Positions 1-64,000 of a stretch of 64,000 nucleotides of DNA are shown piece by piece. This stretch comes from Escherichia coli (GTDB taxonomy: Bacteria; Pseudomonadota; Gammaproteobacteria; Enterobacterales; Enterobacteriaceae). Within the stretch, counting starts at the first letter, position 1. Each line of letters starts with the position of its first letter. Both the position numbers and the translations under genes were made by a program. The notes below the pieces were generated by a model. It was given only the letters and a program-made list of their open reading frames with translations, made no database searches and was not told the origin of the DNA. The stretch lies in NCBI RefSeq assembly GCF_030384885.1, contig NZ_CP128613.1. One strand, written 5' to 3'.

Positions 1-545
1 AAGAGGCTCCCACTGCTTGTACGTACACGGTTTCAGGTTCTTTTTCACTCCCCTCGCCGGGGTTCTTTTCGCCTTTCCCTCACGGTACTGGTTCACTATC
101 GGTCAGTCAGGAGTATTTAGCCTTGGAGGATGGTCCCCCCATATTCAGACAGGATACCACGTGTCCCGCCCTACTCATCGAGCTCACAGTATGTGCATTT
201 TTGTGTACGGGGCTGTCACCCTGTATCGCGCGCCTTTCCAGACGCTTCCACTAACACACACACTGATTCAGGCTCTGGGCTGCTCCCCGTTCGCTCGCCG
301 CTACTGGGGGAATCTCGGTTGATTTCTTTTCCTCGGGGTACTTAGATGTTTCAGTTCCCCCGGTTCGCCTCATTAACCTATGGATTCAGTTAATGATAGT
401 GTGACGAATCACACTGGGTTTCCCCATTCGGAAATCGCCGGTTATAACGGTTCATATCACCTTACCGACGCTTATCGCAGATTAGCACGTCCTTCATCGC
501 CTCTGACTGCCAGGGCATCCACCGTGTACGCTTAGTCGCTTAACC
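1..545 (-). rRNA. rrl: 23S ribosomal RNA, 5' ~545 nt only (gene continues beyond window start)
   Basis: Reverse complement of 519-545 reads GGTTAAGCGACTAAGCGTACACGGTGG, the canonical enterobacterial 23S 5' end; track ORFs in this span are spurious. Confidence 0.93.
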
Positions 546-648
546 TCACAACCCGAAGATGTTTCTTGCGATTCATCATCGTGTTGCGAAAATTTGAGAG
601 ACTCACGAACAACTTTCGTTGTTCAGTGTTTCAATTTTCAGCTTGATC

Positions 649-667
649 CAGATTTTTAAAGAGCAAA
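649..667 (-). promoter_or_regulatory. spacer boxA-like antitermination element between tRNA and 23S
   Basis: Minus strand reads TGCTCTTTAAAAATCTGGA, resembling the rrn boxA core TGCTCTTTAACAA. Confidence 0.5.
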
Positions 668-739
668 TATCTTAAACATGACTCGTAAGTCATCTTTAAC
701 GATATTAAGGTCGGCGACTTTCACTCACAAACCAGCAAG

Positions 740-815
740 TGGCGTCCCCTAGGGGATTCGAACCCCTGTTACCGCCGTGAAAGGGCGGTGTCCTGGGCCT
801 CTAGACGAAGGGGAC
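740..815 (-). tRNA. gltU: tRNA-Glu (anticodon UUC) in the 16S-23S spacer
   Basis: Reverse complement gives 76 nt GTCCCCTTCGTCTAGAGGCCCAGGACACCGCCCTTTCACGGCGGTAACAGGGGTTCGAATCCCCTAGGGGACGCCA with anticodon loop CCTTTCACG. Confidence 0.95.
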
Positions 816-986
816 ACGAAAATTGCTTATCACGCGCTGCGTGATATTTTCGTGTAGGGTGAGCTTTCATTAATAGAAAGCGAACGGCCTTATTCTCTTC
901 AGCCTCACTCCCAACGCGTAAACGCCTTGCTATTCACTTTTCATCAGACAATCTGTGTGAGCACTGCAAAGCACAGTTCTTTAAGG

Positions 987-2528
<1,542 letters not shown>

Positions 2529-2659
2529 AAAAGTTTGATGCTCAAAGAATTAAACTTCGTAATGAATTACGTGTTCACTCTTGAGACTTGGTATTCATTT
2601 TTCGTCTTGCGACGTTAAGAATCCGTATCTTCGAGTGCCCACACAGATTGTCTGATAAA

Positions 2660-2672
2660 TTGTTAAAGAGCA
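2660..2672 (-). promoter_or_regulatory. rrn leader boxA (Nus-dependent antitermination)
   Basis: Minus strand TGCTCTTTAACAA within TGCTCTTTAACAATTTATCAGACAATCTGTGTG leader. Confidence 0.75.
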
Positions 2673-2709
2673 GTGCCGCTTCGCTTTTTCTCAGCGGCGC
2701 GGGGTGTAC

Positions 2710-2737
2710 ATAATACGCTTTCCCGCTTCAGAGTCAA
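2710..2737 (-). promoter_or_regulatory. rrn P2 promoter (-35 TTGACT, -10 TATTAT)
   Basis: Minus strand reads TTGACTCTGAAGCGGGAAAGCGTATTATG; matches the known rrn P2 architecture. Confidence 0.65.
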
Positions 2738-2827
2738 GCATTTTTTTGCTTTTCTCTGTCGAGATTCTCAGGAGAACCCCGCTGACCCGGCGGCGTGTTT
2801 GCCGTTGTTCCGTGTCAGTGGTGGCGC

Positions 2828-2890
2828 ATTATAGGGAGTTATTCCGGCCTGACAAGAGGAAATTTAAAATAATTTTCCGACCGCGCATTT
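2828..2890 (-). promoter_or_regulatory. rrn P1 promoter with upstream AT-rich UP element (-35 TTGTCA, -10 TATAAT, GC-rich discriminator)
   Basis: Minus strand reads TTGTCAGGCCGGAATAACTCCCTATAATGCGCCAC, preceded by AAATTATTTTAAATTTCC. Confidence 0.7.
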
Positions 2891-3007
2891 TTTCAGCAAA
2901 AGCCCCGTTAATGTGCCATAAAACAAGCAATTTGCCGTTTTTGCAACCGTAATCACACTTCCTGGTGGCATACTAAGGAGGAATAAAAAGAAAAAGGAAG
3001 ATTAGTA

Positions 3008-3700
3008 ATGCCTTTAAGCGCACAACAGTTAGCTGCACAGAAAAACCTTTCGTATGTTCTGGCTGAGAAGCTGGCGCAACGGATCTTAAAAGGTGAATAT
3101 GAACCCGGCACCATTTTGCCTGGTGAGATTGAGCTGGGCGAGCAATTTGGAGTGAGTCGTACAGCGGTACGCGAAGCGGTTAAAACGTTAACGGCAAAAG
3201 GGATGGTTTTACCGCGACCACGAATTGGTACCCGGGTCATGCCACAATCAAACTGGAATTTTCTTGATCAGGAATTGCTTACCTGGTGGATGACAGAAGA
3301 GAACTTTCATCAGGTCATCGATCACTTTCTGGTTATGCGTATCTGTCTGGAGCCGCAAGCTTGCCTACTGGCTGCAACGGTTGGCACCGCGGAACAGAAG
3401 GCGCATCTCAATACGTTAATGGCCGAAATGGTGGCATTAAAAGAGAACTTTCGCCGTGAACGCTGGATTGAGGTCGATATGGCCTGGCATGAGCATATCT
3501 ATGAAATGAGCGCCAATCCGTTTTTGACCTCATTCGCCTCGCTCTTCCATTCGGTTTATCACACTTACTTCACGTCAATTACCAGCGACACAGTGATAAA
3601 GCTGGATCTGCACCAGGCGATTGTTGATGCGATTATCCAAAGCGATGGCGACGCGGCATTTAAAGCTTGTCAGGCGCTGCTACGCTCACCTGATAAGTGA
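3008..3700 (+). CDS. yieP: GntR/FadR-family transcriptional regulator YieP
   Basis: 230 aa ORF with N-terminal GntR helix-turn-helix (GVSRTAVREAVKTL); strong RBS AAGGAGGA upstream; K-12 synteny. Confidence 0.93.
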   Translation: MPLSAQQLAAQKNLSYVLAEKLAQRILKGEYEPGTILPGEIELGEQFGVSRTAVREAVKTLTAKGMVLPRPRIGTRVMPQSNWNFLDQELLTWWMTEENFHQVIDHFLVMRICLEPQACLLAATVGTAEQKAHLNTLMAEMVALKENFRRERWIEVDMAWHEHIYEMSANPFLTSFASLFHSVYHTYFTSITSDTVIKLDLHQAIVDAIIQSDGDAAFKACQALLRSPDK

Positions 3701-3722
3701 CACCCCGATAACAGGACATTGA

Positions 3723-5150
3723 ATGAGCGATAAAAAGAAGCGCAGTATGGCGGGTTTGCCGTGGATCGCGGCGATGGCCTTCTTCATGCAGGCACTTGAT
3801 GCCACTATTCTGAATACCGCCTTACCCGCAATCGCTCATAGCCTTAATCGTTCTCCTCTCGCGATGCAATCAGCCATCATCAGTTACACGCTGACGGTGG
3901 CGATGCTTATTCCGGTAAGCGGATGGCTAGCCGATCGCTTCGGTACGCGTCGCATATTTACCCTTGCCGTGAGTCTGTTCACATTGGGTTCTCTGGCCTG
4001 CGCACTTTCTAACTCGCTACCACAGCTGGTTGTCTTCCGGGTTATTCAGGGGATAGGTGGCGCAATGATGATGCCTGTTGCTCGGCTGGCCTTACTGCGT
4101 GCTTATCCTCGTAATGAGCTTCTTCCTGTATTGAATTTTGTCGCCATGCCGGGTCTGGTGGGGCCAATTTTAGGCCCCGTACTTGGCGGCGTGCTGGTCA
4201 CCTGGGCAACCTGGCACTGGATATTTTTAATCAATATCCCCATAGGTATTGCCGGCCTTCTTTACGCGCGCAAACATATGCCCAATTTCACCACCGCACG
4301 ACGCAGATTCGATATCACTGGCTTTTTGCTGTTTGGCCTCAGCCTTGTTCTCTTCTCAAGCGGAATAGAGCTATTCGGTGAAAAGATTGTCGCCAGTTGG
4401 ATTGCCTTGACGGTAATTGTCACCAGCATCGGGTTACTGCTTCTCTATATTCTCCATGCACGACGCACGCTAAACCCATTAATTTCATTAGATTTATTTA
4501 AAACCCGCACTTTCTCGATCGGTATAGTAGGCAATATTGCAACCCGTCTGGGGACCGGCTGTGTACCGTTCCTTATGCCATTGATGTTACAGGTAGGATT
4601 TGGTTATCAGGCGTTTATTGCCGGCTGTATGATGGCACCGACAGCGTTAGGTTCCATTATTGCAAAATCGATGGTTACCCAAGTCTTACGTCGTCTGGGC
4701 TATCGCCATACGTTAGTGGGGATCACGGTAATTATTGGGCTAATGATCGCTCAGTTCTCTTTGCAATCACCAGCAATGGCGATATGGATGCTGATCTTGC
4801 CGTTGTTTATATTAGGGATGGCTATGTCGACGCAATTTACCGCGATGAATACCATCACACTTGCCGATCTGACCGATGACAACGCCAGCAGCGGTAACAG
4901 TGTTCTGGCGGTCACGCAGCAACTGTCTATCAGTTTAGGCGTTGCTGTAAGTGCGGCCGTCCTTCGCGTTTATGAAGGGATGGAAGGCACAACGACTGTC
5001 GAACAATTCCACTATACGTTTATCACAATGGGCATTATTACTGTTGCTTCAGCAGCAATGTTCATGCTTCTGAAAACAACCGATGGTAATAATTTGATCA
5101 AAAGACAGCGTAAATCTAAGCCGAACCGCGTTCCATCAGAATCGGAGTAA
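3723..5150 (+). CDS. hsrA: MFS transporter HsrA (YieO)
   Basis: 475 aa polytopic membrane protein with MFS motifs; K-12 synteny next to rbsR. Confidence 0.93.
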
Positions 5151-6108
5151 GTTGTAATCGTTGTTGCTGAAGGGTCGGTTGGGTTATCCGATGGATGAGT
5201 ACATCAATCGCCAGCTCCCCCAGTTCATCTTTCGGTTGATGGATAGTGGTTAATGGTGGCGTCATAAAGCTTGCCAGTTCGATATCGTCATAGCCAATCA
5301 CCGCGATATCCTGCGGAACCTGTAACTCTGCCTGATATAGCGCCTGGTAAACGCCAACAGCCATAGCGTCATTTCCGGTAAAGACGGCCTGAGGACGCAG
5401 CGGATGTGATAACAGTTGGCGCATAGCGTCAAACCCGCCGTTAAATTCAAAATCACCAGTGACTTCATAGCCATCAGGAATGTTGAGACCCGCACGTTTC
5501 ATCGCCGCCCGATAACCTTCCAACCGCAGGCGCGCCGGAGTTTTATCCAGCGGGCCGGTAATACAGGCGATACGGGTATGACCTTTATCGATCAGATATT
5601 GCGTTGCTAAGTCTCCGCCCAGCAACGAGTTATCCTGAATAAGATCGCTGTCGCCATCGAACGGTGCCCAGTCCATCATCACGGTAGGCACTGTCGGATA
5701 ACGTTGCATGATTTCACGCGAAGGCTGATGCGTTTCGGTGCACAGTAACAGCAAGCCATCAACGCGTTTTTGCATCAGCGTTTCCAGATTGCGATTCATC
5801 CGCTGTTCATCGCCTTCGGTATTGCAAAGGACAAGACTATAACCGCGTTCGAAGCAGCTGCGTTCAACGCCACGCACCAGTTCAGAATAGAAAGGATTGG
5901 TACTGGCAGTGATCAACATGCCAATGGTATGTGTTTGATTGAGTTTGAGGCTACGCGCCAGAGCTGATGGCGCGTAATTGAGTTCTTTAATCGCCGCTTC
6001 AACTTTGGCGGTAATCGCTTCACTGACGAAGCGATCTTTATTGATAACGTGAGAAACTGTTGAGGTAGAAACGCCCGCCAGGCGGGCAACATCTTTCATT
6101 GTAGCCAA
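5116..6108 (-). CDS. rbsR: ribose operon repressor RbsR (LacI family)
   Basis: 330 aa, N-terminal [23 protein letters not shown] helix-turn-helix; 3' end overlaps hsrA 3' end convergently. Confidence 0.96.
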
Positions 6109-6111
6109 GCG

Positions 6112-7041
6112 TCACCTCTGCCTGTCTAAAAATGCGTCGATCTCTTCACGCCACGGTACGGAAGGTTGTGCGCCTTTACGTGTTACGGCAATCGCAGCGG
6201 CGGCATGGGCAAAACGAATCGCCTCTGGCAAAGTTTTTTCTTCCAGCAACGCCGTGATTAACGCGCCGTTAAAGGTATCTCCGGCAGCAATGGTATCGAC
6301 AGCCTGCACCCGGAATCCAGGAACGCGCTGACCTTCACCATTCACGCTAGCCCATACACCACGACTTCCTAAAGTAATCAGTACAGTACGGATACCTTTT
6401 TCATGCAGTACCTGCGCCGCTTTCGCTGCATCTTCATCATTTTCAACGCGAATACCGGTGAGCTTTTCTGCTTCCGTTTCGTTTGGCGTAATAATGTCCA
6501 CCAGTGCCAGCAGTTCGTCAGGAAGTTCGCGAGCCGGAGCCGGGTTAAGCGCAACGATAGTCTTATTTTGATGGGCGATTTTCGCCGCTGCCATCACACT
6601 TTCGAGTGGTGATTCCAGCTGCATTAATAATGCCGATGCGTTAGCAATACGCTCACGTTGCGCCTCCACCAGCGCAGGGGAAAGGGCTGCGTTAGCGCCG
6701 GCATGAATACCAATGACATTCTCACCTTCGCCATTAACAAAAATCAGCGCCACACCTGTTGATTCGCCTTTGATCACGCTCACCGGAGAAATATCGATGT
6801 TATCAGTGGCGAGCTGCTGGCGAACGCTTTCACCAATGCTGTCATCACCCGTACAGGCAATAAACGCGATATTCGCACCGCTACGCCCTGCAGCCACAGC
6901 CTGATTCGCGCCTTTGCCGCCAAATGCAACCTGATAGTGGTTACCGGTTACGGTTTCGCCTGGAGTAGGAAAAGATTGAAGATTAAGAATGTGGTCAGCA
7001 TTAATGCTGCCAAGAACAACGAGGCTGCCTGCGTTTTGCAT
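6112..7041 (-). CDS. rbsK: ribokinase
   Basis: Track ORF extends to 7068; start set to MQNAGSLVVLGSINADH to match the known 309 aa ribokinase. Confidence 0.95.
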   Translation of the reverse strand: MQNAGSLVVLGSINADHILNLQSFPTPGETVTGNHYQVAFGGKGANQAVAAGRSGANIAFIACTGDDSIGESVRQQLATDNIDISPVSVIKGESTGVALIFVNGEGENVIGIHAGANAALSPALVEAQRERIANASALLMQLESPLESVMAAAKIAHQNKTIVALNPAPARELPDELLALVDIITPNETEAEKLTGIRVENDEDAAKAAQVLHEKGIRTVLITLGSRGVWASVNGEGQRVPGFRVQAVDTIAAGDTFNGALITALLEEKTLPEAIRFAHAAAAIAVTRKGAQPSVPWREEIDAFLDRQR

Positions 7042-7166
7042 ATTCGGGATGTCCATAAAATGCGCCACCGTGTTAGGGTGGCGCGTGCCCTGCTTTTCTT
7101 TATTTTACACGTTCATCTGTCGATGACGTATTTATGTCACCATCAGGTCATACAACCTGATTAAAA

Positions 7167-8057
7167 CTACTGCTTAACAACCAGTTTCAGATCAACCGGA
7201 TACTTAGCCTGAACTTTCTCGCCTTTCAGCACTTTATCGGCGGTTTCGACGCCTTTCGCGCCAATCTGATCGGGTAGCTGAGCGATAGTCGCTGCTAGTT
7301 TGCCATCATTCACCGCTTTTTCGCCATCCGGTGTACCGTCAAATCCGACGACCATCACATCCGATTTACCAGCAGTTTGCAGCGCGCGCAGCGCGCCCAG
7401 CGCCATTTCATCATTCTGTGCGAACACAGCCTGAACATCCGGATGAGCGGTCAACAGGTTCTGCATTACGTTCAAACCTTTAGTGCGATCAAAATCGGCT
7501 GGCTGGCTGGCAAGAACATTAAACTTGTGAGCAGCAACGGCCTGCTGGAAACCTTCGCCACGCTCACGGGCTGCGGAGGTACCGGCAATGCCTTGCAGCT
7601 CGATAACTTTGGCACCTTCACCCGCTTTCTTCGCGATATAATCCCCCGCGATTTTGCCGCCCAGTACGTTATCAGAAGCAATATGGCTCACTACTTCACC
7701 TTTCGTGGCCTGGCGGTCAAGAGTGATAACCGGGATGTTCGCCTGGTTAGCCATCTTCACAGCATTACCCACTGCGTCGGAGTCGGTCGGGTTAATCAGC
7801 AGAATTTTGGTGCCGCGAACAGTTAAGTCCTGCACGTTCGCCAGCTCTTTCGCCGGATTGTTCTGGGAGTCCAGCACCACCAGGTTATAGCCGAGTTTAT
7901 CCGCCTCTTTCTGCGCGCCATCTTTCAGCGATACAAAGAACGGGTTATTAAGCGTGGAAACCACCAGCGCGATGGTGTCTTTTGCCATCGCATTCGCACT
8001 GACGGTGGCGCTTAGCGCAACAGCGGAAACCAGGGTAGCCAGTTTTTTCATGTTCAT
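7167..8057 (-). CDS. rbsB: ribose ABC transporter periplasmic binding protein
   Basis: 296 aa from [23 protein letters not shown] signal peptide; track ORF has 2 extra N-terminal codons. Confidence 0.96.
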
Positions 8058-8081
8058 ATTCAAGATGTCCTGTAGTCGTTA

Positions 8082-9047
8082 TTACTGTTTTTTGTTGTCT
8101 ACCAGCACCGCCAGCAAAATCACCACCGCTTTGACGATCATCTGGTAATAGGAGGAAACACCTAACAAATTCAATCCATTATTAAGGAAGCCAAGAATTA
8201 ATGCGCCGATCAACGTCCCAACAATGCGACCTTTTCCGCCCGCCAGACTCGTACCGCCCAGAACCACCGCAGCAATAGCATCCAGCTCATAGCCAGTCCC
8301 CGCCGTGGGTTGTGCGGAGGAGAGACGCGCCACTTCAATGATCCCGGCCAGCGATGCCAGCAGACCACAAAGAGAATAGACGATGATTTTGATTTTATTG
8401 ACGTTGATACCAGAAAGACGCGTAGCCGCTTCGTTGCCGCCCAGCGCGTAGATGTAACGCCCCAGACGCGTGTGATGCAGCATGTACCAGGCCGCGAGGA
8501 AGACAATTCCCATGATCCAGACTGGCGTCGGTACGCCCAGCGGACGACCAATACCAAACCAACCAAACAGATCGGCGTTCTCAGTAAAGCCGGTATTCAC
8601 TGGGCTACCGTTGGTATAAACCATGGTCACGCCGCGCAGTAAAAGCATCATAACCAGCGTAGCGATAAACGCCTGGACGCGACCTTTCGCTACAATCACC
8701 CCGGTTACCGCACCAATTGCGGCACCTAACGCGAGAGCAGCAGCAACAGCCACCAGCGCATTGACTTCAATGCCGACGATAGATGCAGCAACTGCGCCGG
8801 TCAGCGCCAACAGAGAACCTACTGACAAGTCGATGCCCGACGTCAGGATCACCAGCGTCATCCCGACCGCCATAATGGCATTCACCGAGGTTTGCTGGAG
8901 AATATTGAATAAGTTATTGATGGTGAAAAAGTTCGGGCTTAACGTCGAGACAATCGCGATCAGCACCAGCAGAGCGATAAGCGATTTCTGCTCCATCAGC
9001 CACGCTTTCGTGAAATAACGGCGACCAGAGACAGTCTGGGTTGTCAT
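8082..9047 (-). CDS. rbsC: ribose ABC transporter permease
   Basis: 321 aa hydrophobic ORF, operon context. Confidence 0.96.
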   Translation of the reverse strand: MTTQTVSGRRYFTKAWLMEQKSLIALLVLIAIVSTLSPNFFTINNLFNILQQTSVNAIMAVGMTLVILTSGIDLSVGSLLALTGAVAASIVGIEVNALVAVAAALALGAAIGAVTGVIVAKGRVQAFIATLVMMLLLRGVTMVYTNGSPVNTGFTENADLFGWFGIGRPLGVPTPVWIMGIVFLAAWYMLHHTRLGRYIYALGGNEAATRLSGINVNKIKIIVYSLCGLLASLAGIIEVARLSSAQPTAGTGYELDAIAAVVLGGTSLAGGKGRIVGTLIGALILGFLNNGLNLLGVSSYYQMIVKAVVILLAVLVDNKKQ

Positions 9048-9051
9048 TTTT

Positions 9052-10557
9052 TTACTCCTGATTCACGCGATTAAGCTTGCCCACAGCGGCAGCCATTAAC
9101 ACTTCCTGGGTGGCCTGCTCACGAGTAAATTCCCCGCTGAGATGCCCTTCATGCATGACGATGATGCGATCGCTCATGCCTAATACTTCTGGCATCTCCG
9201 ATGACACCAGAATGATGCTCAAGCCATCGGCTTTGAACTGGTTAATCAGTTGATAGATCTCTTTTTTCGCACCAACATCTACGCCACGGGTAGGTTCATC
9301 AAGAATCAACACTTTGGGGCGTGTCATCAGTCCACGGGCAATCGCCACTTTTTGCTGATTGCCACCGGAGAGCAAACCAATTGCCTGTTCCATCGACGGC
9401 GTTTTCACATTAAACAGACGAATAAAATCACTCACTGCCTGCTGTTCATCGGCATGCTTCAAACTGCCGCCAGTACGGCTAAAGTAACGCAGCGCAGTCA
9501 GCGACATATTCTCTTTGACTGACATACCCAGCACTAAACCGTCACGTTTGCGGTCTTCGGAGATATACACAATGCCGTTTGCCAGGCCATCCTGCGGTGA
9601 ACGGGTAACGACTTCATGCCCATCCAGAGTGACGTAACCGCTGGTACGCGGCAGTGCGCCGTAGAGCACTTTCATCAGTTCGGTACGCCCCGCGCCCATC
9701 AAACCAGAGACGCCAAGAATTTCACCTTTGCGTAAGGTAAATGAAACATCATTAACGCCAGGTCCGCAGAGATTATCGACTTTCAGGCGGATATCGCCCG
9801 GCGCTTTGTCCAGGTGTGGATATTGATCTTCCAGCTTGCGGCCCACCATCATCTCAATCAGCGAATCTTCGGTCAGTGATGCCACTTCGCGCTCAGCAAT
9901 AAATTGCCCGTCACGAAAAACAGTAACGTCATCGCAAATTTCGAAGATTTCTTTCATGCGGTGGGAGATATAGACAATACCGCGGCCTTGCGATTTCAGC
10001 TCGCGGATGACGCGGAACAAGGATTCGGTTTCGGTATCGGTCAGTGCATCGGTCGGTTCATCCATAATGATGACTTTCGACTCAAAGCTCAGCACTTTGG
10101 CAATTTCAACCATTTGCTGGTCACCGATGGAAAGATCGCCCACCAGCTTGTCACTTTTAAAACGCAGGTTAAGTTTAGCCAGCAATTTATCCGCTTCGGC
10201 ATACATGGTTTTCCAGTCAATTTTGCCAAAGCGATTAACAAACTCACGACCGAGGAAAATGTTTTCGGCAATGGTTAACTGCGGGATCAGGTTCAGTTCC
10301 TGATGGATGATTCCAATGCCGGCTTCCTGGGATGATTTCGGTCCGGTAAACGTCGTTTCTTTCCCCAGCCATAAAAGCGTACCGGCATCGCGAGTATAGA
10401 TACCAGTAAGCACTTTCATCATGGTGGATTTACCCGCGCCGTTTTCGCCCACCAGCGCCATCACGCGGCCAGGATAGACATTTAACGCTGCGCCCGAGAG
10501 GGCTTTTACGCCCGGGAAGGCTTTATCGATGCCTTTAAGCTGAAGTAATGCTTCCAT
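9052..10557 (-). CDS. rbsA: ribose ABC transporter ATPase (duplicated ABC domains)
   Basis: 501 aa with two Walker A motifs (GENGAGKST, and a second ABC domain). Confidence 0.96.
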
Positions 10558-10564
10558 GACGGCC

Positions 10565-10984
10565 TCAGAACGTCACGCCAGCATAGAGAATGATATTCGC
10601 ATACGGAGAACATTCTCCGCTGCGAATTACCGCCTGACTTTCTGCGGTTTGTTGTTTGAATTGTTCATGCGTGGTGTAACGAATTTCAATGGTATTTCCC
10701 TGGTGTTTTTGCAGCTGCTCAAGGTGAGTGAGCAACGTTTCGTGGAGTTGCGGATTATGTTGTTTGATCTCTTCCGCGATAATGGCAGCCTCGACCTGCA
10801 TTTCATTTGTGACGACGCCCAGCACCTGCATAAAAGAAGGTACCCCCTGGGTTAATGCCATATCGATACGCGTTGTACTTTTGGGGATGGGTAAACCAGC
10901 ATCACACACCACCAGCGTATCGGTATGTCCCAGACGGGAGATCACCGAAGAAATATCAGAATTAAGAACGGTGCCTTTTTTCAT
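10565..10984 (-). CDS. rbsD: D-ribose pyranase
   Basis: 139 aa from [22 protein letters not shown]; track ORF has 4 extra upstream codons. Confidence 0.93.
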
Positions 10985-10997
10985 TTTTTTCTCCATC

Positions 10998-11015
10998 AGC
11001 GAAACGTTTCGCTGA
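10998..11015 (-). promoter_or_regulatory. RbsR operator (perfect palindrome) at the rbs promoter
   Basis: CAGCGAAACGTTTCGCTG perfect 18 bp palindrome immediately upstream of rbsD; a half-site-like CGAAACGTTT recurs near 11081. Confidence 0.75.
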
Positions 11016-11150
11016 CCCGCAGTTTAATCCTGACTGAGTTGGGAAAACCATCGTGACGTTACGGAAATGTGATCAACATCGAAACGTTTTACATGGTGAT
11101 TAACCATGAAAACAAAAACGCCCCCTTATGGAGAAAGGAGGCGTCTGGCG

Positions 11151-13019
11151 TTAAATTTCGACCTGAGTACCCAGTTCGATAACCCTGTTTGGCGGGATTT
11201 CAAATTGATCCGGTGCGCGCAGCGCATTACGTTGCAACAGCAAATACAGCTTGCCGCGCAAACGCAAATACCACGGACGTTTGCCGAGGATCAGTGATTC
11301 ATGCGACATAAAGAAGGAGGTTTCCATCATCCGGCAACTTAATCCTTCCAGACCACAGCGGTGGAAAACTTCTTCCACGTTTGGCGTTTCCCGCCATCCA
11401 TAACTTGCCACCACGCGCCAGAAAGTGGGCGACAGTTGTTCAATCTGTACCCGACGGACGTTATGGACATATGGCGCGTCTTCAGTGCGCAGAGTTAACA
11501 GAATCACCCGCTCATGCAACACCTTGTTATGTTTCAGGTTATGCATCAGTGCAAAGGGAATGACGTTGATTGCACGCGACATATACACCGCGGTCCCTGG
11601 CACGCGAACGGGCGGTGATTTCTCCAGCGAAGCAATCATCGCTTCCAGAGAGTTGCCATGTTCATGCATCCGCCGCAGCAAGCGGAAACGCTCGCTCTTC
11701 CAGGTAGTCATCACGATAAACATTACCGTACCGAGACTCAGTGGCAACCAGCCGCCTGATAGCAGTTTATCGAGGTTAGCGGTGAACAATGGAATATCAA
11801 CACAAAGGAAAGCAATCAGGATCAGCGCAACAAAATACTTATTCCAGTGCCAGTTCTGACGTGCCACGGTAGTTGAGAGAATAGACGTCAGTACCATGGT
11901 TCCGGTCACCGCAATCCCGTACGCCGCCGCCAGGTTGCTGGAGTGCTCAAAGCTGACGATCACAATCACGACCGCGACATAGAGCATCCAGTTCACAAAC
12001 GGAATATAGATTTGCCCAGACTCCATTTCGGAGGTGTGAATAATGCGCATCGGCGACAAATATCCCAGACGTACGGCCTGACGCGTCAATGAGAAGACGC
12101 CAGAGATAACTGCCTGCGAGGCAATTACCGTCGCCAGTGCGGCGATGATCAGCAGCGGGATCAGCGCCCAGTCCGGTGCCAACAGGAAGAACGGGTTCTT
12201 AATCGCTTCCGGGTTCTTTAACAACAGAGCGCCCTGGCCAAAGTAATTAAGAGTTAATGAAGGCAATACGACGGTGAACCACGCCAGGCGAATCGGGAAC
12301 TTACCAAAGTGCCCCATATCAGCGTACAGCGCCTCGACACCGGTAATCGACAGCACCACTGCCCCTAACGCAATAAACGAAACCGTTTTATATTCAAGGA
12401 AGAAATGCACCGCCCACATCGGATTCAGCGCATGCAGCACTTCCGGGTTAGCAATAATGCTACGTAACCCCAGTACTGCCAGAATCAAAAACCAGGTCAG
12501 CATGATCGGCGCAAACAGCTTACCGACCATAGCCGTGCCATGTTTTTGAATCATAAATAGTAAAGTGAGAACGATGATTGAGAGGGGAACTATCCAGGTA
12601 TCCAGCTGCGGGGCGACGATTTCCAGACCTTCAATGGCAGACATCACCGAAATAGCGGGTGTTATGACGACTTCACCATAGAAAAAGCTGCCGCCGATTA
12701 GCCCCATAATCACCAGCATTGATGTGGTTCGCGCTGACGTATTACGCCCGGCAAGCGACATCAACGTCAGGATCCCCCCCTCACCGGCGTTATCTGCCCG
12801 CATCACGAAGGTGAGATACTTAATGGAAACCACAAAGATTAGCAGCCAGAAGATCAGCGATAAAAAGCCAAACACGGCATCGCGTTCAACGCCAAAACCA
12901 AACTGGCCGGACAAACATTCACGAAGTGTATATAACGGGCTGGTACCAATATCGCCGTAGACAACTCCAATCGCCGCGAGGGTAATCGCGGGCAACGATT
13001 GCTTATTATCAGTGCTCAT
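11151..13019 (-). CDS. kup: low-affinity K+ uptake transporter Kup (TrkD)
   Basis: 622 aa membrane protein, [30 protein letters not shown] start. Confidence 0.96.
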
Positions 13020-13241
13020 AGACTAGTCTTTCGTTGAAATATGAAATGTGTGCTTAGTCCCTTGGCCCACAAAAAAGCGCACAGTATGCACGATTAACGA
13101 CAAAATCGTACTCCTAAATGCGGCCACATTAACCTGGCTCAAAGAAAAATAGACCTCTTTTGAGACTATTTTAGCCACCAGCAAGAAACGTCTATACTCG
13201 CAATTTACGCAGAACTTTTGACGAAAGGACGCCACTTCATT

Positions 13242-14738
13242 ATGGCTCACCCTCATTTATTAGCGGAAAGAATTTCCCGCCTGAGCAGTTCGTTGGAAAA
13301 GGGGCTTTATGAACGTAGCCACGCCATCCGCTTGTGTTTATTAGCGGCATTAAGTGGTGAAAGTGTGTTCCTCCTTGGCCCGCCAGGCATTGCCAAAAGT
13401 TTGATCGCCCGGCGCTTAAAATTCGCCTTTCAGAATGCCCGCGCGTTTGAATATCTGATGACCCGCTTCTCCACGCCGGAAGAAGTTTTTGGTCCCCTTT
13501 CTATTCAGGCGCTAAAAGATGAAGGGCGCTATGAACGTTTAACCAGCGGTTACCTGCCGGAAGCAGAAATCGTCTTTCTGGATGAGATCTGGAAAGCGGG
13601 CCCGGCAATTCTTAATACCTTGCTCACCGCCATTAACGAGCGCCAGTTCCGTAACGGTGCACACGTAGAAAAAATCCCGATGCGTCTGCTGGTGGCGGCC
13701 TCCAACGAGCTGCCGGAAGCAGACAGCAGTCTGGAAGCGTTATATGACCGCATGCTGATTCGTCTGTGGTTAGATAAAGTGCAGGATAAAGCGAATTTCC
13801 GCTCCATGCTGACCAGTCAACAGGATGAAAATGACAATCCGGTTCCTGCCTCCTTGCAGGTCACTGATGAAGAATATGAACGCTGGCAGAAAGAGATTGG
13901 TGAAATTACGCTGCCCGATCATGTATTTGAGCTGATTTTTATGCTGCGCCAGCAACTGGATAAATTACCGGATGCGCCTTATGTCTCGGATCGTCGCTGG
14001 AAAAAAGCGATCCGCTTATTGCAGGCCAGCGCCTTTTTTAGCGGTCGCAGTGCTGTTGCCCCGGTAGATCTCATTTTGCTGAAAGATTGCCTGTGGTATG
14101 ACGCGCAAAGCCTGAATTTGATACAACAACAAATTGATGTATTGATGACCGGTCATGCCTGGCAACAGCAAGGGATGTTGACCCGCCTGGGCGCGATTGT
14201 GCAACGTCACCTGCAACTACAGCAGCAACAAAGCGATAAAACAGCCTTAACGGTAATTCGTCTGGGCGGCATTTTCAGCCGTCGTCAGCAGTATCAACTC
14301 CCTGTTAACGTTACTGCTTCCACTCTGACTCTGCTGCTGCAAAAACCGTTAAAACTGCATGATATGGAAGTGGTTCATATCTCCTTTGAGCGTAGCGCGC
14401 TGGAACAGTGGCTGAGCAGAGGTGGTGAAATTCGCGGCAAACTGAACGGTATCGGCTTTGCCCAGAAACTGAATCTGGAAGTTGATAGCGCCCAACATCT
14501 TGTCGTACGCGATGTAAGTTTACAAGGCAGTACGCTGGCACTTCCCGGTTCATCGGCTGAAGGTCTGCCAGGTGAAATAAAACAACAACTGGAAGAGCTT
14601 GAAAGCGACTGGCGCAAGCAACACGCTTTATTCAGCGAACAGCAAAAATGTCTGTTTATCCCTGGCGACTGGTTAGGTCGCATTGAAGCCAGCCTACAGG
14701 ATGTCGGCACCCAGATTCGCCAGGCACAACAATGCTAA
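13242..14738 (+). CDS. ravA: AAA+ MoxR-family ATPase RavA
   Basis: 498 aa from ATG at 13242 ([11 protein letters not shown]); track ORF begins at an upstream TTG; Walker A GPPGIAKS. Confidence 0.95.
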
Positions 14739-16183
14739 CGCTGGATACGCTTAATGTGATGCTGGCCGTCAGCGAAGAGGGATTGATCGAAGAGATGATC
14801 ATCGCGCTGCTGGCCTCACCGCAGCTGGCAGTCTTCTTTGAAAAATTCCCACGACTGAAGGCGGCAATCACTGATGATGTTCCCCGCTGGCGTGAGGCGC
14901 TGCGCAGTCGGCTGAAAGATGCCCGAGTCCCGCCAGAACTCACCGAAGAGGTTATGTGCTATCAGCAAAGCCAGCTCCTCTCCACGCCGCAGTTTATTGT
15001 GCAGCTACCACAGATCCTGGACTTACTGCATCGTCTGAATTCTCCATGGGCTGAACAAGCCCGACAGTTGGTTGATGCTAACAGCACGATCACTTCAGCG
15101 TTACACACACTTTTTCTCCAGCGTTGGCGTTTAAGTCTGATCGTGCAAGCAACGACGTTAAATCAACAGCTATTAGAAGAAGAACGCGAACAACTGTTGA
15201 GTGAAGTTCAGGAACGCATGACGCTGAGCGGGCAACTTGAACCGATTCTCGCAGATAACAATACCGCAGCTGGTCGTCTGTGGGATATGAGCGCCGGTCA
15301 GCTTAAACGTGGCGACTATCAGTTGATTGTGAAATACGGTGAATTTCTTAACGAACAGCCGGAACTGAAACGCCTGGCAGAACAGTTGGGGCGTTCCCGG
15401 GAAGCCAAATCAATACCGCGCAACGATGCGCAGATGGAAACCTTCCGCACCATGGTGCGCGAACCGGCGACAGTTCCTGAGCAGGTTGATGGACTGCAAC
15501 AAAGTGATGATATTTTACGCCTTCTACCTCCGGAACTGGCGACGCTGGGGATAACAGAACTGGAATATGAGTTTTATCGTCGGCTGGTGGAAAAACAATT
15601 GCTCACCTATCGCCTGCACGGTGAGTCGTGGCGTGAAAAAGTGATCGAACGCCCGGTGGTGCATAAAGATTACGACGAACAGCCGCGCGGACCGTTTATT
15701 GTCTGCGTGGATACTTCCGGCTCAATGGGCGGCTTTAATGAACAGTGTGCGAAAGCGTTCTGCCTGGCCTTGATGCGCATTGCTCTCGCTGAAAACCGGC
15801 GCTGCTATATTATGCTATTTTCCACCGAGATCGTCCGTTATGAGCTTTCAGGCCCACAAGGTATTGAGCAAGCGATCCGCTTTTTAAGTCAGCAGTTTCG
15901 TGGCGGTACCGATCTTGCCAGTTGTTTCCGCGCCATTATGGAACGCTTGCAAAGTCGGGAGTGGTTTGACGCCGATGCGGTGGTGATTTCTGATTTTATC
16001 GCCCAGCGGTTGCCTGACGACGTGACGAGCAAAGTGAAAGAGTTGCAGCGGGTACATCAGCATCGCTTTCATGCCGTGGCGATGTCGGCACATGGCAAAC
16101 CCGGCATCATGCGCATTTTCGATCATATCTGGCGCTTTGATACCGGGATGCGAAGCCGCCTGCTCAGACGCTGGCGGCGATAA
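14732..16183 (+). CDS. viaA: VWA-domain protein ViaA
   Basis: 483 aa, start overlaps ravA stop by 7 nt, C-terminal VWA domain with DTSGSM MIDAS motif. Confidence 0.95.
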
Positions 16184-16187
16184 ACAA

Positions 16188-17180
16188 TTACAGCAGAGAA
16201 GGGACGCTCTCGCGAACAGCTGCCGGCCATACACCACACTGAACCTGGCCGATATGTGGCAGTTGCAGCAGCAGCATGGTCAAACGAGACTGCCCGATAC
16301 CGCCGCCGATGGTCTGCGGCATTTCACCGCGCAGCAGCGCCTGATGCCACTCCAGCTGCAGACGATCTTCATCACCGGTCAGCGCCAGCTGATGTTTCAA
16401 CGTATCGGCATCCACGCGGATCCCCATGGAAGAAAGCTCAAACGCATCTTCCAGTACCGGGTTCCATACCAGAATATCGCCGTTCAGACCCGCATGGCCC
16501 AGCTCTGACGGGGTGCTCCAGTCATCATAATCCGGTGCGCGCACGTCGTGACGATGACCATCACTCAACTTGCCGCCAATCCCGACGAGGAATACCGCGC
16601 CAAGATCTTTCGCAATCGCCCGCTCACGTCCTTTGGCATCGAGATCCGGATAACGAGCCAGTAACTCCTGGCTGTGTACGAAGTGGATCTGATCCGGCAG
16701 GAACGGTGCCAGGCCAAACTCTTCGCTAACCGCAGCTTCGGTTGCTTTAATTCCCGCCCAGATCGCCTCTACTGTGCTTTTCAGAGTCGAGAATTGACGC
16801 TCGCCGTCGCCCATTACGCGTTCCCAGTCCCACTGGTCAACATAGACCGAGTGCAACGGGGAAAGACGGTCTTCATCGGGGCGAAGGGCTTTCATGTGCG
16901 TGTACAGCCCTTCGCCCGCGCTGAAGTCGTGTTGCCCTAAGGTCTGACGTTTCCACTTCGCCAGTGAATGAACCACTTCGAACTGGGCATCAGGCAGAGC
17001 TTTCACTTTTACCTGCACCGCTTTTTCACAGCCCGACAAGTTATCCTGCGTGCCATCCCCCACACGGCTAAGAATCGGCGCCTGGACTTCAATCAGCCCC
17101 AGACGTTCTTCCAGTTGACGAGAAAAGTGAGATTTCACGAAGCTAATTTGACGTTGTTTGGCAATGTAAGCGGTTTTCAT
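16188..17180 (-). CDS. asnA: aspartate-ammonia ligase (asparagine synthetase A)
   Basis: 330 aa, matches AsnA. Confidence 0.96.
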
Positions 17181-17331
17181 TTTTTATACTCCTGCGTCCT
17201 GTTGCTTATGATTAAGCAACAAAAACCGACACACATGCAATAATCATTCAATAAAAAGCCTCACACACTTTTGATTCATTAAAAAAGAAGGCTAAAATAG
17301 AATGATTCTTCAATCTGCATAAGAAAATCCT

Positions 17332-17790
17332 ATGGAAAATTATCTGATCGACAATCTGGACCGCGGCATCCTGGAAGCATTAATGGGTAATGCGCGTACC
17401 GCTTACGCCGAACTGGCGAAACAATTTGGCGTCAGTCCGGGGACAATTCACGTTCGTGTAGAGAAAATGAAGCAGGCGGGGATCATTACCGGGGCGCGCA
17501 TTGATGTCAGCCCTAAACAGCTTGGTTATGACGTAGGCTGCTTTATCGGCATTATATTAAAGAGCGCCAAAGACTATCCTTCCGCGCTGGCAAAGCTGGA
17601 AAGCCTCGATGAAGTCACTGAAGCCTATTACACAACTGGCCACTACAGCATCTTTATCAAAGTGATGTGCCGTTCGATCGATGCTCTCCAGCATGTACTT
17701 ATCAACAAGATCCAAACAATTGATGAAATTCAGTCCACCGAGACACTGATCGTCCTGCAAAACCCGATCATGCGTACCATTAAGCCATGA
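17332..17790 (+). CDS. asnC: Lrp/AsnC-family regulator AsnC
   Basis: 152 aa, divergent from asnA. Confidence 0.96.
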   Translation: MENYLIDNLDRGILEALMGNARTAYAELAKQFGVSPGTIHVRVEKMKQAGIITGARIDVSPKQLGYDVGCFIGIILKSAKDYPSALAKLESLDEVTEAYYTTGHYSIFIKVMCRSIDALQHVLINKIQTIDEIQSTETLIVLQNPIMRTIKP

Positions 17791-17879
17791 TCAGCTTTTT
17801 TAATCCCATACTTTTCCACAGGTAGATCCCAACGCGTTCACAGCGTACAATACGCCACTCTTAATAAAGGTGGCGGTTT

Positions 17880-18323
17880 ATGGCAGATATCACTCTTATC
17901 AGCGGCAGCACCCTCGGCGGTGCCGAATATGTGGCAGAACACCTGGCTGAAAAGCTGGAAGAGGCGGGTTTTACCACCGAAACGCTGCACGGTCCGCTGT
18001 TGGAAGATTTATCTGCCTCGGGGATCTGGCTGGTTATCAGCTCAACCCACGGTGCCGGAGATATTCCGGACAACCTTTCTCCTTTCTATGAAGCATTGCA
18101 GGAACAGAAGCCCGATCTTTCTGCGGTCTGCTTTGGCGCTATCGGTATTGGCAGTCGTGAATATGACACCTTTTGTGGGGCTATCGATAAACTCGAGGCA
18201 GAACTCAAAAATTCCGGTGCAAAACAGACAGGCGAAACACTGAAGCTCAACATCCTTGATCACGACATTCCGGAAGATCCGGCAGAAGAATGGCTGGGAT
18301 CGTGGATTAATTTACTCAAATAA
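17880..18323 (+). CDS. mioC: FMN-binding flavodoxin-like protein MioC
   Basis: 147 aa, immediately adjacent to oriC. Confidence 0.96.
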   Translation: MADITLISGSTLGGAEYVAEHLAEKLEEAGFTTETLHGPLLEDLSASGIWLVISSTHGAGDIPDNLSPFYEALQEQKPDLSAVCFGAIGIGSREYDTFCGAIDKLEAELKNSGAKQTGETLKLNILDHDIPEDPAEEWLGSWINLLK

Positions 18324-18336
18324 GTATACAGATCGT

Positions 18337-18618
18337 GCGATCTGTTGTGGGTAACTCTGTCAGGAAGCTTGGATCAACCGGTAGTTATCCAAAGAACAAC
18401 CGTTGTTCAGTTTTTGAGTTGTGTATAACCCCTCATTCTGATCCCAGCTTATACGGTCCAGGATCACCGATCATTCACAGTTAATGATCCTTTCCAGGTT
18501 GTTGATCTTAAACGCCGGATCCTTGTTATCCACAGGGAAGTGCGATCCTAATAAGAGATCACAATAGAACAGATCTCTAAATAAATAGATCTTCTTTTTA
18601 ATACTCAGGATCCCAGGT
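18337..18618. other. oriC: chromosomal replication origin oriC (DnaA boxes, GATC cluster, AT-rich 13-mer unwinding element)
   Basis: TTATCCACA at 18526-18534, TGTGTATAA at 18421-18429, TTATCCAAA at 18385-18393, a variant box TGTGGGTAA at 18346-18354, many GATC sites, and 13-mers GATCTATTTATTT / GATCTCTTATTAG near 18545-18600. Confidence 0.9.
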
Positions 18619-18701
18619 CTTTCTCAAGCCGACAAAGTTGAGTAGAATCCACGGCCCGGGCTTCAATCCATTTTCATACCGCGTTATGCGAGGCAATCAC
18701 C

Positions 18702-20591
18702 ATGTTTTATCCGGATCCTTTTGACGTCATCATCATTGGCGGGGGTCATGCAGGCACCGAGGCCGCGATGGCCGCGGCGCGTATGGGTCAACAGACTCTG
18801 CTTTTGACACACAATATCGACACTCTGGGGCAGATGAGCTGCAACCCGGCGATCGGCGGTATTGGGAAGGGACATCTGGTAAAAGAAGTGGATGCACTCG
18901 GCGGCCTGATGGCTAAAGCGATCGATCAGGCTGGTATCCAGTTTAGGATACTAAACGCAAGCAAGGGACCGGCAGTTCGCGCTACCCGAGCTCAGGCGGA
19001 TCGTGTGCTCTACCGTCAGGCGGTACGTACGGCGCTGGAGAACCAACCGAACCTGATGATCTTCCAGCAGGCGGTTGAAGATCTTATTGTCGAAAACGAT
19101 CGCGTGGTCGGTGCTGTTACCCAAATGGGACTGAAGTTCCGTGCCAAAGCCGTCGTGCTCACCGTTGGGACGTTCCTCGACGGTAAAATTCATATCGGTC
19201 TGGATAACTACAGCGGTGGCCGTGCTGGTGATCCGCCGTCCATTCCGCTCTCTCGCCGTTTGCGTGAACTGCCGCTGCGCGTTGGTCGTCTGAAAACCGG
19301 GACACCGCCGCGTATTGATGCTCGAACCATCGACTTTAGCGTGCTGGCGCAACAGCATGGCGATAACCCAATGCCGGTATTCTCGTTTATGGGCAATGCG
19401 TCCCAGCATCCACAGCAGGTGCCGTGTTATATCACCCATACCAACGAGAAAACCCATGACGTGATCCGCAGTAACCTCGATCGCAGCCCAATGTACGCAG
19501 GGGTAATCGAAGGTGTTGGCCCACGCTACTGTCCGTCGATCGAAGACAAAGTCATGCGCTTCGCCGACAGAAATCAGCATCAGATCTTCCTTGAACCGGA
19601 AGGGCTGACCTCTAACGAAATTTATCCGAACGGTATCTCCACCAGCCTGCCGTTCGATGTGCAGATGCAAATCGTCCGCTCCATGCAGGGGATGGAAAAC
19701 GCGAAGATCGTGCGTCCGGGTTATGCCATTGAGTATGACTTCTTCGATCCACGCGACCTGAAACCGACGCTGGAGAGCAAGTTTATCCAGGGGCTGTTCT
19801 TTGCTGGTCAGATTAACGGCACTACCGGTTACGAAGAAGCCGCTGCGCAAGGTTTGCTGGCCGGTCTTAACGCTGCCCGTCTGTCTGCTGACAAAGAAGG
19901 TTGGGCTCCGGCGCGTTCTCAGGCGTATCTCGGCGTACTGGTTGATGACCTGTGCACTTTAGGAACCAAAGAACCGTATCGTATGTTTACCTCGCGCGCA
20001 GAATATCGTCTGATGCTGCGCGAAGATAATGCAGATCTGCGTTTGACTGAAATCGGTCGTGAACTGGGCCTGGTGGATGACGAACGTTGGGCGCGCTTTA
20101 ACGAGAAACTTGAGAATATCGAGCGTGAGCGTCAGCGTCTGAAATCGACCTGGGTAACCCCGTCGGCGGAAGCTGCAGCCGAAGTGAATGCTCACCTGAC
20201 TGCGCCACTTTCCCGTGAAGCCAGTGGTGAAGATCTGCTGCGTCGTCCGGAAATGACTTATGAAAAATTAACCATGCTGACGCCTTTTGCCCCTGCGTTG
20301 ACAGACGAACAGGCGGCGGAACAGGTTGAGATTCAGGTTAAATACGAAGGTTATATTGCGCGCCAGCAAGATGAGATCGAAAAGCAGCAGCGTAACGAGA
20401 ATACCTTGCTGCCAGCGACGCTGGATTACCGCCAGGTATCCGGTCTTTCTAACGAAGTGATCGCCAAACTTAACGATCACAAACCGGCTTCTATCGGTCA
20501 GGCTTCGCGTATTTCTGGCGTCACGCCTGCTGCCATCTCCATTCTACTGGTGTGGCTAAAAAAACAGGGTATGCTGCGTCGTAGCGCATAA
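18702..20591 (+). CDS. mnmG: tRNA uridine 5-carboxymethylaminomethyl modification enzyme MnmG (GidA)
   Basis: 629 aa, FAD-binding [10 protein letters not shown] motif. Confidence 0.97.
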
Positions 20592-20654
20592 CGCATTAAA
20601 AATGCCTGGTAAGCACCCGCTTACCGGGCTACGCATCAAGAACAGGTAATCACC

Positions 20655-21278
20655 GTGCTCAACAAACTCTCCTCTCTGCTGAAAGACGCAGGAATTTCGC
20701 TTACCGATCACCAGAAAAACCAGCTAATTGCCTACGTGAATATGCTGCATAAATGGAATAAAGCGTACAACCTGACTTCGGTCCGCGATCCTAATGAGAT
20801 GCTGGTACGCCATATTCTCGATAGCATTGTGGTGGCACCGTATCTGCAAGGTGAACGGTTTATCGATGTCGGCACCGGACCAGGACTGCCTGGCATTCCA
20901 CTCTCTATCGTGCGTCCTGAAGCCCATTTCACGTTGTTGGATAGCCTTGGTAAACGCGTGCGTTTCCTTCGTCAGGTGCAACATGAGCTTAAACTGGAGA
21001 ATATTGAGCCAGTACAGAGCAGGGTAGAAGAGTTTCCTTCTGAGCCGCCATTTGATGGCGTAATTAGCCGCGCCTTTGCCTCTCTGAACGATATGGTGAG
21101 CTGGTGCCACCATCTTCCTGGTGAGCAAGGTCGTTTCTACGCGCTGAAAGGCCAAATACCGGAAGATGAAATCGCTTTGTTGCCCGAAGAATATCAGGTC
21201 GAATCAGTGGTTAAACTTCACGTTCCGGCCCTGGATGGCGAACGTCATCTGGTGGTGATTAAAGCAAATAAAATTTAA
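20655..21278 (+). CDS. rsmG: 16S rRNA m7G527 methyltransferase RsmG (GidB)
   Basis: 207 aa, GTG start, SAM-binding VGTGPGLPG motif. Confidence 0.96.
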
Positions 21279-21364
21279 TTTTTATCAAAAAAAACATAAA
21301 AAAATGACCGGTTAGACTGTTAACAACAACCAGGTTTTCTACTGATATAACTGGTTACATTTAA

Positions 21365-21409
21365 CGCCACGTTCACTCTTTTGCATCAACGAGCTAACGT
21401 GGCTTTTTT
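21365..21409 (+). terminator. putative intrinsic terminator after rsmG
   Basis: GCCACGTT ... AACGTGGC inverted repeat followed by TTTTTT; loop is long so confidence is moderate. Confidence 0.4.
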
Positions 21410-21775
21410 GGGTAAGCAGAAAATAAGTCAGCAGTGAAAATATCAGGCTGCTAAAAATCGGCGCTAAGAACCATAATCATCTGTTAAAACATTATTAAAA
21501 ATGTCAATGGGTGGTTTTTGTTGTGTAAATGTCACTTATTAAAAGAGTGTCTGTTTTTGGACTTAAATATCATAAACTTGCAATGGCATCATTTGCCAAG
21601 TAAATAAATATGCTGTGCGCGAACATGCTCAATATGTGATCTGAAGCACGCTTTATCGCCAGTGTTTACGCGTTATTTACAGTTTTTCATGATCGAACAG
21701 CGTTAGCAGAAAAGTCGCAATTGTATGCACTGGAAAAATATTTAAACATTTATTCACCTTTTGGCTACTTATTGT

Positions 21776-21803
21776 TTGAAATCACGGGGGCGCACCGTAT
21801 AAT
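21776..21803 (+). promoter_or_regulatory. putative sigma70 promoter of the atp operon
   Basis: TTGAAA (21776-21781), 16 bp spacer, TATAAT (21798-21803), ~90 bp upstream of atpI. Confidence 0.55.
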
Positions 21804-21894
21804 TTGACCGCTTTTTGATGCTTGACTCTAAGCCTTAAAGAAAGTTTTATACGACACGCGGCATACCTCGAAGGGAGCAGGAGTGAAAAACGTG

Positions 21895-23099
<1,205 letters not shown>

Positions 23100-23127
23100 T
23101 TTACCAACACTACTACGTTTTAACTGA

Positions 23128-23402
<275 letters not shown>

Positions 23403-23446
23403 TAAAGAGCAATATCAGAACGTTAACTAAATAGAGGCATTGTGCT

Positions 23447-23917
23447 GTGAATCTTAACGCAACAATCCTCGGCCAGGCCATCGCGTTTGTCCTGTTCGTT
23501 CTGTTCTGCATGAAGTACGTATGGCCGCCATTAATGGCAGCCATCGAAAAACGTCAAAAAGAAATTGCTGACGGCCTTGCTTCCGCAGAACGAGCACATA
23601 AGGACCTTGACCTTGCAAAGGCCAGCGCGACCGACCAGCTGAAAAAAGCGAAAGCGGAAGCCCAGGTAATCATCGAGCAGGCGAACAAACGCCGCTCGCA
23701 GATTCTGGACGAAGCTAAAGCTGAAGCAGAGCAGGAACGTACTAAAATCGTGGCCCAGGCGCAGGCGGAAATTGAAGCCGAGCGTAAACGTGCCCGTGAA
23801 GAGCTGCGTAAGCAAGTTGCTATCCTGGCTGTTGCTGGCGCCGAGAAGATCATCGAACGTTCCGTGGATGAAGCTGCTAACAGCGACATCGTGGATAAAC
23901 TTGTCGCTGAACTGTAA
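23447..23917 (+). CDS. atpF: F0 subunit b
   Basis: 156 aa, GTG start, N-terminal TM helix then charged helical stalk. Confidence 0.96.
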
Positions 23918-23931
23918 GGAGGGAGGGGCTG

Positions 23932-24465
23932 ATGTCTGAATTTATTACGGTAGCTCGCCCCTACGCCAAAGCAGCTTTTGACTTTGCCGTCGAACACCAA
24001 AGTGTAGAACGCTGGCAGGACATGCTGGCGTTTGCCGCCGAGGTAACCAAAAACGAACAAATGGCAGAGCTTCTCTCTGGCGCGCTTGCGCCAGAAACGC
24101 TCGCCGAGTCGTTTATCGCAGTTTGTGGTGAGCAACTGGACGAAAACGGTCAGAACCTGATTCGGGTTATGGCTGAAAATGGTCGTCTTAACGCGCTCCC
24201 GGATGTTCTGGAGCAGTTTATTCACCTGCGTGCTGTGAGTGAGGCTACCGCTGAGGTAGACGTCATTTCCGCTGCCGCGTTGAGTGAACAACAGCTCGCG
24301 AAAATTTCTGCTGCGATGGAAAAACGTCTGTCACGCAAAGTTAAGCTGAATTGCAAAATCGATAAGTCTGTAATGGCAGGCGTTATCATCCGAGCGGGTG
24401 ATATGGTCATTGATGGCAGCGTACGCGGTCGTCTTGAGCGCCTTGCAGACGTCTTGCAGTCTTAA
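23932..24465 (+). CDS. atpH: F1 subunit delta
   Basis: 177 aa, operon context. Confidence 0.97.
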
Positions 24466-24477
24466 GGGGACTGGAGC

Positions 24478-26019
24478 ATGCAACTGAATTCCACCGAAAT
24501 CAGCGAACTGATCAAGCAGCGCATTGCTCAGTTCAATGTTGTGAGTGAAGCTCACAACGAAGGTACTATTGTTTCTGTAAGTGACGGTGTTATCCGCATC
24601 CACGGCCTGGCCGATTGTATGCAGGGTGAAATGATCTCCCTGCCGGGTAACCGTTACGCTATCGCACTGAACCTCGAGCGTGACTCTGTAGGTGCGGTTG
24701 TTATGGGTCCGTACGCTGACCTTGCCGAAGGCATGAAAGTTAAGTGTACTGGCCGTATCCTGGAAGTTCCGGTTGGCCGTGGCCTGCTGGGCCGTGTGGT
24801 TAACACTCTGGGTGCACCAATCGACGGTAAAGGTCCGCTGGATCACGACGGCTTCTCTGCTGTAGAAGCTATCGCCCCGGGCGTTATCGAACGTCAGTCC
24901 GTAGATCAGCCGGTACAGACCGGTTATAAAGCCGTTGACTCCATGATCCCAATCGGTCGTGGTCAGCGTGAATTGATCATCGGTGACCGTCAGACCGGTA
25001 AAACCGCACTGGCAATCGATGCCATCATTAACCAGCGCGATTCCGGTATCAAATGTATCTATGTCGCTATCGGCCAGAAAGCGTCCACTATTTCTAACGT
25101 GGTACGTAAACTGGAAGAGCACGGCGCACTGGCTAACACCATCGTTGTGGTAGCAACCGCGTCTGAATCCGCTGCACTGCAATACCTGGCGCCGTATGCC
25201 GGTTGCGCAATGGGCGAATACTTCCGTGACCGCGGTGAAGATGCGCTGATCATTTACGATGACCTGTCTAAACAGGCTGTTGCTTACCGTCAGATCTCCT
25301 TGCTGCTCCGTCGTCCGCCAGGACGTGAAGCATTCCCGGGCGACGTATTCTACCTCCACTCTCGTCTGCTGGAGCGTGCTGCGCGTGTTAACGCCGAATA
25401 CGTTGAAGCCTTCACCAAAGGTGAAGTGAAAGGGAAAACCGGTTCTCTGACCGCGCTGCCGATTATCGAAACTCAGGCGGGTGACGTTTCTGCGTTCGTT
25501 CCGACTAACGTAATCTCCATTACCGATGGTCAGATCTTCCTGGAAACCAACCTGTTCAACGCCGGTATTCGTCCTGCGGTTAACCCGGGTATCTCCGTAT
25601 CCCGTGTTGGTGGTGCAGCACAGACCAAGATCATGAAAAAACTGTCCGGTGGTATCCGTACCGCTCTGGCACAGTATCGTGAACTGGCAGCGTTCTCTCA
25701 GTTTGCATCCGACCTTGACGATGCAACACGTAAGCAGCTTGACCACGGTCAGAAAGTGACCGAACTGCTGAAACAGAAACAGTATGCGCCGATGTCCGTA
25801 GCGCAACAGTCTCTGGTTCTGTTCGCAGCAGAACGTGGTTACCTGGCGGATGTTGAACTGTCGAAAATCGGCAGCTTCGAAGCCGCTCTGCTGGCTTACG
25901 TCGACCGTGATCACGCTCCGTTGATGCAAGAGATCAACCAGACCGGTGGCTACAACGACGAAATCGAAGGCAAGCTGAAAGGCATCCTCGATTCCTTCAA
26001 AGCAACCCAATCCTGGTAA
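24478..26019 (+). CDS. atpA: F1 subunit alpha
   Basis: 513 aa, Walker A GDRQTGKT. Confidence 0.98.
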
Positions 26020-26069
26020 CGTCTGGCGGCTTGCCTTAGGGCAGGCCGCAAGGCATTGAGGAGAAGCTC

Positions 26070-28342
<2,273 letters not shown>

Positions 28343-28362
28343 CGCCTTAATCGGAGGGTGAT

Positions 28363-28782
28363 ATGGCAATGACTTACCACCTGGACGTCGTCAGCGCAGA
28401 GCAACAAATGTTCTCTGGTCTGGTCGAGAAAATCCAGGTAACGGGTAGCGAAGGTGAACTGGGCATTTACCCGGGCCACGCACCGCTGCTCACCGCCATT
28501 AAGCCTGGTATGATTCGCATCGTGAAACAGCACGGTCACGAAGAGTTTATCTATCTGTCTGGCGGCATTCTTGAAGTGCAGCCTGGCAACGTGACCGTTC
28601 TGGCCGACACCGCAATTCGCGGCCAGGATCTCGACGAAGCGCGAGCCATGGAAGCGAAACGTAAGGCTGAAGAGCACATTAGCAGCTCTCACGGCGACGT
28701 AGATTACGCTCAGGCGTCTGCGGAACTGGCCAAAGCGATCGCGCAGTTGCGCGTTATCGAGTTGACCAAAAAAGCGATGTAA
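28363..28782 (+). CDS. atpC: F1 subunit epsilon
   Basis: 139 aa, operon context. Confidence 0.97.
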
Positions 28783-28803
28783 CACCGGCTTGAAAAGCAC
28801 AAA

Positions 28804-28833
28804 AGCCAGTCTGGAAACAGGCTGGCTTTTTTA
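28804..28833 (+). terminator. intrinsic terminator of the atp operon
   Basis: AGCCAGTCTG / CAGGCTGGCT stem with GAAA loop followed by TTTTTT. Confidence 0.85.
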
Positions 28834-28978
28834 TATGTATTTTGCTGATTGATACAAAAATTATATTATTCATCAAAAAGTTAGCGTCTTGCCAAGTCGT
28901 TAATTGTCACCTTTTCTCCATAGTGATATCGTCCCTGTTGTTATTATTATTTCTATAATTATATGAGGGATCATATCT

Positions 28979-29677
28979 ATGTCTTTTAAAACGTCTTTTG
29001 AAGGTGTCCAACCGGTTGTGATGACCGATCGCGCCACCTTTATCCGCCGTGCTTATATGCATCTGGCTGGGGCAGTTGTCGGGTTCATCATTCTCAGCGC
29101 GCTGTTTATCTTTAGTGGGCTTGGCAAAATGATGCTTAGGGTGCTGATGAACAGTGGTCAGTTTGGTTGGCTGGTGGTGCTGGGTGCTTTTATTCTGGTC
29201 AGCATGCTGGCGACTCGTCTGGCAGATAATGTGGAGTCTAATCAGACCCAACTGATTGGACTGGGGATATACGTACTGGCAGAAGCGTTAATTTTTGCAC
29301 CTTTACTGACACTGGCAGCGTATATTAATCCAGCAATTATTGGCGCGGCGGGCATCACCACAGCACTGCTTGTGGGTGGTCTGACATTCACTGCCTTCAC
29401 GACCAAAAAAGATTTCTCTTTCATGCGTTCGTTTTTAACCATGGCGGGCTTTATCGCTTTCGGTGCCATTATCGCGAGCATTTTTATGGGATTCTCACTG
29501 GGCGTCTGGTTCTCGGCGGCAATGGTGCTGTTGTGTGCTGGCTTCGTGCTGTACGACACGTCTAATATTATTCATCATTATCCTACCGATCGTCCGGCAG
29601 GTGCGGCGCTACATCTCTTCGCCTCTATTGCTACCATGTTCTGGTATGTTCTGCGCATTTTCATGTCCCGCGATTAA
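28979..29677 (+). CDS. Bax-inhibitor-1 (BI-1/YccA/YbhL, TMBIM) family inner-membrane protein; no gene at this junction in K-12
   Basis: 232 aa, ~7 predicted TM helices, typical BI-1 family layout; own AT-rich upstream region and downstream terminator. Confidence 0.8.
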   Translation: MSFKTSFEGVQPVVMTDRATFIRRAYMHLAGAVVGFIILSALFIFSGLGKMMLRVLMNSGQFGWLVVLGAFILVSMLATRLADNVESNQTQLIGLGIYVLAEALIFAPLLTLAAYINPAIIGAAGITTALLVGGLTFTAFTTKKDFSFMRSFLTMAGFIAFGAIIASIFMGFSLGVWFSAAMVLLCAGFVLYDTSNIIHHYPTDRPAGAALHLFASIATMFWYVLRIFMSRD

Positions 29678-29691
29678 CCCTGCTTGTATAA

Positions 29692-29726
29692 ACCAGCGAA
29701 ATTATTCGCTGGTTTTCCCGTTTATT
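29692..29726 (+). terminator. intrinsic terminator after the BI-1 family gene
   Basis: ACCAGCGA / TCGCTGGT stem, ATTAT loop, T-rich tail. Confidence 0.65.

Positions 29727-64000: not shown

Follow-up and report, generated by a model that had tools for sequence, protein, structure and literature searches.

The 35-bp convergent overlap of hsrA and rbsR in Escherichia coli: a probable by-product of gene-boundary drift at a spacer-less junction

Introduction

Escherichia coli carries 663 overlapping pairs of adjacent genes, 75 of which are convergent (Huvet & Stumpf 2014, PMC4161906), and the accepted origin of convergent overlaps is extension of a 3′ end after a stop codon has been lost or bypassed (PMC4161906; mechanism summarised in PMC2716372). 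In such pairs, two genuine genes on opposite strands come to share their coding 3′ ends through movement of a stop codon; a constrained partner keeps its end, a tolerant partner is extended in another frame, and the shared stretch shows fewer synonymous changes. The pair examined here, hsrA and rbsR, is alike in each of these respects, with RbsR as the partner that keeps its end and the HsrA tail as the part that was extended, and we found no essential difference. What is specific to hsrA-rbsR is the route, namely the putative deletion of one nucleotide within an interlocked TTAA, such that one stop was kept and the other bypassed, possibly twice.

Closely spaced convergent genes have also been described with respect to how their transcripts end. 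Excludons resemble this locus in having overlapping convergent transcripts, and the ExcludonFinder study (NAR 2025, PMC12288877) explicitly lists rbsR-hsrA among 165 convergent transcript overlaps found in at least half of 58 MG1655 transcriptomes. However, what defines an excludon functionally is that expression of one gene excludes that of the other, by interference or RNase III, whereas the listing of rbsR-hsrA follows from the overlap of the coding sequences alone. Bidirectional intrinsic terminators and programmed RNA polymerase collisions at convergent E. coli genes have been described in a preprint (Wang, Watters, Ju & Liu, bioRxiv 10.1101/2022.10.23.513370), which concerns the same geometry, with convergent genes lying very close; head-on collisions are plausible at hsrA-rbsR as well. 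According to its abstract, the programmed mechanism needs an intergenic stem-loop, which positions the collisions, whereas hsrA-rbsR has neither a stem-loop nor U or A tracts, and readthrough in the hsrA sense is sensitive to Rho. Finally, Rho-dependent termination beyond stop codons (Adams et al. 2021, PMC7815308) is matched here by a BCM-sensitive region that is antisense to the neighbouring gene, and a modest C>G tract lies upstream of this region; the differences are that the region is placed at 800-nt resolution from low coverage, and that no matching region is reported for the rbsR-sense strand.

Results

hsrA and rbsR share the last 35 bp of their coding sequences

The window is the whole stretch of E. 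coli DNA that was analysed, 64,000 nucleotides in length, and all positions refer to it unless K-12 is named. In both the raw sequence and the list of open reading frames, hsrA and rbsR converge and have 5116..5150 in common. The overlap itself is already known, as it is present in the reference annotation and in the published list of overlapping transcripts. The features at and next to the junction are as follows.

3008..3700, plus strand: yieP, a GntR/FadR-family regulator and the upstream operon partner of hsrA (ORF, Pfam GntR and FCD, K-12 annotation)
3723..5150, plus strand: hsrA coding sequence, 475 aa, stop TAA at 5148-5150 (ORF list, K-12 annotation)
5116..5150, both strands: tail-to-tail overlap of the coding sequences, 35 bp
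5116..6108, minus strand: rbsR coding sequence, 330 aa, TTG start, stop TAG with its complement CTA at 5116-5118 (ORF list, K-12 annotation)
5148..5150, plus strand: hsrA stop TAA, formed opposite rbsR CTT (Leu320) and the initial A of ACT (Thr321)
6112..7041, minus strand: rbsK, directly upstream of rbsR in the rbsDACBKR operon (K-12 3937294..3938223)

On the hsrA side the overlap comprises two nucleotides of codon 465, codons 466-475 and the stop (...AAG CCG AAC CGC GTT CCA TCA GAA TCG GAG TAA), and on the rbsR side two nucleotides of codon 320, codons 321-330 and the stop (...CTT ACT CCG ATT CTG ATG GAA CGC GGT TCG GCT TAG). The two frames are phased such that hsrA codon position 1 faces rbsR position 1, hsrA position 2 faces rbsR position 3, and hsrA position 3 faces rbsR position 2. 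In the K-12 MG1655 annotation, rbsR lies at 3938227..3939219 (+) and hsrA at 3939185..3940612 (-), which is the same 35-bp overlap; window and K-12 coordinates are related by w = 3944335 - x, and the 35 nt of the window and of K-12 have no differences. The gene names, coordinates and 35-bp overlap given by the first-pass annotation are therefore correct, and the comparison with K-12 that it had called for places both stops in the frames and at the positions it had proposed. The same overlap is also found in the RefSeq/PGAP annotation of a strain with a 100% match to a 901-bp query spanning the junction region, and among 5426 complete E. coli genomes, 5356 match at least 80% of this query. Convergent overlaps are common, with 75 in E. 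coli, and the hsrA-rbsR overlap is real but statistically unremarkable.

Judged by family-model matches and by orthologues in 80 species, both partners are genuine protein-coding genes. RbsR, the LacI-family repressor of the ribose operon, matches the NCBIfam equivalog NF007743 over residues 1-330 of 330 (697 bits), and the Pfam domain Peripla_BP_3 extends to residue 329 of 330; its C-terminus is fixed in position and forms part of the folded effector domain. The RbsR protein is identical to that of K-12, with 9 nucleotide differences in rbsR. The TTG start of rbsR, at 6106-6108 (-), lies 3 nt past the rbsK stop, as it does in K-12, and a weak start of this kind fits with low repressor synthesis.

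HsrA is a transporter of the 14-TM-type MFS/DHA2 class. It matches Pfam MFS_1 over residues 17-406 (E=1.8e-54) and the MdtD-subfamily model NF007799 (NCBIfam) over residues 13-465 (457 bits), the latter match ending exactly where the overlap begins. Since its NF007799 score of 457 bits exceeds the cut-off of 426, PGAP names 3723-5150 "mdtD, multidrug transporter subunit MdtD", a name that is likely to be misleading; in K-12 the gene is hsrA, a putative transporter. The sole amino-acid difference from K-12 HsrA, amid 22 nucleotide differences in hsrA, is at residue 250 (4470-4472), which is Leu in the window and Pro in K-12. hsrA is the second gene of the yieP-hsrA operon, which is described as YieP-activated and as keeping a conserved location with a 16S gene on one side and the ribose operon on the other (PMC11340327), and the yieP promoter drives the hsrA-sense transcript (PMC11340327). 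Transcription in the rbsR sense comes from the rbsK side, as part of the rbsDACBKR operon.

The spacer-less junction is conserved, but the overlap varies

To compare the junction among relatives, 80 orthologous Enterobacteriaceae loci were assembled, one genome per species, from Escherichia, Salmonella, Citrobacter, Enterobacter, Lelliottia, Leclercia, Kosakonia, Kluyvera, Atlantibacter, Buttiauxella and other genera. hsrA and rbsR converge and abut in all 80 species, with junctions that range from a 3-nt gap to a 53-bp overlap and a spacer that never exceeds 3 nt. The states and the number of species in each are listed below.

53-bp overlap: 5 of 80
35-bp overlap: 34 of 80
24-bp overlap: 1 of 80
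9-bp overlap: 6 of 80
4-bp overlap: 24 of 80
2-nt gap: 9 of 80
3-nt gap: 1 of 80

Outside the clades with long overlaps, the commonest junction consists of two interlocked stop codons (TTAA). The RbsR end LQLTPxLxxRGS[A/V]* is fixed in place except in the Lelliottia/Huaxiibacter group, and the cytoplasmic tail of HsrA past ...NLIKERH varies among species in length and in frame. Outgroup HsrA proteins end in ...NLIKERHK(K)A*, about 10 residues earlier than HsrA of the window.

The five loci with a 53-bp overlap (L031, L032, L035, L036 and L043) belong to Lelliottia, Huaxiibacter and an Enterobacter MAG. These loci have lost the rbsR stop, apparently by TAG to TCG, and their RbsR carries six additional residues (e.g. 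SAGGDL) encoded antisense to hsrA codons; the HsrA tail has the same PSEQE* ending in all five species. The 35-bp and 53-bp states thus indicate that each gene has extended into the other, in different lineages.

A one-base deletion in an interlocked double stop most likely gave rise to the overlap

Aligning the loci with the rbsR stop as anchor revealed how the classes are related. In the 24 species of the 4-bp class, the two stops are interlocked as YTAR, mostly GCTTAA on the hsrA strand, where TTA is the complement of rbsR TAA. All 35-bp sequences instead read NCT-AA (NCT AAR CCG...), where CTA is the complement of rbsR TAG. The rbsR stop is TAG in all overlap species, and the hsrA stop is TAA or TGA in the 35-bp-class sequences shown in the alignment. 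Compared with its shorter orthologues, HsrA of the 35-bp class has a reading frame displaced by 1 nt, pointing to an origin by 3′ extension, the polarity being read from the species distribution and the two-gene tree. The anchored alignment identifies one further feature.

5116..5119, both strands: CTAA, what remains of the interlocked double stop, with a TAA at 5117-5119 that is out of the hsrA frame

The 35-bp overlap therefore most likely arose by deletion of one base, as far as can be read from aligned sequences. The ancestral junction would have consisted of two interlocked stops, GCTTAA, in a 4-bp overlap; we infer that this state is ancestral from its distribution among outgroups rather than from a rooted species tree. 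Loss of one T would have converted GCTTAA to GCTAA. The rbsR stop would have survived this loss by changing from TAA to TAG as the next G was drawn in, and the hsrA frame would have shifted such that the old TAA was bypassed. Translation of hsrA would then run on for 31 nt, antisense to RbsR residues 321-330, as far as the TAA supplied by the CTT of Leu320 and the A of Thr321. This route through the TTAA double stop was worked out in the present analysis and has no literature source.

In a neighbour-joining tree of the two genes, the 35-bp state falls into two non-sister clades, one comprising Escherichia, Salmonella, Citrobacter and Intestinirhabdus and the other Enterobacter and Leclercia, with Lelliottia nested inside the latter. 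Since these clades are not sisters, the single-deletion account requires that the identical deletion occurred twice independently, that it reverted, or that the tree is poorly resolved. Taking the junction as a whole, we consider it quite probable that boundary drift between two unrelated genes that lack a spacer produced the overlap as a by-product, rather than that it is a purpose-built regulatory element.

The lineage-specific HsrA tail leaves a probable dual-coding signature in rbsR

The extension that would have resulted from this deletion is the following.

5118..5147, plus strand: HsrA residues 466-475, a C-terminal extension particular to some lineages and encoded antisense to RbsR residues 321-330

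That this tail is never made, with a true HsrA C-terminus near residue 465 and an overlap that exists on paper only, would fit with the end of the NF007799 match at residue 465 and with outgroup HsrA proteins that are about 10 residues shorter. Such an annotation artefact is contradicted by the reading frame itself, which contains no earlier in-frame hsrA stop and is backed by homology up to residue 465, and by the retention of both frame and stop position in 40 of 40 sequences with a long overlap. The K-12 and PGAP annotations also give the same hsrA end.

Each third position of rbsR lies opposite a second position of hsrA, so that constraint on the HsrA tail is expected to reduce synonymous change in rbsR. 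We therefore compared the last 11 codons of rbsR with the other 139 of its last 150, using ungapped data (10 species have an rbsR indel), in an overlap set of 40 sequences (the 39 species with a 35- or 53-bp overlap, and the window) and in a comparison set of 41 sequences without a long overlap.

Overlap set (40), third-position diversity: last 11 codons 0.25; other 139 codons 0.46
Overlap set (40), Fitch changes per site: last 11 codons 3.36; other 139 codons 8.07
Set without long overlap (41), Fitch changes per site: last 11 codons 9.27; other 139 codons 10.14

Synonymous change in rbsR was approximately 2.4-fold lower under the overlap, and only in species with a long overlap, in a test that comprises 11 codons, one of them Met, from related sequences. 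Within the overlap set, none of 128 sliding 11-codon windows was as low, and random sets gave p ~1e-4. The 41 sequences without a long overlap had no significant reduction at rbsR third positions in the last 11 codons. For the wobble position of the rbsR Leu codon on which the hsrA stop depends, parsimony gave 2 changes in overlap species versus 13 in the others.

As the slowdown of synonymous change in rbsR is limited to overlap species, the HsrA tail appears to be translated and weakly selected; this comparison of sequences suggests as much, and constraint at the RNA level could be a source of the same signal. With rbsR synonymous sites constrained beneath the tail specifically in overlap species, in addition to the retained frame and stop and the agreement between K-12 and PGAP, we rejected the notion that the overlap is an artefact of annotation, to which we give next to no credence.

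Transcripts run past the junction and hsrA-sense RNA may be ended by Rho

The first-pass annotation had stated that the two transcripts must overlap, which is forced by logic alone, and had raised the possibility of antisense interference or of shared termination signals. A hairpin within the overlap that ends both transcripts, i.e. a shared bidirectional intrinsic terminator, has a general precedent at convergent E. coli pairs in the abstract of the Wang et al. preprint, and a 4-bp stem (GAAC/GTTC) with a 3-nt loop can be drawn at 5123-5133. However, a permissive scan of 3000-8200 gave no terminator-like site on either strand between 4756 and 5915, and on the rbsR-sense strand no intrinsic-terminator-like site from the rbsR stop back to 3000. 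The only inverted repeat in 5000-5300 is a single weak pair of 9 nt (89%) at 5202-5241, away from the junction. Inspection of the sequence revealed no A-tract or U-tract flanking the junction, and the 200 nt downstream of each stop fold no more stably than shuffled sequences (z -1.8 and -0.5). A permissive Rfam scan of 2500-9000 had a single hit, in the rrn leader and thus away from the junction, and Term-seq data from three growth conditions list no 3′ end where either gene ends (Adams et al. 2021, eLife, PMC7815308).

The same study reports a Rho termination region at K-12 3938923 (-), antisense to rbsR, with a Rho score of 2.78 and p=7.6e-6 (Supplementary file 2, PMC7815308), a call made in 800-nt windows from low read counts (102/32 against 164/143). 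This position is window 5412, 262 nt beyond the hsrA stop, and it lies downstream of a tract of modest C enrichment, with a C/G ratio of 1.3-1.5 over 5271-5390 compared to 0.4-1.1 over the 120 nt that directly follow this stop.

5271..5412, plus strand: C>G tract (5271-5390) and published Rho region (5412), hsrA-sense, within rbsR antisense

Readthrough in the hsrA sense is thus BCM-sensitive, that is, Rho-dependent, and this result, together with the scan, the repeats, the folds and the Term-seq data, largely refutes a shared bidirectional terminator; we rejected it as highly improbable. Since there is neither room for nor trace of an intrinsic terminator, each mRNA must run into the other gene, and as the Rho region lies at 5412, the stretch of rbsR covered by hsrA-sense RNA is much longer than the 35 nt of shared coding sequence. 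The overlap of transcripts claimed by the first-pass annotation agrees with this region and with the ExcludonFinder listing; its shared termination signals found no counterpart near the junction, either as a terminator-like hairpin or U-tract, in the folds or as a listed Term-seq end. According to the published data, transcripts in the hsrA sense are ended by Rho approximately 260 nt inside rbsR antisense, and the 3′ end of rbsR-sense RNA is presumed, from the lack of an intrinsic-terminator-like site, to be formed by Rho or by polymerase collision.

Other termination signals lie around the locus

Several signals were noted away from the junction. On the minus strand, a perfect 8-bp hairpin (ATCGCTTC...GAAGCGAT) is located at 6035-6014, within the 5′ portion of rbsR, a published Term-seq 3′ end lies just after it at 6010 (K-12 3938325), and a published Rho region falls within rbsR at 5948 (K-12 3938387; Rho score 3.77, p=1.4e-13). 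The hairpin, the Term-seq end and the Rho region suggest that some transcripts of the rbs operon end prematurely inside rbsR, at codons ~25-55. In Klebsiella aerogenes, a rifampicin time-series study called a termination event inside rbsR, and the same study has no event for the hsrA-rbsR junction. A published Rho region is likewise found within hsrA at 4054 (+) (K-12 3940281; Rho score 2.16), ~330 nt into the gene, and suggests premature termination of yieP-hsrA transcripts there.

Further upstream in the ribose operon, the annotated sRNA RbsZ (K-12 3937045..3937278; window 7057-7290, minus strand) covers the 3′ end of rbsB and the rbsB-rbsK spacer. It has a strong intrinsic terminator at 7084-7062 and a very abundant Term-seq 3′ end at K-12 3937278, and this terminator probably limits the transcription that reaches rbsK, rbsR and hence the junction. 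On the other side of the locus, in the rrnC leader between yieP and the 16S gene, 2650-2900 (-) has a sub-threshold match to Rfam Ysr197 over the full length of the model (84 bits versus a gathering score of 167), and an abundant Term-seq 3′ end at K-12 3941692 (window 2643) lies just beyond the 3′ end of this match.

Discussion

The overlapping transcripts raise the question of whether the junction is itself regulatory. If a spacer-less junction had been kept because overlapping transcription makes the ribose operon and yieP-hsrA repress each other, by polymerase collision and/or by RNase III cleavage of the mRNA duplex, then ribose induction would lower HsrA, or YieP activation would lower RbsR. 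The presence of rbsR-hsrA in the E. coli 'excludome' of ExcludonFinder, hsrA-sense transcription that continues ~260 nt into rbsR antisense before Rho, and the lack of any terminator insulating hsrA from rbsR are all in line with this idea, and a spacer of at most 3 nt in 80 species could reflect selection for transcript overlap. However, any two expressed genes with overlapping coding sequences satisfy the ExcludonFinder criterion automatically, and the low read counts in the Rho data lead us to expect a low frequency of collision. Neither the length nor the frame of the overlap is conserved, the junction ranging from -3 to +53 nt, and such variation is expected of drift and not of a tuned element. 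In addition, the literature searched gave no reciprocal-expression, RNase III or interference data for rbsR-hsrA, and ribose use and HsrA have no known functional link. We therefore regard a selected excludon as unlikely. A broader version, in which the absence of a spacer is itself selected, a conserved excludon makes transcription of the ribose regulon and of the YieP-HsrA efflux module lower each other's expression through collision, Rho or RNase III, and the 35-bp overlap arose twice independently because it is tolerated or favoured there, seems to us a long shot. Under drift of the gene boundaries, a putative effect of the overlap on expression, by collision or by the antisense interference that the first-pass annotation had raised and that is speculative, is possible as a side effect.

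The overlap matters little beyond housekeeping. Synonymous recoding or deletion at the 3′ end of either gene changes the other protein: a clean deletion of rbsR takes away the stop and tail of HsrA, and a clean deletion of hsrA takes away the C-terminus and stop of RbsR. Since neither gene has a terminator of its own, reporter or knock-in designs at the junction will read through. More generally, the hsrA-rbsR overlap may illustrate how a single-base deletion can create a convergent overlap, with a measurable dual-coding signature.

Follow-up and report, generated by a model that had tools for sequence, protein, structure and literature searches.

The window analysed here, by which we mean the whole 64,000-nt stretch of Escherichia coli DNA, contains an ordinary E. 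coli oriC situated between mioC and mnmG (gidA) (Table 1), at the place homologous to the annotated oriC of E. coli MG1655 (NC_000913.3, positions 3925744–3925975), which is likewise flanked by these two genes. The two origins share the order and spacing of R1, R5M, I1, I2, R2, R3, I3, C1 and R4, as well as the 13-mers of the duplex unwinding element (DUE), the AT-cluster and 11 GATC sites. In the window, C1, I3, R3, R2, I2, R5M, I1, R1, the 13-mers, the AT-cluster and all 11 GATC sites are intact, with the GATC sites running from 18372 to 18588 and forming the complement of a minimal oriC, which in its E. coli type is marked by a high GATC density with 11 such sites. The box order, orientation and spacing are those of an enterobacterial oriC, with R4 located 74 bp from R2 and 180 bp from R1, and the offsets of R4, R2 and R1 were kept in 79–80 of the species representatives described below. 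R4 is located 22 bp past the stop codon of mioC and 350 bp ahead of the start of mnmG. The names of the low-affinity sites are those that we take from the K-12 literature, the sites adjoining R4 presumably being C1 and, beyond it, I3; their sequences match MG1655 in the alignment. Over the whole window, TTATCCACA was matched 26 times when up to one mismatch was allowed, where shuffles led one to expect 13.9 matches and none of 100 shuffles reached 26, an excess which fits the origin-proximal enrichment of DnaA boxes.

Table 1. Coordinates of the oriC elements and neighbouring features in the 64,000-nt window
Feature	Coordinates	Strand	Sequence and remarks
DnaA box of the mioC promoter	17812..17820	+	TTTTCCACA, intact
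mioC	17880..18323	+	transcribed toward oriC
R4-flanking polymorphism	18344..18345	.	GT here, AC in K-12 (alignment)
oriC DnaA box R4, variant	18346..18354	-	TTACCCACA (canonical TTATCCACA); plus strand TGTGGGTAA
Low-affinity DnaA site C1 (name presumed)	18358..18366	-	TTCCTGACA, same as MG1655
Low-affinity DnaA-ATP site I3 (name presumed)	18369..18377	-	TTGATCCAA, same as MG1655
R3	18385..18393	+	TTATCCAAA, same as MG1655
R2	18420..18428	-	TTATACACA, same as MG1655
R1	18526..18534	+	perfect TTATCCACA, exact match
Duplex unwinding element (DUE)	18548..18591	-	13-mers match K-12 exactly
13-mer R	18548..18560	-	exact K-12 sequence
13-mer M	18563..18575	-	exact K-12 sequence
13-mer L	18579..18591	-	exact K-12 sequence
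AT-cluster	18592..18603	-	TATTAAAAAGAA, adjoining DUE, intact
mnmG (gidA)	18702..20591	+	other flank of oriC

R4 has a G at plus-strand position 18351 in place of the canonical A, which corresponds to a change from T to C at position 4 of the box; a mismatch scan of the window recovered R4 as a one-mismatch match to TTATCCACA. The stringent R-box consensus is TTWTNCACA (Schaper and Messer 1995, in the wording given by PMC4585315 and PMC5835720), and the remaining eight positions of R4 fit it, whereas the T required at position 4 is absent from TTACCCACA. By its sequence this R4 is not a consensus R box, but it may still function in an R-box-like manner. The sequence-only reading of this DNA had described the deviation at position 4 of R4 next to a perfect R1, had taken both boxes to be perfect in K-12, and had suspected that the flanking bases differ from K-12 as well. 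The alignment with MG1655 bore out all of this: the homologous 9-mer in MG1655 is TGTGGATAA and thus not identical to that of the window, R1 matches TTATCCACA exactly, and the two bases next to R4 are polymorphic. In total, 333 of 341 bases are identical between the two origins, with R4 being TTATCCACA in MG1655 and TTACCCACA in the window, and the seven further SNPs are located in spacers and flanks and are common to the lineage of the window. The GT flank occurs together with a canonical R4 in seven complete genomes, including 2013C-4282 and EC42405. A perfect 8-nt inverted repeat, ACAGATCG/CGATCTGT, adjoins R4 at 18328–18345, with a 2-nt loop and two GATC sites, and it is the lineage-specific GT flank which extends this repeat from 6 to 8 nt. 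Two mutational hot spots were considered for the R4 change and rejected: a quasi-palindrome or template-switch hot spot, as the mutated base lies outside any inverted repeat and only ACAGATCG/CGATCTGT is nearby, and a cytosine-deamination hot spot, as the change is T-to-C (A-to-G) rather than C-to-T and is without a Dcm site.

High-affinity DnaA sites have a Kd of roughly 4–20 nM and are occupied throughout the cell cycle. R4 and R1 are described as perfect consensus sites which bind DnaA in its ATP as well as its ADP form at nanomolar Kd, in agreement with the high affinity ascribed to R4 in the sequence-only reading, while low-affinity sites are unable to bind DnaA alone and are filled by donation from their neighbours, with R4 passing DnaA on to C1 across a spacing of 3 bp (PMC6727663). 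The same review describes base-specific hydrogen bonds between DnaA and positions 2, 3, 4, 7, 8 and 9 of TGTGGATAA, with the thymidines at positions 1 and 6 engaged in van der Waals contacts only (PMC6727663); the mutated pair of R4 is position 6 in the TGTGGATAA orientation. Any deviation from TTATNCACA lowers the affinity according to one review (PMC5043019). Initiation at the chromosomal oriC survives the loss or the inversion of R4 and the loss of the whole right half, as stated in PMC4585315 (citing Weigel 2001), which gives as the cost of those alleles asynchrony, with slow growth for R3, R4 or right-half deletions, and reports that mutant origins are outcompeted by wild-type origins. 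The Right-DnaA subcomplex is built on the sites from C3 to R4; it has a supportive role by aiding L-DUE unwinding and DnaB loading, and the AT-cluster stands in for it when it is absent (PMC9198467). Engineered chromosomal R4 mutants, made by deletion, scrambling, inversion or TmaDnaA-box replacement, perturb the same Right-DnaA anchor (Weigel 2001, via PMC4585315; PMC9198467), but those alleles abolish or re-target binding, whereas the window has a single natural transition at a position where the contact is of the van der Waals type only. Full-text literature searches yielded no binding or replication-timing data for TTACCCACA, with hits for the 9-mer almost all being unrelated primers; the 9-mer is listed, by sequence only, as a putative DnaA box type in the oriC of Bifidobacterium longum. 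The sequence-only reading had also proposed an effect on mioC read-through, which we do not uphold, as the analysis turned up no link between R4 and such control and the DnaA box of the mioC promoter, TTTTCCACA, is intact.

The age of the change was assessed by comparison with the nearest relative, strain 2013C-4282 (NZ_CP027579.1). Across the 64 kb this strain is 99.967% identical to the window, from which it differs by 20 mismatches and one indel, and a 20-kb part of the window aligned to it at ~100% and in register. Within the 341-bp oriC segment the two differ only at the R4 base. When strains MFDS1022581 and EC42405 were included, the alleles at 2708, 18246, 18351, 26603, 30492 and 30975 were private to the window, and those at 972, 36960 and 42134 were private to 2013C-4282. 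The G at 18351 is absent from all three relatives and was thus derived on the window's own branch, and judged against these relatives the R4 change is a very recent SNP, private to the lineage of the window. Among the 4,309 complete E. coli genomes that gave a match, none had the exact 60-mer of the window. Five of the six window-private SNPs are transitions, and two of the four in coding sequence are synonymous, these being located at 30975 (glmU) and 26603 (atpG); the SNP at 30492 in glmU is non-synonymous (M180I). The A-to-C change at 18246, located 105 bp from the R4 SNP, is also private, gives MioC I123L and abolishes the GATC site at 18245–18248 in the oriC-proximal end of mioC. Ten of the 20 mismatches to 2013C-4282 fall within the 37 bp of a variable region in the 16S rRNA gene (1491–1527), a cluster which looks like rrn-copy heterogeneity or gene conversion rather than point divergence. 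At 36960, the window has one G more than 2013C-4282, whose lpfC-O113 carries a frameshift annotation; the other two relatives, MFDS1022581 and EC42405, side with the window, which restores the lpfC frame, and the lpfC-O113 usher gene is probably intact in the window. Artificial alteration of the window was ruled out, as its differences from 2013C-4282 look natural, with rrn heterogeneity and scattered SNPs on both branches.

The base at 18351 is called in one assembly of the window's strain, for which no second assembly was found, and the same goes for the call underlying MioC I123L, 105 bp away, the exact protein sequence of which had no record in the gene-position collection. Both being private to the window, a sequencing or assembly error is conceivable, in which case the strain would truly have a canonical R4 and the G at 18351 would be false. 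We consider such an error highly improbable: the differences from the nearest relative are scattered and have the share of transitions and synonymous changes given above, the agreement with the relatives at the lpfC indel makes the window look like a better assembly than that of 2013C-4282, and the identical substitution was confirmed in independent assemblies of other strains.

The first of these other strains is known from the literature. In a comparison of 59 E. coli genomes by Frimodt-Møller et al. 2015, R1, R2 and R5 were invariant and R4 was deviant in one genome, with the R4 of the enteropathogenic E. coli (EPEC) O127:H6 strain E2348/69 having a dT-to-dC change at position 4 (PMC4585315). 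The window has this dT-to-dC at position 4 of R4 and an otherwise intact oriC. Its R4 substitution is identical to that of E2348/69 and is an already known polymorphism. The two origins belong to different lineages, with a left flank of CCAC in E2348/69 versus CTGT in the window and 8 differences in 341 bp, and this difference in haplotype indicates that the substitution arose in E2348/69 independently of the window.

A single-base change is not testable against chance in the usual sense, and a comparative test was used. The query was a 36-mer made up of the variant box plus right-flank sequence, for which an exact full-length match was required in BLAST searches of complete E. coli genomes; the focal change and three controls were surveyed in this way over 5,426 genomes. 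With the flank of the window, five exact records were obtained, four of which are assemblies of EPEC O127:H6 E2348/69 and one is strain A27, and a 36-mer with the ST131-type right flank added one further carrier, GN02323. The survey of R4 across E. coli genomes that the sequence-only reading had called for thus gave 6 carriers in ~5,420 complete genomes (~0.1%), representing three lineages besides the window, where ~217 genomes carry other 36-mer haplotypes in which the differing base was not located (1,104 genomes in the 90–95% band minus ~887 in which the ST131-type flank goes with a canonical R4). The carriers were obtained from human stool (the EPEC strain E2348/69), tapir faeces (A27) and human blood (GN02323). 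The window, E2348/69, A27 and GN02323 have four different oriC haplotypes. The window has 1 difference from its nearest canonical oriC (2013C-4282), A27 has 2 from MG1655 and GN02323 has 2 from an ST131 genome, while none of the other oriC sequences compared came closer than 3 differences to the haplotype of E2348/69. Four haplotypes, three of them within two bases of a canonical oriC, imply at least four independent origins of the change in E. coli. As a class, and as judged from the several independent assemblies that carry it, the variant is real in nature and no sequencing artefact. The control substitutions, R4 TTGTCCACA, R4 TTATTCACA and R1 TTACCCACA, were each searched on one flank haplotype, common to ~4,310 genomes for the R4 controls and to ~4,755 for the R1 control, and none was matched exactly over its full length in complete E. 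coli genomes. Scans of metagenomes found 0 contigs with the variant, with only 3 contigs containing the E. coli R4 region, too few to bear on its frequency.

The comparison was extended to 80 species representatives of the Enterobacteriaceae, of which the mioC-oriC junctions were fetched via MioC, and the offset of R4 did not vary among them. The plus-strand sequence was TGTGGATAA (box TTATCCACA) in 67/80 representatives, TGTGTATAA (box TTATACACA, differing at the free position 5) in 6/80, and TGTGGGTAA (box TTACCCACA), the same variant as in the window, in 5/80, with TGGGGATAA (box TTATCCCCA) and AGTGGATAA (box TTATCCACT) found once each. The five carriers of the variant fall into two clades, one with Citrobacter sp. 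R56 and Citrobacter sp. Awk 4, and the other with Pseudescherichia vulneris, Escherichia sp. ESNIH1 and the metagenome-assembled genome (MAG) UBA7338. In P. vulneris NBRC 102420, ESNIH1, R56 and Awk 4, R4 is TGTGGGTAA and lies as far from the mioC stop codon as it does in the window, and R1 is canonical, 180 bp off; in these four the variant is the species-representative state, whereas it is strain-private in the window, and the spacers differ widely. R1 was canonical in about 76/79 representatives and was TTATCAACA in one and TTACCCACA in two, namely Enterobacter soli ATCC BAA-2102 and UBA7338, in each case 180 bp after R4, so that UBA7338 has TTACCCACA at R1 as well as R4. R2 varied at position 5 alone. 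In R4, changes at position 4, each of them to C, are about as frequent as those at the free position 5 (5 versus 6 of 80), and no other deviation from the consensus is as common in the anchor boxes as T4-to-C, with 4 of ~7 independent events among species. A contig titled Chryseobacterium sp. 18061 contained an enterobacterial mioC-oriC region near-identical to that of Citrobacter sp. 18056, and this assembly is probably mislabelled or contaminated.

The distribution among species bears on how much the substitution matters for DnaA binding. Its presence at R4 as the species-representative state of two clades and at R1 of two species, the occurrence of TTACCCACA at both boxes of one MAG, and the report of a van der Waals contact alone at the mutated position would fit complete neutrality, with TTACCCACA binding DnaA like the canonical box and the consensus being too strict at position 4. 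Such neutrality predicts an appreciable frequency of the variant, or deep E. coli clades carrying it, whereas it was seen at ~0.1% in single strains and lineages; furthermore, the R1 variant was present in none of the ~4,755 genomes with the main flank, and the T is conserved in 75/80 species at R4 and in about 76/79 at R1. We therefore regard complete neutrality as unlikely. At the other extreme, R4 may be effectively inactive, giving a strain that resembles an R4-null, with asynchronous initiation and poor multi-fork growth, in which the left half of oriC and the AT-cluster suffice. The T at position 4 is within the stringent consensus, sites of low affinity cannot bind DnaA alone (PMC6727663), chromosomes without R4 are viable, and the AT-cluster backup is intact in the window, but the slow growth and lost competition of a null allele are hard to square with the presence of the variant in whole species groups and in R1 of Enterobacter soli, which makes an inactive R4 quite improbable.

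The recurrence of the change could also reflect adaptive tuning, where a weaker R4 is selected in some backgrounds and adjusts initiation timing or initiation mass, or compensates for changes in DnaA supply. This would agree with the at least four independent origins on different E. coli haplotypes, together with four events among species, and with the absence of the three control substitutions. The least harmful transition is, however, also expected to recur under mutation and weak purifying selection, and neither an obvious common ecology of the carriers (human stool EPEC, tapir faeces and human blood) nor a co-varying change in oriC itself was seen; we consider selection for a weaker R4 very unlikely.

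The best explanation, in which our confidence is evenly balanced, is that a recent and private A-to-G change at 18351, rare in E. coli and recurrent, makes R4 TTACCCACA, from which we infer an R4 that is weaker but occupied, with a mild phenotype or none. In its usual role R4 anchors the right-half DnaA oligomer, which extends from R4 via C1, I3 and C2 to C3. A change of T4 to C keeps a pyrimidine but loses the contact with the thymine methyl group, leaving the hydrogen-bonded positions unaffected, and R4 would then bind DnaA somewhat less tightly while still being filled with the help of cooperative DnaA-DnaA contacts and R2. The right-half complex only assists unwinding and helicase loading, and the phenotype expected from this is either absent or limited to slightly late or asynchronous initiation in fast growth. 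The effect on the R4 anchor is likely to be a modest weakening, with at most a subtle change in initiation timing. The recurrence on four E. coli haplotypes and in two other enterobacterial clades argues that the change is tolerated and not seriously disruptive, and from the genomes compared here R4 T4-to-C is evidently a rare, recurrent and tolerated polymorphism. Against such a mild effect, T4 is fixed in TTWTNCACA and, in combination with the lowered affinity stated for any deviation (PMC5043019), this means that the loss of affinity could be larger; the frequency of ~0.1% and the shallow E. coli branches fit mild purifying selection, but also fit a stronger cost.

For the strain itself the practical significance is small, its origin being normal apart from a one-base polymorphism known from a different E. 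coli strain. Of modest value is the comparative pattern, with at least four origins in E. coli, at least four among 80 enterobacterial species and the absence of the three controls from complete E. coli genomes, which suggests that, for C specifically, position 4 of the DnaA box is under weaker constraint than the textbook consensus would have it. It is conceivable, although we think it improbable rather than probable by a wide measure, that T4-to-C is the preferred natural way of weakening the anchor boxes, R4 and sometimes R1, and that it recurs or becomes fixed by retuning DnaA occupancy and initiation timing; if this were true, TTACCCACA would be a functional class of DnaA box left out by TTWTNCACA. 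The origins of E2348/69, A27, GN02323 and Pseudescherichia, and R1 of Enterobacter soli, provide natural alleles for tests of anchor affinity and initiation timing.
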